Below, piece by piece: positions 1 through 64,000 of a stretch of 64,000 nt of DNA. The first letter of the stretch is position 1. Every line of letters begins with the position of its first letter. Source of the DNA: an uncultured Nitrospiraceae bacterium (lineage in GTDB: Bacteria > Nitrospirota > Thermodesulfovibrionia > Thermodesulfovibrionales > Dissulfurispiraceae); assembly GCA_963727805.1 (NCBI GenBank), contig CAVSHF010000005.1, forward strand, positions 384,001-448,000, in the 5' to 3' direction. The notes below the pieces were generated by a model. That model did no database searches. It worked only from the letters and a program-made list of their open reading frames with translations, and had not been told where the DNA came from. The position numbers were made by a program, and so were the translations under genes.

Positions 1-1160
1 ACGTGGTCAGCCCGCCAGATTTCAAGGAGTTGCCTATTCTCGGTATGGTTAAGTCCGACAAAAATACTGTCATTTTGCAGTTGCATGCCTATGGTATTCT
101 CCATGTCAAAGCCCGCCAACTTGTCAGTCCGCGTATGGCTGGCGTTAAATGCAGCCGTTATTCTCTTATCCCATTGTTCAAACTGATCTCCGTGTACCGG
201 GTCATCCAGAAAATAGGTGAAGTTGGAAAACAAGGCCATAGTCTTGTCAATAATATAGATATTGGATTTGGTAATTGAATTGCTTTCAGTGTGCTTCCAG
301 TCCGCAGAGAGGCTATAGCGACGGGTAAAGGAAAAGTCACTAGGGTCAAGCGTGCCCCACCGTGATATTAAACCGGAGTCTATAGCTCGTTCAGCAATCT
401 GATTGGTTGCAACTCCCTGACTTGTGTACGCCATTGCAGCGATGGTAAAGTGGTCTTTCCCCTCCCCAAAACTGTATCGCAATACTCCGTTCCATTTCCG
501 GAAGTCCGCTTTATTATCCCACGGACCATCGTTGTGTTCGTATTCAACCGCTCCCAGCAGGTTGCCGATCCCAAGCTTTATAGAATCCGCAAAGAGCGTG
601 CGTTGATAGTTGCCGGTCCCCACAGTTTGTAAAGCTATCCCCTGCTTCAGAGTATCCACATAATTGATATCTACCGCGCCCACGGAGGAAAAATCGCCGT
701 ACTCGGCATAGTAAGGCCCCTTCCGGTATTGCATGTCGCTTATGAGTTCGGGGATCATGAAATTTGTATCGGAATATCCCTGGCCATGCGCATTTGTATG
801 CTCATTGACCAGCATGCCGTCAACCGTAATCCTTATATCTGTCCCATGGTCAAGATTAACTCCCCTGAGAAAGTATTGGTTGGCCTTACCTTCTCCGCTG
901 TGCTGGGTAACGATCAACCCCGGCACCACTTCCAACAGTTCTCCATTGCGATAAGCAGGTCGACTCTCCAATTGTTGCTTAGTTACAGTTCCTTCATTTG
1001 CTGAATCAGCGGTGCCTACCAGGTTTTCAATCGAGTCGGTTACTTCTACGACATCCAATGTCTGGATGCCTCCGGCGTAAGCGGGCGATGCAAGCAGTAA
1101 TAATACAAATGATTGGAGACAATATTGAATTGGCTTTCTTATCAAACTCATATTGAACAT
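1..1160 (-). CDS. TonB-dependent receptor, N-terminal part (runs off the left edge)
   Basis: Not in the ORF track because there is no stop in the window. Manual translation from ATG 1160 gives MFNMSLIRKP...LLLASPAYAGGIQTLDVVEVTD...ELLEVVPGLIVTQHSGEGKANQYFLRGVNLDHGTD: signal peptide, TonB-box-like segment and plug motif. Confidence 0.85.
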   Translation of the reverse strand, partial: MFNMSLIRKPIQYCLQSFVLLLLASPAYAGGIQTLDVVEVTDSIENLVGTADSANEGTVTKQQLESRPAYRNGELLEVVPGLIVTQHSGEGKANQYFLRGVNLDHGTDIRITVDGMLVNEHTNAHGQGYSDTNFMIPELISDMQYRKGPYYAEYGDFSSVGAVDINYVDTLKQGIALQTVGTGNYQRTLFADSIKLGIGNLLGAVEYEHNDGPWDNKADFRKWNGVLRYSFGEGKDHFTIAAMAYTSQGVATNQIAERAIDSGLISRWGTLDPSDFSFTRRYSLSADWKHTESNSITKSNIYIIDKTMALFSNFTYFLDDPVHGDQFEQWDKRITAAFNASHTRTDKLAGFDMENTIGMQLQNDSIFVGLNHTENRQLLEIWRADH

Positions 1161-1228
1161 TGTCAAAGTTCTCCTCATAAAAACACATGATTTATTAACC
1201 CTTTATTTCGCTTCAAGAGTGATATATT

Positions 1229-1927
1229 TCAGATTCTTTGCCACCAGTACATACTTACAAGAGCACTATCTTTCATCCAAAGATGATCTTCCTCGTACAT
1301 GAGCTTATCACTCAAACTAATCTCCTCCCGACAAAACAGCGGACGCCCTTTTTTGTAAACATTGTGTTCTACTGCCTCGCCAAACGAATGATAAGCAAAC
1401 GAGCTTTCAGTTTCGTATGATTTGGCAAACATAAGATCGTAGCTGTCATTCGGCCATTTAACTTCCAGATCCGGGCACTGCTCAGTTATAACAAATACGT
1501 TCTTCGGTTTCGCTTCGAAGACCCTCGCTGATGCATGATTGAAGCCGGATCCTGTGAGGCGGAGACTGTTGCAAGCCATGATCAAATCATAATTCGCAAT
1601 ATAGGGCAGAGGTACGTCTTCCAATTTCTCTTCGCTGACTTTAACCCAGTCAATCCCCCTGTTGAAAGCTTCTTCGTAGAGAAGGTTTCTCATTTCAACA
1701 GAAGGTTCCATAGCGGTAACATCGCACCCAATGGCACAGAGTGGAAGAGATAAAATACCGCTGCCAGCCCCAATATCCAGTACTCTCCAGCCGGGGGCTA
1801 CCATAGTGGTGAGCGCATGGATAATCCGGTCGTGATAGTTGTTGTGTTCCATCCAGAGCTTGTACCACGGGGCATAACCGTCCCAGAAAGGAACGCTCGC
1901 AGCTTTTTTGCAGATTGTCTTTACCAT
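1229..1927 (-). CDS. Class I SAM-dependent methyltransferase (copy 1)
   Basis: VLDIGAGSG motif I. Start placed at ATG 1927 after a GGAGGA RBS, matching the paralog start at 34072. Confidence 0.85.
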   Translation of the reverse strand: MVKTICKKAASVPFWDGYAPWYKLWMEHNNYHDRIIHALTTMVAPGWRVLDIGAGSGILSLPLCAIGCDVTAMEPSVEMRNLLYEEAFNRGIDWVKVSEEKLEDVPLPYIANYDLIMACNSLRLTGSGFNHASARVFEAKPKNVFVITEQCPDLEVKWPNDSYDLMFAKSYETESSFAYHSFGEAVEHNVYKKGRPLFCREEISLSDKLMYEEDHLWMKDSALVSMYWWQRI

Positions 1928-1944
1928 GCATCCTCCTGTGGGAT

Positions 1945-2137
1945 ATATTTCTCCTTCGTGGAGGATCCAGCCTTCAAGGCTCGATGGTTCGGTAAGGAAG
2001 GTCAATAAAAAAGCCATGAATGACGCACCTTCGTGGCGCATGCCTTCATGGCTCAATTCGTAATGTAATAAATAAAACTAACCACGGACTTCTTGTCCGT
2101 GTGATCCATGCTACCTCAACTCATAATATCTTGTCAA
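1945..2137 (-). promoter_or_regulatory. Sigma70-like promoter plus structured leader with five NNGAA-pentaloop hairpins and an intrinsic terminator
   Basis: TTGACA-N18-TAGCAT. Hairpins at 2083-2101, 2042-2052, 2025-2039, 1969-1981 and 1951-1963. Terminator stem AGCCATGAA/TTCATGGCT followed by a T-run. Conserved at 34090-34279. Confidence 0.7.
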
Positions 2138-2274
2138 CTAATCGTCTCGCTTCTGCCCGTGCAGTTAATGAGTCACGCCGACCAATTAAGAGAGGCACAA
2201 ATGTGTGATCTGCAAAAAGAGGCTAAGTCCTGTCTACTTACTTTCCCTTTTCTATAATTCTACTCGTTCACTTT

Positions 2275-2517
2275 TTAATGCTTATGGTAATGAGAATCTT
2301 CTTCGTGTTTGATGTGGTTATGATCATGAAGGCCGTGATCTCCGGTGTGCTCATGACGCTCTGCCTGAGGCGTATGCTCATGTGAGTGCTCGTGGTCATG
2401 CTCATGCGCGTGCTCATGCATATGTTCATGTTTTTGATTATCGTGGGTATGCTCGTGATTATGACTGTGATTATGCTTGTGTGAGTGCTGATGATGATGC
2501 CCTTGTCCTTCTTTCAT
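2275..2517 (-). CDS. Small His-rich protein (80 aa, 31 His), putative metal-binding/storage protein
   Basis: MKEGQGHHHQHSHKHNHSH... with a GAGG RBS before ATG 2517. HxHxH periodicity. Confidence 0.7.
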   Translation of the reverse strand: MKEGQGHHHQHSHKHNHSHNHEHTHDNQKHEHMHEHAHEHDHEHSHEHTPQAERHEHTGDHGLHDHNHIKHEEDSHYHKH

Positions 2518-2747
2518 TGCTGTACCTCTCTTATAACATTTAAATACGTCAATTTCTACGATAAGGCGGCGGTTCATCTGCTTAAATAAATTATCGTTAT
2601 TATTCCTTTCAGTGTCAATAAGTGCCAAAGTTAAGAAGACAATTGAAGGCTGAGTTACTTGATGCATTAAAGCATGGATTAAATCACGTCCAATTAGATC
2701 CTTAATCAGCATCCCATGTCCTCTCAGAAGGACTGATCCGAATGTTT

Positions 2748-4724
2748 TCAGAAATCAAGGGAAAGACCCCCGAGAAAGTTCCTCGTCGGTGAGGGATAAT
2801 AAGCCCTTTGTAGAGGGTACCCGCCTATGACGCCGTACTCAGAATATTTTTTGTTAGTCAGGTTATTAAGATTTAGAAACGCCTTAAAAGGCTTCAACCG
2901 ATAAGTAAACTTTGCATTCAATAAAACATATGCGTTCTGATTGCTGAAGTCATTTGAGAAGTCGCTGATAAAAGGCCTTTCTCCTATATAGATTCCATTG
3001 AGTATTGCGTCGGCCTCTTTTGTGATATGGCATACCACATCCATAGTTGCCTTGTGCCGCGGAACATTGGGCACATTTTTCCCCTCAAACATACCTTCTT
3101 CAATCTTGGCCTTCAAGAATGTATATCCGCCCCTTACTGTAAGCCAATCAGTGGCTTTAGCTTCAAAAGATATCTCCATCCCCTCCCTGCGAGTCATACC
3201 ATCCAGGTTTTCATTCTCGTAGAGCACCGGATTGTAAATAATCTCCCGATCGGTATCTATCTTGAAAACATTTAAATGTACAGATAACGCATCACTGAAA
3301 GAGTGTCTGACGCCGATCTCGTAATTATTAGCTGTCTGAGGCAGAAGGGCGGTATTGACCGTATTGGTAATAAAACTATAGAGTTCGTCAAGGACCGGAT
3401 ACCTGAAACTTTTTGAATAACTAGCATAGACAGAGGAATTCTTGAAGTAGGTATAAGTGATCCCTGCCGTATATAGGTCTGTCGACATCGAGATACTGCC
3501 AGGCGTGCTTGGGTTGAAGCTATAGTTCGCCCTCTCATGCCTATATCCTGAGGAAAGGCTTACCCCATCGCTGAGGGTAACCTCGTCGTGAGCGTATAAC
3601 CCTACAGTCTTCTCTGTTAGCTTGAAGATGCCTAGAGACTCAAAACCGAAGAAGATGGAATCATCTACAATATCTTCATTCACTTTCTGATAGTCAATAC
3701 CGGCAGTCAAGCTGTTTTTTATAGAGCTAAAATTATTTTTGATGATGACCTGAGGCGAAATGGCACTCGTCTTGATCGCACTGTCTCCGGAGAAATTCCC
3801 CCAGTCTCCCGAACTGAAAGAAAGAGAGTCCCTTCTTCTAAAAGATGTGTCGAGGCGGAAAACGTCTTCCCCGTAAAAATACAGCTCCGGTGCTAGCCGA
3901 AGGTAGTAATCCTTCGTGTCCGCGAAATCATTGGGAAATTTCGAATCTGTTCTCGAAAATCCGGCTGCAAAGTCGCTATCGGTCAGTGCCCCAGGAAGCC
4001 CCGTATGGTCTTTGTGATAGCCGCCGCTGAAGTCGATCTTCAGGTAATCCTTCACAGGGTAGACAGTATGAAAATCGAAATCTCTAGCCACGGTTTTGCT
4101 GTTGTCCCTGTATCCGTCGGATGCAAGATAATTCCCCGACAGATGCAGCGATAGATCCTTCAGACTCCCCGAAACATACGAAACAGCCTTGAACGTTCCA
4201 TAGCTGCCTGCTGCGAGATTAGCCCCGGCTTTTAATCCGCCGTTCCCTTGTTTCGTGATAATGTTAATAACCCCGCCCGCAGCGTTATCGCCATAAAGAA
4301 CGCTTCCCTGCCCCCCGCGCACAATCTCGATCCTGCTCACGTCTTCCAGAGGGATAACCATCCAGTCTACCCCGCTCAGGTCGGCCTGGTTGACGCGTCT
4401 GCCGTCAACGAGTACCAAGGTGTTCAATGGTGCAGTTTCGCCAAAGCCACGCAGATCGACCGTGTAAAACCTCCCGGTTCCATTGATATCGTTAACCTGA
4501 ACTCCGACCTGATTCCTCAGGAGTGCGGGGACATTCTGTGCATTTGACTCTCTGATGTCTTTTTCTGTTATTACCGAAACGTTGGCGGGTATAACGGCTG
4601 TATTCTCATCATATCTTGTCGCTGTGACAAGCACCTCTTTAAGTGTGGTCTCTTCCGCTCTGACTTCTCGAAACAGTGATAGTAGCAGCACTGGCACAAA
4701 TAACAGTATCCATATATTCTTCAT
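2748..4724 (-). CDS. TonB-dependent receptor, BtuB-like (cobalamin-riboswitch controlled)
   Basis: Signal peptide, EVLVTATR TonB box, LVLVDGRR and RIEIVRGG...LYG...GGVINIITK plug motifs, C-terminal Phe. Confidence 0.9.
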   Translation of the reverse strand: MKNIWILLFVPVLLLSLFREVRAEETTLKEVLVTATRYDENTAVIPANVSVITEKDIRESNAQNVPALLRNQVGVQVNDINGTGRFYTVDLRGFGETAPLNTLVLVDGRRVNQADLSGVDWMVIPLEDVSRIEIVRGGQGSVLYGDNAAGGVINIITKQGNGGLKAGANLAAGSYGTFKAVSYVSGSLKDLSLHLSGNYLASDGYRDNSKTVARDFDFHTVYPVKDYLKIDFSGGYHKDHTGLPGALTDSDFAAGFSRTDSKFPNDFADTKDYYLRLAPELYFYGEDVFRLDTSFRRRDSLSFSSGDWGNFSGDSAIKTSAISPQVIIKNNFSSIKNSLTAGIDYQKVNEDIVDDSIFFGFESLGIFKLTEKTVGLYAHDEVTLSDGVSLSSGYRHERANYSFNPSTPGSISMSTDLYTAGITYTYFKNSSVYASYSKSFRYPVLDELYSFITNTVNTALLPQTANNYEIGVRHSFSDALSVHLNVFKIDTDREIIYNPVLYENENLDGMTRREGMEISFEAKATDWLTVRGGYTFLKAKIEEGMFEGKNVPNVPRHKATMDVVCHITKEADAILNGIYIGERPFISDFSNDFSNQNAYVLLNAKFTYRLKPFKAFLNLNNLTNKKYSEYGVIGGYPLQRAYYPSPTRNFLGGLSLDF

Positions 4725-4961
4725 AATTTATTCTCCATTTGTTTATAAATGATTATCAGCAACACAGTTGTCGGCAAGTTGATAGCAAAAGCATTTCTGT
4801 CATCCTGATTCATTGGAAACTACGGAACGCCGACATAAATCCATGCTCAGGAGGATTTCACTGTTTGTTTGACCTGGATGTCTTATCCAGTCCCATTAGT
4901 CTTTCTGTACCGTCTCATCCTGACCTCCCTCTTCCCTCGAAGGGTGTAGTAATTTTTGAGA

Positions 4962-5185
4962 TATTCAGGGTCTCCTGACTCAGGGCAACCTACTCGCCCG
5001 CCTTCCCGGATTTGACACCAGTGGCTTTCACAGTGATAAACTTTCTTCTCGGGTACGTAACGGCTTTTCACCATGCTCCGAGATTTAAAGCCAGCTTTTC
5101 ACTGATCGAAGGCTTTCGTTCCCTTTACAGTTGCGGGGCAGTTCCCGTATTCCACGGGATTCCCCTTGAATACCTCTGTGAAATT
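4962..5185 (-). ncRNA. Cobalamin riboswitch with a large internal insertion
   Basis: Minus strand reads GGGAA...CTGCCCCGCAACTGTAA...GCCACTGG...GGGAAGGC...GAGTCAGGAGACC (B12 box). Confidence 0.9.
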
Positions 5186-5297
5186 GCCTAAAGCAACTTC
5201 AAGAATATTGTTGCGTACTCTCCATCTCCACCGTGCCATTGGCAATTAGGCGCTTCAGTTCTAACCCTTCCTTTGATTGCCGCATGCTGCATCATGT

Positions 5298-6074
5298 CTA
5301 ATAATTCTCCTCGAAACTTATGTATGCATCTCTTTCGCCTGCGTTTTTAATGTCTACCAACACATCAAAGGCCTCCATTATCACCGGGCGAGTCAATACC
5401 GCCGAGGGGCTGCCGATGCCGAGGATTCTACCACCTTTGATCACCATTACCTTCTCAAACCTCAGCGCAACATTGATATCGTGCAGTGCCATCACGACCG
5501 ATATGTTTCTCTCATCCCTCAGTCTCCTCAGGAGCCTGACCAGCTCAATCTGATACTTTATGTCCAGATTTGCAAGCGGCTCATCAAGAAGGAGTAGCCC
5601 TGCGCCCTGCAGGAGGGTCATCGCGATAAAAGCCCGTCTCCTTTCGCCACCGCTCAGATCCGAGATATGGGAATCTCCCAAGTGACCCAGGCCGACCATA
5701 TCGAGCGCATCGTCGATGCCTATCAAAGGAGGGATATCATAGGGATAAATCCCCATACCGACGAGTTCCCTGACTGTAAAGGGGATGCTAAAGTCGAGCG
5801 CCTGTGGAAGATAGCTGATTAGTTTAGCCCTGTCCCGGTCTTTGTAGGAACGAAAGGGTTTTCCCCAGAGCATGAGTTCGCCCGACTGAGGCTTGAGTAT
5901 TCCGCTACCGAGCTTGAGGAGTGTCGATTTGCCAGAACCGTTTGCGCCGAGAAGGCCGATGAATTCTCCTTGCCCTATTGCAAAAGACAGGTTTGCAATA
6001 AATGCCGAGTCTTTCCCGTAAGAGAAGCTTATTCCCTTCGTTTCGAGTATCGCTGGGCTAGCTGGAAAGAACAT
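5298..6074 (-). CDS. ABC transporter ATP-binding protein (BtuD/FecE-like)
   Basis: GANGSGKST Walker A, LSGGE signature, LLLLDEP Walker B, H-loop. Confidence 0.92.
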   Translation of the reverse strand: MFFPASPAILETKGISFSYGKDSAFIANLSFAIGQGEFIGLLGANGSGKSTLLKLGSGILKPQSGELMLWGKPFRSYKDRDRAKLISYLPQALDFSIPFTVRELVGMGIYPYDIPPLIGIDDALDMVGLGHLGDSHISDLSGGERRRAFIAMTLLQGAGLLLLDEPLANLDIKYQIELVRLLRRLRDERNISVVMALHDINVALRFEKVMVIKGGRILGIGSPSAVLTRPVIMEAFDVLVDIKNAGERDAYISFEENY

Positions 6075-7020
6075 TCTTCCCCCTGAGTAGGTAAAGAAAA
6101 TAAGGTGCTCCGATTATCGCTGTTATTACACCGGCAGGTAGTTCCATCGGCGGCACGACCGTTCGACTGATCAAGTCCGCAATACAGAGGAGTGCCCCGC
6201 CGCTAAAAGCAGCCGCAGGGATGAGCAGCCTGCTATCGGAGCCGAGAAAGAACCGCACGATATGAGGGACGAGCAGTCCGATAAACCCTATCATGCCACC
6301 AAGAGAGACGGAAGCGGCAGTCATGAGGGCAACCGATACGAAGAGCAGAACCCTCTCGCGGTGCGGCGCAAAGCCGAGGCTGTGAGCAAATTCATCGCCG
6401 AGAATCAGCGCATTCAACGCTTTTGCGCGCATCGTCGCGACCGCGATTCCGGTTGCGACAAAGAAACAGCCATAAGGTACCTTAGACCAATCCGACATTG
6501 AGAGATCTCCGAAGATCCAGAGCATTGCCTTTCTCAGACCATCATCGCTGGAAATACTCATAAGAAGCATGAGAAGCGCCGAAAAAAGAAAACTGAGACC
6601 AACCCCGGCAAGGAGGAGCCTCTCCGGCCAAAGCCCTCCTTTTCTCCAGCCCATTATTCCGACTATGCCGCTGGTAATAACCGCGCCGGTAAAGGAAAGT
6701 ACGGGGACAGTGAAAGTGCCGAGGAAAGAGAATCCCCCAAGGATACCGGCGGCGGCGGCCAGAGACGCGCCGCTCGAAATACCAAGGACGTATGGATCGG
6801 CTAGCGGATTCCTGAGCATACCCTGAAGGACCGCGCCGGACGCACCGAGCGCCATGCCCATTAGAACCGCAACAATGCTCCTCGGCACACGGATGGAAAA
6901 AAGAATCTCCTTGGAGGTCTCATCCAAGGCGAATGGGTTTATGATATGCGGGCCTGCGACAACTGAGAAACAGAAGATAATCACAGCAACCAATACAATA
7001 ATTGCCATCCTCGCCTTCAT
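6058..7020 (-). CDS. ABC transporter permease, FecCD/BtuC family
   Basis: RNPLADPYVLGISSGA and GMIGFIGLLVPHIVR motifs. Confidence 0.92.
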   Translation of the reverse strand: MKARMAIIVLVAVIIFCFSVVAGPHIINPFALDETSKEILFSIRVPRSIVAVLMGMALGASGAVLQGMLRNPLADPYVLGISSGASLAAAAGILGGFSFLGTFTVPVLSFTGAVITSGIVGIMGWRKGGLWPERLLLAGVGLSFLFSALLMLLMSISSDDGLRKAMLWIFGDLSMSDWSKVPYGCFFVATGIAVATMRAKALNALILGDEFAHSLGFAPHRERVLLFVSVALMTAASVSLGGMIGFIGLLVPHIVRFFLGSDSRLLIPAAAFSGGALLCIADLISRTVVPPMELPAGVITAIIGAPYFLYLLRGKNVLSS

Positions 7021-7850
7021 CGTTCCTCCATATATCGCGCCAGTTCCTCAATTCCGGTTACCGTTCTTGGGCCAAGCCTGTAGAGGTAATCTCCAACGTA
7101 ATAAACCCTTTTGTTTCTTACCGCCGGGACCTTATTCAGCCTTTCAAGTAGACCCTGCGAGACTTTTTCCATCATCCCAGTCCCCTTGCCGATAAATATG
7201 ATGTCCGGAGATCTTCTGATGATTTCTTCTATTGAAAACTTTGGGTAAGCTATCCTTGTTTCATCCGCGATGTTTTGTCCGCCGACGATAGCTATAGCAT
7301 CATCTGCTATACTGCCTGGACCGGCAACGATCAGTGGTTCGGGCCAAATAATAAACAGGATTTTTTTCTTTCTTGTGGTGCCTCCTTTAACACTTATCGC
7401 ACTGATGCCCGCCCCGATGTGCTCTGCCAGTGTCTCCGCTCTTTCCTTTTGCCCAAGGGCTCCTCCAAGGTCTCTGATCCCTTGAGGCAGCTCAGAAATC
7501 CGCTTTGCTCTGAATACATAAGTTCTTATCTTGAGGGAGCGGAGCCTCTCTTCGAATTCCTTCCGGTTACCGTCAAGCGCCATGACTACGAGATCGGGTT
7601 TCAGCGAGATCACTGCCTCTATCGAAGGGTTCTGCATACCTCCGACCATCGGCTTCTTTTTTGCCTCAGCAGGGTAATCAGAGAAACTGGCGACCCCCAC
7701 GATATTGTCGCCCAACCCCAGGGCGAAGAGTATCTCGGTCATACTCGGTGCGAGCGCAATGATCCGTTTTGGACTTTCGGCGGCGGCATTTGTCCACAAA
7801 AACAAGTGAAGACTAAAAAACAAAACAAATAGAACATGATATCTCTTCAC
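7017..7850 (-). CDS. Periplasmic cobalamin-binding protein (BtuF-like)
   Basis: Signal peptide, RIIALAPSMTEILFALG, LKPDLV; lies in a B12-riboswitch operon. Confidence 0.88.
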   Translation of the reverse strand: MKRYHVLFVLFFSLHLFLWTNAAAESPKRIIALAPSMTEILFALGLGDNIVGVASFSDYPAEAKKKPMVGGMQNPSIEAVISLKPDLVVMALDGNRKEFEERLRSLKIRTYVFRAKRISELPQGIRDLGGALGQKERAETLAEHIGAGISAISVKGGTTRKKKILFIIWPEPLIVAGPGSIADDAIAIVGGQNIADETRIAYPKFSIEEIIRRSPDIIFIGKGTGMMEKVSQGLLERLNKVPAVRNKRVYYVGDYLYRLGPRTVTGIEELARYMEER

Positions 7851-7967
7851 CTGTCTCCCCCCAAATAATTCACTTTTAAAAGTTTCAGCATGTGGAGCGT
7901 AATAAATCTCCGTGTCGAATCATATTTCGATATCGTCGAAGTAGTGGAACCGATATACATGCACATA

Positions 7968-8210
7968 TCAGTCCTGTGCAGTTTTCCGGAACAAGGTATT
8001 GTTTATTATTTCGAGTACGTAATCGTAACCCTCTTCAGTATGGGGTATGCTGCATCCTGAACAGTCCTTAATATCGTCTCTCATTACAAAGTCGCCGGAG
8101 CAGTCCAACAAGTAAAGCGGACACCAGCAAAAGAGACATGATTTCCAATCTCCAAGGTCGTGGCAAGGGTAAAAAAAGCAGTCGTTGTGAATGAAATATT
8201 TGTAATTCAT
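7968..8210 (-). CDS. Cysteine-rich small-domain protein
   Basis: CFFYPCH...CLFCWCPLY...DCSGCSIPH pattern, typical of the small zinc-finger-like proteins found with cbiZ/cob genes. Confidence 0.75.
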   Translation of the reverse strand: MNYKYFIHNDCFFYPCHDLGDWKSCLFCWCPLYLLDCSGDFVMRDDIKDCSGCSIPHTEEGYDYVLEIINNTLFRKTAQD

Positions 8211-8283
8211 ATCACACCTCCGTCGTGGTTACTCGTTCTGGTTCCTGATCAGTCGCGACTCGTACCAGAAAATTCCCATCTAA

Positions 8284-9108
8284 TCATTTCTCCGCTTTTT
8301 TGAATCCATTCTGTTTGCCCAGTGCCTCAACCACAGCCTCATAAACTGCCTTGCCTATCAGTTCCCCGAGCCGACTATGTCCGCCGGTGTATGTTGCCTT
8401 CGGCCCTATAGTGCCCGAAACAACAATGACACTGTCTGTACCGGTTCCCGTCGCCTGGACGGTTTTAGTGTAGGTGCTTGGCACCTTCAAATCCTCAAAG
8501 GCGGCCGTCTTGGCCTCGGTTACTGTAACGATAGCCCTCGCCATAGCCCCGTCGGTGAGACGTGCATTGGTCAAGATCATGATATTCACCGTGCCGTGCG
8601 GCTCCTCTCCCTCAATATTCTTACCCTCGTCAACACCGGTTCTAATGGCATTAGTTTTCGCTCCTGCGGTAACCAATGCGGTAACAACAAACGGCTTATA
8701 CTCTTTTGTGACGACGGCAAGATTATCCATATCAGCAGCCGTGGACATCTGCGCCAGGTCCGTGCTTTTCAGTCCAAGATCCCTTGCAATCTTTGCCTGA
8801 ACCTGCATGACATACTCCTTTCCGCTACAACTGTCTGCAGTCGTGCACTCTTTACTTAACTTTTCCCATAACAACGGATCGGCGGCGTGATTCATGGCCA
8901 CCATTGCTTCAATAAAGCCATCGGTGGTGGAAAGAGTTCGGCGCCGTTCGGGAAAGCGGACAATCAGCGTCTTTTCCCACAAGCTGTCTCGTTCCGACTT
9001 GATGACTGATGCCGTGGCATTGAGGTCGCGTGTCAGGGGAATATCTCCAGCCAGCACCATCGCAGGGATCAACAAAAGGGTCATTATCGATACAATCAAC
9101 TTCTTCAT
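8284..9108 (-). CDS. cbiZ: Adenosylcobinamide amidohydrolase family protein with signal peptide
   Basis: VTAGAKTNA, GTVNI, TEAKTAA and ATGTGTD motifs. N-terminus MKKLIVSIMTLLLIPAMVLA-G. Confidence 0.85.
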   Translation of the reverse strand: MKKLIVSIMTLLLIPAMVLAGDIPLTRDLNATASVIKSERDSLWEKTLIVRFPERRRTLSTTDGFIEAMVAMNHAADPLLWEKLSKECTTADSCSGKEYVMQVQAKIARDLGLKSTDLAQMSTAADMDNLAVVTKEYKPFVVTALVTAGAKTNAIRTGVDEGKNIEGEEPHGTVNIMILTNARLTDGAMARAIVTVTEAKTAAFEDLKVPSTYTKTVQATGTGTDSVIVVSGTIGPKATYTGGHSRLGELIGKAVYEAVVEALGKQNGFKKAEK

Positions 9109-9300
9109 GTGATACCTCCTTATATTCCAAATTCCGTTCAGTGCCGCTATTTTATGCCACTTAAGGTTATCGTAAGCTCAGCCCAATAGAGTTCCGGGGT
9201 TACATCATATGCAAACCAACTGACGGAATAAAATGGAAGGTGCGCGGCAATAGTGAAGCAGCGTGGTGCACTTTATTCATTTTCTGCTTCTCCTGAAAAT

Positions 9301-9334
9301 AAAAAAATCCCCAAGGCAAAATGCCCTGAGGATT
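9301..9334 (-). terminator. Intrinsic terminator in the riboswitch expression platform
   Basis: AATCCTCAGGGCA-TTT-TGCCTTGGGGATT stem followed by a T-run on the minus strand, between the riboswitch and cbiZ. Confidence 0.7.
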
Positions 9335-9473
9335 GCACCCTGATTTACTTCATCCTCTTTCCTTCCAGCCATGGCAAGGAGGGTTGATGAGTGAATGTTG
9401 AGTGGGGAACGGGGTATTCTTTAGGAGTGCCCTAATGATCTTCCCGTCATCAGCAACATGTCACTGAGTATCA

Positions 9474-9636
9474 CAGGCAGGTCTTCTGGCTATCGGATCT
9501 TCCTACTCACCAGCCTTCCCAGAGTTTTCCTCCAGTGGCTCAGTTGGCTTTCGTCCCCGATTACAGCGGCGGGCCCGCTCCCGAATCGGCGTTTCCGCCC
9601 CACGGGATTCCCTATTAATCCTTACGGCACCTGAGA
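9474..9636 (-). ncRNA. Cobalamin riboswitch
   Basis: AGGTGCC...AATAGGGAA...GGGCCCGCCGCTGTAA...GCCACTGG...GGGAAGGC...AGCCAGAAGACCTGCC. TTGACA promoter box at 9667-9672. Confidence 0.93.
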
Positions 9637-10407
9637 TAGTATTTTATAATCCTTAATTGGATCTTTTGTCAACTTAGTGTCAATCGAGATGGTGTCAATG
9701 GAGTGTGTAATCGAGTGTCATCGAGTCGTGGTGTCTATTAAATTGGGCTTTAATATCCCTGATCTGATGAATCATAATTATTAAAATAAACATTCATCAA
9801 TGGATCCAGTCTCAAAGTTTCAGACTTTAGATGGAAAGTTTTTAATAGATTCCACTTCCTGAAACTCTTTGGTAGGAGTGGCTATAAACACCCTAAGATA
9901 GTTGCAGGAAGAATTTTTTTGCCGGGGATAGGGAGAGCAAACGCCCCATTTAAATTCTCTAATATGTGTTGTACAGGACATAATTAATACCCAGCTAACT
10001 ATATTTCTGGTAGTAATCTCCAAAATTATCAGCATGAGCACTAGTGGTAATTACTGTGAAGCAAGTGAGTGTGCACCTCGATATTTCTGGATGCAAGGTT
10101 ACGAATAAGCGTCAATCCGCTGCGAAGTTGCGGATTGACGTGTGAAGGACTAAGCCGCTGTGCGGATATGTCAATTCAATCGAAGATTATCCTTCCTTAT
10201 ACTATCGGCAGTGGCATCTTTTAGGATATATAGGAGCAAGTCTTGCTGAACAAGGCTGATAGGCAGCGTCTTTAATGCCCCTGTTTGACCTTTGCGATGA
10301 TGTGCAAGGGCCGAAAGTGGCGTTTTCGGACAACAAGACCGTGTTGCGAAAAGAGATGTTTTTTTCGCGGGGCGATATTGAGGCGATTTTTGAAACGACC
10401 ACGGTTT

Positions 10408-11604
10408 TCATCGGCATTGCTCCGGAGGATCGTTGCAGCGGCGGGGAGGCAGAATCTCAATTCGGCGCATCTTGCCTTTTTTGCAAACGGGGCAGGTGGT
10501 GACGTCAATGCCGCAGATCCTTAGCAGCTGTTCCTGCCAGGTCTCAGGCTTGTCCTGCTCTTTCATTACGGTGTTGTGACTGTCAAGAAGCTCGCGGCAT
10601 GCAGCAATGTTATCTCTACGTTTCCTGTTTGCCAGCAGGCCGAAGTGCCTTATCCGAACGTATCGATTCGGCAGTACATGCAGAAGGAATCTTCTGATGA
10701 ACTCATCGGCCTGCAGAGTCATCACCTTGTGCTTATCGTCATCTGCGTAATCACGCCATTTGAACGAGACCTTGCCGTTTTCGGCCTCGATTATACGATT
10801 GTTGCTGATGGCGATCCTGTGCGTATATCGGCCGAGATATTGCAGGACGCCGCCAACTCCGTCGAAGGGCGGTTTGCAGTAGACAACCCACTTCTTGTGA
10901 TAAAGCTTTCTTCTGAGCATCTCGAAGGTATGGGAATCGCCGAGATGACTTATTCCTCCGGGAAAGATAAGATCACCCGCTTCAAAGATCCTTTTCAGAT
11001 GATCGAGGAACTTTCCCCGGAACAACGCCGACATTACCCTGACCGGAATGAAGAAGCCTTTGCGGCAGGATACCCAACTGTCTCCGTCGCAAGACAGGCC
11101 GCCTCCGGTGACGACACAGTGGATATGGGGATGGTCCATCAGATTCTGCCCCCAGGTATGAAGGATGCTGATGAAGCCGATGCGGGCACCGAGATGCTTC
11201 TGGTCATTTGAGAGTTCGGTGAGAGTTTCGGAGACACAACGGAACAGCAGATCATACATGACCTTCTGATTCATTATGACAACCGGATTGAGTTCCGACG
11301 GGATAGTGAAAACTACATGGAAGTACTGGATGGGCAAAAGGTCCTGTTGTCTGGCCTCAATCCACTGTTCTTTTTTCAGGGTCTGGCATTTGGGACAGTG
11401 CCTGTTCCGGCAGGAGTTGTAGGATATCTCGACGTGGCCGCAATCCTCGCACTTGTCCCTATGGCCTCCGAGTGCTGCCGTCCTGCATATCTCCACGGCG
11501 TGCATGGCCCGCAGATGACGAAGAGGCAAGGAATGAGACTGCCGATAATCGGAGCCGTAGCGGCGTAAGATATCCGCCACCTCCACACCACGAGACTGGC
11601 GCAT
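10408..11604 (-). CDS. IS91-family (Y2/HUH) transposase with N-terminal zinc-binding domain
   Basis: CEDCGH...SCRNRHCPKC, HVVFT, HPHIH (HUH), YLGRY (Y2). Confidence 0.92.
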   Translation of the reverse strand: MRQSRGVEVADILRRYGSDYRQSHSLPLRHLRAMHAVEICRTAALGGHRDKCEDCGHVEISYNSCRNRHCPKCQTLKKEQWIEARQQDLLPIQYFHVVFTIPSELNPVVIMNQKVMYDLLFRCVSETLTELSNDQKHLGARIGFISILHTWGQNLMDHPHIHCVVTGGGLSCDGDSWVSCRKGFFIPVRVMSALFRGKFLDHLKRIFEAGDLIFPGGISHLGDSHTFEMLRRKLYHKKWVVYCKPPFDGVGGVLQYLGRYTHRIAISNNRIIEAENGKVSFKWRDYADDDKHKVMTLQADEFIRRFLLHVLPNRYVRIRHFGLLANRKRRDNIAACRELLDSHNTVMKEQDKPETWQEQLLRICGIDVTTCPVCKKGKMRRIEILPPRRCNDPPEQCR

Positions 11605-11625
11605 CTGGATTTACGGCTCAGAGTG

Positions 11626-12471
11626 CTACAGATATTTTTTAGTTGCTATGTCCAGCGGACTGACAACTTTTGCCAGATTCATCTTGCTGACATGAAGATA
11701 AACGGTCGTGGTCGTCGGTGACCTGTGCCCAAGAAGCAGTTGGACATGATGAAGACTAGTCCCCGCCTCGATAAGGTGTGTCGCAAAACTATGCCTCAGA
11801 GTATGCACGCAAGCATTCTTTGCGATGCCGGCGCGTTTCTTGGATTTTTGGAATATCTGGTAGATGGAGCTTATAGTGATATGGGTGTTGTCCTTCTCGC
11901 CTTCAAATAACCACTCCTCCGGGCGATATTCCCTCCAATACTGTCTTAAGCACTCAAGGGCAGTCTGCGATAAGATGGAGTAACGGTCCTTTGCCCCTTT
12001 TCCAAGACGGACATAAACCAGCATACTCTTGCTGTCGATATCTGTCACCTTCAGTCGCGCAGCTTCACTTATTCTCAACCCGGCAGAATAGGTGATCATC
12101 AGAAGCGCCTTGTGCTTGATGTTTTCAGTGACTGAGAAAATCGCCTGGACTTCGGACAAATCCAAAACGAGAGGCAGCTTCTTCTGGGCTTTCGGATATT
12201 GAATATTATTGACTACATCCGCACGATTCAGGGTCGTATTATAAAGGAACTTGATCCCGGCCACATAGGTTCTGTATGTCCCCCTCGTTAAACCCCTTTC
12301 TTCCATAAGATGAACCAGATACTGCTTCACTTCCTCTGTACTCAGTTCTTCAGGAGACTTGCCGAAATAATTCTCAAGGTTACCGACTTCCCGGAGATAT
12401 TTCCTTTGGACACCAAGCGTAATGCCCTTCAACTGAAGATCCTGCAGCAACCGTTCTTTCAACGCGCTCAT
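11626..12471 (-). CDS. Tyrosine recombinase/integrase
   Basis: GLRISE, KGAKDR, HTLRHSFATH, LLGH, TTVY catalytic set. Start at ATG after GGAG. Confidence 0.92.
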   Translation of the reverse strand: MSALKERLLQDLQLKGITLGVQRKYLREVGNLENYFGKSPEELSTEEVKQYLVHLMEERGLTRGTYRTYVAGIKFLYNTTLNRADVVNNIQYPKAQKKLPLVLDLSEVQAIFSVTENIKHKALLMITYSAGLRISEAARLKVTDIDSKSMLVYVRLGKGAKDRYSILSQTALECLRQYWREYRPEEWLFEGEKDNTHITISSIYQIFQKSKKRAGIAKNACVHTLRHSFATHLIEAGTSLHHVQLLLGHRSPTTTTVYLHVSKMNLAKVVSPLDIATKKYL

Positions 12472-12810
12472 AATACAATCTCCTTTGAAACTGTTTTCTG
12501 CCAGCTCATGCCGGCAGCACAGCAAAGAGAGATTGTAAAAAGACTTCGATGGTTCAACAAAGAAATGTGATCAGGCAAAAGTGGCTATTCGAAAAAGATG
12601 GTACTACTACTGATAGGCCCTTGCTAATCGAATCCACCGCGCAGCGGTTTAGTCCTACTAAATATAATCGAGGTTGCACCTAACACAGTGAGAGGCTTTG
12701 TTTCAGTCGGAAATACTCAAATTTATTCCATTTTGCTTTAATGCTTATTCTAGCACTCCCAATCTGAGGCGCCAGTATCAGATATTCAATGATTTCCGGA
12801 TTAATAAAAC

Positions 12811-14700
12811 CTAGCGCTGCTTCGTGCGGCCTTGCTTCTTTGCGTAGAGAGAGGTTTTCGTTTTTTCAAGCGTCTGACTGGTTTGTCTCCTCACACGCCC
12901 CCGTTCGCTGCCTCCGCCGGCAAACAGCATTCCAGCCATCTTTTCTTTTCCCAGCTCCCTGAGTGCCTCCAACACCTTTTTGCGTTCATTAAGCTGGTTC
13001 CACAGCAGCAATGCCTTCTGCAAACCTTTTTCACGATCACTACGCGGGACATACACCTCTTTTCCGCTCTCGGGATTGATGCCAGTGTGGAACATACAGG
13101 TCGACAGAGTCCCAGGTGTAGGAGTAAAATCCTGAACCTGCTCAACCGTAAGCCCTAGCTTCTTTAAAGACAGCGCCAGTTCTAGCATGTCGGCCAGCGT
13201 ACAGCCGGGATGTCCCGAGATCAGGTATGGCACAACCTGCTGCCTCTTGCCGATACGGTCATTCTCATCGCGGAATTTCCCAAGAAAGTTTTCAAAGGCT
13301 TTTCTACCTGGTTTGTGCATTAGCGCCGTGACATGCTCAACAAGATGCTCAGGAGCTATCTTGAGCATACCGCTGACGTGATGCGACACCAGCTCACTGA
13401 AATATGCCGACTGACACTCCATTAGATCGTATCGTACCCCTGACGATACCGCCACATGTTTAACGCCGCTGTGGCTGCGAGCCTTGCGTAACAATGAAAC
13501 CGCACGCTTGTCATCCGTTTTGAGATTCTTGCAGATCTGCGGGAAGATGCAACTTTGCTTCCTGCATGATCTCTCAGCATCACGATTGCCGCACGAGAGG
13601 CCGTACATATTGGCAGTGGGCCCGCCGATGTCGCTGATGCTGCCACGGAACCATGACTTGCGGGTAAGCGCCCCGATTTCGTTTAGCACTGAGTTCTCAC
13701 TGCGAGACTGTATCGTTTTGCCCTGATGCGTGCCGATGGAGCAAAAAGAACAACCACCGAAACAGCCACGATGGCTGGTAATGGAGGTCTTGATCTGCTC
13801 CCACGCCGGGATCAAATCATGATACGAAGGGTGCGGCGCCTTCTCAAACGGCAAAGCGTAGACAGCGTCCATTTCTGATTCGGTAAGCGGCAGCGCCGGC
13901 GGCATGCAGACTAGCATGCGGGCACCATGGCGTTGCACAATAGTTCGGGCGCAATGAGGGTTCTGTTCAAGACTTGCGAGGCGGAAGGCCTCGGCAAACT
14001 TCGTTTTGTCTGCGACCACCTCTTCGAATGAAGGGATTTCAAGGATGCTGCTTTCCTCTCTATCAGAAAGCGCAATTGATCGAATATCACGGCTGATATA
14101 GGCCGTTCCGCGTACATTTCGGATGTTTGTCAGAGACTCACCTATCTGCATCCGTCTCGCCACTTCCAAAAGCGGCCGTTCCGCCATGCCGTAAATCAAC
14201 AGATCAGCCTTAGAGTCGAAGAGTATCGACCGCCGGACCTTATCTTCAGTGAAATCATAGTGTGCAAAACGGCGCAATGAGGCCTCTATGCCGCCGATGA
14301 TAACGGGCACATCGTGCCAGGCTTCCTTCAGGCGAGTGGTGTAGATAAGAGTAGCGCGATTGGGCCGTGCCCCATGTACGTTGCCCGGCGTATAGGCATC
14401 GTCGCGGCGCAGTTTGCGGGCTGCTGTGTAATGAGAAACCATTGAGTCCATTGCGCCGGCCGAGACGGCGAAAAACAGTCTGGGCTTTCCGAGTGCTCTG
14501 AATGGATTATGGGAACGCCAATCAGGTTGCGCAATAATCCCGATCCGGTACCCATGATTCTCCAACCAGCGCGCTAAAAGCGGCACGCCGAAAGAGGGGT
14601 GGTCGATATATGCATCGCCGCTGACGAAAATAACATCTAGCTCGTTCCATCCGCGGCTACGAGCCTGCTCTAAGGTCATGGGAAGAAAAGACACAGTCAT
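12811..14700 (-). CDS. YgiQ (UPF0313) family radical SAM protein
   Basis: [30 protein letters not shown] (CxxxCxxC), [20 protein letters not shown]. Confidence 0.92.
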
Positions 14701-15214
14701 GTTACCGCTTTATATTTCCGAAAGAACGGCCGCCAATACAATTTCTCATAGATCCTTCGTTATGCTTATCCATTATTTATACGGTAGTCTGCAATTATGC
14801 TTACCGTATGCGTCATACTAGCGGTATACACATTTTAGATTAACACTTTTCAACTCTGCAATTATCTGCATCCTGCACAGACTGAGAGGTGTTAGAATCG
14901 ACAGCACACCCGGAAGACGGTAAAGACACTTGTATCGAAGCGTTAAAGTTGCGCGTATAAGATTTCCATGTAAAAATGGAACGGCAACAGAGAATGTGTT
15001 AAGAATAATCTTGCTCACCAGAACACTTTAGGAGTCGTTAGCATCATAAACGCAAATGATGGGGCCAAGGTTATTGGCCACACCTTCGATTCAATATTCT
15101 AAATTACAGTTTTTCGGTTTAGACGATAAAATATCTAGAAGGAACGGTCAAATGTTGCAAGTGGGAGATGACGCAAATGCCTCCTACTCCTACACATCAA
15201 ATATGGTATAACCA

Positions 15215-15400
15215 GAATATGGACGGTTGTTAACCGTTCATAAAGAGGCAGGAGGACGTGCTTTCTACAGGGTCATAGAATCCTTTTTTCAGTCAGTCCC
15301 CTGTCTCCCAAAACCATGATAAGTTGATCGGGCGATGAGCTCTTGTAAAGATGGAGATATGGTTGGGAGGCATTCCTGCCTAATATCCTATGCGGGAGGT
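15215..15400 (+). ncRNA. Putative bridge RNA region of IS110 A
   Basis: About 225-bp 5' non-coding end conserved with copy B, TATAAC -10-like box near the end. Role inferred from IS110 biology. Confidence 0.55.
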
Positions 15401-15408
15401 GCTTGGAG

Positions 15409-16605
15409 ATGAGCAAGGTATTTGTAGGCATCGATGCGGCAAAAGAGTACTCGACTGCCCAGGGCATTGATAGTAACGAAAAGAAGCTTTTTTACTTAAG
15501 GTTCTCAATGGACTCAGCAGGGTTTACAGAGCTTCGGGCTGCGCTTAAGGGCTGCACTGAGAACATGGATGATATTGCTGTAGCAATGGAGTCCACCGGC
15601 TGTTATCATATCAACCTCTTTTCCTTTCTATGCGCGGAGGGATTTCGTTGTGCGGTAGTCAATCCGCTTCTGATATCCAGATTTGTTCAGGGATCATTGA
15701 GGAAGACCAAGACAGATAAGAAGGATGCTATGACCATAGCGCAGTTTCTTCTGAGCAATGAAAAGAAGCTTTGCGCGGTAACTGCGTCCCAGGATGCACA
15801 GGACTTGAGGGATCTGGCCAGGGAGCGGGAGTCTCAGTCATGGATGATCGCATCAATGAAGAATGACCTCAAACGGTTACTGCAGATCACTTTCCCTGAG
15901 TTTGAGACACTACGCAAGAATATTTACACGGAGACGATGCTGAACTTTCTGAGACAGTACCCCTCCGCCAGATTAGTTCGCGAGGCAAAGAGGAGAGATA
16001 TCGACAAAGCTCTCATCTGTCCCGGGGAGAAGCGCAAGAGAGTGCAGATTAGTGCCGACGATCTTATTGCTGCGGCAAAGCGCTCGGTGGGCTCAGCCGG
16101 TAGAGCAAAGGAGCTTATTGTCTCTGAGAAGGCAACCACGATCCTGTATCTTCAGGAAAAGTGCGAGAAGATTACCGAGGCATTGGTAGAAGCGTGTCAG
16201 GCAATGCGGATCGAAGATCTTGAGATCATTAAAACTCTCGATGGAGTAAAAAACATAACTGGATGCAGCTTTTTGGCGGAGATCGGAGAGTTGTCCAACT
16301 TCAAATCATATAAGAGTTTGATTGCTTTCATGGGGCTTGATCCATCTACACACCAGTCAGGGAATCATGTGGGGCCAAGTAAAATATCAAAACGAGGAAA
16401 TCGTCATCTGAGGCGCGTCGTCCATATAATGACACTTTGTGCAGTGAGGTCTGACAATATATTCAGACAATATTATCTCAGAAGGAAGGCTGAGGGATTG
16501 CCTCCGATGAAAGCATTAATGGCGACCTCTCACAAGCTAATAAGAGTGATCTTTTCTATGCTTACACACAGAATGCCGTTTAAAAAGGAGGTGGCTGCTG
16601 TATAG
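15409..16605 (+). CDS. IS110 transposase/recombinase
   Basis: GID / MESTG / KTDKKDA (DEDD) and HQSG...SKRGN motifs. Confidence 0.93.
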   Translation: MSKVFVGIDAAKEYSTAQGIDSNEKKLFYLRFSMDSAGFTELRAALKGCTENMDDIAVAMESTGCYHINLFSFLCAEGFRCAVVNPLLISRFVQGSLRKTKTDKKDAMTIAQFLLSNEKKLCAVTASQDAQDLRDLARERESQSWMIASMKNDLKRLLQITFPEFETLRKNIYTETMLNFLRQYPSARLVREAKRRDIDKALICPGEKRKRVQISADDLIAAAKRSVGSAGRAKELIVSEKATTILYLQEKCEKITEALVEACQAMRIEDLEIIKTLDGVKNITGCSFLAEIGELSNFKSYKSLIAFMGLDPSTHQSGNHVGPSKISKRGNRHLRRVVHIMTLCAVRSDNIFRQYYLRRKAEGLPPMKALMATSHKLIRVIFSMLTHRMPFKKEVAAV

Positions 16606-16662
16606 TTGACTGAAAGTCAACACATTGGCTATCTCAGCACAATCGTTGATTTCCGAAAGTTA

Positions 16663-17300
16663 GTGCGCCACGAGGCTGCACAGGAAGATGAGGGTTGGCC
16701 CCTCGAAGCCGGCTTGCAGGAGCAGGCTTCAACCCACCTTAAGCTGCTGTAGTCGAAAGGCTCCGGTGGTGAGCGTTAAAGGAAAAGGCACGACTAGATC
16801 GTGTCAGGGATGGATCAGAGAGATGAGCGTAAGCGAACCGCTGATGAGGTGTCGAAAGGAAAAGGACGACGTCAAAACTGATGTTCTTACTTTGCATCAG
16901 GATTAGTTCAGGAGATACCTGTTTACTGCCTGAACGGCGTCCGGCATAGAGGCGGCATGAAGCTGATCTAGGCTCCTGTGTGGAACGCGGGAACTCTTCA
17001 TCTGATGCTAAGAGAAAACCCTATAAGTGCAAACGAAGGGGGAAAGTATCGATGCAGGTGAAGGGGTCGGACCGTCCAATAGTACCGATGAAGCGGTGAT
17101 AATAAGCCGTGGAGGGAAGGGGATGGGTCAATCCACAAAGAGTACCAGTCAACTGGGTGACCAGGAGGAACTATCGCTCAATGTGTATGGTTGAGACTGC
17201 AAAGACTCAACTTGATGATTGACACGAGCCGTATGAATCGAGAGGTTCACGTACGGAATCTGTGAGGGGCTGGTGGTGCGATTCCACCGGCCTACTCGAC
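16663..17300 (+). mobile_element. ORF-less group II intron (638 nt)
   Basis: 5' GTGCG. Domain V GAGCCGTATGAATCGAGAGGTTCACGTACGG from about 17226. Domain VI with bulged A, 3' ...CTACTCGAC. No RT ORF. Confidence 0.88.
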
Positions 17301-17459
17301 CTTTTAAAATCAGATTCTCACATTTAGTTAGAACTCAACAGTGGATGGCCGGGCTAATTGCTCAAATATTATCCTTAAAATAAACGTTTGCGGCCATGTA
17401 GGACAGGCGTTCTAATTATCCATGAAAATTGTTTATGGGCAGGGCCTGGGGAGCGCCAT

Positions 17460-17488
17460 AGCCGCGGGGCACTCTGCAAAGGCTTTCG
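17460..17488 (-). mobile_element. Solo left-end remnant of the IS200 element at 37233
   Basis: Reverse complement matches CGAAAGCCTTTGCAGAGTGCCCCGCGGCT and is preceded by the same CTAC target. Confidence 0.75.
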
Positions 17489-17520
17489 GTAGGACTTCTT
17501 AGCGGTCAGTTTGCATATGA

Positions 17521-18237
17521 CTATTCTTGAAAGTGGCGAGAGAATTCGTGATACGCTTCAATAACGAGGCCAGCCGGATCGATCACCGGGCGTGCGTTAG
17601 TCACAGGCGCCGAGATACTAATGAAGTCAGCTCCCATTTTGAGCGCATCCGCTGGAGATACAATTGCCGAAGGCTGATGCAAGCCGGGATCGAGATTCCA
17701 AAGCGGATAATTGCCATAGACGATGATCTCAAAATTATTCCCAATTGCAGTATTACGGATAACCGATAGTTCACGCGTGGAACAGATGATCCTCCTAATG
17801 TCCACCCTTAAAGCATCCTTGTCAAGTCGAAGGATAACCTCGTCACAGGTTCTACCATTTCTCCTTAGACATTCTTCATCCGTTCCAATAATCCTCAGAG
17901 AAGCTATGGCGATTGTCATTATTCTGTGGTACAATGCCTGACGCATAGCATACTCATTACAACATCGAAATGTAATGCCCCATGGATTATATGGCTTATA
18001 CATTTCAATACACTCATCAATAGCTGGAAGATACTCACCAAGACGAGTATCAATCATTACTTCGCCATGTTTCCTTATCTCTTCAATAATTTTGACAGAT
18101 TTTTTCTGAAGAGTAGTATTTATTTTAAAAATTAGATTTCTATCTTTTGTTGCTTCGAATATTCGACTCCATTCGCCATAAGGAATTCGATCAAGGTTAA
18201 TAATAAGTCCTTTACACCTCAACATTTGGGTATTCAT
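17521..18237 (-). CDS. Divergent orotidine-5'-phosphate decarboxylase-like TIM-barrel protein
   Basis: Colinear with PyrF by eye (LIINLD, FKI, IICSTRE, SPADALKMGADFI), but DxKxxD is replaced by DTRLGE. Confidence 0.6.
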   Translation of the reverse strand: MNTQMLRCKGLIINLDRIPYGEWSRIFEATKDRNLIFKINTTLQKKSVKIIEEIRKHGEVMIDTRLGEYLPAIDECIEMYKPYNPWGITFRCCNEYAMRQALYHRIMTIAIASLRIIGTDEECLRRNGRTCDEVILRLDKDALRVDIRRIICSTRELSVIRNTAIGNNFEIIVYGNYPLWNLDPGLHQPSAIVSPADALKMGADFISISAPVTNARPVIDPAGLVIEAYHEFSRHFQE

Positions 18238-18356
18238 GTATGACGTCCTCCCTTCCTAAAATTGAATTTCCTTGAAGTCATTCATTCCTCAGCCACGGCG
18301 TCTACGGCCCAGCGATCAATGAGGAGAAGGTATATCTTTTAGAGTCTGCCGCCTTC

Positions 18357-18760
18357 ATGACAATCGATAAGAAGACCCTTTGGGGGATAGCCCTCATATT
18401 CATGATAACGGTACTACCATCTGTGCTCAGCAATACGGTGATCAGGATAATCACAGCAGTTTTAATGGCCTCTTTTGCAGGCTGGCTCGTCTATTATCTG
18501 ATAAAACTGAAGGTATCTGAGTTCAGGAGGGTTTGCGAAGCAACTGAAAAGAAACGGCTTGCGGATTTTGCAGCGATCAGAGTGCCGGTAAGTAAACTGG
18601 CTCAGGAGCGGGCACAAATCATCCCGGTGCTGGTAGGTCAATTGAAGGAAGTCATTGAACAGACTGAGAACGCTGCTCTTGAAATCGGTGACAAATTCAT
18701 GAGCATCGTCGAGCGGGTCCAGATCCAGGCTACAAAGGCATCGGTTGCTGTCAGCAACAA
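18357..18760 (+). pseudogene. Truncated methyl-accepting chemotaxis-like membrane protein
   Basis: Two TM helices, then IPVLVGQLKEVIEQTENAALEIGDKFMSIV, after which the frame turns into unrelated sequence. Confidence 0.5.
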
Positions 18761-19014
18761 TCAACACGTCAGATTTAGGTCTCTTTACCTTAATCATCAG
18801 TTGTTCCGCCTTCCAGACTTCTTCGCTTTTTTTATTGCTGACGTGTCTCATCGCCTATGTCCTGCCGTTTTATTCTGCACGGTAGAGAATAAGCAATATG
18901 GATGCCTGATTTGAACTGTTTGAATTAAAAGAGATAATTCGAAATAATGCCTTAGCAGGGATATGATAAAATGCAAACTCTAACGTTTTGTTATAACAAA
19001 ACGTTAGAGTTAAA

Positions 19015-19290
19015 TCATAAATCGAACATCTTTATTTTTCTAAGTAGGGTAGGATGTGAAATTCTTAATATTGCAGCGGCTCTTGTCCTATTGCCCTTTG
19101 CGTGTTCGAGGGCAACTCTTATGGCAATCTTCTCTGCTTCCTCTAAGCTCATAGGCAAATCTTGACTTTGCAAGTTTGACACCTCAGCCTTCCCCTGTTT
19201 TTCATTCGTTTCACACATACACTCAGAAACCATCTCCATTGTCAGCTCATTTCCATCGCAGAGCAGGACAGCCCTTCTTATAGGCTGGGG
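19015..19290 (-). pseudogene. C-terminal fragment of a sigma54-dependent Fis-family regulator
   Basis: RAVLLCDG...SLEEAEKIAIRVALEHAKGNRTRAAAILRISHPTLLRKIK (HTH_8) with no AAA domain. Confidence 0.7.
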
Positions 19291-19712
19291 AGTATGAGCT
19301 GCAAGCTTGACACATTGCCGCTCGCAACAAATCATCTTCAAAGTATCGGGAGCACATGTTGATCAGGGGTCGACTCAAAACGTCCTACTGAAAGTCATTG
19401 AATTTACCAGTACCAGGAATTTCGTGATTACCTAAGATAACTATCAGTGTCGCTTCGTTTGTGAATCCTTGTATCACGCGGCGATCTGCAGATGAGAAAT
19501 GCGGTATAGCACCCAGTACTCAATACTTTGAGGAAGAAAAGAAACTCACGCCGCACTCTGCGCGTCGCTCGCTACGGCATCACAGGGCATTAACCCCGTG
19601 GGTCAGCACGGGTCTCCGCTACGCTCCGACGCTCCGCACCCCGACGGCATAAGGTTCCCGCAGCAGAGACTGCGGGGTATATGAGCTTAATCAAAATTTC
19701 CCTTAATACTGC

Positions 19713-20903
19713 CTAATCATAAAGCGTCCGAGAGGTCAAGTAGTACCAGCTGTCATTTATATAACTAGCAAATACTATCCTATTTCTACCTTCTTCCTTC
19801 GCTTTATAGAGGGCATCGTCAGCAGATTTTACTAAATCAATCATGGTCGTGTCCCGGGTCGGTATTATTGAAGCAACGCCGATGCTAACAGTAAGATAAT
19901 CGCTTATGCCGGACGTTTCATGCGGGATCTTCAGTGCCTCGACGTCCATACATATCTTTGTCGCGAAACGTATCGCTTTTTGCTCCTCCTGCATGGAAAA
20001 TATAACCGCAAATTCTTCGCCACCAAAACGAGCAGCTATATCTCCGTGGCGCTGTGCATCGCGCTTCAGGGTCTTTGCGACCTGCCGCAAGCTTTCATCA
20101 CCCTTCAGATGGCCGTAAGTATCATTGTATCTCTTGAATTGGTCTACGTCTATCATCATCAGTGATATTTTATACTCGCCTCGCTGAGCACGCTTCCATT
20201 CATCGTCCAGAGAGACGTCAAAAGCACGCCTGTTTGAAATGCCGGTCAGGCTGTCAAGCGTTGATGAACGCCACAGTAGTTCTTCCGCCTGTTTGCGCTC
20301 GGTGATGTCGTGATAGATTGCCGAAGCACCCGTGATCTTTCCGGAAGCATCCTTAATCGGTGACATCGTCAAAGACACATCTATCAAGGTGCCGTCCTTT
20401 TTCATGCGCACTGTTTCATAGCTCTCGACGCATTGTCCATTGACGATCCTTGAAATGATAACAGGGGTTTCGTCGGAATGATCTGGTGGAACCAGCAGTG
20501 AGATATAACGGCCTGCAACCTCCTCTTTGGTATAGCCGTAGAGCCTTTGCGCACCCGAGTTCCAAGTCGCTATAATTCCTTCGAGGCTTTGACTAATAAT
20601 GGCGTCATCTGAGAATTCGACGATTGAAGCCAGTACTGCCAGTTCGCTCGCCAATCGTATTAACAGGCGGCCGATAATAAAAGCAACTATTAGGGAGACA
20701 GTAGCCGCAGAGATCACAAAATCAGAAGTGACCTCCCCATAGAAATAAATACTGCAGGGCACTACCAGGATCTCCGCAAGGATAACCGCACACAACATTG
20801 AGAAGAAAAGAAGAGGCAACGGCCTCACCTTGGTCAGCCGACTGATAAGAAGCTTTTCGATATCAGCCATTGAACGCATGTGATATAATGTTTCCTCTCT
20901 CAC
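19713..20903 (-). CDS. Membrane PAS-GGDEF diguanylate cyclase
   Basis: Two TM segments, PAS/PAC, DSLTG, RHGD I-site, GGEEF. Confidence 0.92.
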   Translation of the reverse strand: MREETLYHMRSMADIEKLLISRLTKVRPLPLLFFSMLCAVILAEILVVPCSIYFYGEVTSDFVISAATVSLIVAFIIGRLLIRLASELAVLASIVEFSDDAIISQSLEGIIATWNSGAQRLYGYTKEEVAGRYISLLVPPDHSDETPVIISRIVNGQCVESYETVRMKKDGTLIDVSLTMSPIKDASGKITGASAIYHDITERKQAEELLWRSSTLDSLTGISNRRAFDVSLDDEWKRAQRGEYKISLMMIDVDQFKRYNDTYGHLKGDESLRQVAKTLKRDAQRHGDIAARFGGEEFAVIFSMQEEQKAIRFATKICMDVEALKIPHETSGISDYLTVSIGVASIIPTRDTTMIDLVKSADDALYKAKEEGRNRIVFASYINDSWYYLTSRTLYD

Positions 20904-21054
20904 TCAGCGGCATAATGACCGGCGTATGATTTTTATTGCTAATGTCATGTGTGCGGTATTTTAGTGACTGAAAACACAGGTCGACCTGCCAAAAAGGTAG
21001 AGACTTCGAAGACACTAAAATGCTGACAAATATTAAGACCTTTCCTAACAGCTC

Positions 21055-21345
21055 TCTTTCTTTGTCGATGGCCGCAGCGGTTGGGATACAACCTACAGTA
21101 CTTGTTGAGATTACCTGTTGGTGGGATAAGTCTACGATAGAAACCGAATTGGAAAGCTCGTTTGCAACTACTGCCTTGTTCGTATACTGGTTAATCGCGA
21201 CGCTGTTAGGACCGAACCCGACAGGAATGTCGACCGCCTCTGCCTGAGAGTATCCAAACGGATTGATAAGGAAGAAGATAGATAAAACCAGAACTAATGG
21301 AATACCATTGACAACAGATTTCGTGGAAGCCCTCCGATGCGGCAT
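21055..21345 (-). pseudogene. 5' fragment of a secreted YVTN beta-propeller protein
   Basis: Signal peptide + IPVGFGPNSVAIN...VANELSNSVSIVDL, truncated after about 1.5 blades. Confidence 0.6.
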
Positions 21346-21403
21346 TGTTTATAGTTCTGTCTATTTAGAATGCTTAGGTCTGATGCTCAATCCGACAGTC
21401 CCC

Positions 21404-21447
21404 AAAAAGGCCGCACTACCAAAGGCTAAACCTTCAGCAGCGCGGCC
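21404..21447 (-). terminator. Intrinsic terminator in the leader of the YVTN gene
   Basis: GGCCGCGCTGCTGAAGG-TTTAG-CCTTTGGTAGTGCGGCC-TTTTT. Confidence 0.7.
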
Positions 21448-21880
21448 CTTTAAATCGAAAAGGTCAATCGCTCTCTGGCCCCTCCGCAGAAGGCTACAAC
21501 TCAGATAAGTTATAATAAATCTACAACGCTCCCAAGAGTAGCATAGTATTTTTGTCATTGTCAAGAACGCGTGACTATTTTCATTATTGCAAAATCAATG
21601 AGATACATTTACTTTTATCGCGCAAAGGTCTGTATTATGTGTAAAAACAAATTCCATATTCTTGACATCTCGATGTCCCTGAGGATGGCCTTGCAAGATT
21701 GTCGGACGCCCCGTTTCTATCTCCTTCGCTTACGCATGAAAAGCTTTATTTAAACATTCGCTCTGGCAAGCATGCAAGTCAATAAATGATTCACCTGCGA
21801 GTCAGCATGATGTTCAGCATGTTAAACTATTAAACTAATTCTTCTGGTTAGTAAGATTGCCACGACGACTAGAGACACGG

Positions 21881-24274
21881 TTAGCGAATTGACTTTATTA
21901 ACCAGTCCGAACTCAGGAAATTTTCTACGACTTCTGGGTCAAAATGTATCCCTGCCTGCTTGCGTATATATTCCAAGGTTTTCTCTTTTGTCCATGCCGA
22001 ACGATATGGCCGGTCGGATAGTAGCGCGTCAAATACATCCACAACTGAGAAAATGCGAGCTGCAAGGGGAATCGGATCACCCTTCAGACCGCGTGGGTAA
22101 CCCGTTCCATCCCATTTTTCATGGTGACAATATGGAATATCAATTGCCTTTCTAAGGAACGAAATAGGAGAGAGTATTTCGTATGCTATAATTGGATGTT
22201 TTTTCATGATTTCCATCTCTTCATCGGTTAGCTTGCCGGGTTTAAGCAGGATACCATCCGGGACGCCGAGTTTCCCGATGTCATGTAACAGTGCACCTCT
22301 ACGGATCTGTACCAGATCTTCATCGCCAATGCCCATTGATTGAGCCATCTTTACTGTCATCTCAGTGACACGTTGTGAATGACCTTCTGTCTCTTTATCG
22401 CGGTAATCGAGGGCACGAGACCATCCTTCCAGAGTAGTGTCATATGCAAGAGCAAGCTCAGTATTAGAGCGTTCAAGTTCATTAAACATCTCTGCATTGT
22501 CTATGGCAATCGCCGATTGAACCCCCAGGGCTTCTAAGAAGTCCAGCCACTCTTGGTCAGCGTTGATAGCGGCGCGATGGAAGATTTCGAGTACTCCTTT
22601 TATATGCCCTTTGGAGCTGAGCGGGACGGCAAAGTATTCGACAAATCCTTCATTAGTCAAGAGTGGAGAGCGTGCAAACCCATCTTTACACACTGATAGA
22701 TCTCGGACTCGAACGGTGCGTTTTTCATGGGCAGCAACGCCAGCGTGACCTTCGCCAAGTCTTAACCGGGTGTGTCTCAAGGCGCTGGTGTTGAAGCCAC
22801 GTCCATCGACGTATTCCAAAGTTTGTGTATATGGATTGAGGAGGAGGATATCGCAAGCATCCACATGTAATTGATTAGCTACTTCGTTGAGGATAATCTT
22901 GATGCTGATGCGCATGTCAAGGCTTGAAGTAATAGCCATGTCGATGTTACGGAGGGCTGAAAGTCTTTGCATTTGAGTCTCAATTTGCTGCTCTGCCTTC
23001 TTGCGTCCGGTGACGTCCCTGACTATGTGTATCATACCAACCACGTGCTGACGGCTGTCAAACCGAGGGATGGCACTTATCTCAATGAACTTATTCAGGT
23101 GGGGTTCGAACGTTTCAGATGTGTTCGGCTCTCCTGTTAAGAAGCATTGGCAGCTCGGACATTCCTTGGGTGGAGAGCCTGTGCCATGGTAATGCTCATA
23201 ACATTTTGCTCTCGAAACTTCCAGACAAGGAAGACCGAGTATCTTTTCGGCGGCCTTGTTTGACCGTATGATATTGAAGTCCTTGTCATGGACGGTGATC
23301 ATGTCAGTTATGGTGTTAAACGTTTCTTCCCAGTCATGCGAAATTTGAAAGACCTTTTCTTCCATTTTTTTCCGTTCTGAGATGTCGGCAATTATTGCTA
23401 CCAGTGCCTTGAGCTTCCCTTCGGGTCCCTCTACTCTCCTAGCAGAAACATAGCCCCAGAAATCGCTTCCATCTTTTCGAACGTAATGCCGCTCGGTGCT
23501 GACACTATCAATCTCTCCAGTTATATGTCGCCTCATGGTTTTTTCAGCAATCGCTCTCTCCGATGAATGCAAATGCTTAGAATAGTAAGTGCCGATAAAT
23601 TCAGAAAGCGCATAGCCGAGCATTTCCGCCATACGTTGGTTGGCAAAAATTAATTTCCCTTCGGAATCAAATAGGACAATGCCTGCCAATGAAGTCTCAA
23701 AGATTATTCGCAGCTCCTCCTCTCTCTCTTGCAACGACTCCTCAGCACGCTTTCGCTCAGAGATGTCTTGCAGAGTTTCGATAACTGCAACCATCTCGCC
23801 TTTTGTATTCAGAATAGGTGATGCGTCAAAAATGATATATCTGTTCCGCCCATTTAAGTTCTGATACCAGCCTTCTGACTGTAATCCATTTTTCAGCAGG
23901 GTAGACTGCGCATATTTGCCGTAGAGCGAACCCATGTCGTCGAAAGTACCATCAATTATGATATCTGCAAGTACCGGACGTTTATGCGTATAAAATGGTT
24001 TCCATTGATGATCTGTATCTTTCATATAAGAGGCTGGAATACCTGTAAGTTCTTCGCATGCTCTGTTCCATAGAACAACCTTATGATGCCGATTCAGAAC
24101 AAACGTGGCTACCGCTGAATTCTCTATTAATTCTTCTGTGAACCGCTCCTGTTCCTTTATAGATTCTTCCTCGTACTTCCGTTCTGTGTTCCTGGGCTCC
24201 AAATGAGCGATATTCCCGCGAAGAGTTATCAATTCATCGATGAGTTGTTTTTTCGTTTTAGCTTTATCTTCCAT
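21881..24274 (-). CDS. PAS-PAS-PAS-GAF-HD-GYP phosphodiesterase
   Basis: Repeated DISERK PAC linkers, GAF, HDIGK, HHEKWDGTGYP. Confidence 0.92.
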   Translation of the reverse strand: MEDKAKTKKQLIDELITLRGNIAHLEPRNTERKYEEESIKEQERFTEELIENSAVATFVLNRHHKVVLWNRACEELTGIPASYMKDTDHQWKPFYTHKRPVLADIIIDGTFDDMGSLYGKYAQSTLLKNGLQSEGWYQNLNGRNRYIIFDASPILNTKGEMVAVIETLQDISERKRAEESLQEREEELRIIFETSLAGIVLFDSEGKLIFANQRMAEMLGYALSEFIGTYYSKHLHSSERAIAEKTMRRHITGEIDSVSTERHYVRKDGSDFWGYVSARRVEGPEGKLKALVAIIADISERKKMEEKVFQISHDWEETFNTITDMITVHDKDFNIIRSNKAAEKILGLPCLEVSRAKCYEHYHGTGSPPKECPSCQCFLTGEPNTSETFEPHLNKFIEISAIPRFDSRQHVVGMIHIVRDVTGRKKAEQQIETQMQRLSALRNIDMAITSSLDMRISIKIILNEVANQLHVDACDILLLNPYTQTLEYVDGRGFNTSALRHTRLRLGEGHAGVAAHEKRTVRVRDLSVCKDGFARSPLLTNEGFVEYFAVPLSSKGHIKGVLEIFHRAAINADQEWLDFLEALGVQSAIAIDNAEMFNELERSNTELALAYDTTLEGWSRALDYRDKETEGHSQRVTEMTVKMAQSMGIGDEDLVQIRRGALLHDIGKLGVPDGILLKPGKLTDEEMEIMKKHPIIAYEILSPISFLRKAIDIPYCHHEKWDGTGYPRGLKGDPIPLAARIFSVVDVFDALLSDRPYRSAWTKEKTLEYIRKQAGIHFDPEVVENFLSSDWLIKSIR

Positions 24275-25298
24275 GCGTACCTATCAAAAAAAGAGTGCTG
24301 CTTATACGGAGCTTCGATTATAGAGCAACCTTATTACATCAGCGTAGAAAAACAATGCCGCAAAAAGGAGCAACAGTCAGTGAAAGCGCAGTGCTTTAAT
24401 ATTGCAACTTCTTCTCATCGTAATCTCAGCATATCGGTCCTTCTACGAAGTCTGTTTTTTTGCGGTAGAAGAATATCGCGTACCCAACAATTCTAAGCAC
24501 AAATATAGTAGTCATCTACATTTTTCCCGTCGGTGCTTCGATAACAATGAGCAGTTATGCGTGAACCTAAAAATGGACTTCTCTTTTCCCGCATATTGTT
24601 CCACGTCGCATCATATTGTTCGGCAATAAACCAATCACCCTCAGATGTTTTACCCTCTTTTTTTCTGTTTTGGCAGTTTCCTGAACTTTATATAATAGAC
24701 TGCATACCTCTACGGGTTCCAAGGATTCGCTTTCTCCTGCAGGCTGTCGGTATACATAGGCACCTATGCCTATGCCAATTATAGTAATGCCAAATAGTAT
24801 CAGATAGAACATGAATTGTTGTCCTTTCTATTATTCTCGGCAAAAATCAGAATTTCTTGAAAATGGGTAGTAAGGTCTGTTCGTACACCTCAAGCCACTT
24901 GTGACACGTTCTTCCCGGAACTCAACACCTCTGGTGAAATGTCCTCGGTTAGGAGTATCAAGTGGACAGCGCATCCTTGCCAGAGAGGGCACGCCTCCCG
25001 ATTACAGGAAGAACATCTCCGTGCATAGTTCGGCTAGAAGTCAGATGCCGAAGTTGGCGGTTTTACTCAAAATAAATGAGGTGTCCGAACTGCGCTGGAA
25101 TATCCAGGTATGTCAGCTTGATAAAACAAGCAGGCCACAAAGGGGCGTACAACTCACCATTCTCCCCCCACCTCGACCATATATCTTTACCGATGGCGCA
25201 CAGGAAGGTTTTAAATAGTTATAATATCAACAGGATGAAAGTTTGCAAACAGGATGAATTTTGTTATTGTAATGAAGGATGGAAATGGGGAGGATTCA

Positions 25299-26927
25299 AT
25301 GAGATGGTTTAATGATTTGAGCGTAAGCCGAAAACTGATAGGGGTCTTCAGTCTGATTTTCATTTTGGTCGGATTTGCATCCGGCTTTACTTTGCTTCAA
25401 TTGAAGAATATAAATGGAGATATCAAGAATATAATTAAGAATCAATATGAAAAGACATCAAACTTGAACGAATGGAAGGTTAATGTCCTTAAGATAGCAG
25501 GGCGTTCACGGGAGGCATTGCTGTTTGCCGAGAAAGAACAGTTGGATGCTGGGATAAAAAGGATCGAGGATTCTCAGATAATTATAGTCGACAAATCGAA
25601 ATCCCTCGAACAAACAGTCAAGGATGACGAGGGAAAGAAATTGCTCTCTCAACTGTTAACGGCAAAAAAAGATTATGATCCTCTGGTTGAAACGGTGTTT
25701 AAGCTTATGAGGGAAGGGAAAAAACAGGATGCGCTATCTTTTATTACAGAGGATTTTAACGCTGCCCAAAAGATATATCTGGATAGTTTGGATGCGAACA
25801 TCGCTTTTCAGAAAAGCGTGATGGACGTTATCGAAAGGGATGCTGACAAGCGGATCATTAATACTTTTCTAATCCTTTTTTTGATTGGCGCCATTTTCAT
25901 AATAGTAAGTGTTGCAACGGTGCTTATTTTGAAGAAAGGGATAGCGGGCCCACTTTCGCGGGGGGTTGTCCTGGCCGAGGCTATTGCATCGGGTGACCTG
26001 ACGAAAGAATTCACCACAGAGAGAAAAGATGAGGTAGGGGGTTTACTGAAGGCTTTTGAGAAAATGAGACGGAAGTTAAGGGAGAATATTCACCGTGTTT
26101 CGGAAACGTCCAATCTTCTTGCCATGACATCCGAAGAGTTATCATCTGCTGCAAGTCAAATCACCGGTAATATAAACGAGCAGGAGTCAATGGCGAACCA
26201 GATAGCTACGGCATCTGCCGAGATGTCACAAACAGTAATAGATGTTGCGAAGAACGCTTCCAATATCGCAGAGTCTGCAACGGAGACAGCCCGGATAGCA
26301 GAAGACGGCTCTTTAATTGTCAACGATACGGTAAGTAAGGTCAGGCAGATATCCGAAACCGTTGCGGCGTCAGCGCAACTCATGTCTTCTCTCGGCATTC
26401 GGTCAATGCAGATAGGCGAAATTATCAATGTCATAAAGGATATAGCCGATCAGACCAACCTGCTCGCGCTCAATGCAGCGATTGAGGCTGCCAGGGCTGG
26501 TGAACAGGGGAGAGGCTTTGCAGTTGTAGCTGATGAAGTTAGGAAGCTCGCTGAGAGGACCACAAAGGCTACAGCGGAAATAGGGGATATGATAAACGCT
26601 GTGCAGGATGAAACAAAGAGGGCTGTTTCAGCAATGGAAGAGGGCTCTGAAGAGGTTGAAAAGGGAGTGGCCCTCGCCACGCGGGCAGGAGAAGCGCTTG
26701 GGAAGATAGTTGAAAGTGTTAACGGATTACAGGCAATGGTGCAGCAGATTGCGACAGCGACGGAAGAAATGTCCGCAGTATCGGAAACTATAAGTCAGGA
26801 TATAGAGCGCATTGCGAACGCATCAAAAGAAACAAACGATACTGCTGCCAAAATGACGGACACATCGTTAAACCAGGCCAAATTATCACTCGATTTGAAG
26901 GATGCAATCATGGGGTTTAGATTATGA
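25299..26927 (+). CDS. Methyl-accepting chemotaxis protein (4HB sensor, HAMP, MA)
   Basis: [48 protein letters not shown] before ATG 25299. Confidence 0.94.
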
Positions 26928-26959
26928 CAGCATGGAGATAATTCTAGGGACACTATTCT

Positions 26960-27011
26960 ATGACAAAGAGTATACCATGAAAGATTTGTTCAGTGTTAGC
27001 AGGATTGGGTT
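26960..27011. repeat. 52-bp dispersed repeat (1 mismatch versus 40441-40492)
   Basis: ATGACAAAGAGTATACCATGAAAGATTTGTTCAGTG(T/G)TAGCAGGATTGGGTT. Confidence 0.85.
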
Positions 27012-27407
27012 GATAATCATTCGCGTGGCCAGTGCCTGAACTTTGATGATTAGAAAATAACTATCTTACCAGCAGTGTCGAGTGCTTCCTAGTATCACGC
27101 TGTGATCGGCATTGTTGATAAATCAGATGCGCACTGAGTATAAATACTTTCAAGAACCCAAACCCACGTCACGAGCAGAATCGAAAAATGAACGTTTTTG
27201 GCAAGATCTGGTGGCGTCAGTTATATAGTAGCCCGCAGTATCCCTGGAAATCGCACTTGCATTAGAGCCTCTGCAAAGTGAACGTCCGATCCTGTTCACA
27301 TTCTTTCATAATCTCTTCATTGCCAGTTCATAGTTATCTGGTAAACTCGAATCAGATTAGAAAAGAGGTTTTACCTCGACAAATCATATTAACATTAGGA
27401 AGCTATC

Positions 27408-27752
27408 ATGAAAAAGATAATCGGCACGATTCTCACGGGAAGCATCGTATGTATGTTCGCAGTCGCCCCAGCATTCGCCGCAAATAACGATCCCGGCATC
27501 GACCAGAGGGAGGTCAACCAGCAGAACAGGATTAACCAGGGGGTACAGAGTGGCCAGTTGACACCGAAGGAAACCGGCAAACTCGAAGCTCAACAGGCGA
27601 GGATCCAGCAGAGAGAAGATCGCATGGCGGCCAAAGATGGCGGCAACCTCACAGCAAAAGACAAAGCAAAACTCACTAAGCAACAGAACAAGGCTAGCAA
27701 AAATATCTATAAAAAGAAACACAACGACAAGACGGCAAACGTCGGCAAATAA
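27408..27752 (+). CDS. Secreted Gln/Lys-rich hypothetical protein
   Basis: Signal peptide ending AFA, QQNRINQGVQSGQLTPKE helical repeat. Confidence 0.75.
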   Translation: MKKIIGTILTGSIVCMFAVAPAFAANNDPGIDQREVNQQNRINQGVQSGQLTPKETGKLEAQQARIQQREDRMAAKDGGNLTAKDKAKLTKQQNKASKNIYKKKHNDKTANVGK

Positions 27753-27894
27753 AGCCGGCGATGGAGCGTGCGAATAAGAGATAATTGGTATCGGGGGCGA
27801 GTCAGACCGGACATATAGAGTCTAATCCGCTCATTAATTGGTGGCATATCGCCAGAATAAGTATACATCCATTGGTAATACTGAGGTGTATTAA

Positions 27895-28089
27895 ATGACC
27901 AAATGTCCCATCTGCCATAAGACCTACTGGTACGATAGCACAGAGAAGTGCGACTATTGTGATGGCACGACTTTCATTGGGCTAAGAAGATGTTCTAAGT
28001 GCAATAATGGACAAGTTTCGATCCGCAAGCCCTGCATGATTTGTAATCCTAAAGAGGAGATAAAGGATAGGCAGACTATAATTTATTGA
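27895..28089 (+). CDS. Small protein with four CxxC motifs (zinc-finger-like)
   Basis: CPIC, CDYC, CSKC, CMIC; GAGG RBS. Confidence 0.55.
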   Translation: MTKCPICHKTYWYDSTEKCDYCDGTTFIGLRRCSKCNNGQVSIRKPCMICNPKEEIKDRQTIIY

Positions 28090-28196
28090 CTATGACCTTG
28101 CCTATCTCTTTGGATACCGGATAATATTATTGAGAACTCTTTTTTGAGGGCTCCAAAATTTGATCACATGCATCATATATTTGACAGGAGAATCAC

Positions 28197-30068
28197 ATGA
28201 AGATTATTAAAGCTGTTTTGCTAGCGACAGTGCTGCTTTTGGTGCCGGGCTACGCCTTAGCTTCGAACTTTGGCTATATGCGAATAAGTCTCATTGAGGG
28301 TGACGTCCAGGTAAAGACACCCGAAGCAGGAGACTGGGGGCCCGCATCGATAAACGGACCGCTTGCCGAAGGTGATCAGATTTGGGTGCCAGAGGGAGGC
28401 AGAGTCGAACTTCAGTTGAACACTGGCTCATTTATCAGACTAGATCAGTATTCGTCACTCCAGGTATTGTCTATGGATAAGGACTCATCCCAGTTCTATC
28501 TCTCTCAGGGATATGCGTACATATTTTATGTTGCCCAAAGGGGAAGCGTAATCCAGGTCGATACTCCAGATGCGTCCACCCGAGCTTACGACAGGGCAAT
28601 TTTCAGAGTTGACACATCAGAGCAATACAGCGATGTGTCGGTCTACAAGGGCTATGTGGAAACGGAGAACCAGCTTGGAAAGACAAGGATAAATGCCGGT
28701 GATGTGCTGGTTCTTGGGCAAGACACTAATGGAGAGGTTGCGCCTATGGGTCCTCCCGATGAGTGGGAAAGATGGAACAAGACGAGAAATGACTACATCT
28801 TTGCAAGAAATGATATTAGTTCCCATTATCTTCCTGCGGAACTCAGAGTTTATTCTTCCGATTTTAACAATAGCGGTAGATGGGTACAGGTACCCGATTA
28901 CGGGTATTGTTGGATTCCCACGGTTGGTGTCTATACGGATTGGGCCCCTTACAGAAATGGCAGATGGATATGGAGAGGCGACGAATACGTCTGGGTTGGT
29001 AACGAGACATGGGGATGGACTCCGTATCATTATGGCAGATGGGCATTCGTGAATAGTGTGGGCTGGTGCTGGGTGCCGCCGGCAAGTGGCGATGTTTACT
29101 GGAGTCCCGGATATGTCGGATGGGTCAGGACAGGAGATTATGTTGCCTGGGTTCCACTGGCACCAAGAGAAACGTATTACGGCCGCGGGTATTACGGCCC
29201 TCACAGTGTGAACATCATCAATGTAAATATCGGCCAGATCAGCGTCACGAATGTATACAAGAATGTATATGTTAACAATGGCGCTACAGTCGTCAATCGC
29301 AGCACATTCAATACGGCTTCGCCGACCATTGTAAATGTGCATCAGAACGTAATACAGCAGAATATATTCGTAAGAAATAATATCAGTGTGGGCGGACCTC
29401 AGATACAACCGTCAAAGGCAAGCTACTTTGGATCTGATAAGCATATCGCACCTGCAAAACTTCCACCGCAGGATGTCAGAAACCTTTCAGTGAGACAACT
29501 AAAAGAGTCTCGTCCGTATACAAAAGATCCGGGCAGATCCGTCCTGAATCACGGTTCCAGAACGGAGACACTGCCGGTGAGCAAGGTAGCAGCTCCGCGG
29601 ATAGTGCACGAGGGTAAACCCACTATTCGACAGGTACGGCCTGCTGAGACGGGAAAGCCCGCAGGTTCACCAGCGCCAATAGGCGAAAGGCCTCAAGTGA
29701 AGCCACAGGAGAAGGGACAACCTTCAGGCTTACCAGCACCAATGGGCGAAAAGCCTCAAGTGAAGCCACAGGAGAAGGGACAACCTTCAGGCTTACCGGC
29801 GCCAATGGGCGAAAAGCCTCAAGTGAAGCCACAGGAGAAGGGACAACCTTCAGGCTTACCGGCGCCAATGGGCGAAAAGCCTCAAGTGAAGCCACAGGAG
29901 AAGGGGAAACCCGCAAGCTCACCGACACCTCAAGGGAAGAAGCCTCAAGTGAAACCACAGGAGAAGGGGAAACCCGCAAGCTCACCGACACCTCAAGAGA
30001 AGAAGCCTGTTGTGTCTGAGAAGGAACGGAAAGGTCCAAAAGAGAATATAGAAGAACGCGACAGATAA
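28197..30068 (+). CDS. Secreted FecR-domain/DUF6600-like protein with Pro-rich repeat tail
   Basis: Signal peptide, RISLIEGDV FecR-like N-terminus, WAPYRNGRW / WGWTPYHYGRW / WVPLAPRE motifs. Confidence 0.8.
   Translation: MKIIKAVLLATVLLLVPGYALASNFGYMRISLIEGDVQVKTPEAGDWGPASINGPLAEGDQIWVPEGGRVELQLNTGSFIRLDQYSSLQVLSMDKDSSQFYLSQGYAYIFYVAQRGSVIQVDTPDASTRAYDRAIFRVDTSEQYSDVSVYKGYVETENQLGKTRINAGDVLVLGQDTNGEVAPMGPPDEWERWNKTRNDYIFARNDISSHYLPAELRVYSSDFNNSGRWVQVPDYGYCWIPTVGVYTDWAPYRNGRWIWRGDEYVWVGNETWGWTPYHYGRWAFVNSVGWCWVPPASGDVYWSPGYVGWVRTGDYVAWVPLAPRETYYGRGYYGPHSVNIINVNIGQISVTNVYKNVYVNNGATVVNRSTFNTASPTIVNVHQNVIQQNIFVRNNISVGGPQIQPSKASYFGSDKHIAPAKLPPQDVRNLSVRQLKESRPYTKDPGRSVLNHGSRTETLPVSKVAAPRIVHEGKPTIRQVRPAETGKPAGSPAPIGERPQVKPQEKGQPSGLPAPMGEKPQVKPQEKGQPSGLPAPMGEKPQVKPQEKGQPSGLPAPMGEKPQVKPQEKGKPASSPTPQGKKPQVKPQEKGKPASSPTPQEKKPVVSEKERKGPKENIEERDR
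29650..30007 (+). repeat. 63-bp coding tandem repeat (about 5.5 units)
   Basis: KPQVKPQEKGQPSGLPAPMGE 21-aa unit and variants. Confidence 0.9.
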
Positions 30069-30336
30069 ACAAATCGCACTTAAGGGAGAGGGTACATTGC
30101 CTCTCCCTTAGGCCCAAACTTCTACTGACAACAATCAGTCCCGCCAGTGCCAGAAATATGATGACTTGCGAAATAATCTATCGTGACTGCTTTGTCGATT
30201 GAATATTTGTAACACGCAGCGATCTGCATCGCTGCGTGATGTGATGTCCAACTGGAAGTGCCCATGAATTAATGACCACGACCAACCCATAACTGTCATT
30301 TTTTGTACTCGGGGCGACAGGGATCTTAATTAGGCT

Positions 30337-31956
30337 TCATCTCTTGTCATTTTTAGGGGTCTTCATCTTTGTCTTGTCGAAATTGAACTGGAGCATGGCA
30401 TATCCATAATCGATATCCTTGCCGCTACCCGATGCATTTCGGAAAAATTCTCCGGTGAAGAACCGGTCATAGGCCAGAATGACCGAGAAATCATCGTTTA
30501 TCGTATAGGTCACGTTATAGTCGGTCTCCAGCCCCAGTCTCCGGCTAAACCCATTCTCCACACCATTGGTCATGAAATAGTGGGCGGTCGCAGTAAAATT
30601 TAATTTCTTAGTGATGTCAATTCCCCATCCCAAAGTGTAAATCCGCAGTCCGCTGGCGTGGTGTCCGGCTACGTTGACTCCTGAAAGATCCCCGATTACA
30701 TGCATATCTCCCACGAGTGAACTATTGTTGTCGGGATTGCGGAATTCTTTATCGAATTTAGTGCCGTTTGCCGCATCTTTATTGCCGCTGCCGTAGCCGT
30801 AACTTAAAAAGAACTTGTTATGATATCCATGCAGAGTTGCTTCGACAGCCGCATCAATATGCCCACCGTATGCATTTATACTATCGTTTGCACCGGTAAT
30901 GGGGTCGAGTATCCGCCCAGACTCATAGACCGGCTCAAATTCCAGAGCAAGAGGACCTAGCTTTGTAGTGCCGCGAAACCCCCATATATCCAGGTATTCC
31001 CCGATATGATGGTTAGCCGACCCGGTGTCCCTGAACATGTAGGCCTCCGCGGAATTCCCGTCTGAAAAAGCATAGGTCGCATGCCCCCCCGAAAGGTTTC
31101 CTCGAAGCCCGTCAGAGAAGGGAGTTGCGTATCTGCCACCCAACAGATCAATAGTCAAAGAATCAATGGGCTTAACCCTCAGTCTTGCAGCATCAAAAGA
31201 TAACCCGTTAAAGAATGAATTTGTCCCAAGGATGAAGGTGCTTCCGTAGAGGAATTCCTGCCGGCCTCCCTTCAGGGCCAACCAATTCTGCTCCGGGATT
31301 TTCCCTTCCACAAATCCCTGGTATAGGGAATACTTGCCTGTGTGCTCAGCACCGCCGACAAAACCGTAACCTCGCCCCTCAAGATGGATGTCGAGATAAT
31401 CAGTGGGATGCCAATAAGCATAAGGTTTGACTCGATAGAGGAAACGACCTTCGCTATGATCGGGTGCGAAGCTTATATCCCTCAGCTTAAAGTTGTTCAC
31501 TCCTTCAGCACGGAGAAAACCGTTGACACCGACTTTGTATTCGAACGCCACTTCAGGTTTAGCCAGGATTCTTTCTATTGTGTCTCGTCTGAGCACATAC
31601 TCCTCATATGTAGCCAATTCCGGTTTTAACGCCTCGTGGAGGGCTGCAATTCAGTCCAGGTCCTCACGGGGAATCGCTTCTCCACCCTCTTTCTGCTGTT
31701 TTTCCACAATTTTATCAAATATAGAAATGAGGCATTGACACAGTTCGCTTTTCGGGCAGCTCTCCCCTTCAGGGAGTTTCTTTCCCGCCGAGTATTTTTC
31801 CCCAAGCTCCTTTACTTCCTTATAGGTCCAATGCTCGCAGGGCACCTGTTCCGGAATTAGCGCAGTGCCGTTATCTTTTGCATCATCAGCTCCGGCAAGT
31901 GTCGTCGCTGACATGCTCAACAAAATAAAGAGTAACAGAAGTATCTTATTAAACAT
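30337..31956 (-). pseudogene. Alginate-export-family (AlgE-like) outer membrane protein with one in-frame TGA at 31651-31653
   Basis: ...GAC CTG GAC TGA ATT GCA GCC... links the signal-peptide ORF in frame to the 426-aa barrel ORF (LYQGFVE, GGRQEFLYG, FDAARL). Confidence 0.72.
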
Positions 31957-32114
31957 TCTCCATGAATCGATAGCTCCCAACCGATGTTCCTTATTGAAAT
32001 ATTCTAAAAGGATTTCCATCAATTGCACCTCCGCTTTTATCAATTATTCTTTTTGTGTTCTAATGGTCCCTGCGCCTCAACTTCTTCTCTTTGAAGAAAG
32101 TGAGAGGCGATTGT

Positions 32115-32459
32115 CTACGTATTGTTCTTTTCCTTTCTGACCAGGAGTTTAGAAATTGTATAAATCACTGCTGCAGCGATGGTGACGCCTATAAGGCCCG
32201 AAATCACATAGGAATACAGCTGAGTGCTCAGAGCAGCACCCTCTCCACCAAAATTGTAATCAGCTATTGGAGCTTTCCATAGATCGGCCATCTTTTTCAT
32301 TCCCTCGGGAACATAACCCAGCATCTTTTCTATGGCCTCTGTTCCCCACTCACCCCATGCTTCTTCAGTATTAAATAGTTTGGGAAGGTACACACCGAGC
32401 GGCGAAAGGAATGCCATTACCAGAAGTCCAATCCATAGCTTTTTTTGAGATTTTGTCAT
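32115..32459 (-). CDS. PDGLE-like / NikN-type Ni-Co ECF auxiliary component
   Basis: LSPLG...AWGEWG...APIADY with TM ends; directly follows cbiM. Confidence 0.75.
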   Translation of the reverse strand: MTKSQKKLWIGLLVMAFLSPLGVYLPKLFNTEEAWGEWGTEAIEKMLGYVPEGMKKMADLWKAPIADYNFGGEGAALSTQLYSYVISGLIGVTIAAAVIYTISKLLVRKEKNNT

Positions 32460-32460
32460 A

Positions 32461-33141
32461 TCAGACCTCCTTGACTGTAGAGACTAACTCAGATTCATTC
32501 TTCATGAAATACTTGAGTAGCATCGCAGTGACCAGACCTTCCATAATACCGAATATGGCGATATGCTCTATCGCCATGGCAGGAACCGCAATTGATAAGG
32601 GGTAAGGAGCGTACAGGGGAACACCATCCGGTCCTGCAGCTATAAGTGGCTGAATACCGAATTCAAATCCGGCAAGGATGGCGGCAACCGAGAGTCCTAT
32701 ATGGCCTGCAAAGAACGCGGCCAGATAGAATCTCACCCCAGCTTTTGCTTTGCCTTTGATCAGTTTGAATATCCAGTAAGAGACAAAAGGCATCACCACT
32801 GCCATGTTGAAACAGTTAGCACCGATGGCGGTAATACCCCCATCCCCAAAGATGATCGCCTGGATGATCAGCACCACCGATACAGCAAGCACGGCGGCCC
32901 ATGGTCCGAGCACGATGGCGATGATCCCAGCTCCGACCGCATGACCAGTAGTGCCTCCCGGAACTGGGATGTTAAACATCATGATCAGAAAAGAGAAGGC
33001 GGCAGCCATGGCCAGATAAGGAATGTGCTTATGCGAAAGCTCTTTCTTGATTTTCTTGAGGGCAACTGTCCAGAAAGCAATCGACACCCCATACAACGGG
33101 ATATAGGTTTGAGGGCTTAAATATCCATCGGGTATATGCAT
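32461..33141 (-). CDS. cbiM: Co/Ni ECF transporter substrate-binding component CbiM/NikM
   Basis: N-terminal MHIPDGYL, PGGTTGH, QAIIFGDGGITAIGAN. Confidence 0.9.
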   Translation of the reverse strand: MHIPDGYLSPQTYIPLYGVSIAFWTVALKKIKKELSHKHIPYLAMAAAFSFLIMMFNIPVPGGTTGHAVGAGIIAIVLGPWAAVLAVSVVLIIQAIIFGDGGITAIGANCFNMAVVMPFVSYWIFKLIKGKAKAGVRFYLAAFFAGHIGLSVAAILAGFEFGIQPLIAAGPDGVPLYAPYPLSIAVPAMAIEHIAIFGIMEGLVTAMLLKYFMKNESELVSTVKEV

Positions 33142-33152
33142 TTTATCCTCCT

Positions 33153-33365
33153 CTAAAATCTGAATATAAGGCCTGCAAGGCCTGTATTGTTCACTTCGGG
33201 TTTTGTCAGTCCACGTTCATATCCGGCATCTACGTCGATATTTTCAGTGATTGAATAAATAAGCATGACCAGCCACCTCTCAACCGCGATAGCGGTTGAG
33301 GCAAAGCTCAGACAGATCAGTAACCCGACAACACCGTAATCAACCAGTATTTTCAACCATTCCAT
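33153..33365 (-). pseudogene. Chimeric deletion scar: ExbB/MotA-like 5' end fused to a beta-barrel 3' end
   Basis: MEWLKILVDYGVVGLLICLSFASTAIAVERWL joined to IYSITENIDVDAGYERGLTKPE...LAGLIFRF. Confidence 0.55.
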
Positions 33366-33367
33366 AT

Positions 33368-34072
33368 TTATGCCTTTCCGTAATTCCACCAGTACATACT
33401 TACAAGGGCATTGTCTTTCATCCACAGATGATCTTCCTCATATATAAGCCGATCACTCAAGCCGAGCTCCTCTTGGCACAACAGTGGACGTCCTTTTTTG
33501 TAATTATTGTATTCTACTGCTTCACCAAACGAATGGTATGCAAAGGAGCTTTCGATTTCGTATGATTTAGCAAATATAAGATCGTAGCTGTCATGCGGCC
33601 ACTTCACTTCGATTTCGGGACATTGCTCGGTTATCACAAATACATTTTTGGGTTTCGCTTTAAAGACCTGCTCCAATGAATGATTGAAGCCTTGTCCTGT
33701 CAGGTGAAGACTGTTGCAAGCCATTATCAAATCATAATTCGCAAGATGGTGCAGCGGTGCGTCTTCCAATTTCATTTCGCTGACGCTAATCCAGTCAATC
33801 CCTCTGTTGAAAGCTTCTTCGTAGAGAAGGCTTCTCATTCCAATGGAAGGTTCCATAGCGGTAACATCGCACCCAATGGCACATAGAGGAAGAGACAAAA
33901 TACCGCTGCCAGCTCCTATATCCAACACTCTCCATCCGGGCGATACCATTGTGGTCAGGGCATGGATAATCCTGTCGTGATAGTCGTTGTGTTCCATCCA
34001 GAGCTTGTACCAGGGAGCATAACCGTCCCAGAAAGAAACGCATGCAGCTTTTTTGCAGATTGTCTTTGCCAT
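33368..34072 (-). CDS. Class I SAM-dependent methyltransferase (copy 2)
   Basis: Close paralog of 1229-1927; VLDIGAGSG. Confidence 0.88.
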   Translation of the reverse strand: MAKTICKKAACVSFWDGYAPWYKLWMEHNDYHDRIIHALTTMVSPGWRVLDIGAGSGILSLPLCAIGCDVTAMEPSIGMRSLLYEEAFNRGIDWISVSEMKLEDAPLHHLANYDLIMACNSLHLTGQGFNHSLEQVFKAKPKNVFVITEQCPEIEVKWPHDSYDLIFAKSYEIESSFAYHSFGEAVEYNNYKKGRPLLCQEELGLSDRLIYEEDHLWMKDNALVSMYWWNYGKA

Positions 34073-34089
34073 GCATCCTCCTGTCGGAA

Positions 34090-34279
34090 TATATCTCCTT
34101 CTTGGAGGATCAAGCCTTCAAGGCTCGATGGTTCGATAAGGAAGGTCAATAAAAAAGCCATGAATGACGCACCTTCGTGGCGCATGCCTTCACGGCTTAA
34201 TTCACAATGCAATAAATAAAACTAACCACGGACTTCTTATCCGTGATTCATACTATCTCAAAGCATAATATCTTGTCAA
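34090..34279 (-). promoter_or_regulatory. Second copy of the promoter + NNGAA-hairpin attenuator leader
   Basis: TTGACA-N18-TAGTAT; same five hairpins and terminator as 1945-2137. Confidence 0.7.
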
Positions 34280-34660
34280 CGGTCAGCGGATAATATTGCT
34301 TTTTTGCCTACAGACTTAGCTACCAGAAAATCTCGAGCACTCGGCGAAAAAAAACAGCCAGAAAGAATCGCCCACAGCATTCGTTACTTAGCGGGTGTGA
34401 GTGCCGCCCCCTGTACATTTCAAGTTGAAACCGCGATAGTTCAAGGCAAGTTGTCTAGTGTTGACTCCTGTGAGTAGGACTAAACCGCTGCGCGGTGGAT
34501 TCGATTAGCAAGGGCCTATCAGTAGTAGTACCATCTTTTTCGAATAGCCACTTTTGCCTGATCACATTTCTTTGTTGAACCATCGAAGTCTTTTTACAAT
34601 CTCTCTTTGCTGTGCTGCCGGCATGAGCTGGCAGAAAACAGTTTCAAAGGAGATTGTATT

Positions 34661-35506
34661 ATGAGCGCGTTGAAAGAACGGTTGCTGCAGGATCTTCAGT
34701 TGAAGGGCATTACGCTTGGTGTCCAAAGGAAATATCTCCGGGAAGTCGGTAACCTTGAGAATTATTTCGGCAAGTCTCCTGAAGAACTGAGTACAGAGGA
34801 AGTGAAGCAGTATCTGGTTCATCTTATGGAAGAAAGGGGTTTAACGAGGGGGACATACAGAACCTATGTGGCCGGGATCAAGTTCCTTTATAATACGACC
34901 CTGAATCGTGCGGATGTAGTCAATAATATTCAATATCCGAAAGCCCAGAAGAAGCTGCCTCTCGTTTTGGATTTGTCCGAAGTCCAGGCGATTTTCTCAG
35001 TCACTGAAAACATCAAGCACAAGGCGCTTCTGATGATCACCTATTCTGCCGGGTTGAGAATAAGTGAAGCTGCGCGACTGAAGGTGACAGATATCGACAG
35101 CAAGAGTATGCTGGTTTATGTCCGTCTTGGAAAAGGGGCAAAGGACCGTTACTCCATCTTATCGCAGACTGCCCTTGAGTGCTTAAGACAGTATTGGAGG
35201 GAATATCGCCCGGAGGAGTGGTTATTTGAAGGCGAGAAGGACAACACCCATATCACTATAAGCTCCATCTACCAGATATTCCAAAAATCCAAGAAACGCG
35301 CCGGCATCGCAAAGAATGCTTGCGTGCATACTCTGAGGCATAGTTTTGCGACACACCTTATCGAGGCGGGGACTAGTCTTCATCATGTCCAACTGCTTCT
35401 TGGGCACAGGTCACCGACGACCACGACCGTTTATCTTCATGTCAGCAAGATGAATCTGGCAAAAGTTGTCAGTCCGCTGGACATAGCAACTAAAAAATAT
35501 CTGTAG
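34661..35506 (+). CDS. Tyrosine recombinase/integrase
   Basis: Protein identical to 11626-12471. Confidence 0.92.
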   Translation: MSALKERLLQDLQLKGITLGVQRKYLREVGNLENYFGKSPEELSTEEVKQYLVHLMEERGLTRGTYRTYVAGIKFLYNTTLNRADVVNNIQYPKAQKKLPLVLDLSEVQAIFSVTENIKHKALLMITYSAGLRISEAARLKVTDIDSKSMLVYVRLGKGAKDRYSILSQTALECLRQYWREYRPEEWLFEGEKDNTHITISSIYQIFQKSKKRAGIAKNACVHTLRHSFATHLIEAGTSLHHVQLLLGHRSPTTTTVYLHVSKMNLAKVVSPLDIATKKYL

Positions 35507-35527
35507 CACTCTGAGCCGTAAATCCAG

Positions 35528-36724
35528 ATGCGCCAGTCTCGTGGTGTGGAGGTGGCGGATATCTTACGCCGCTACGGCTCCGATTATCGGCAGTCTCATT
35601 CCTTGCCTCTTCGTCATCTGCGGGCCATGCACGCCGTGGAGATATGCAGGACGGCAGCACTCGGAGGCCATAGGGACAAGTGCGAGGATTGCGGCCACGT
35701 CGAGATATCCTACAACTCCTGCCGGAACAGGCACTGTCCCAAATGCCAGACCCTGAAAAAAGAACAGTGGATTGAGGCCAGACAACAGGACCTTTTGCCC
35801 ATCCAGTACTTCCATGTAGTTTTCACTATCCCGTCGGAACTCAATCCGGTTGTCATAATGAATCAGAAGGTCATGTATGATCTGCTGTTCCGTTGTGTCT
35901 CCGAAACTCTCACCGAACTCTCAAATGACCAGAAGCATCTCGGTGCCCGCATCGGCTTCATCAGCATCCTTCATACCTGGGGGCAGAATCTGATGGACCA
36001 TCCCCATATCCACTGTGTCGTCACCGGAGGCGGCCTGTCTTGCGACGGAGACAGTTGGGTATCCTGCCGCAAAGGCTTCTTCATTCCGGTCAGGGTAATG
36101 TCGGCGTTGTTCCGGGGAAAGTTCCTCGATCATCTGAAAAGGATCTTTGAAGCGGGTGATCTTATCTTTCCCGGAGGAATAAGTCATCTCGGCGATTCCC
36201 ATACCTTCGAGATGCTCAGAAGAAAGCTTTATCACAAGAAGTGGGTTGTCTACTGCAAACCGCCCTTCGACGGAGTTGGCGGCGTCCTGCAATATCTCGG
36301 CCGATATACGCACAGGATCGCCATCAGCAACAATCGTATAATCGAGGCCGAAAACGGCAAGGTCTCGTTCAAATGGCGTGATTACGCAGATGACGATAAG
36401 CACAAGGTGATGACTCTGCAGGCCGATGAGTTCATCAGAAGATTCCTTCTGCATGTACTGCCGAATCGATACGTTCGGATAAGGCACTTCGGCCTGCTGG
36501 CAAACAGGAAACGTAGAGATAACATTGCTGCATGCCGCGAGCTTCTTGACAGTCACAACACCGTAATGAAAGAGCAGGACAAGCCTGAGACCTGGCAGGA
36601 ACAGCTGCTAAGGATCTGCGGCATTGACGTCACCACCTGCCCCGTTTGCAAAAAAGGCAAGATGCGCCGAATTGAGATTCTGCCTCCCCGCCGCTGCAAC
36701 GATCCTCCGGAGCAATGCCGATGA
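35528..36724 (+). CDS. IS91-family Y2/HUH transposase
   Basis: Protein identical to 10408-11604. Confidence 0.92.
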   Translation: MRQSRGVEVADILRRYGSDYRQSHSLPLRHLRAMHAVEICRTAALGGHRDKCEDCGHVEISYNSCRNRHCPKCQTLKKEQWIEARQQDLLPIQYFHVVFTIPSELNPVVIMNQKVMYDLLFRCVSETLTELSNDQKHLGARIGFISILHTWGQNLMDHPHIHCVVTGGGLSCDGDSWVSCRKGFFIPVRVMSALFRGKFLDHLKRIFEAGDLIFPGGISHLGDSHTFEMLRRKLYHKKWVVYCKPPFDGVGGVLQYLGRYTHRIAISNNRIIEAENGKVSFKWRDYADDDKHKVMTLQADEFIRRFLLHVLPNRYVRIRHFGLLANRKRRDNIAACRELLDSHNTVMKEQDKPETWQEQLLRICGIDVTTCPVCKKGKMRRIEILPPRRCNDPPEQCR

Positions 36725-37364
36725 AAACCGTGGTCGTTTCAAAAATCGCCTCAATATCGCCCCGCGAAAAAAACATCTCTTTTCGCAACACGGTCTTGTT
36801 GTCCGAAAACGCCACTTTCGGCCCTTGCACATCATCGCAAAGGTCAAACAGGGGCATTAAAGACGCTGCCTATCAGCCTTGTTCAGCAAGACTTGCTCCT
36901 ATATATCCTAAAAGATGCCACTGCCGATAGTATAAGGAAGGATAATCTTCGATTGAATTGACATATCCGCACAGCGGCTTAGTCCTTCACACGTCAATCC
37001 GCAACTTCGCAGCGGATTGACGCTTATTCGCACCTAATGTTAACAAGCCCACTGGTTCCTTTAGAAACTTGTACTGGGAATCATCAACCGGAAGAAGTCG
37101 CCCGGACTAAATATTTCTTGGTGTTATTGAGAATTGATCACTGATCAATTCCGTTTGAAACAAAGCATCTTCACCGTGTCAGCGGGTGTCTGTCAGCGGC
37201 CGCTATGATTTCATTGCAACATATTTTACTACCGAAAGCCTTTGCAGAGTGCCCCGCGGCTTGCCGCGTGGGATGAATGCATGCCTTGCCTAGAGGGTTA
37301 TAAGGGAGACAGGGAGTCTCCCTTATCCGCTAAGGCCCTTGCGTAGTGTGGTATAACATATGGT

Positions 37365-37793
37365 ATGGCACTCAAAAGGGCGAGTCATGTGGTCTACGAC
37401 ACGACATACCACCTGGTATGGTGTCCGAAACGACGCAAGACAATATTTCAGGATGCTGAACTTAGGCAACGAGCGGAACAGCTCTTTCGTGAAATCAGCG
37501 ACGAGTATGAATTTGAGATACAGGAGATGGAAGTCGGAGTAGACCACGTTCATATACTGATGTCGTTTCATCCGAAGTATTCAATTGGGCAAGTTGTTAG
37601 GGCACTGAAAAGTATAAGCGCAAGGGAGCTGTTTCGTGAGTTCCCTCGAATCAAGCAACGATTGTGGAGCGGGCAGTTGTGGGAGGATAGATATTTCGCC
37701 CGAACTGTCGGAGACCGTATGACTCGGCAAATTGTCGAAAAGTATATAAGGCATCATCGTCAAGATGAGCAAGGGCCTGCGCAGCTCTTTTGA
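37365..37793 (+). CDS. tnpA: IS200/IS605 Y1 transposase
   Basis: YHLVWCPKRR, DHVH (HUH), LKSISAR, LWEDRYFARTVG, KYI. Confidence 0.92.
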   Translation: MALKRASHVVYDTTYHLVWCPKRRKTIFQDAELRQRAEQLFREISDEYEFEIQEMEVGVDHVHILMSFHPKYSIGQVVRALKSISARELFREFPRIKQRLWSGQLWEDRYFARTVGDRMTRQIVEKYIRHHRQDEQGPAQLF

Positions 37794-37820
37794 GCTGCGC
37801 TCAAGATGCCCCGCGGCTTG

Positions 37821-39503
37821 CAGGCTGTCCGACAATTATCGAAATTAGAGACAAATGACGGATGCCTCGCCATCCTGAAAACATAACGGGGCTATCTGCT
37901 TTATACATAGTATCTCCAGCAAAAGCTTCCTTGGCGTATGGCAGTAGTTGCCCTCTTTCGGAGGCTTTCCTCTTCCCTTCAGGCATTCCCATATCTTTTT
38001 CAGATTTACTGCCGTACAGGCAAGGTTAAATTCCGACCTTACCGAATTAATTCCTCTCGTCAGAAATGTTCGCAATCCTTTGTTCTCCTTGATATCGCCG
38101 ATCACAGGTTCAACAATCTGTTGTCTAAGCTTATATATATATCTTGCTGCAGGCGTTTTCATTTTTTCAGTCATCGCATTGCAGTGAACTTCGTGAGGGA
38201 ACACCTTCAGAGAGCGTATGCCGTCCTTCTGTTTGGTACACAGTCGCTGATGCTCACATCCCAAGCATCTCTGACCACGATAGACTCTCACCATCTTGTC
38301 CCTCTGTCTGTCAAAATGTTCGCCCAAGAATGTTAGCGGGTGATCAGCAGGACAAATATACTCATCCCTTTGTTTATTGTATGTAAAGTTCTTCTTGTCG
38401 TATGGGTTGTTTGCCCGCGTCCCACTATTGTCAGGCATGTATGCATCTATCTTCCTGTCCGATAGAAATGCAATGTTCTCACCGCTAAAATATCCAGAAT
38501 CAAAACTCCAAATAATACTATCAGCAATTCCGCCAAGATTCTCTGTGGTTTGTATAACCTGAGGTTGCAACTGGCTGACATCTGCAGCATTCTGCCCCAC
38601 GTCACTAGCCAAAATGAACCCACCCTTATCCACTGTCACCTGAGGATTATAAGAAAGCTCTATCCTGCCTTTCTTATTTTTCATAAAACGACTATCAGGA
38701 TCTGTCGTGCTTACCTGCTTTAGCCCTTCCTCATTAACTTTGTCTTGAGCTCCTTGAAGACCTTCTCTGAGTCGACCTATAAAAACATGCCCTTCTTCTT
38801 TAGCCCTCTTAACATAGTACTGTGCAGCTTTCTGAACAAGTTTTTTGCCCTGCCGGGACAGTTGGTCGCTACCCCGTAGTTCACCGAACTGCCGATCCTC
38901 ACTCTCATCAATCTCTGCCCACTCCTGAAGCTCACCATCGACAAAGCTTCTCAGAACCGCCAACTCCTCTTTTGTTAATACTCGCCTGTTTGATGCATTT
39001 GCCTTCACTTTGGTTCCATCTGTCGACAGATGCGACAAATCCAACAATCCTTCCTCTTTGGCAAAACTAACTGTGTGCTTGAAGACTTCCTTTAGTAGAT
39101 CAGGGTTGTTCTTTCTGAAATCGCTGATAGTCCTGAAGTCAGGAGTCAGCTTCTCCGCCAAATATATATACACCACGTTCTCTCTGGCATTGCGTGCCAG
39201 TCGACGAGATGAGCGCACCCTGTCCAGAACTCCCATGATCAGCAACTTCACCAGCATTTTTGGATGATATGCCGGATGTCCGGCACCTGAATAGCGGATA
39301 TCGAAGCAACCATAATCCAGGGAGTCAACCAATCCTTCAATGAGAAAACAAATATGATCTTCGGGTATCATATCTTCTAAACTCGGCGGCAGTAGCCAGG
39401 ATTGCCCTCCATACGACTCAATGTATGCCATCGGGTGTACTCCTTGATATCGTTCTTAAATATATTCTACCACCGGATAACTTGATAATTGTCGGACAGC
39501 CTG
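37821..39503 (-). mobile_element. IS1182-family element
   Basis: 20-bp terminal inverted repeats CAGGCTGTCCGACAATTATC. 4-bp TSD CTTG at 37817-37820 and 39504-39507. Confidence 0.92.
37845..39431 (-). CDS. IS1182-family DDE transposase
   Basis: YHPKML, PDFRTISDFRK, DGTKVKANAS, TTDPDSRFM, DSGY, VEPV. Confidence 0.93.
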   Translation of the reverse strand: MAYIESYGGQSWLLPPSLEDMIPEDHICFLIEGLVDSLDYGCFDIRYSGAGHPAYHPKMLVKLLIMGVLDRVRSSRRLARNARENVVYIYLAEKLTPDFRTISDFRKNNPDLLKEVFKHTVSFAKEEGLLDLSHLSTDGTKVKANASNRRVLTKEELAVLRSFVDGELQEWAEIDESEDRQFGELRGSDQLSRQGKKLVQKAAQYYVKRAKEEGHVFIGRLREGLQGAQDKVNEEGLKQVSTTDPDSRFMKNKKGRIELSYNPQVTVDKGGFILASDVGQNAADVSQLQPQVIQTTENLGGIADSIIWSFDSGYFSGENIAFLSDRKIDAYMPDNSGTRANNPYDKKNFTYNKQRDEYICPADHPLTFLGEHFDRQRDKMVRVYRGQRCLGCEHQRLCTKQKDGIRSLKVFPHEVHCNAMTEKMKTPAARYIYKLRQQIVEPVIGDIKENKGLRTFLTRGINSVRSEFNLACTAVNLKKIWECLKGRGKPPKEGNYCHTPRKLLLEILCIKQIAPLCFQDGEASVICL

Positions 39504-39524
39504 CTTGCCGCGTGGGAGTGTCAC

Positions 39525-39917
39525 TACGGTATAAGAAACATTAGAAGATTCTGGGGCCAAGCAACCCTTACAACTTATTTTTCCTTTTGACACCGTTTTG
39601 TGGGTTCTGACCATTGTGCTTATTATTTTACTGAAATCAAAACCACCTGCGAGACATTCCGAACATAAGCAGCTTACATTGAATACAGCATAACTGCTAG
39701 GGAAAAAGTTAATGGTTCTCGATAAAGGCTCTAGAACCCCTGTTTGACTGTAGACCATACTGATGGAGATTTCCTTAACCTTGGGGAAAAGTTCAGACAA
39801 AAGGCCGGCATCAATTCTCTGCTGTTTCTTTTCCGCCTTTGCCGCCGCGCTTTTCACCCTGCGATTCAATATGTCTCCAACTAAGAAGGCTCCCTCGACT
39901 AGGAGGGAGCCCTTCAC
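39525..39917 (-). pseudogene. Hypothetical Cys-containing protein whose last codons were displaced by IS200 (original tail at 37203-37232)
   Basis: CLCSECLAGGFDF motif. Removing the IS restores in-frame VSYTVVVKYVAMKS-stop. Confidence 0.65.
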
Positions 39918-39923
39918 GGTTAA

Positions 39924-40124
39924 TTACACCTTAACAACATTGATCGCTTTCGGTCCTTTAGGCCCCTTTTCAGTATCGAATGTTACTTTGTTCCCTTCTG
40001 TAAGGCTCTTAAAACCCTCTCCTTGGATAGACGTATGATGGACAAAATAATCGATCCCGTCTTCACCAGTTATAAAACCAAATCCCTTGCTATCATTGAA
40101 CCACTTCACAGTACCATTGTTCAT
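39924..40124 (-). CDS. Cold-shock protein (CspA family)
   Basis: [15 protein letters not shown] (RNP1), YFVHHTSI (RNP2). Confidence 0.95.
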
Positions 40125-40142
40125 CGGTTTCCTCTTAAAGTA

Positions 40143-40412
40143 TTACAGGGACGCTTTGAGATTTTTGCCGGCAGTAAATTTGACGGTCTTGCTAGCCTTA
40201 ATCTTAATCTCCTGTCCGGTCTTTGGGTTTCTGCCTTTTCTGGCTTTCCTTTTTGCCAAGGAGAAAGTCCCGAAGCCCACAAGTGTAAGCTTGTTATCCT
40301 TCTTTGCGGTTTTGGCGACTGCCTCGCCAAAAGACTTAATGGCTGCCTCTGCCTGAGCCTTAGAAATCCCGGCGTCCTTTGATAACTTCTCTACAAGTTC
40401 TGCTTTGTTCAT
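40143..40412 (-). CDS. hup: HU family DNA-binding protein
   Basis: MNKAELV...GFGTF...RKGRNPKTG...VKFTAGKNLK. Confidence 0.95.
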   Translation of the reverse strand: MNKAELVEKLSKDAGISKAQAEAAIKSFGEAVAKTAKKDNKLTLVGFGTFSLAKRKARKGRNPKTGQEIKIKASKTVKFTAGKNLKASL

Positions 40413-40440
40413 GTTGTTCTCCTATAAAGGTAGATGGTTG

Positions 40441-40492
40441 ATGACAAAGAGTATACCATGAAAGATTTGTTCAGTGGTAGCAGGATTGGGTT
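40441..40492. repeat. 52-bp repeat covering the probable HU promoter
   Basis: Matches 26960-27011; contains TATACT on the minus strand. Confidence 0.85.
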
Positions 40493-40891
40493 CTACTCAT
40501 TATCATTCCTGTCAAATATCTGCCGTGAATGAAGGATTCTATCGGAAACAATTGGCAATAAAAAATAGCCCCGGCAATGCCTTCGTGCAGTAACTATCGA
40601 TTTGGGCGATTATTTACCATCGTTGATTTCTTACCTCTAACCTTGCATCGGGAAATTCTTCGACTCTTAATGCCTGTTCACAGAAAGCAATACTTGAGCT
40701 CATCATGAAAATTCCGATGAGTACTACCTGAAATATAGTCCGCTGGGTATTAATTACATCCCATACAAAACACAGTAGAAAATCTAAAAGGAGCGTTTAC
40801 TGCTCCCTATAGGCAAGGAATGCCGCATTGGAATATTGCTCCGGGGGGGAAGGATCACGAAGACCGGTTTGGCGCCGGGCGAATAAGTACA

Positions 40892-41455
40892 TCATCGATC
40901 CATTACAGACAGTAACAACCTATCAAGTCCGCTTCTATTAACCTCACCCATTATTCTGTAACGAACTACTCCTTTTCTGTCTATAATAAACGTCATCGGA
41001 ATGCCAGTCACACCGTAAAGCCGAGCCGTCGATGACACTGGATCTAGGAGTATAGGATATGTAATCTTACCTTTTGCAATATATGCCTCAGCCGTCTCCT
41101 TAGTTTGTCCCACATTAATGGAAAAAGGTGCAATTCCTTTCGCCCTGTATTCATTGTTTAGTGATTCAATCGCCTGCATCTCCTTCAGGCAGTATGGGCA
41201 TGTGCTTGCCCAAAAGTGGATGACGATAATCTTACCTTTGAAATCAGTTGGGAGTGTAATACTACCGCCTTTTATATTTTGAAGTGTGACCGCAGGTGGA
41301 GTATCTCCTGATTTGATCGTAGCAGTCGATGCATACGTATAGTTGCCTGCTGATATGACTAACAGGTGAACAACAGCAAGCATAATGAAAAACGGGACAG
41401 ATAGAAAAGCAGTTTTAAATTTGTTTCTCATTACCTTAATCTCTGGAGCGGCCAC
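40892..41455 (-). CDS. TlpA/ResA-like thioredoxin
   Basis: FWASTCPYC, YGVTGIP (cis-Pro), FIIDRKG. Confidence 0.88.
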   Translation of the reverse strand: MAAPEIKVMRNKFKTAFLSVPFFIMLAVVHLLVISAGNYTYASTATIKSGDTPPAVTLQNIKGGSITLPTDFKGKIIVIHFWASTCPYCLKEMQAIESLNNEYRAKGIAPFSINVGQTKETAEAYIAKGKITYPILLDPVSSTARLYGVTGIPMTFIIDRKGVVRYRIMGEVNRSGLDRLLLSVMDR

Positions 41456-41930
41456 TAATCATACTGCGATTTTCCAAAATCAACTTCTCCGTCTTATCCT
41501 TGATCCCCATCAACTCTTTCCTAAGAACAGCCCTTTCCCGATTAGTAAGAGTATCAGCCATTTTTTCCTGAACGCGGATTATATCCGACAAAAGTTGCAG
41601 CATATCATTCATCGACATGTAGGTCAGTATATCTTTCAAAGTTAATTCCTGGCCGTGATCCATCGTATGGCCCATAGAACCCATGGAACACATAGAGCAC
41701 ATGGTTCCCATTGACATCATGGGGCACAGCATTGGCGAAGTTTGCTGACCCTGTGGAACCACTTGAGCAACGGACTTAGCATCTCCTGGTTGTTCCTGCT
41801 CCGGACCGGGAACAACACTTTTAGCCGAGGTTTGTTGTATGGAATCAGCAGCAACGGCGAGTCCGCTTAAGGCTAATAGCAAACAAATTGACAATATAAA
41901 TATCAGCATCCCGAATAAATTCTTTTTCAT
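41436..41930 (-). CDS. Secreted Met/Cys-rich hypothetical protein
   Basis: Signal peptide; MLCPMMSMGTMCSMCSMGSMGH tract. Confidence 0.65.
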   Translation of the reverse strand: MKKNLFGMLIFILSICLLLALSGLAVAADSIQQTSAKSVVPGPEQEQPGDAKSVAQVVPQGQQTSPMLCPMMSMGTMCSMCSMGSMGHTMDHGQELTLKDILTYMSMNDMLQLLSDIIRVQEKMADTLTNRERAVLRKELMGIKDKTEKLILENRSMISGRSRD

Positions 41931-42028
41931 AACGTTCTCCTTAGGATTGAAGGATTGCCATTTCTTACTGGATAAACTATATCCCAAGCATGATATGGTG
42001 TCAACGTGAAATTTGTTTTTGTCATTTT

Positions 42029-43030
42029 TTAATAACCCTCAAGTTTGAAATGCGAAAATATAATCTGATACGTCGAGATGCCTGCAAAAACGGCATAAGA
42101 GATTAAAGATACCAGAGCAAGCCTGCGAACAATAGACGGGATGATTACTGCCAGGCTAAGCCTATTCTTGAAAGGCAAGAGAGCGCCCACACCAAGGCCA
42201 GATAGCGACCCACTTAACAGTAAGGCATAGAGAAGATAGCCTATATATCCATATTCCTTCTGCAGGATGCAGAAGGGACAATGATGAGTTGGTAGTTCAT
42301 AAAAATAGAGGGAGATGAAAGATATGAGCGCTTCTAGAGCGATGAAAAAAAAGAGAATGCTCAAAAGAGAAAACAGGTACCCGCCTTTTAAGGTTCTGTA
42401 AAAGTAGATACCACACATGAGAACCAGCGCCATAGCAGAATAAAAGACAATCTTCATCGGAATGCTTGGGATTGCAGCAAGGCTTGAGGCCATACCTGGT
42501 GCTTCGGTGCTGAATAGACTTCCGCAGCATGAGGTAATAACGTTTGGATGCAACCCCTGAAAATACAGTAATTGCAGTATCGTTTCGGCGACAATGAATG
42601 GGGTAATTAACATAAGCAGAGAGTATTTTGTCTTTATCAGGGGATAATCGTATGCCTTGTTGTCGGTATAGTTCATTATGAGCCAACTGCCGGCTAAGAG
42701 AAAATTGACAACCTTCAGAATCAGAGTCGGATACCCGTAGGGATTCACATTAAGAGTACCAACGGCGCACATCGCCCCGACAAAAAATACGCATAAGTCA
42801 TTGGCAGTATAAATAAACAGGAAAAAGGAAAGCAGCTGGAAGCCGAAGGCATAGGCGACGATTGTCGATATCAGGTAAGTCTTCCTCTCCAGTGCCAGCT
42901 GGAGTTCGCTGCCGCTTTTTACGTCCCAGTTTCTGATAATATTGATTGCATAAGAAGCTGAATAAAGCAGCATCAGGCTGATCAGGGAAGAGCCTAGAAG
43001 GAGCGCTAATACAGGTGGATAAAGTATCAC
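42029..43030 (-). CDS. Polytopic membrane protein with Cys/His motifs
   Basis: About 8 hydrophobic segments; GAMCAVG, TSCCGS, PTHHCPFC. Confidence 0.8.
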   Translation of the reverse strand: MILYPPVLALLLGSSLISLMLLYSASYAINIIRNWDVKSGSELQLALERKTYLISTIVAYAFGFQLLSFFLFIYTANDLCVFFVGAMCAVGTLNVNPYGYPTLILKVVNFLLAGSWLIMNYTDNKAYDYPLIKTKYSLLMLITPFIVAETILQLLYFQGLHPNVITSCCGSLFSTEAPGMASSLAAIPSIPMKIVFYSAMALVLMCGIYFYRTLKGGYLFSLLSILFFFIALEALISFISLYFYELPTHHCPFCILQKEYGYIGYLLYALLLSGSLSGLGVGALLPFKNRLSLAVIIPSIVRRLALVSLISYAVFAGISTYQIIFSHFKLEGY

Positions 43031-43719
43031 AAAATCTCCCCAACGTCCACAACCGCCCCATCTCTCATCTCTACAATAGTGTCAATATATTCAGATGCAT
43101 AAACAATGGGGTCATGGCTGGCTATAATGACAGTTCGGCCTTCTGTTTTGAGTCTTTGAATGATATCCATAAACTCATTGGAAAGCTTCGTGTCGAGGTG
43201 AGCGGTTGGCTCGTCGGCAATGACTACAGAAGGATTGTTGATCAAAGCCCGAGCGATGGCCACACGTTGGGCCTCCCCACCCGAAAGCCATTCTATTTTG
43301 GACTGTGCCTTATGACCCATATTGAAAATTTCAAGAATTGCCATTGCCCTTTGCACCATCCTAGAGTGTTTCTCCCCTTCCGGAAAGGCCGGCAGCATGA
43401 CATTTTCAAGTGCCGTTATGCCCCTGATTAGATTGAATTGCTGAAAGATAAACCCGAAGGATTTCCGTCTTATTTCTGTCAGGAACCTCTCTGGAAGGCT
43501 CGTAATCTCCCTGTCGTGTAGCATAATCCTGCCCGATGTAGGCCTGGCCATGCAGCCGATCATGCTTAAAAGAGTCGTCTTGCCTGAACCGCTAGGGCCT
43601 CTGAGCACTGTGCTGCTGTTGATGGAGATGTTCAGGCTCACACCGTGCAGGGCTGTAAATTCATTGGGCCGGTTCATATTGAACACCTTCCTGACATCGA
43701 AAAGTTCAATCATGATCAA
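43027..43719 (-). CDS. ABC ATP-binding protein (LolD/MacB-like)
   Basis: GPSGSGKTT, GFIFQQFNL, LSGGEAQRV, IADEPT. Confidence 0.92.
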   Translation of the reverse strand: MIMIELFDVRKVFNMNRPNEFTALHGVSLNISINSSTVLRGPSGSGKTTLLSMIGCMARPTSGRIMLHDREITSLPERFLTEIRRKSFGFIFQQFNLIRGITALENVMLPAFPEGEKHSRMVQRAMAILEIFNMGHKAQSKIEWLSGGEAQRVAIARALINNPSVVIADEPTAHLDTKLSNEFMDIIQRLKTEGRTVIIASHDPIVYASEYIDTIVEMRDGAVVDVGEIL

Positions 43720-44849
43720 GTCCTCATAACGGCATCGGGATCAATCGTAGCGGCCCTCCATGACGGAATGATTGTCGCCACGGTATACGGCACAACAGTA
43801 ATAAAAAAGACTGTGAAAATTTGATATGCATCTATGTAAGGGGTCAGCCTAAAATCAGGATACAGTACCGACCATCCCATCAGAAACGGCTCAAAGATAA
43901 ATGAAGAGACCAGGAAAACATGCGCATACGCCAATAGAATCCCAAGCAAAAATGAAGAGAGGGATATCACTGTGCCCTCCCAGAACTTCAGCAGAATGAC
44001 GTCGGATGTTTCCCATCCTATTGCTTTTAGGATGCCAATCTCCTTCTTTTCCTCCGCGCTCAATCCCGAAGCCTTGTCCCATGCGAAATTGATAAAAGAA
44101 AGGACAACGGTAAAAAGAATTATTATCATCGTCCCTCCACGCCAATTGAAGACCGCATTATATGTCCTCAGTATCTCGTCCCGGAGGATCGGCCTTGTGT
44201 CAGGCAGCAGCTGGCTTATCTTAAGGGCTATGGTGTTGAGTTCGCGGGGGTTCCGCACTCTGAGTGTAAGATCGGTTACAAGGGGCTTCTGTATGCCGAA
44301 GAGTTCACGGAAATCGTTCTCTGACATAAGAATCAGATCAGCTGAAACTAAAGCGGATTCCGAGGAAAGGGTTCTTTGCACCTGCAACAACAATGTGTCA
44401 CCTGTGTATGACTTGAATGCAAAAAAGTCACCATTGTAGATCTTGCGGTTCTTTGAAATGCCATCTCCTATTATTATCGATCCGTCAGAAGGCTGATCAT
44501 CCTGGGGGACCATCAATGTGTAATTAGCACCAACAACCGGATCGTAATAGTAGCCCCATAGACGTCCGCCTACCGACCCGATGCCCCTAATATCTCTTAT
44601 CTTTTGCAGATAATCGGCTGGTATAAGATCCTGCCTGCCTGCCGTAAGTTTCTGCACAACCATTTCGGGTGTGCCTTTCAGAACAAGCGCCGCCTCCTTG
44701 CGGATCGAATGTGTAAAAAACATCACCGATGCAAAAAGAAAGACCACGAGTGTGTAAACGATTACCAGGGCCGTATTCTTCCATTTTCTCCTGAAAAGTG
44801 AAGATAGTGTGAAATCGAGGATGTTTCTTTGCGCCTCAATTTGTCTCAT
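43716..44849 (-). CDS. ABC permease (FtsX/LolE-like)
   Basis: N-terminal TM, periplasmic domain, KEIGILKAIGW, PSWRAA..DP. Confidence 0.88.
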   Translation of the reverse strand: MRQIEAQRNILDFTLSSLFRRKWKNTALVIVYTLVVFLFASVMFFTHSIRKEAALVLKGTPEMVVQKLTAGRQDLIPADYLQKIRDIRGIGSVGGRLWGYYYDPVVGANYTLMVPQDDQPSDGSIIIGDGISKNRKIYNGDFFAFKSYTGDTLLLQVQRTLSSESALVSADLILMSENDFRELFGIQKPLVTDLTLRVRNPRELNTIALKISQLLPDTRPILRDEILRTYNAVFNWRGGTMIIILFTVVLSFINFAWDKASGLSAEEKKEIGILKAIGWETSDVILLKFWEGTVISLSSFLLGILLAYAHVFLVSSFIFEPFLMGWSVLYPDFRLTPYIDAYQIFTVFFITVVPYTVATIIPSWRAATIDPDAVMRT

Positions 44850-45144
44850 GTTTCTTTAAGTGGGGCGGAGGGGGCATTATTGAACCCGATGGGAAATGAT
44901 CAAATGCCATCGGGGCATCCTGAAAAGCACTATGCATATCAGCCATCGCAGGATTCCTGGTATACCGCGCATCAGTGAATAGACAGAGATCCGTCAGTTC
45001 AAGCTTTCTCACTAGCTCCCCACTTTCCAATAGATGTTTTTTTGCTCGCTCGCGCGCATAAGAAGCATGATTAAGCATGAGGAAGACCAGGATTAAGCAG
45101 GATGCAACAAAAATAAGGTAGACGTTAGACTTTCGCATGAACAC
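44836..45144 (-). CDS. Hypothetical membrane-anchored protein
   Basis: N-terminal TM; LELTDLCLFTDARYTR; translationally coupled to its neighbours. Confidence 0.7.
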   Translation of the reverse strand: MFMRKSNVYLIFVASCLILVFLMLNHASYARERAKKHLLESGELVRKLELTDLCLFTDARYTRNPAMADMHSAFQDAPMAFDHFPSGSIMPPPPHLKKHETN

Positions 45145-45620
45145 TAATCCATCTCCTTAAGCATGACTGATATGACTTCGTTGAATCTCACTAATGCCTT
45201 GCCGTTATGGTCCTTCATAAACTCCTTTGCATCGACCTCTTTTGCAAAAGGTATGAGTTCCCTGCCCATCGGGCCTGTGACGTCGCTACCGATCACGAAG
45301 TATGCCTTAAGCCCATCCACCGGTGAAAGGGTGTAATAATCGTTTACGTATACTGAGCTTATATCAGCCGTTGTTTTTGAGGGATTATATACCTTCAAGT
45401 TTAGATAATATTTGAACATGTCTTTCGGACCGTCGAACATCGCGTATGAGCCATCCTTGAAGATGATCTGTGCGAGGAAGTCGGTATATTTCGATACGAA
45501 CATACCACAGACCGGACACTTGTCCTTCCCGGTAGGCTTGATAGGCTTTTCTGATGCAGCAATCGGTGATACGGTAATAACAATGAGGCATACCACTGAA
45601 ATCATGTATCTAAAAAACAC
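45144..45620 (-). CDS. NosL-family copper chaperone
   Basis: CPVCGM, FDGPKDM, GSDVTGPMG, PF...A..FMKDHNG. Confidence 0.88.
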   Translation of the reverse strand: MFFRYMISVVCLIVITVSPIAASEKPIKPTGKDKCPVCGMFVSKYTDFLAQIIFKDGSYAMFDGPKDMFKYYLNLKVYNPSKTTADISSVYVNDYYTLSPVDGLKAYFVIGSDVTGPMGRELIPFAKEVDAKEFMKDHNGKALVRFNEVISVMLKEMD

Positions 45621-45631
45621 AGTTGTCTCCT

Positions 45632-46228
45632 TTACTTCTTGTTTCCCGGCTCTTTTTCTTTCAGCTGTTCAAGAACAATTTTTTCAAACGTCGACTTGTC
45701 TATTTCACCTAGAATCTTTCGCCTTATGATACCGTTCCTATCGAGAAAAAATGTTGCAGGAATTCCGGCTATCCCGTATCGCTTTGTCACCTCATTGCCG
45801 GCGTCAATAAGCACTGGATATGAGATATTGTATCCCTTTGCAAACTTTTCTACAGCGCTCTTGCCCTGCCCGATGTTAACGGCAAGAATTAGAAAATCGC
45901 TACCTGCATACTTCTTGTAGACTTGATCGATTTCTGGCATTTCGGCCACACAGGACTGGCACCAATCTGCCCAAAATCGTATTGCGACAATCTTGCCCTT
46001 CACGTCTTCAGGTGCTCTTATCGTCTTTCCTGTTATGTCGGTGAGTTCAAAAACCGGCGCGGGTTGACCTTCCCGTGTAATGACCTCCTTGTCAGAACAT
46101 CCGCAAAGCAGAAAAACCGTAGAGACAATAATCAAGACAAGTGATAGAACAAAAGTGCATTTTTTTAAACAGCCTTTTACATTGAACTTTGTGTTCATAA
46201 TTATTTTAACCAATGACTGATAATGCAT
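45632..46228 (-). CDS. TlpA-like thioredoxin lipoprotein
   Basis: Lipobox-like LCGC, FWADWCQSC, YGIAGIP. Confidence 0.88.
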   Translation of the reverse strand: MHYQSLVKIIMNTKFNVKGCLKKCTFVLSLVLIIVSTVFLLCGCSDKEVITREGQPAPVFELTDITGKTIRAPEDVKGKIVAIRFWADWCQSCVAEMPEIDQVYKKYAGSDFLILAVNIGQGKSAVEKFAKGYNISYPVLIDAGNEVTKRYGIAGIPATFFLDRNGIIRRKILGEIDKSTFEKIVLEQLKEKEPGNKK

Positions 46229-46560
46229 TCGGAACAGTAGCTATCCCAACTTTTTTCCAATGGCGACACTCTTCCGATACTAACTGGGGAATGCGCCTTG
46301 CCTTATCCTTTAACTCATTCCATATCTGTTTTATGTTTCTCGCTGTGCCGACAGGGGGAAACTCAGTTCTGACCGATTTTACCCCACTGGTTAGAAATGC
46401 TGTGAGCCCTTTATTGGTTTTTATGACTCCTGAAACTGGCTCAACTGTCTGCCATCGAAATTTATAGAGTTTTTGAGCTTCCATAGTTTTCATTGCTTTC
46501 GTCGTTGGATTCCGTTTGTTTTCACAAGGAAACATATTTAGGTGCTTCCCCCTCTTCTGC
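46206..46560 (-). pseudogene. Degenerate IS1182 transposase C-terminal fragment
   Basis: YKFRWQTVEPVSGVIKTNKGL aligns with YKLRQQIVEPVIGDIKENKGL of the 37845-39431 transposase. Confidence 0.75.
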
Positions 46561-46614
46561 TTTTGGTGCAGCCATTCATCACACGGGATGAATGGCTGCG
46601 TCTTAAAAACATCT

Positions 46615-48093
46615 CTAAAACATTACCTGAAAGCAGGCATTAAGAACCCATTTAGTTTTCAACTGAATGCCGTTAAGGTCCTGATAAAGCGGGATACCGC
46701 CTTCAACTCCGAAACTGAAGGGACCCTTTTGATAACTCACCCCGAGTAGTCCATCGAGTCGCTGACCACCATAGTTGCTTGGGTCAGCATCTGGCATCGG
46801 CGCCCCTGTCATAGGATTGAGTATCTCCTGGATCGCGGAATCCTGTCCTTTGATCCGTCCAGTATCGTTATAGGCCAGACGCAACGAGGGGGTGATGGGG
46901 CCTAAAGCACGCTGGATCCAACTGGTCACTTTGAAGTTGTCCCCATAGCTCCAACCGTCACCGTTTTTTGCAGTATGCCAGGTGTACTGTGCTTGCGCGC
47001 CCCAGTTCCATTTAGCGTCTTCGCTGAGCCCGTTGTAAGTAAGCGCAGGCTTAAGGTCGTATGTGCCCGAACCGAGTTGCATGTCATAGGGGGCGCGAAA
47101 TTCCATGCCCATCATGTCTACTGTCTGCTTGATGCTGCCGGTCGGCAGGCTGAGACCGAGGCTGCCCACAAGATAATTGTTAATCTTGTACATTCCTCTC
47201 AGCTCGGTGTCACCAAAACCGCTCGTGGACATAGGGGGGCTGGAAAATGTGCCCATCATCGGGCCCATGTCCATTGTCATCTTCATCTTGTTGGACAGAT
47301 AACTCGTCATTGCCATCACAGTCACCCGGTCGGTGATCCCATACATTGCCATCACCATCTGCATATCCATCGTCATGCTCGTGGGGATCATCATATAGTT
47401 ATAGGGCTGGCCCCTCATCCAACCGACACTGTTATTACCTGCGTTATTTGTCCCGGCGCGCAACCCCATCATGTCCATATGCATGAATGAGTAGTTAACC
47501 ATCCACATGCCAGCCGGGTGGACATGGTATATGTGATCACTGAAAGCCGGATTGAATAACATTTGGGATCCCGGCTCCATGACCATATGGCTCATGTCAT
47601 GACCCCCGTGCCCCCCAGCCCTCGCGATCTCTTCCTCAGCTGCCTGCAGCGCCTCGTCGAAGGTGCTCACTCTGCCGCCGTTTTCTTTCATGAACGCCTG
47701 GGCTTCCTGCTGGTCAGCAAAGGCCCATTCCGGTAAATTGGTCATAACACCCGTTTTGATGCCACCAATGACCCAAATTGCGGTCTTTGCATCTATCAGC
47801 TTTTTAGTTTCATAATCAGCAACCATTATAGACTTGACCTGCTTATCTTTGTTTTCTTTCATCTCCTCGGCTGCACAGTGGAGACTGCAGAGCCCCACGG
47901 TGGTCCCATCGGCATAGACAATAAGCATCCGGCTCCGGTCATAAACGTTCCGGTCCATCCCACATACCTTGCAGGTCTTGGGACTCTCTATGGCATCCGC
48001 TTCGTTGCCGGCAAATGAGGTACGCACCGAGAATAACAGAATAAGAATAGATAGAATCGCAAAAGAGGTTGTGAACTTGCCTGGTGATTTCAT
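46615..48093 (-). CDS. NosL-domain / Met-rich outer-membrane beta-barrel fusion
   Basis: Signal peptide; CKVCGM...CSLHC NosL domain; His/Met linker; barrel-like C-terminus (GFGD, LSLPTG, MQLGSGTYD) ending in Phe. Confidence 0.75.
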   Translation of the reverse strand: MKSPGKFTTSFAILSILILLFSVRTSFAGNEADAIESPKTCKVCGMDRNVYDRSRMLIVYADGTTVGLCSLHCAAEEMKENKDKQVKSIMVADYETKKLIDAKTAIWVIGGIKTGVMTNLPEWAFADQQEAQAFMKENGGRVSTFDEALQAAEEEIARAGGHGGHDMSHMVMEPGSQMLFNPAFSDHIYHVHPAGMWMVNYSFMHMDMMGLRAGTNNAGNNSVGWMRGQPYNYMMIPTSMTMDMQMVMAMYGITDRVTVMAMTSYLSNKMKMTMDMGPMMGTFSSPPMSTSGFGDTELRGMYKINNYLVGSLGLSLPTGSIKQTVDMMGMEFRAPYDMQLGSGTYDLKPALTYNGLSEDAKWNWGAQAQYTWHTAKNGDGWSYGDNFKVTSWIQRALGPITPSLRLAYNDTGRIKGQDSAIQEILNPMTGAPMPDADPSNYGGQRLDGLLGVSYQKGPFSFGVEGGIPLYQDLNGIQLKTKWVLNACFQVMF

Positions 48094-48263
48094 CGTTCAA
48101 ATTTCTCCCTTTTAAATCAGGCTTAAAGCCTTTATTATTTCGGTTCTTATTATTAACTTAGGTAGATTTTGCTGCAATTATCACCCGCCATGGAACCATC
48201 TGATTGCACACGACATACTTCAACCACACGCGTCTTAGGCAGTTTCTACGAACAATTGCGAAG

Positions 48264-48620
48264 TTAACTTGCAGGTTCTGGGGGAGGGTACTCTTGAAAT
48301 ACTATCAATAAAGGGCTGGGGATTAAACTCAATATTGTATTAAATCCTACAGAATGTAATGGACCAAACGGATCAGCACCTTCGATGACAAAGTCTGTGT
48401 CGATTACCTTCTGAATTCCTGCCGTTGGACCGTGGCAGACATCAAGCGTAACAATGAATGGTCCTGAAAAACTTGTTGGGGTGGATAGATTGACGTCTGA
48501 CACTATTGAAAGGATGAGCCCGATTACGCTTATAACCGAGAAAAGTTTCTCGACGTTTGCAATGCTCAAGAAGCCTCGCAATATCTTCATTTGAATGATA
48601 TCATAGCACCACGTTAACAA
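48264..48620 (-). CDS. Small hypothetical protein (TM, LDVCH, C-terminal PPP)
   Basis: ORF directly upstream of the NosL-barrel gene; start uncertain. Confidence 0.5.
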   Translation of the reverse strand: MLTWCYDIIQMKILRGFLSIANVEKLFSVISVIGLILSIVSDVNLSTPTSFSGPFIVTLDVCHGPTAGIQKVIDTDFVIEGADPFGPLHSVGFNTILSLIPSPLLIVFQEYPPPEPAS

Positions 48621-48763
48621 AGAAAGTCAAGAATGGAATTGATTTTGTCTCTTAGCGTGATAGGAAAAATGATTGGAATCAGACAAATATGTATTTTCCC
48701 CGAAGACTACCCAATATACTGTCAATTTATAAGGTTGTCTGCCCACGTTGCTTCCTAAGTATC

Positions 48764-49222
48764 TCAGACCGGCTCTTGTAACTTCAAGATGGGAATATAA
48801 TATTTGCCATCTCTGAGCGTTCCAGGGATTCTAATCGGAGAACATGTTCCGATTCCATTCTTTACTTCCGAAACGCTATATTCGGTACCGCATTCCTTGC
48901 AAGTAAAATGACCGTGGCTAAAGGTATACCCAAGATTGGATTTGCAGCTTACACATTCATCGAGAAAAGAAAGGACTTCGTTATCGATTTTTATGACAAA
49001 AAAGTTGATGTTCTTGTTTCCGGAATTATATGTAAAAAATCGGGGGGCATCAGGTTTGAGGCTTAGAACATCTATGGTCACTTCATCACCTGACACTGTT
49101 GCTTTAGGATAAGTCGTATGCTTAGAGCAAGCCGTCAGGAGTATAATGCACAGCAACGCGAGATAGAACCCCCTTTTATCAAATCCCCACTTTGGAGAAT
49201 TCTTTCCGTCGTATGCTTGCAT
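48764..49222 (-). CDS. DUF2318-like Fe-S/Cys lipoprotein
   Basis: LTAC lipobox; DECVSC, CKECG, GIGTCSPI. Confidence 0.7.
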   Translation of the reverse strand: MQAYDGKNSPKWGFDKRGFYLALLCIILLTACSKHTTYPKATVSGDEVTIDVLSLKPDAPRFFTYNSGNKNINFFVIKIDNEVLSFLDECVSCKSNLGYTFSHGHFTCKECGTEYSVSEVKNGIGTCSPIRIPGTLRDGKYYIPILKLQEPV

Positions 49223-49731
49223 GCTGTATCACCTCAACTCATCCGGTTCTAGAACTGTGAGCATATCTACTCAATTAACCGCGTATTATTATATCTTCTT
49301 TGTCTCCGATTGCACTAGAAATAGTTCTTTGACTTGCATGTTTCATCGGAATCAGTTCACCAAATTATATATGGATTCATTGGCAGATTCTAGTTCGAAT
49401 AAATTTATATATGATACAATTGGAATCAAGCTCTCACGGTATACCAAATTGTCTATCTTTTTCGTTATCGCATCGCCTGGTGTGTCCTAATCTGAGCCAC
49501 TAACTCTCATCACCGAAAAGTCACTTTGTGGCGGCGTTTCTTAGGTCAAACGACCCATGATGAGTACGGGATAAAACACACAAACCATCTTTAATACATT
49601 TTTTCGGAAACAAACACTTTCGCCGAAATGGCCGCACTGGAGGTTATCAGGAGCACCAATTGTTTTTGGAAAAGAGCGCCGGTATTGACTTCGGGACGAA
49701 AGCTTGTGTAACGAGCCGTATCTCTGTGGTA

Positions 49732-49836
49732 ATGACTTCGACATGTATCCGAGCTCGCCAATTTATTGACTATGGTGTCAGATTTTTTTGGAAATAAATG
49801 GTGGCTCTCGTAGCAGATGATGAAGGGTACGTGCAG
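49732..49836. repeat. 105-bp direct repeat, copy 1
   Basis: Matches 53930-54034 with 2 mismatches. Confidence 0.88.
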
Positions 49837-50022
49837 TAGGACTAAACCGCTGCGCGGTGGATTCGATTAGCAAGGGCCTATCAGTAGTAGTACCATCTTT
49901 TTCGAATAGCCACTTTTGCCTGATCACATTTCTTTGTTGAACCATCGAAGTCTTTTTACAATCTCTCTTTGCTGTGCTGCCGGCATGAGCTGGCAGAAAA
50001 CAGTTTCAAAGGAGATTGTATT

Positions 50023-50868
50023 ATGAGCGCGTTGAAAGAACGGTTGCTGCAGGATCTTCAGTTGAAGGGCATTACGCTTGGTGTCCAAAGGAAATATCTC
50101 CGGGAAGTCGGTAACCTTGAGAATTATTTCGGCAAGTCTCCTGAAGAACTGAGTACAGAGGAAGTGAAGCAGTATCTGGTTCATCTTATGGAAGAAAGGG
50201 GTTTAACGAGGGGGACATACAGAACCTATGTGGCCGGGATCAAGTTCCTTTATAATACGACCCTGAATCGTGCGGATGTAGTCAATAATATTCAATATCC
50301 GAAAGCCCAGAAGAAGCTGCCTCTCGTTTTGGATTTGTCCGAAGTCCAGGCGATTTTCTCAGTCACTGAAAACATCAAGCACAAGGCGCTTCTGATGATC
50401 ACCTATTCTGCCGGGTTGAGAATAAGTGAAGCTGCGCGACTGAAGGTGACAGATATCGACAGCAAGAGTATGCTGGTTTATGTCCGTCTTGGAAAAGGGG
50501 CAAAGGACCGTTACTCCATCTTATCGCAGACTGCCCTTGAGTGCTTAAGACAGTATTGGAGGGAATATCGCCCGGAGGAGTGGTTATTTGAAGGCGAGAA
50601 GGACAACACCCATATCACTATAAGCTCCATCTACCAGATATTCCAAAAATCCAAGAAACGCGCCGGCATCGCAAAGAATGCTTGCGTGCATACTCTGAGG
50701 CATAGTTTTGCGACACACCTTATCGAGGCGGGGACTAGTCTTCATCATGTCCAACTGCTTCTTGGGCACAGGTCACCGACGACCACGACCGTTTATCTTC
50801 ATGTCAGCAAGATGAATCTGGCAAAAGTTGTCAGTCCGCTGGACATAGCAACTAAAAAATATCTGTAG
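50023..50868 (+). CDS. Tyrosine recombinase/integrase
   Basis: Protein identical to the other copies. Confidence 0.92.
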   Translation: MSALKERLLQDLQLKGITLGVQRKYLREVGNLENYFGKSPEELSTEEVKQYLVHLMEERGLTRGTYRTYVAGIKFLYNTTLNRADVVNNIQYPKAQKKLPLVLDLSEVQAIFSVTENIKHKALLMITYSAGLRISEAARLKVTDIDSKSMLVYVRLGKGAKDRYSILSQTALECLRQYWREYRPEEWLFEGEKDNTHITISSIYQIFQKSKKRAGIAKNACVHTLRHSFATHLIEAGTSLHHVQLLLGHRSPTTTTVYLHVSKMNLAKVVSPLDIATKKYL

Positions 50869-50889
50869 CACTCTGAGCCGTAAATCCAG

Positions 50890-52086
50890 ATGCGCCAGTC
50901 TCGTGGTGTGGAGGTGGCGGATATCTTACGCCGCTACGGCTCCGATTATCGGCAGTCTCATTCCTTGCCTCTTCGTCATCTGCGGGCCATGCACGCCGTG
51001 GAGATATGCAGGACGGCAGCACTCGGAGGCCATAGGGACAAGTGCGAGGATTGCGGCCACGTCGAGATATCCTACAACTCCTGCCGGAACAGGCACTGTC
51101 CCAAATGCCAGACCCTGAAAAAAGAACAGTGGATTGAGGCCAGACAACAGGACCTTTTGCCCATCCAGTACTTCCATGTAGTTTTCACTATCCCGTCGGA
51201 ACTCAATCCGGTTGTCATAATGAATCAGAAGGTCATGTATGATCTGCTGTTCCGTTGTGTCTCCGAAACTCTCACCGAACTCTCAAATGACCAGAAGCAT
51301 CTCGGTGCCCGCATCGGCTTCATCAGCATCCTTCATACCTGGGGGCAGAATCTGATGGACCATCCCCATATCCACTGTGTCGTCACCGGAGGCGGCCTGT
51401 CTTGCGACGGAGACAGTTGGGTATCCTGCCGCAAAGGCTTCTTCATTCCGGTCAGGGTAATGTCGGCGTTGTTCCGGGGAAAGTTCCTCGATCATCTGAA
51501 AAGGATCTTTGAAGCGGGTGATCTTATCTTTCCCGGAGGAATAAGTCATCTCGGCGATTCCCATACCTTCGAGATGCTCAGAAGAAAGCTTTATCACAAG
51601 AAGTGGGTTGTCTACTGCAAACCGCCCTTCGACGGAGTTGGCGGCGTCCTGCAATATCTCGGCCGATATACGCACAGGATCGCCATCAGCAACAATCGTA
51701 TAATCGAGGCCGAAAACGGCAAGGTCTCGTTCAAATGGCGTGATTACGCAGATGACGATAAGCACAAGGTGATGACTCTGCAGGCCGATGAGTTCATCAG
51801 AAGATTCCTTCTGCATGTACTGCCGAATCGATACGTTCGGATAAGGCACTTCGGCCTGCTGGCAAACAGGAAACGTAGAGATAACATTGCTGCATGCCGC
51901 GAGCTTCTTGACAGTCACAACACCGTAATGAAAGAGCAGGACAAGCCTGAGACCTGGCAGGAACAGCTGCTAAGGATCTGCGGCATTGACGTCACCACCT
52001 GCCCCGTTTGCAAAAAAGGCAAGATGCGCCGAATTGAGATTCTGCCTCCCCGCCGCTGCAACGATCCTCCGGAGCAATGCCGATGA
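50890..52086 (+). CDS. IS91-family Y2/HUH transposase
   Basis: Protein identical to the other copies. Confidence 0.92.
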   Translation: MRQSRGVEVADILRRYGSDYRQSHSLPLRHLRAMHAVEICRTAALGGHRDKCEDCGHVEISYNSCRNRHCPKCQTLKKEQWIEARQQDLLPIQYFHVVFTIPSELNPVVIMNQKVMYDLLFRCVSETLTELSNDQKHLGARIGFISILHTWGQNLMDHPHIHCVVTGGGLSCDGDSWVSCRKGFFIPVRVMSALFRGKFLDHLKRIFEAGDLIFPGGISHLGDSHTFEMLRRKLYHKKWVVYCKPPFDGVGGVLQYLGRYTHRIAISNNRIIEAENGKVSFKWRDYADDDKHKVMTLQADEFIRRFLLHVLPNRYVRIRHFGLLANRKRRDNIAACRELLDSHNTVMKEQDKPETWQEQLLRICGIDVTTCPVCKKGKMRRIEILPPRRCNDPPEQCR

Positions 52087-52444
52087 AAACCGTGGTCGTT
52101 TCAAAAATCGCCTCAATATCGCCCCGCGAAAAAAACATCTCTTTTCGCAACACGGTCTTGTTGTCCGAAAACGCCACTTTCGGCCCTTGCACATCATCGC
52201 AAAGGTCAAACAGGGGCATTAAAGACGCTGCCTATCAGCCTTGTTCAGCAAGACTTGCTCCTATATATCCTAAAAGATGCCACTGCCGATAGTATAAGGA
52301 AGGATAATCTTCGATTGAATTGACATATCCGCACAGCGGCTTAGTCCTTCACACGTCAATCCGCAACTTCGCAGCGGATTGACGCTTATTCGTACCCAAG
52401 AATTTGATTTCAACAGTTATTTTCCGAAATCATCATTTTTGGTG

Positions 52445-53896
52445 AGATAGCCGTGGTGTTGACTTTCAGTCAACTATACAGCAGCCACCTCCTTTTTAAA
52501 CGGGATTCTGTTTGTAAGCATAGAGAAGATAACCCTGATCAGCTTGTGAGTGGTGGCCATTAATGCCTTCATCTTAGGCAATCCTTCAGCGATTCGTCTA
52601 AGGTAATATTCTCTGAATATATTGTCAGATCTTATTGTACAGAGTGTAATAAGATGGCTGATGCGCCTCATATGACGATTCCCTCGTTTTGATATTTTAC
52701 TTGGCCCCACATGCTTCCCTGACTGATGAGTCGATGGATCGAGCCCCATGTAAGCTATCAAACTCTTATATGATTTGAAGTTGGACAGCTCTCCCATCTC
52801 AGCCAGAAAGCTGCTGCCAAGAATGTCTTTCACCCCATCGAGAGTCTTCATTATCTCAAGATCTTCGATCCGTGTTGCCTCACACGCATCCACCAATGCC
52901 TCGGTAATCTTCTCACACTTCTCCTGAAGATACAGGATCGTGGTTGCCTTCTCAGAGACAATGAGCTCCTTCGCTTTACCAGCTGAGCCCACCGAGCGCT
53001 TTGCAGCAGCAATAAGATCGTCGGCACTAATCTGGACCCTCTTGCGCTTCTCCCCAGGGCAGATGAGCGCTTTGTCGATATCTTTCCTCTTGGCCTCCCG
53101 AATTAATCTGGCTGAAGGATACTGCCTAATAAAGTTCAGCATCGTATCAGTGTAAATATTCTTGCGGAGTGTCTCAAACTCAGGGAAAGTGCTCTGCAGC
53201 AGCCGTTTGAGGTCATTCTTAAGTGTTGCGATCAGCCATGACTGAGACTCTCTTTCCCTGGCCAGATCCCTGAGATCCTGTGCATCCTGGGACTCGGTCA
53301 CGGAGTAAAGCTTCTTTTCATTGTTCAGAAGAAACTGCGCTATGGTCATCGCATCCTTCTTATCTGTCTTGGTCTTTCTCAATGACCCCTGAACAAACTT
53401 GGATATTAGAAGCGGATTGACTACCGCACAACGAAGTCCCTCCGCACATAGGAAGGAAAAGAGGTTGATATGATAACAGCCGGTGGACTCCATCGTAACA
53501 GCAATATCATCCAGGTTCACAGCGCATCTTTTAATCGCAGTCCGAAGCTCTGCGAACCCCGCTGAGTCCATTGAGAACCTTAAATAAAAAAGCTTCTTTT
53601 CGTCACTGTCGATGCTTTGGGCAGTCGAGTGCTCTTTTGACACATCGATGCCAATGAATGCTTTGCTCATTTCCAAGCGCCTCCCACATAGGATCTTAGG
53701 CAGGATGCCTCCCAACCATATCTCCATGTTTACAAGAGCTCTTAGCCCGATCAACTTATCATGGTTTTTGGGAGGCAGGGAACTGACTGAAAAAAGGATT
53801 CAATGACCCTGTAGCAAACCACGTTCTCCTGCCTCTTTATGAACGGTTAACAACCGTCCATATTATCGTTATACCATATTTGATGTGTAGGAGTAG
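52445..53896 (-). mobile_element. IS110-family element B (diverged paralog of A), with 5' non-coding end at 53671-53896
   Basis: Ends homologous to 15184-16634; CT at both ends. Confidence 0.85.
52474..53670 (-). CDS. IS110 transposase/recombinase
   Basis: GIDVSK, MESTG, KTDKKDA, HQSG. Confidence 0.93.
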   Translation of the reverse strand: MSKAFIGIDVSKEHSTAQSIDSDEKKLFYLRFSMDSAGFAELRTAIKRCAVNLDDIAVTMESTGCYHINLFSFLCAEGLRCAVVNPLLISKFVQGSLRKTKTDKKDAMTIAQFLLNNEKKLYSVTESQDAQDLRDLARERESQSWLIATLKNDLKRLLQSTFPEFETLRKNIYTDTMLNFIRQYPSARLIREAKRKDIDKALICPGEKRKRVQISADDLIAAAKRSVGSAGKAKELIVSEKATTILYLQEKCEKITEALVDACEATRIEDLEIMKTLDGVKDILGSSFLAEMGELSNFKSYKSLIAYMGLDPSTHQSGKHVGPSKISKRGNRHMRRISHLITLCTIRSDNIFREYYLRRIAEGLPKMKALMATTHKLIRVIFSMLTNRIPFKKEVAAV

Positions 53897-53929
53897 CACC
53901 AATTCAGCGGCCTCGATATTGCTGCCGCG

Positions 53930-54034
53930 ATGACTTCGACATGTATCCGAGCTCGCCAATTTATTGGCTATGGTGTCAGATTTTTTTGGAAATAAATGGT
54001 GGCTCTCGTAGCAGATGATGAAGAGTACGTGCAG
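53930..54034. repeat. 105-bp direct repeat, copy 2
   Basis: Matches 49732-49836. Confidence 0.88.
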
Positions 54035-54351
54035 AAAGCAATAGTTTGCTTGATCTATTTTTCTGTCTGTCCGGAGAGCATATTCTCACAGACCCTGGTT
54101 TATTATTGTCAAGTACTTTCCCTTCCCCTTCTATGGGAACTCATTGGATATCGCATTATATGTTCCTTATGCTTAATTGGTGTAGCACCTTGCCCAACAC
54201 TGGTGATTTGAGGGTCTCTACAGAGCCCTAACCTTGCTTCATTGAGACTAAGATGCAAGCGGGGAGTTATGCATGCTACGAATGAGGGTCGGCTCAGCCG
54301 CCTTTGGGTCTGTGATGATAATCTCCCCGCCCTATGCGCCCAAAGTATGAC

Positions 54352-55608
54352 TTATGCAGCCTCCTGTAACAATGTTATTGAGAAGTCTTTTCTGTACACG
54401 CTTTGATCACGCACGATGGCGAATATGATACCAAGAAGTTTCCTTGCAACGGCGATCAAAGCTTTGATCTTGGGCATTCCACGCTGGAGGTACTGTTGAT
54501 ATGGATGATGCATTATTCCTCCTCGGCGCACTGCATTGAGTGCGGCAAAGAACAAGAGTTTACGCAGAAGTGGCCGGCCTCGCTTGGATATGTGCCGTTT
54601 CCCCTGATGTTTACCCGAACTGATCTCATACAGGTCCAGGCCAGCGAGCTTCAGAATCTCTGAGAGGGTTCCAAACTTACGAAAATCACCAACCTCACCA
54701 ATAAGACCGGCAGCTGTGACCTCCTTGATACCCTTGATCGACAGGATCGAATCACTGTATGGGATCTGTTTCAGGTAATAGGCCATCTCTTTTTCCAGAC
54801 TCTCGGTAAAGGACTCAGCTGCATCCATGATAACAAGAAGCTCTCGCATCTCACGGATAATGCTTGCCATGCCTTCGGTCACGCCGACAGATGTTTGAGC
54901 GGCCTCAAAGAGGGCCTTGGCACGGTCTTCCTTAAGTTTTCCACGGCTTATCTTTCTGAGTGTTTTAGTCAAATTATCAAGACCATACTCGACAATATCC
55001 TTTGGTGCCGGACACAGCCTAAGTAGATATCGGGAGCTTAAGATTTTCATATCCTTCATGACATGCAAGAATTCCGGGAATACGATCGCAATCAGACTCT
55101 GGAGTTGATTCACTGAAGCTACAAAACGCTCATTGCTCCTTTCCCTGGCCTGCGTGAGCCTCCGAAGCTCTGCAGCCGGACCTTCCGGTATCACAACTGT
55201 CAGAGCGTGGCCAAGAGCCATGATATCGGCAATGACCTTTGGATCTTTTTGATCGGTCTTGTGAGGCGAATTGCCCTGCAAATCCTTCCCCCTCTTGGTG
55301 TGCATAGGGTTAACCTGTACCATATGCACTCCTCTTGCGCGCATGAAATGCACCAAAGGCTCTGCGAACGAACCAGTAGATTCGTATCCAAACACAATGT
55401 TATCAAGATTATAGAGATTCTTGGCATGCAACACTTGGTTCCAGAACTCTTGAAAACCACCGCCGTTGTTCCAGAAAGCAAAAGGCTTCACATCGGTTCC
55501 GTCCGGACAGCGCCAGTACCCAAAATGTTTGTCTTTGCTCATATCAACACTCACGATCAGGGTTTGTCCGTTGACTACTTTAATCTTTTTTGTTTTAATC
55601 TTATTCAT
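54352..55608 (-). CDS. IS110 transposase (element C, approx. 54090-55720)
   Basis: SVDMSK, YESTG, KTDQKD, ISSG...SKRGR. Element ends are approximate. Confidence 0.9.
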   Translation of the reverse strand: MNKIKTKKIKVVNGQTLIVSVDMSKDKHFGYWRCPDGTDVKPFAFWNNGGGFQEFWNQVLHAKNLYNLDNIVFGYESTGSFAEPLVHFMRARGVHMVQVNPMHTKRGKDLQGNSPHKTDQKDPKVIADIMALGHALTVVIPEGPAAELRRLTQARERSNERFVASVNQLQSLIAIVFPEFLHVMKDMKILSSRYLLRLCPAPKDIVEYGLDNLTKTLRKISRGKLKEDRAKALFEAAQTSVGVTEGMASIIREMRELLVIMDAAESFTESLEKEMAYYLKQIPYSDSILSIKGIKEVTAAGLIGEVGDFRKFGTLSEILKLAGLDLYEISSGKHQGKRHISKRGRPLLRKLLFFAALNAVRRGGIMHHPYQQYLQRGMPKIKALIAVARKLLGIIFAIVRDQSVYRKDFSITLLQEAA

Positions 55609-56049
55609 GGCTATACTCCTTTCTTTGGTTCGGATTTAACCAACTCGCCAATTGGCTCCAAATCAAGAAAGAGTATAGCCTTTTTAAATGGCCATCACTA
55701 CCCTTCTTAAATATAGCAAGCTACGAACCCACGTCTTCAAATACATGACCAAGGTAATGCAGCGTCTTCATTAATGAAGGCTGTCTGCTCATAGCGCCCA
55801 CAACCCGGCGTATCCGGGACTGCGGTTTAAAGAAACATGCAGCTAGCTGCGATTTTGTGGCAATCTACAGTACTGCGCCGGCAAAGACCGATAGCTTCAA
55901 TGGTGCGGATCTGCCCGTCTCATAGCGTGGTCCTGGGTCACGTCTGCGACATTGGTGAGTCCGGCTATGCCAGACATCCCGTTTGAGAGATTGATCAGAG
56001 TGACGTACCCGTACCGGCGTAGCATTCTGGTGAGATAACGGAGGGAACT

Positions 56050-57396
56050 GTGGGAAGAAGACATCGTGCTTTGACATTGAAGCATCCAAATGCTGCTGGT
56101 ATCGATGTAGGTGCAGAAAGCCATTTTGTGGCAGTACCGCCAGATCGGGACGATGAACCGGTACGGGAGTTCAGGAGTTTTACTGAAGATTTACACCGCA
56201 TAGCGCAGTGGTTGTCTAACTGTGGAGTGGACATAGTGGCGATGGAGTCCACGGGGGTCTACTGGATATCGTTGTATGAGTTCTTAGAGTCAAAAGGATT
56301 CACGGTATATCTGGTGAATGCGCGACATGTCAAAAATGTTTCTGGTCGCAAATCGGATGTATTGGATTGTCAATGGATACAGCAGTTGATGAGTTATGGG
56401 CTTTTGTCGGGTGCCTTTAGGCCTGCAGATGAGATATGCGCATTGAGAGCAGTGTCACGGCAAAGGGAGATGCTTCTTAAGTATCAATCTCAGCATGTAC
56501 AGCACATGCAGAAGGCTCTTGCGCAGATGAATATTCAGATAGTCAATGTTATTGCAGATATCGTAGGGGAGACTGGACAAAAGATAGTGAGAGCAATAAT
56601 CGCTGGAGAGCGTGACCCCTATAAGCTTGCAAGCCTGAGGAACTACCGAGTAAAAGCGAGCGAGGAAGAGATAGCAAAATCATTGCAAGGCAACTGGCGT
56701 CAAGAGCATTTGTTTGCACTTAAACAGGCCGTTGCATTATTTGATGCATACTCGGAGCAGCTTCGTCAGTGTGATTGCCAGCTCCAGAAGATGCTTCAGG
56801 AACTGAAGCGGTATGATGGAGAGCCTACATCTATATATAGTAAAGCGAGATCTCGCAAAAAGAACGAGCCTCAGTTTGATTTGAGGTCATATCTGGTAGG
56901 GATGTGCGGAGTGGATTTGACCCGCATTGATGGAATAGAGGTAACGACTGCGTTGAAAATAATGTCGGAGGTGGGTCCGGATCTGTCGCGGTTTCCATCC
57001 GTAAAGCACTTCACTTCATGGCTGGGTATATGTCCTGGCACTAAGATATCTGGTGGAAAGAAATTATCCGGGAAATCCAGAGCTGGCGCTAACCGTGCAG
57101 CTCAGGCGTTAAGATTAGCCGCTCATGCATTACGTGCGAGCAAGTCGGCATTGGGAGCCTACTATCGTCGTCTATGCTCCAGATTAGACAAAGCCAAAGC
57201 AATTACAGCTGCTGCACATAAATTGGCCCGACTAGTTTATACAATGCTTACAAGGGGAACAGAATATGTGGACAAGGGGCAGGAATACTACGAAGAACGT
57301 TATCGACAGCGTGTTGTCCATAACTTGAACAAAAAGGCTGCGGCTATGGGTTTCGTTCTTATGCCGGCTCCGGAGAAGGCCTGTGGAATGCCATGA
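56050..57396 (+). CDS. IS110 transposase (element D, approx. 55866-57419)
   Basis: AGIDVG, MESTGVYW, RKSDVLD, KISGG. About 180-bp 5' non-coding end. Confidence 0.92.
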   Translation: MGRRHRALTLKHPNAAGIDVGAESHFVAVPPDRDDEPVREFRSFTEDLHRIAQWLSNCGVDIVAMESTGVYWISLYEFLESKGFTVYLVNARHVKNVSGRKSDVLDCQWIQQLMSYGLLSGAFRPADEICALRAVSRQREMLLKYQSQHVQHMQKALAQMNIQIVNVIADIVGETGQKIVRAIIAGERDPYKLASLRNYRVKASEEEIAKSLQGNWRQEHLFALKQAVALFDAYSEQLRQCDCQLQKMLQELKRYDGEPTSIYSKARSRKKNEPQFDLRSYLVGMCGVDLTRIDGIEVTTALKIMSEVGPDLSRFPSVKHFTSWLGICPGTKISGGKKLSGKSRAGANRAAQALRLAAHALRASKSALGAYYRRLCSRLDKAKAITAAAHKLARLVYTMLTRGTEYVDKGQEYYEERYRQRVVHNLNKKAAAMGFVLMPAPEKACGMP

Positions 57397-57754
57397 GATT
57401 TAAAGCTGTTTCTTGAGAGAGAAGATCGGGTTTGAGGATGGCACCTGTTATAGATACATTGCAGCATACTACGCGGGGGTAGACACGGGATTAGAAAAGT
57501 CTTGCTTTTTTAACATAGAAGTAATTGAGATTAGACACTACACGGCAATTACGCTTCATTATAAACAGCAATCATCAGGGGCGTATCAAGACTGCACGGA
57601 CTACTGCCCACCATTACTGCCCACCATATGGTTCTTGGCGGTCGCAAGATTTCCGATGCAAACGTGCGTGCCCCCCGCCTAAGCTCGCTTGTGAGGTTCC
57701 TCCAGAACCTTATCATATCAGAACAAAATTTTCTGACTGATCATCAAAAATGGG

Positions 57755-57815
57755 TTGACAAAAAAAGAAAATGGGCAGTAGTATAAACTCTGTTATGTTA
57801 ACATATCATCGTTAA
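57755..57815 (+). promoter_or_regulatory. Promoter and probable TetR operator
   Basis: TTGACA-N18-TAGTAT; palindrome ATGTTAACAT at 57795-57804. Confidence 0.55.
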
Positions 57816-57825
57816 GGAAGCTTTA

Positions 57826-58437
57826 ATGGGAATCCAACAAAAAAGGTCCAAGTACAGGGAGGAGTTTCGCAGAGAGATTCTGGCTGAAGCCCGTAAACTT
57901 TTTATAACTGAGGGCTACGAAAAGTTCACTATGCGTAAGCTCGCCGGGAAAATAGACTATTCTCCGCCCACCATTTATCTTTATTTCAAAAACAAGGATG
58001 ATTTACTATTAGCTATATGTGAAGAAGTTGCGGAACAATATTTTGCAAACCTTAAACTTATAAGGGCGCGTTACACCGATCCTCTCCAGACCCTTCGTCA
58101 AGCTTTACTGTACTTTATAGAGTTCGGATTCAGTAACCCTCAACAATATAAAGTATTTTTCTCCATGAACCCGGATCTTTATGGCAAGAAAGAGGAGTTT
58201 ATGGAAAAGGAGTCCATGGCGAAAAATTCTTATCTTATATTCAGGGAAATTGTGCAGGATTGCATTGATGCAGGCAGGCTTCAGGCGATGGATACAGATG
58301 TGATGACGCAGTCTTTTGCTGTAGCGGTTCAGGGTCTTGTCCTGATGACAATCTACAGAAAAAGTTTTCCATGGGCGGACCGGAATTTGTTAGCTTCTGC
58401 CTTGGTAGATTGTTTGCTTAGAGGGTACCTAAAGTAA
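57826..58437 (+). CDS. TetR/AcrR-family regulator
   Basis: ARKLFITEGYEKFTMRKLAGKIDYSPPTIYLYFKNKDDL HTH. Confidence 0.93.
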   Translation: MGIQQKRSKYREEFRREILAEARKLFITEGYEKFTMRKLAGKIDYSPPTIYLYFKNKDDLLLAICEEVAEQYFANLKLIRARYTDPLQTLRQALLYFIEFGFSNPQQYKVFFSMNPDLYGKKEEFMEKESMAKNSYLIFREIVQDCIDAGRLQAMDTDVMTQSFAVAVQGLVLMTIYRKSFPWADRNLLASALVDCLLRGYLK

Positions 58438-58481
58438 CTTATAACGTTGTTATGTATTTTTCACTCATGGAGGAAGTTGAC

Positions 58482-59705
58482 ATGACGCTTTTGGAGATGC
58501 TCATACTGAACAAGAAGAAATCCAGCATAATTGCTGTCACTGGAATACTTGCCGCATCTCTTTTTATTGCAGGATGCAAAGACCGGAGTGCTGCAGTCGG
58601 CAATGCGCAAAGCGCACCGCCCGAGGTAAACGTTGTCGCTGTGAAGCCTCATCGCGTGGCGCTTTCAACAGAGCTTCCGGGCCGAACGTCCGCATATTTT
58701 ATTGCTGAGGTGAGACCGCAGGTGAGCGGCATCGTTAAGCAGCGGTTGTTTATCGAAGGTGCTGATGTGAAGGCAGGCGAGGTGCTCTATCAGATAGATC
58801 CTGCCACCTATCAGGCGTCTTTCAACAGTGCAAAGGCCGCACTTGATAAATCCGAAGCCAATCTTGTACCTGCCCGGCTTAAGGCTGAGCGGTACAAAGA
58901 TCTTGTCAAGATCAACGCGGTCAGTCAGCAGGACTACGACGATGCAAGTTCAGCGCTCAAGCAGGCTGAGGCCGATGTAGAGGCAAGTAAGGCAGCGGTC
59001 GAATCTGCGCGCATAAATTTGGCCTATACGAAGGTAACTGCACCCATCTCCGGACGGATCGGCCGGTCATCGGTAACCAGTGGCGCCCTTGTGACGGCCA
59101 ATCAGCCTGCCGCGCTGGCCACCGTACAGCAGCTCAGTCCCATTTATGTTGATGTCACCCAGTCCAGCGCAGACATGCTCCGCCTAAAACGGGATATAGC
59201 CAGCGGCCGTATGAAAAGCAGTGGCGTAGCGCAGACCCCGGTGAAGCTCCTGCTGGAGGACGGCAGTAGCTATCCGTTGGACGGAACCCTCAAGTTTTCT
59301 GAGGTCACAGTCGACCAGACAACAGGCTCCATCACCATACGAGCGGTATTCCCCAACCCAAAGAAGACCCTGCTCCCGGGGATGTTCGTCCGTGCGGTCC
59401 TGGAGGAGGGAGTCGATGAAAGCGCGATTCTTGTACCTCAAATAGGGGTCAGCCGGAACCCGGCAGGAGAAGCAACTGTCATGGTGGTGGGGAACGAAGA
59501 AAAGGCCGAGGCGCGCGTGATAAAAGTAGTCCGTACAGTCGGAGACTCCTGGCTGGTCAGCGACGGGCTCAAGACAGGCGACCGTGTCATCCTTGAAGGG
59601 ATTCAGAAAGTGCGACCCGGAATGCCCGTCAAAGCGGTCGCATCGGCGGACAGGGCAGACAACGCTCCAGCAGGTTCAGCGAATACTGCGGCAGCAAAGA
59701 AGTAG
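58482..59705 (+). CDS. acrA: RND periplasmic adaptor (AcrA/MexA-like)
   Basis: Lipobox [38 protein letters not shown]. Confidence 0.92.
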
Positions 59706-59719
59706 GGCGGAGCGAATTC

Positions 59720-62700
59720 ATGGCAAAATTCTTTATAAATCGTCCTATTTTTGCATGGGTAATCGCAATCATGGTCATGCTGGCCGGCCTCCTTGCGATC
59801 CAGAAACTTCCGATTTCGCAGTACCCGCCTATCGCGCCGCCCCAAATTGCCATCAACGCGGTCTATCCCGGCGCCTCGGCGCAGACGGCGCAGGATACGG
59901 TCACACAAGTAATCGAACAGAAGCTCAATGGCATTGACAACCTGATATACATGGCTTCCACCAGCGACTCGGCTGGGGCTGTCAGCATTACCTTGACATT
60001 CAAGGCGGGGACCGACCCCAATATCGCCCAGGTGCAGGTTCAAAACAAGCTGCAGCTGGCCATGCCGCTGCTCCCCCAGATCGTGCAGCAGCAGGGGATT
60101 CAGGTGGTCAAGTCAGGCCGGAACTACCTGCTGGTTGTGGGACTGGTTTCAGAAGACGGCTCCATGGACCGCAATTCCCTGACCGACTACATGGTTTCCA
60201 ATATCCAGGATACCGTAAGCCGACTGAACGGAGTGGGTGAATTGATGGTGTTCGGGACCCAAAACGCCATGAGGATATGGCTTAACCCGGCGAAGCTGGA
60301 CAATTACCACCTGACAACCAATGACGTTATGAGCGCTCTGCAGACACAGAACGTCCAGGTATCGGCTGGCCAGTTTGGGGGGACTCCTGCTGTCAAAGGG
60401 CAGCAGCTTAATGCCACTATTATGGCTCGCACACTGCTGCAGACGCCGGACCAGTTTGGCAACGTCATCCTCCGGACCAACACTGACGGCTCGACAGTAA
60501 AACTCAGGGATGTAGCCGATTGTAAGATAGGCACCGAGAACTACGACATCCAGTCGTTCTACAATGGCAAGCCGTTAGGCGGAATGGCCATACGGATGGA
60601 CCCTGCGGCTAACGCACTGGAGACTGCAACCCGAGTCAAGGCAAAGATGGCGGAGCTCTCACAATACTTTCCACGGGGAATGAAGGTGGTCTATCCCTAC
60701 GATTCCACCCCCTTTGTGAAGATTTCGATCGAAGAGGTGGTACATACCCTTGTTATAGCTGTTTGCCTCGTTTTTATCATTATGTTCCTATTTCTTCAGA
60801 ATATTCGGGCGACTCTCATCCCCACCATAGCCGTGCCGGTAGTTCTCCTTGGGACCATGGGAGTGCTTGCTGCCAGCGGATTTTCAATCAACACCCTTAC
60901 CATGTTTGCACTGGTCATAGTCATCGGCCTTCTGGTGGATGACGCCATAGTGGTTGTGGAAAACGTAGAGAGAATCATGACCGAAGAGGGCCTCTCCCCC
61001 CATGACGCCACCATCAAGTCCATGGGACAGATAACCAGCGCCCTGTGGGGGATTGCCACCGTCCTGACTGCGGTCTTCCTCCCAATGGCTTTTTTCGGCG
61101 GTTCTACGGGCGTCATTTATCGCCAGTTTTCCATAACAATAATATCGGCCATGATCCTGTCAGTGCTGGTGGCCCAAATCCTGACCCCTGCCCTCTGCGC
61201 CACCATCCTGAAGCCTATTGCAAAGGGGCATCATGCCGGCGAGACCGGGTGGTTTGCCTGGTTTTTCCGCTATTTCAATCGGGTATTCGATTTCTGTCGG
61301 GGCAAATATGAAGGGATTGTAGGCCGTTCTTTCAAGAAGATTGTACGCTACCTGATCATTTACGGCGCTATAGTGGCAGCCATGGTCTACTTCGCCCTCC
61401 GTCTCCCGACTTCATTTCTGCCGGATGAGGACCAGGGATTCCTGCTCTGCCAGCTCCAGCTGCCTGCCGGCGCCACCATGGAACGGACCCTGCAGTCCTT
61501 AAAACTCATTGAGCGGCACTTCCTGGAGGATGAGAAGAAAACAGTTGAGGGGATCATAACCGTGGCCGGCTTCAGTTTTGCCGGGCGCGGGCAAAACATG
61601 GCGCTCGCATGGGTGAAGCTCAAAGACTGGAATGTGCGAAAAACCTCGGACCTGAAGGCCCCAGCCATTGCGGCGCGAGCGATGAAGGCTTTTTCGCAGA
61701 TTCGGGACGGTCTCGCATTTGCCTTCGCGCCGCCGGCGGTACTGGAGCTGGGGGTGGCCAACGGCTTTGATCTGCAGCTGCAGGACCGCGGAGGTGCAGG
61801 TCATGAGAAACTGATGGAGGCGCGCAACCAACTGCTTGGCATGGCGATGAAGGACCCGAAACTGACTGCGTTGCGGCCCAATGGCCAGGACGATTCTCCC
61901 CAGTTCAAACTCGATATTGATGACGTCAGGGCCGGGTCGCTTGGGATTCCACTGACCAATATCAACGATGTCCTTTCCACGGCATGGGGAAGCACATACG
62001 TCAACAACTTCATCCAGAACGGCCGGGTAAAGAAGGTTTATCTCCAATCGGATCCGCGATATAGAATGCTGCCAGAGGACTTCAACAGCTGGTATGTCAG
62101 CAACAAGGATGGCCAGATGGTGCCATTTTCGGCCTTTTCCAGTGCTCACTGGCAATACGGCTCGCCGCGACTCGAGCGGTACAACGGCCTCGCATCAGTA
62201 GAAATTCTGGGGCAGGCGATCCCAGGCGTGAGCACCGGCGAGGCAATGGCAGAGATGGAAAAGATGGCGGCCCAACTCCCGCCAGGGATAGGCTACGAGT
62301 GGACGGGACTATCGTATGAGGAAAGGAATGCAGGGGCACAGGCGCCGGCACTTTATGCAATCTCACTTCTGGTAGTCTTTCTCGCAGTAGCTGCATTGTA
62401 TGAAAGCTGGACGATCCCATTTGTCAATCTGCTGATGCTGCCGCTTGGCCTGGTCGGCGCTGTCACAATGGTTACGCTCCGCGGCCTGCCCAATGACGTT
62501 TATCTGCAGATCGGCCTTCTCACGACAGTCGGGCTTTCGACCAAAAATGCCATCCTGATCATCCAGTTCATCAAGGAACAGATGCGGCAGGGGCACGAAG
62601 TTACGGAGGCGACGCTGAACGCTGTAAAAATCAGGCTCCGGCCGGTTATTATGACATCCCTTGCCTTCTTTTTCGGCACACTGCCTCTTGCGCTTACCAA

Positions 62701-62884
62701 GGGGGCTGGCGCCGGGGCTCAAAATGCAATAGGCACCGCTGTGACAGGCGGATTGCTCTCTGCCACCTTCATCGACTTGGTCTTCATTCCATTTTTCTTC
62801 GTGCTGGTATCGCGCTTGTTTAGCCGTAAAATAAATAAAGCACACGCATCGACACCAGCTGCCGACAGTGCCGTGGAGGATTGA
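59720..62884 (+). CDS. acrB: RND efflux permease (AcrB/MexB-like)
   Basis: [45 protein letters not shown]. Confidence 0.95.
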
Positions 62885-62889
62885 TTGAT

Positions 62890-64000
62890 ATGAAAGGACC
62901 TGCCATCTCAAATAAGATTCCAAACAAACAAGCCGGCGGGCATGGACTGCCGGAAGGCTTTGGATTTCTCACTGTAACTATTTGCCTTGTTTTGTTCGCT
63001 CTGTCAGGCTGCACCATGATTCCCCAATATGCACGACCGGGGACTCCCGTGCCAGCTGACTGGCCGAGCGGCCCTGCTTATATGCAAGACAAAGACCTGC
63101 CAACCGGCACATCTGCTGCCGGCATTAAATGGCAGGAGTTTTTTGTCGGGGGTCAGCTTCAGAAACTGATAGCACTTGCACTGGACAACAACCGGGACCT
63201 GCGGGTAGCAGCACTCAATATAGAAAAATCCCAGGCGCTTTATCAAATCCAGCGCGCCGATCTCTTCCCTACGGTGACAGCGGATGGCAGTGGACTTATC
63301 CAGCGAATACCTGCCAGCCTCTCTACAACAGGCCAGGCTGAAACATCCCATCAGTACAGTGTTGGTCTCGGATTTGCCGCCTACGAGATAGATCTATTTG
63401 GCAGGGTGCGAAGCCTTAAAGAGGAGGCTCTGGAGCAGTTCTTCGCTACCGCAGAGGCGCGCCGCAGTGCACAGATCAGCCTTGTGGCTCAGGTGGCAAG
63501 CGCCTATCTGACCCTTGCTGCCGATGAGGAGCATCTGAAAATAGCCCAACAGACCTTCGAAAGCCAACAGGCATCGTACAACCTCATCAAGAGCCGCTTC
63601 AAGGCTGGCGCTTCGTCAGAGCTGGACCTGCGCCAGGCAGAGACGAGTGTTGATTCGGCAAGGGTGGACATTGCCGCCTTCACAAGCCAGGTAGCCCAGG
63701 ACGAAAATGCGCTGGCCTTAGTGATAGGGTCGCCGGTCCCGCCTGATCTTTTGCCGTCAAAGCTTGATGCGGATACTGCGCTTAAAGATCTCAGCCCGGG
63801 CCTGCCCTCAGAGGTGCTGCAGCGCCGTCCCGATATAATGCAGGCTGAACATATTCTCAAGGCCGCCAACGCCGACATCGGTGCGGCGCGTGCGGCGTTC
63901 TTTCCGCGCATAACTCTCACAAGCAGCATTGGCCTCTCAAGCGCTGATTTGAGCGGACTCTTCAAGGGAGGATCCGGGGTATGGAGCTTTGCGCCGCAGA
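62890..64000 (+). CDS. Outer membrane efflux lipoprotein (OprM/NodT-like), runs off the right edge
   Basis: Manual translation: [41 protein letters not shown]...AFFPRITLT. Confidence 0.9.

Follow-up and report, generated by a model that had tools for sequence, protein, structure and literature searches.

An IS91-subgroup element whose joined ends may fold into a recombination site for its own tyrosine recombinase

The element, its copies and its genes

The stretch of DNA analysed here (the window; 64,000 nucleotides from an uncultured Nitrospiraceae bacterium) carries three mutually identical 2558-bp copies of an insertion element, located at 10102-12659 on the minus strand and at 34473-37030 and 49835-52392 on the plus strand. 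These three had been recorded in the initial annotation of the window, and all the motifs named there were found where it had placed them; the genome as a whole, however, contains eight near-identical copies, and the total of three is corrected here. Only two positions vary among the eight copies, namely 34473, the first base, and the base following the left G (34475, plus strand); the latter is the only polymorphic base inside the copies and is A in one of them. The left junction, previously reported as AG|TAGG for every copy, has this form in six of the eight, while one copy reads GG|TAGG and one AG|AAGG. It follows from these variants that the A at 34473 is target DNA and that the element proper spans 34475-37030, with one G shared. 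The reported absence of a target-site duplication was upheld, as the empty paralogs join with one shared G and nothing is gained or lost. Paralogs were used here instead of orthologous empty alleles, none of which was found in 68 family genomes. The element is a real and recently multiplied member of a catalogued IS91 subgroup.

The copy at 34473-37030 encodes two proteins on the plus strand. The upstream gene (34661-35506; PF00589 and PF13495) specifies a 281-aa tyrosine recombinase of the integron-like subgroup with the catalytic residues R133, K158, H223, R226, H249 and Y258. The downstream gene (35528-36724; PF14319 and PF04986) specifies a 398-aa IS91-family HUH/Y2 transposase, which possesses the zinc-binding cysteines, the HPHIH motif and the tyrosines Y256 and Y260, and scores 473 bits against the NCBIfam IS91 model NF033538 (cut-off 125). 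The recombinase remains under the cut-offs of TIGR02249 (158.9 bits versus 265), XerC and XerD. The distance from its catalytic Arg to the HxLRH box is 89 residues in the alignment, versus 130 in IntI1, in agreement with the earlier remark that the IntI-specific insertion (I2) is missing; by both marks, the insertion and the TIGR02249 cut-off, the protein falls outside IntI. The domain search detected no helicase domain in the proteins of the element, and no sigma-70 promoter was found at its left end.

Among the relatives (80 loci kept of 198 found) the recombinase lies upstream in 78 loci, the other two being cut off by the contig start. In the 46 distinct intact pairs that were compared (L058 and L059 were left out because of stops) the transposase motifs are conserved in all 46 and all six catalytic residues of the recombinase in 45-46. 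That such a gene pair was previously known, as the initial annotation had stated, is borne out in print: the accessible part of a preprint (bioRxiv 10.1101/542381) already describes the pair, its placement beside the integron integrases and the missing insertion. On the role of the IS91-subgroup recombinase, the joined-end hairpin or the target no paper appeared among those covered by the search, which extended to few subscription papers.

Pairing of the joined ends

As had been noticed initially, the left end of the element (34474-34495, plus strand, the terIS side), which contains an R'-like box and one arm of an outer stem, is an inverted repeat of a subterminal segment at 36967-36988 (plus strand) with three mismatches in 22 positions. 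The latter arm ends in an R''-like box (36982-36988) and is followed by an inner hairpin at 36992-37022 (plus strand), in which a perfect 11-bp stem (36992-37002/37012-37022) encloses a 9-nt loop and which, judging by folding and end comparison, bears L''- and L'-like boxes. The oriIS side is completed by an unpaired bulge strand with the terminal G, CTTATTCG, at 37023-37030 (plus strand); the crossover is placed after this G, and the right contigs end at 37030 in all four sequencing runs.

The right end alone folds with a z score of -5.7 (none of 200 shuffles was as good) and the natural joined junction of a relative with -8.4. When the ends of the element are joined in silico, the bottom strand reaches -34.8 kcal/mol versus -29.6 for the top strand. 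When inverted repeats shared by the upstream and the downstream DNA were sought without guidance, most of the complete loci again gave this end pairing. Both ends could be fixed with motifs in 54 of 88 loci, which gave 36 distinct end sets after L032, L043 and L049 had been dropped from the comparison (an indel, a divergent end and a contig end, respectively). In these sets 383 of 468 cells of the outer stem and 321 of 324 of the inner stem are paired, fractions that are inflated by the choice of ends through motifs and a best-pairing search, a procedure which nevertheless does not create swaps. Covariation of the two stems, proposed initially as a check, is present: compensatory change was observed in five of 13 outer pairs and six of nine inner pairs. 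The core itself is exchanged among relatives between TTC/GAA, AAC/GTT and AAT/ATT, although only two such events are placed on the trees. An attempt to name the responsible enzyme by tree incongruence was abandoned, since these core swaps fall alike on the recombinase and the transposase trees. In 32 of the 36 sets the bottom strand is the more stable one; most mismatches of the top strand are C.A and become G.T pairs when the bottom strand is considered. The loop of the inner hairpin is variable among relatives (about 8 to 85 nt), and the length of the 7-nt bulge strand is conserved.

Joined-end pairing is absent from the termini of canonical IS91, IS1294 and IS801, and is present in a distant two-gene element of Sinorhizobium. 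Two apparent exceptions were rejected: the score of 37 for IS801 comes from the ori end of a neighbouring copy and that of 27 for IS91 from an A-rich internal match, and in both cases the termini are unpaired.

The description of this structure as attC-like holds for its layout, since a hairpin of the bottom strand, bearing R and L boxes and closed by a terminal loop that varies, is found. It does not hold for the finer features. The inner stem is paired without a bulge, so that extrahelical bases are lacking, and the spacers measure 5 and 9 nt, versus 5 and 6 in a real attC. The element itself has the cores GTCCTTC and GTAGGAC in place of RYYYAAC and GTTRRRY; the exact attC cores occur in some relatives (for example L055, L059 and L060). 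The hairpin has more in common with the double-strand mimic of CTX phage, and the element fails strict membership as attC as well as IntI.

A search for the circle junction, also suggested initially, gave a divided result. One metagenome scan yielded 12 loci with joined ends, mostly tandem arrays. No back-joint was present in the contigs of four runs, of 21 listed, and contigs drop rare forms. The natural cases comprise two full elements in tandem with 95% identity (L126), tandem 256-bp gene-less minis (L127 and L136), a full element with a mini after it (L133) and a further joined-end case (L053). One contig (L132) bears an exact 120-bp terminal repeat, the sole such case, which could be a collapsed tandem. 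Two odd loci (L128 and L134) suggest that both boxes can be joined. As the neighbours are non-identical, the arrays point to successive insertion at a regenerated left junction rather than to read-through; the left junction is, by these stacks, again a target, and copies can pile up like cassettes at attI.

Target site and point of exchange

In contrast to the very short target assumed in the initial annotation, the insertions occupy a degenerate palindrome of about 25 bp composed of two boxes around a 5-bp spacer. At the copy under study the left half (34459-34474, plus strand; empty paralog C3:854198-854140) consists of the L box, with the conserved T of position -9 at 34466, the spacer at 34469-34473 and the crossover G at 34474, while the right half is host DNA at 37031-37039 (plus strand) that mirrors the L box. 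In the left flanks of the GAA clade, T stands at -9 in all 35 non-redundant insertions, and a strong bias extends from -16 to -7. The held-out sites, too, all have this T (19 of 19; background 0.26), a count to be read with the fact that, of 19 loci, L171, L173, L175, L184 and L186 had been dropped beforehand as chance or relic matches. The right flanks mirror the left box, with A at +2 in 38 of 41, T at +4 in 22 and C at +5 in 21. In the GTT clade (18 sites) the signal of the L box is weak.

A matrix built from 23 sites outside this genome contains 11.9 bits with the consensus TGAGGATTAC-N5-G|AAATCAACA, and its mirror correlation is 0.70 at the axis of the 5-bp spacer, other axes giving 0.40 or less. 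With this outside matrix all eight sites of our genome fall within the top 0.4% of genome positions, and seven of them within the top 0.1%. Of the two forms of the donor, only the folded one agrees with the matrix: its uncut strand is in register and scores +5.7 bits, the double-stranded junction -13. The target thus has the features of a simple recombination site, namely two inverted boxes, a 5-bp spacer and an exchange at the overlap edge, and the layout of attI1 is likewise box-N5-G|TT. The crossover lies at the right edge of the overlap.

Base pairing with the inner stem was rejected as a guide to the target, for the target bases at -10, -8 and -7 do not go with those of the donor; T, for example, is retained in most targets whose donor has A at -10. 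In view of this missing base-by-base correspondence, the target is likely read by a protein and not by base pairing.

A second match to the target consensus is situated 47 bp upstream of the crossover in host DNA (34412-34436, plus strand; 11.8 bits with the matrix from other genomes). Matches of this kind 45-47 bp upstream accompany all eight copies in this genome and 11 of 46 sites elsewhere, against a background of 1. The upstream match is possibly an accessory binding site, or it may be a feature of a host repeat. Behind several of the targets lies a host repeat that has 64 matches in the genome and none in the reversed genome, and only three of the eight insertions are at the 3' site of this repeat in an unseeded model. 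Its matches fold weakly and without strand bias (20 of 64), for which reason the idea of attC-like hairpins as targets was rejected. A 324-aa recombinase encoded between two host repeats is at most a candidate for the cognate enzyme, as none of nine homolog loci carries the repeat. Scanning the window with the consensus turned up slightly more matches than the comparison value (8 versus 3.4), an excess on which nothing here is based. A phylum-wide search pattern proved too loose, and its 30 loci served as control DNA only.

Past the right end, no tetranucleotide of the IS91 type is conserved in the flank. The place of the exchange can be read from one genome in which all six copies end in A, whereas the left junctions have G five times and A once (three of the five G junctions share a flank). 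Right ends in A combined with left junctions mostly in G put the exchange after the first core base, which is the integron position; the crossover lies one base off the IS91 rule.

Empty paralogs are available for the site occupied by this copy, for a second site (three paralogs) and for the L001 site, and in each case they show that the target itself supplies the base following the right G. With the base following the left G it is otherwise. Among ends that are identical apart from it, it varies in this genome and also in G012 (T, A or G in seven left ends) and G097 (C, G or T in five). It coincides with the right-hand base in 15 of 35 insertions, where about 13 would be expected if the two were independent; a duplication of the +1 base was therefore rejected. 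Contigs of three out of four runs (two of these three from another study) begin at 34476, one past the variable base. We consider the base after the left G to be foreign and not the base of the new target; at 34475 it would derive from the right flank of the donor. In G012, left ends with T occur, yet T is found in none of the eight right flanks.

With a left base that is foreign and variable, the bond broken in excision is likely not the one broken in integration, which is to be expected of two enzymes. In the simplest reading, excision cuts farther out than integration and carries the base of the old flank along. A recombinase that reversed its own exchange would not shuttle a base in this way, while an HUH enzyme terminating at GAAC/GGAC would; this motif, itself part of the end search, is situated three bases into the left end in all listed ends. 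All 12 natural junctions read GAA, so the variable base is not displayed in a junction.

Proposed pathway and its relation to known systems

From this point of view, we think it likely that the HUH transposase peels out a single-stranded circle of the bottom strand and that the element's own recombinase integrates the folded junction by one exchange. In the first step the HUH enzyme would nick the right flank on the bottom strand, one or two bases beyond the element, as suggested by IS91, where the bottom-strand circle is the functional intermediate (PMC13181058), and would terminate just inside the left end, so that the circle carries the first base of the old flank. In the second, the circle junction is predicted to fold into the two stems indicated by covariation, the uncut strand presenting an L box and an R box with a spacer of 5 nt between them, and the cut strand bearing a bulge longer by 4 nt. 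In the third, to judge by the target geometry, the recombinase would pair this folded junction with the box-N5-box site of the host and exchange the bottom strands just after the top-strand G, at the right box. In the fourth, replication would resolve the junction without leaving a duplication, by analogy with integrons and CTX phage.

The two-enzyme interpretation offered in the initial annotation gains support from the two-box target that matches the folded donor and from the one-base offset between excision and integration, the parts assigned to each enzyme being deduced from sequence comparison; the palindromic nature of the target and the left-end offset are additions to what had been noticed before. 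The missing I2 counts against this model. As stated in the accessible text of PMC7790495, IntI needs I2 to block a lethal second exchange, and here the 4-nt-longer bulge would have to replace it in that function. The wider scheme, in which single-stranded excision by HUH enzymes is coupled to tyrosine-recombinase integration into attI-like palindromes, with autonomous elements and minis stacking like cassettes, seems to us reasonably probable.

Three other explanations have to be weighed. It is unlikely that the HUH transposase alone both excises and inserts the element, using the hairpin as HLE2 helitrons do, with the recombinase acting as an accessory resolvase of tandems or co-integrates. 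HLE2 elements have short inverted repeats and a stem-loop past the right repeat and possess no recombinase, according to the consulted part of PMC11417382; moreover, the bottom strand of our target reads NTNC, close to the IS91 tetranucleotides, and the tandems that exist might need resolving. Targets of the IS91 type, however, are limited to four bases, in contrast to a palindrome of 25 bp in which one box lies 9 bp away, end pairing is missing in the canonical IS91, IS1294 and IS801, the crossover is displaced by one base from the IS91 position, and a single enzyme obeying a single rule does not explain the shuttled base.

Tyrosine recombinases cut the bottom strand at the edge of the overlap, and in our insertions the crossover lies exactly at the edge of a 7-bp overlap. 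This, together with the retention of the six catalytic residues in 45-46 of 46 homologs, makes it very improbable that the recombinase is a non-cutting guide which only joins the symmetrical target and the folded donor while the HUH enzyme performs strand transfer, even though such a role would account for the target symmetry and the folded-donor match in the absence of I2 and would see in the second sites 45-47 bp upstream putative binding sites left uncut. A recombinase that, like IntI with its cassettes, carries out excision as well as integration, with no more left to the HUH enzyme than supplying ssDNA or amplifying the circle, is also very improbable, for although the integrated element is laid out like a gene cassette, its left junction is a target again and L128 and L134 suggest that both boxes can be joined, a reversed exchange would keep the left end's own base, which is in fact foreign and variable, and the outer stem cannot form locally in the integrated state because its arms are 2.5 kb apart.

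If the division of labour between the two enzymes is true, it would be a new way for DNA to move, and its confirmation would join rolling-circle transposition and site-specific recombination in one pathway. The IS91-subgroup recombinase is known as the closest relative of the integron integrases, and the sequence evidence gives it a precise and testable role through the donor fold, the target consensus, the crossover and the one-base tracer. The model would then represent a living case of single-strand recombination by an integron-like enzyme devoid of the I2 helix and a candidate for the origin of integrons. It bears on the question of how integron integrases came to recombine ssDNA, for which current accounts, as far as the accessible part of PMC7790495 goes, invoke this helix. 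A two-gene, 2.6-kb system with ends that work in 256-bp minis could also become a compact integration tool.

With the IS91 family the element shares a Y2 HUH transposase with a zinc-binding (Zn-finger) domain and the absence of target duplication, and with the subgroup having an upstream tyrosine recombinase (e.g. ISShvi3) it shares the gene pair. The GAAC/GGAC of its left end, the complement of the GTTC/GTCC tetranucleotides, is a possible terIS tetranucleotide. ISShvi3 next to an attC has been described, in the part of PMC9229058 available, as giving a cassette structure. Canonical IS91 has no joined-end hairpin and, by the insertion rule set out in the accessible part of PMC13181058, a four-base target (CTTG/GTTC type) and nothing more, whereas our element uses a two-box palindrome of about 25 bp with the crossover one base off. 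HLE2 (Helitron2/Helentron) elements resemble it in the Y2 HUH enzyme, the short inverted repeats and the stem-loop after the right repeat; they differ in the helicase fused to Rep, the lack of a recombinase and the T|T target (here G|NA), and the accessible portion of PMC11417382 does not report a palindromic target. SEs (strand-biased circularizing integrative elements) resemble our model in combining one-strand copy-out with tyrosine-recombinase integration, but encode no HUH enzyme, as far as the seen part of PMC9345347 describes them. In CTX phage two inverted sites of the single-stranded genome fold together so as to imitate a double-stranded site for XerC/D and, as in our model, one exchange is followed by replication and the integrated form cannot refold locally (PMC5357621, accessible part). 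The phage borrows the host XerC/D and is limited to dif, while the element has its own recombinase and many degenerate sites.

The closest parallel is offered by the integron attC x attI reaction, in which attC is used as the bottom strand according to the available part of PMC11023631 (for further background see the parts available of PMC10288648 and PMC7923331). Common to both are the folded bottom-strand donor with R and L boxes, the 5-nt spacer on the R'' side, the variable terminal loop, the crossover after G, the double-stranded box-N5-box target, the cassette-like stacking and a recombinase of the integron-like subgroup. The element differs in the lack of I2 and of extrahelical bases in the inner stem, the L'-R' spacer of 9 nt versus 6, the GTA/GAA core of its clade and the absence of a fixed platform, its recombinase riding inside the mobile unit together with the HUH enzyme. 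By several independent sequence tests it thus appears to work like a self-propelled integron cassette.

A host repeat carrying the target site

Three of the eight insertions of the element in the genome under study were placed by an unseeded model at the 3' site of a roughly 65-bp host repeat. The repeat unit is built from the same box-N5-box site, which occurs twice in direct orientation, 46–47 bp apart. The repeat gave 64 matches in this genome and none in the reversed genome used as a control; its clusters include 19706–67120 and 551835–567273 on contig C5 and 775486–807340 on contig C3, among others, and in the window it is found at 12652–12720 and 49683–49738. The repeats separate gene modules and within each cluster lie mostly in one orientation; their folding is not attC-like. 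A 324-aa tyrosine recombinase (C5 27489–28460; 12487–13461 of locus L223, minus strand) is flanked by the repeats on both sides, and at the loci of its homologs in related genomes the repeat was found in none of nine cases.

In two genomes, two different elements (locus L001 and C5 561687), the transposases of which share 80% identity, occupy an identical position, to the base, in a homologous left flank.

Neighbouring mobile genes

Other mobile genes are dense in the window (15403–16605, 37365–39431 and 52474–57396), with four IS110-family transposases, an IS200-type Y1 transposase and a DDE (DUF772) transposase. Several relatives possess additional recombinase genes directly past the right end of the element (L014 4187–5774, L030 4245–5655 and L057 4185–6124), and in L057 a second, divergent recombinase–transposase pair faces the element.

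Miniature elements and unusual junctions

Tandem gene-less miniatures of 253–276 bp that keep both ends occur at the metagenome loci L127 (260–772), L136 (minus strand) and L133 (the unit after the junction at 2801–2823). By eye, a promoter-like match, TTGACA-N17-TATTAA, was noticed in the L127 unit.

At two further junctions, L128 (around 839–901) and L134 (around 351–451), the 7-nt bulge strand stands on both sides of the inner hairpin, and thus both host flanks are joined via right-end-type junctions; the left join in L134 is at the L box. This layout suggests either that cutting is possible at either box or that an inversion has occurred.
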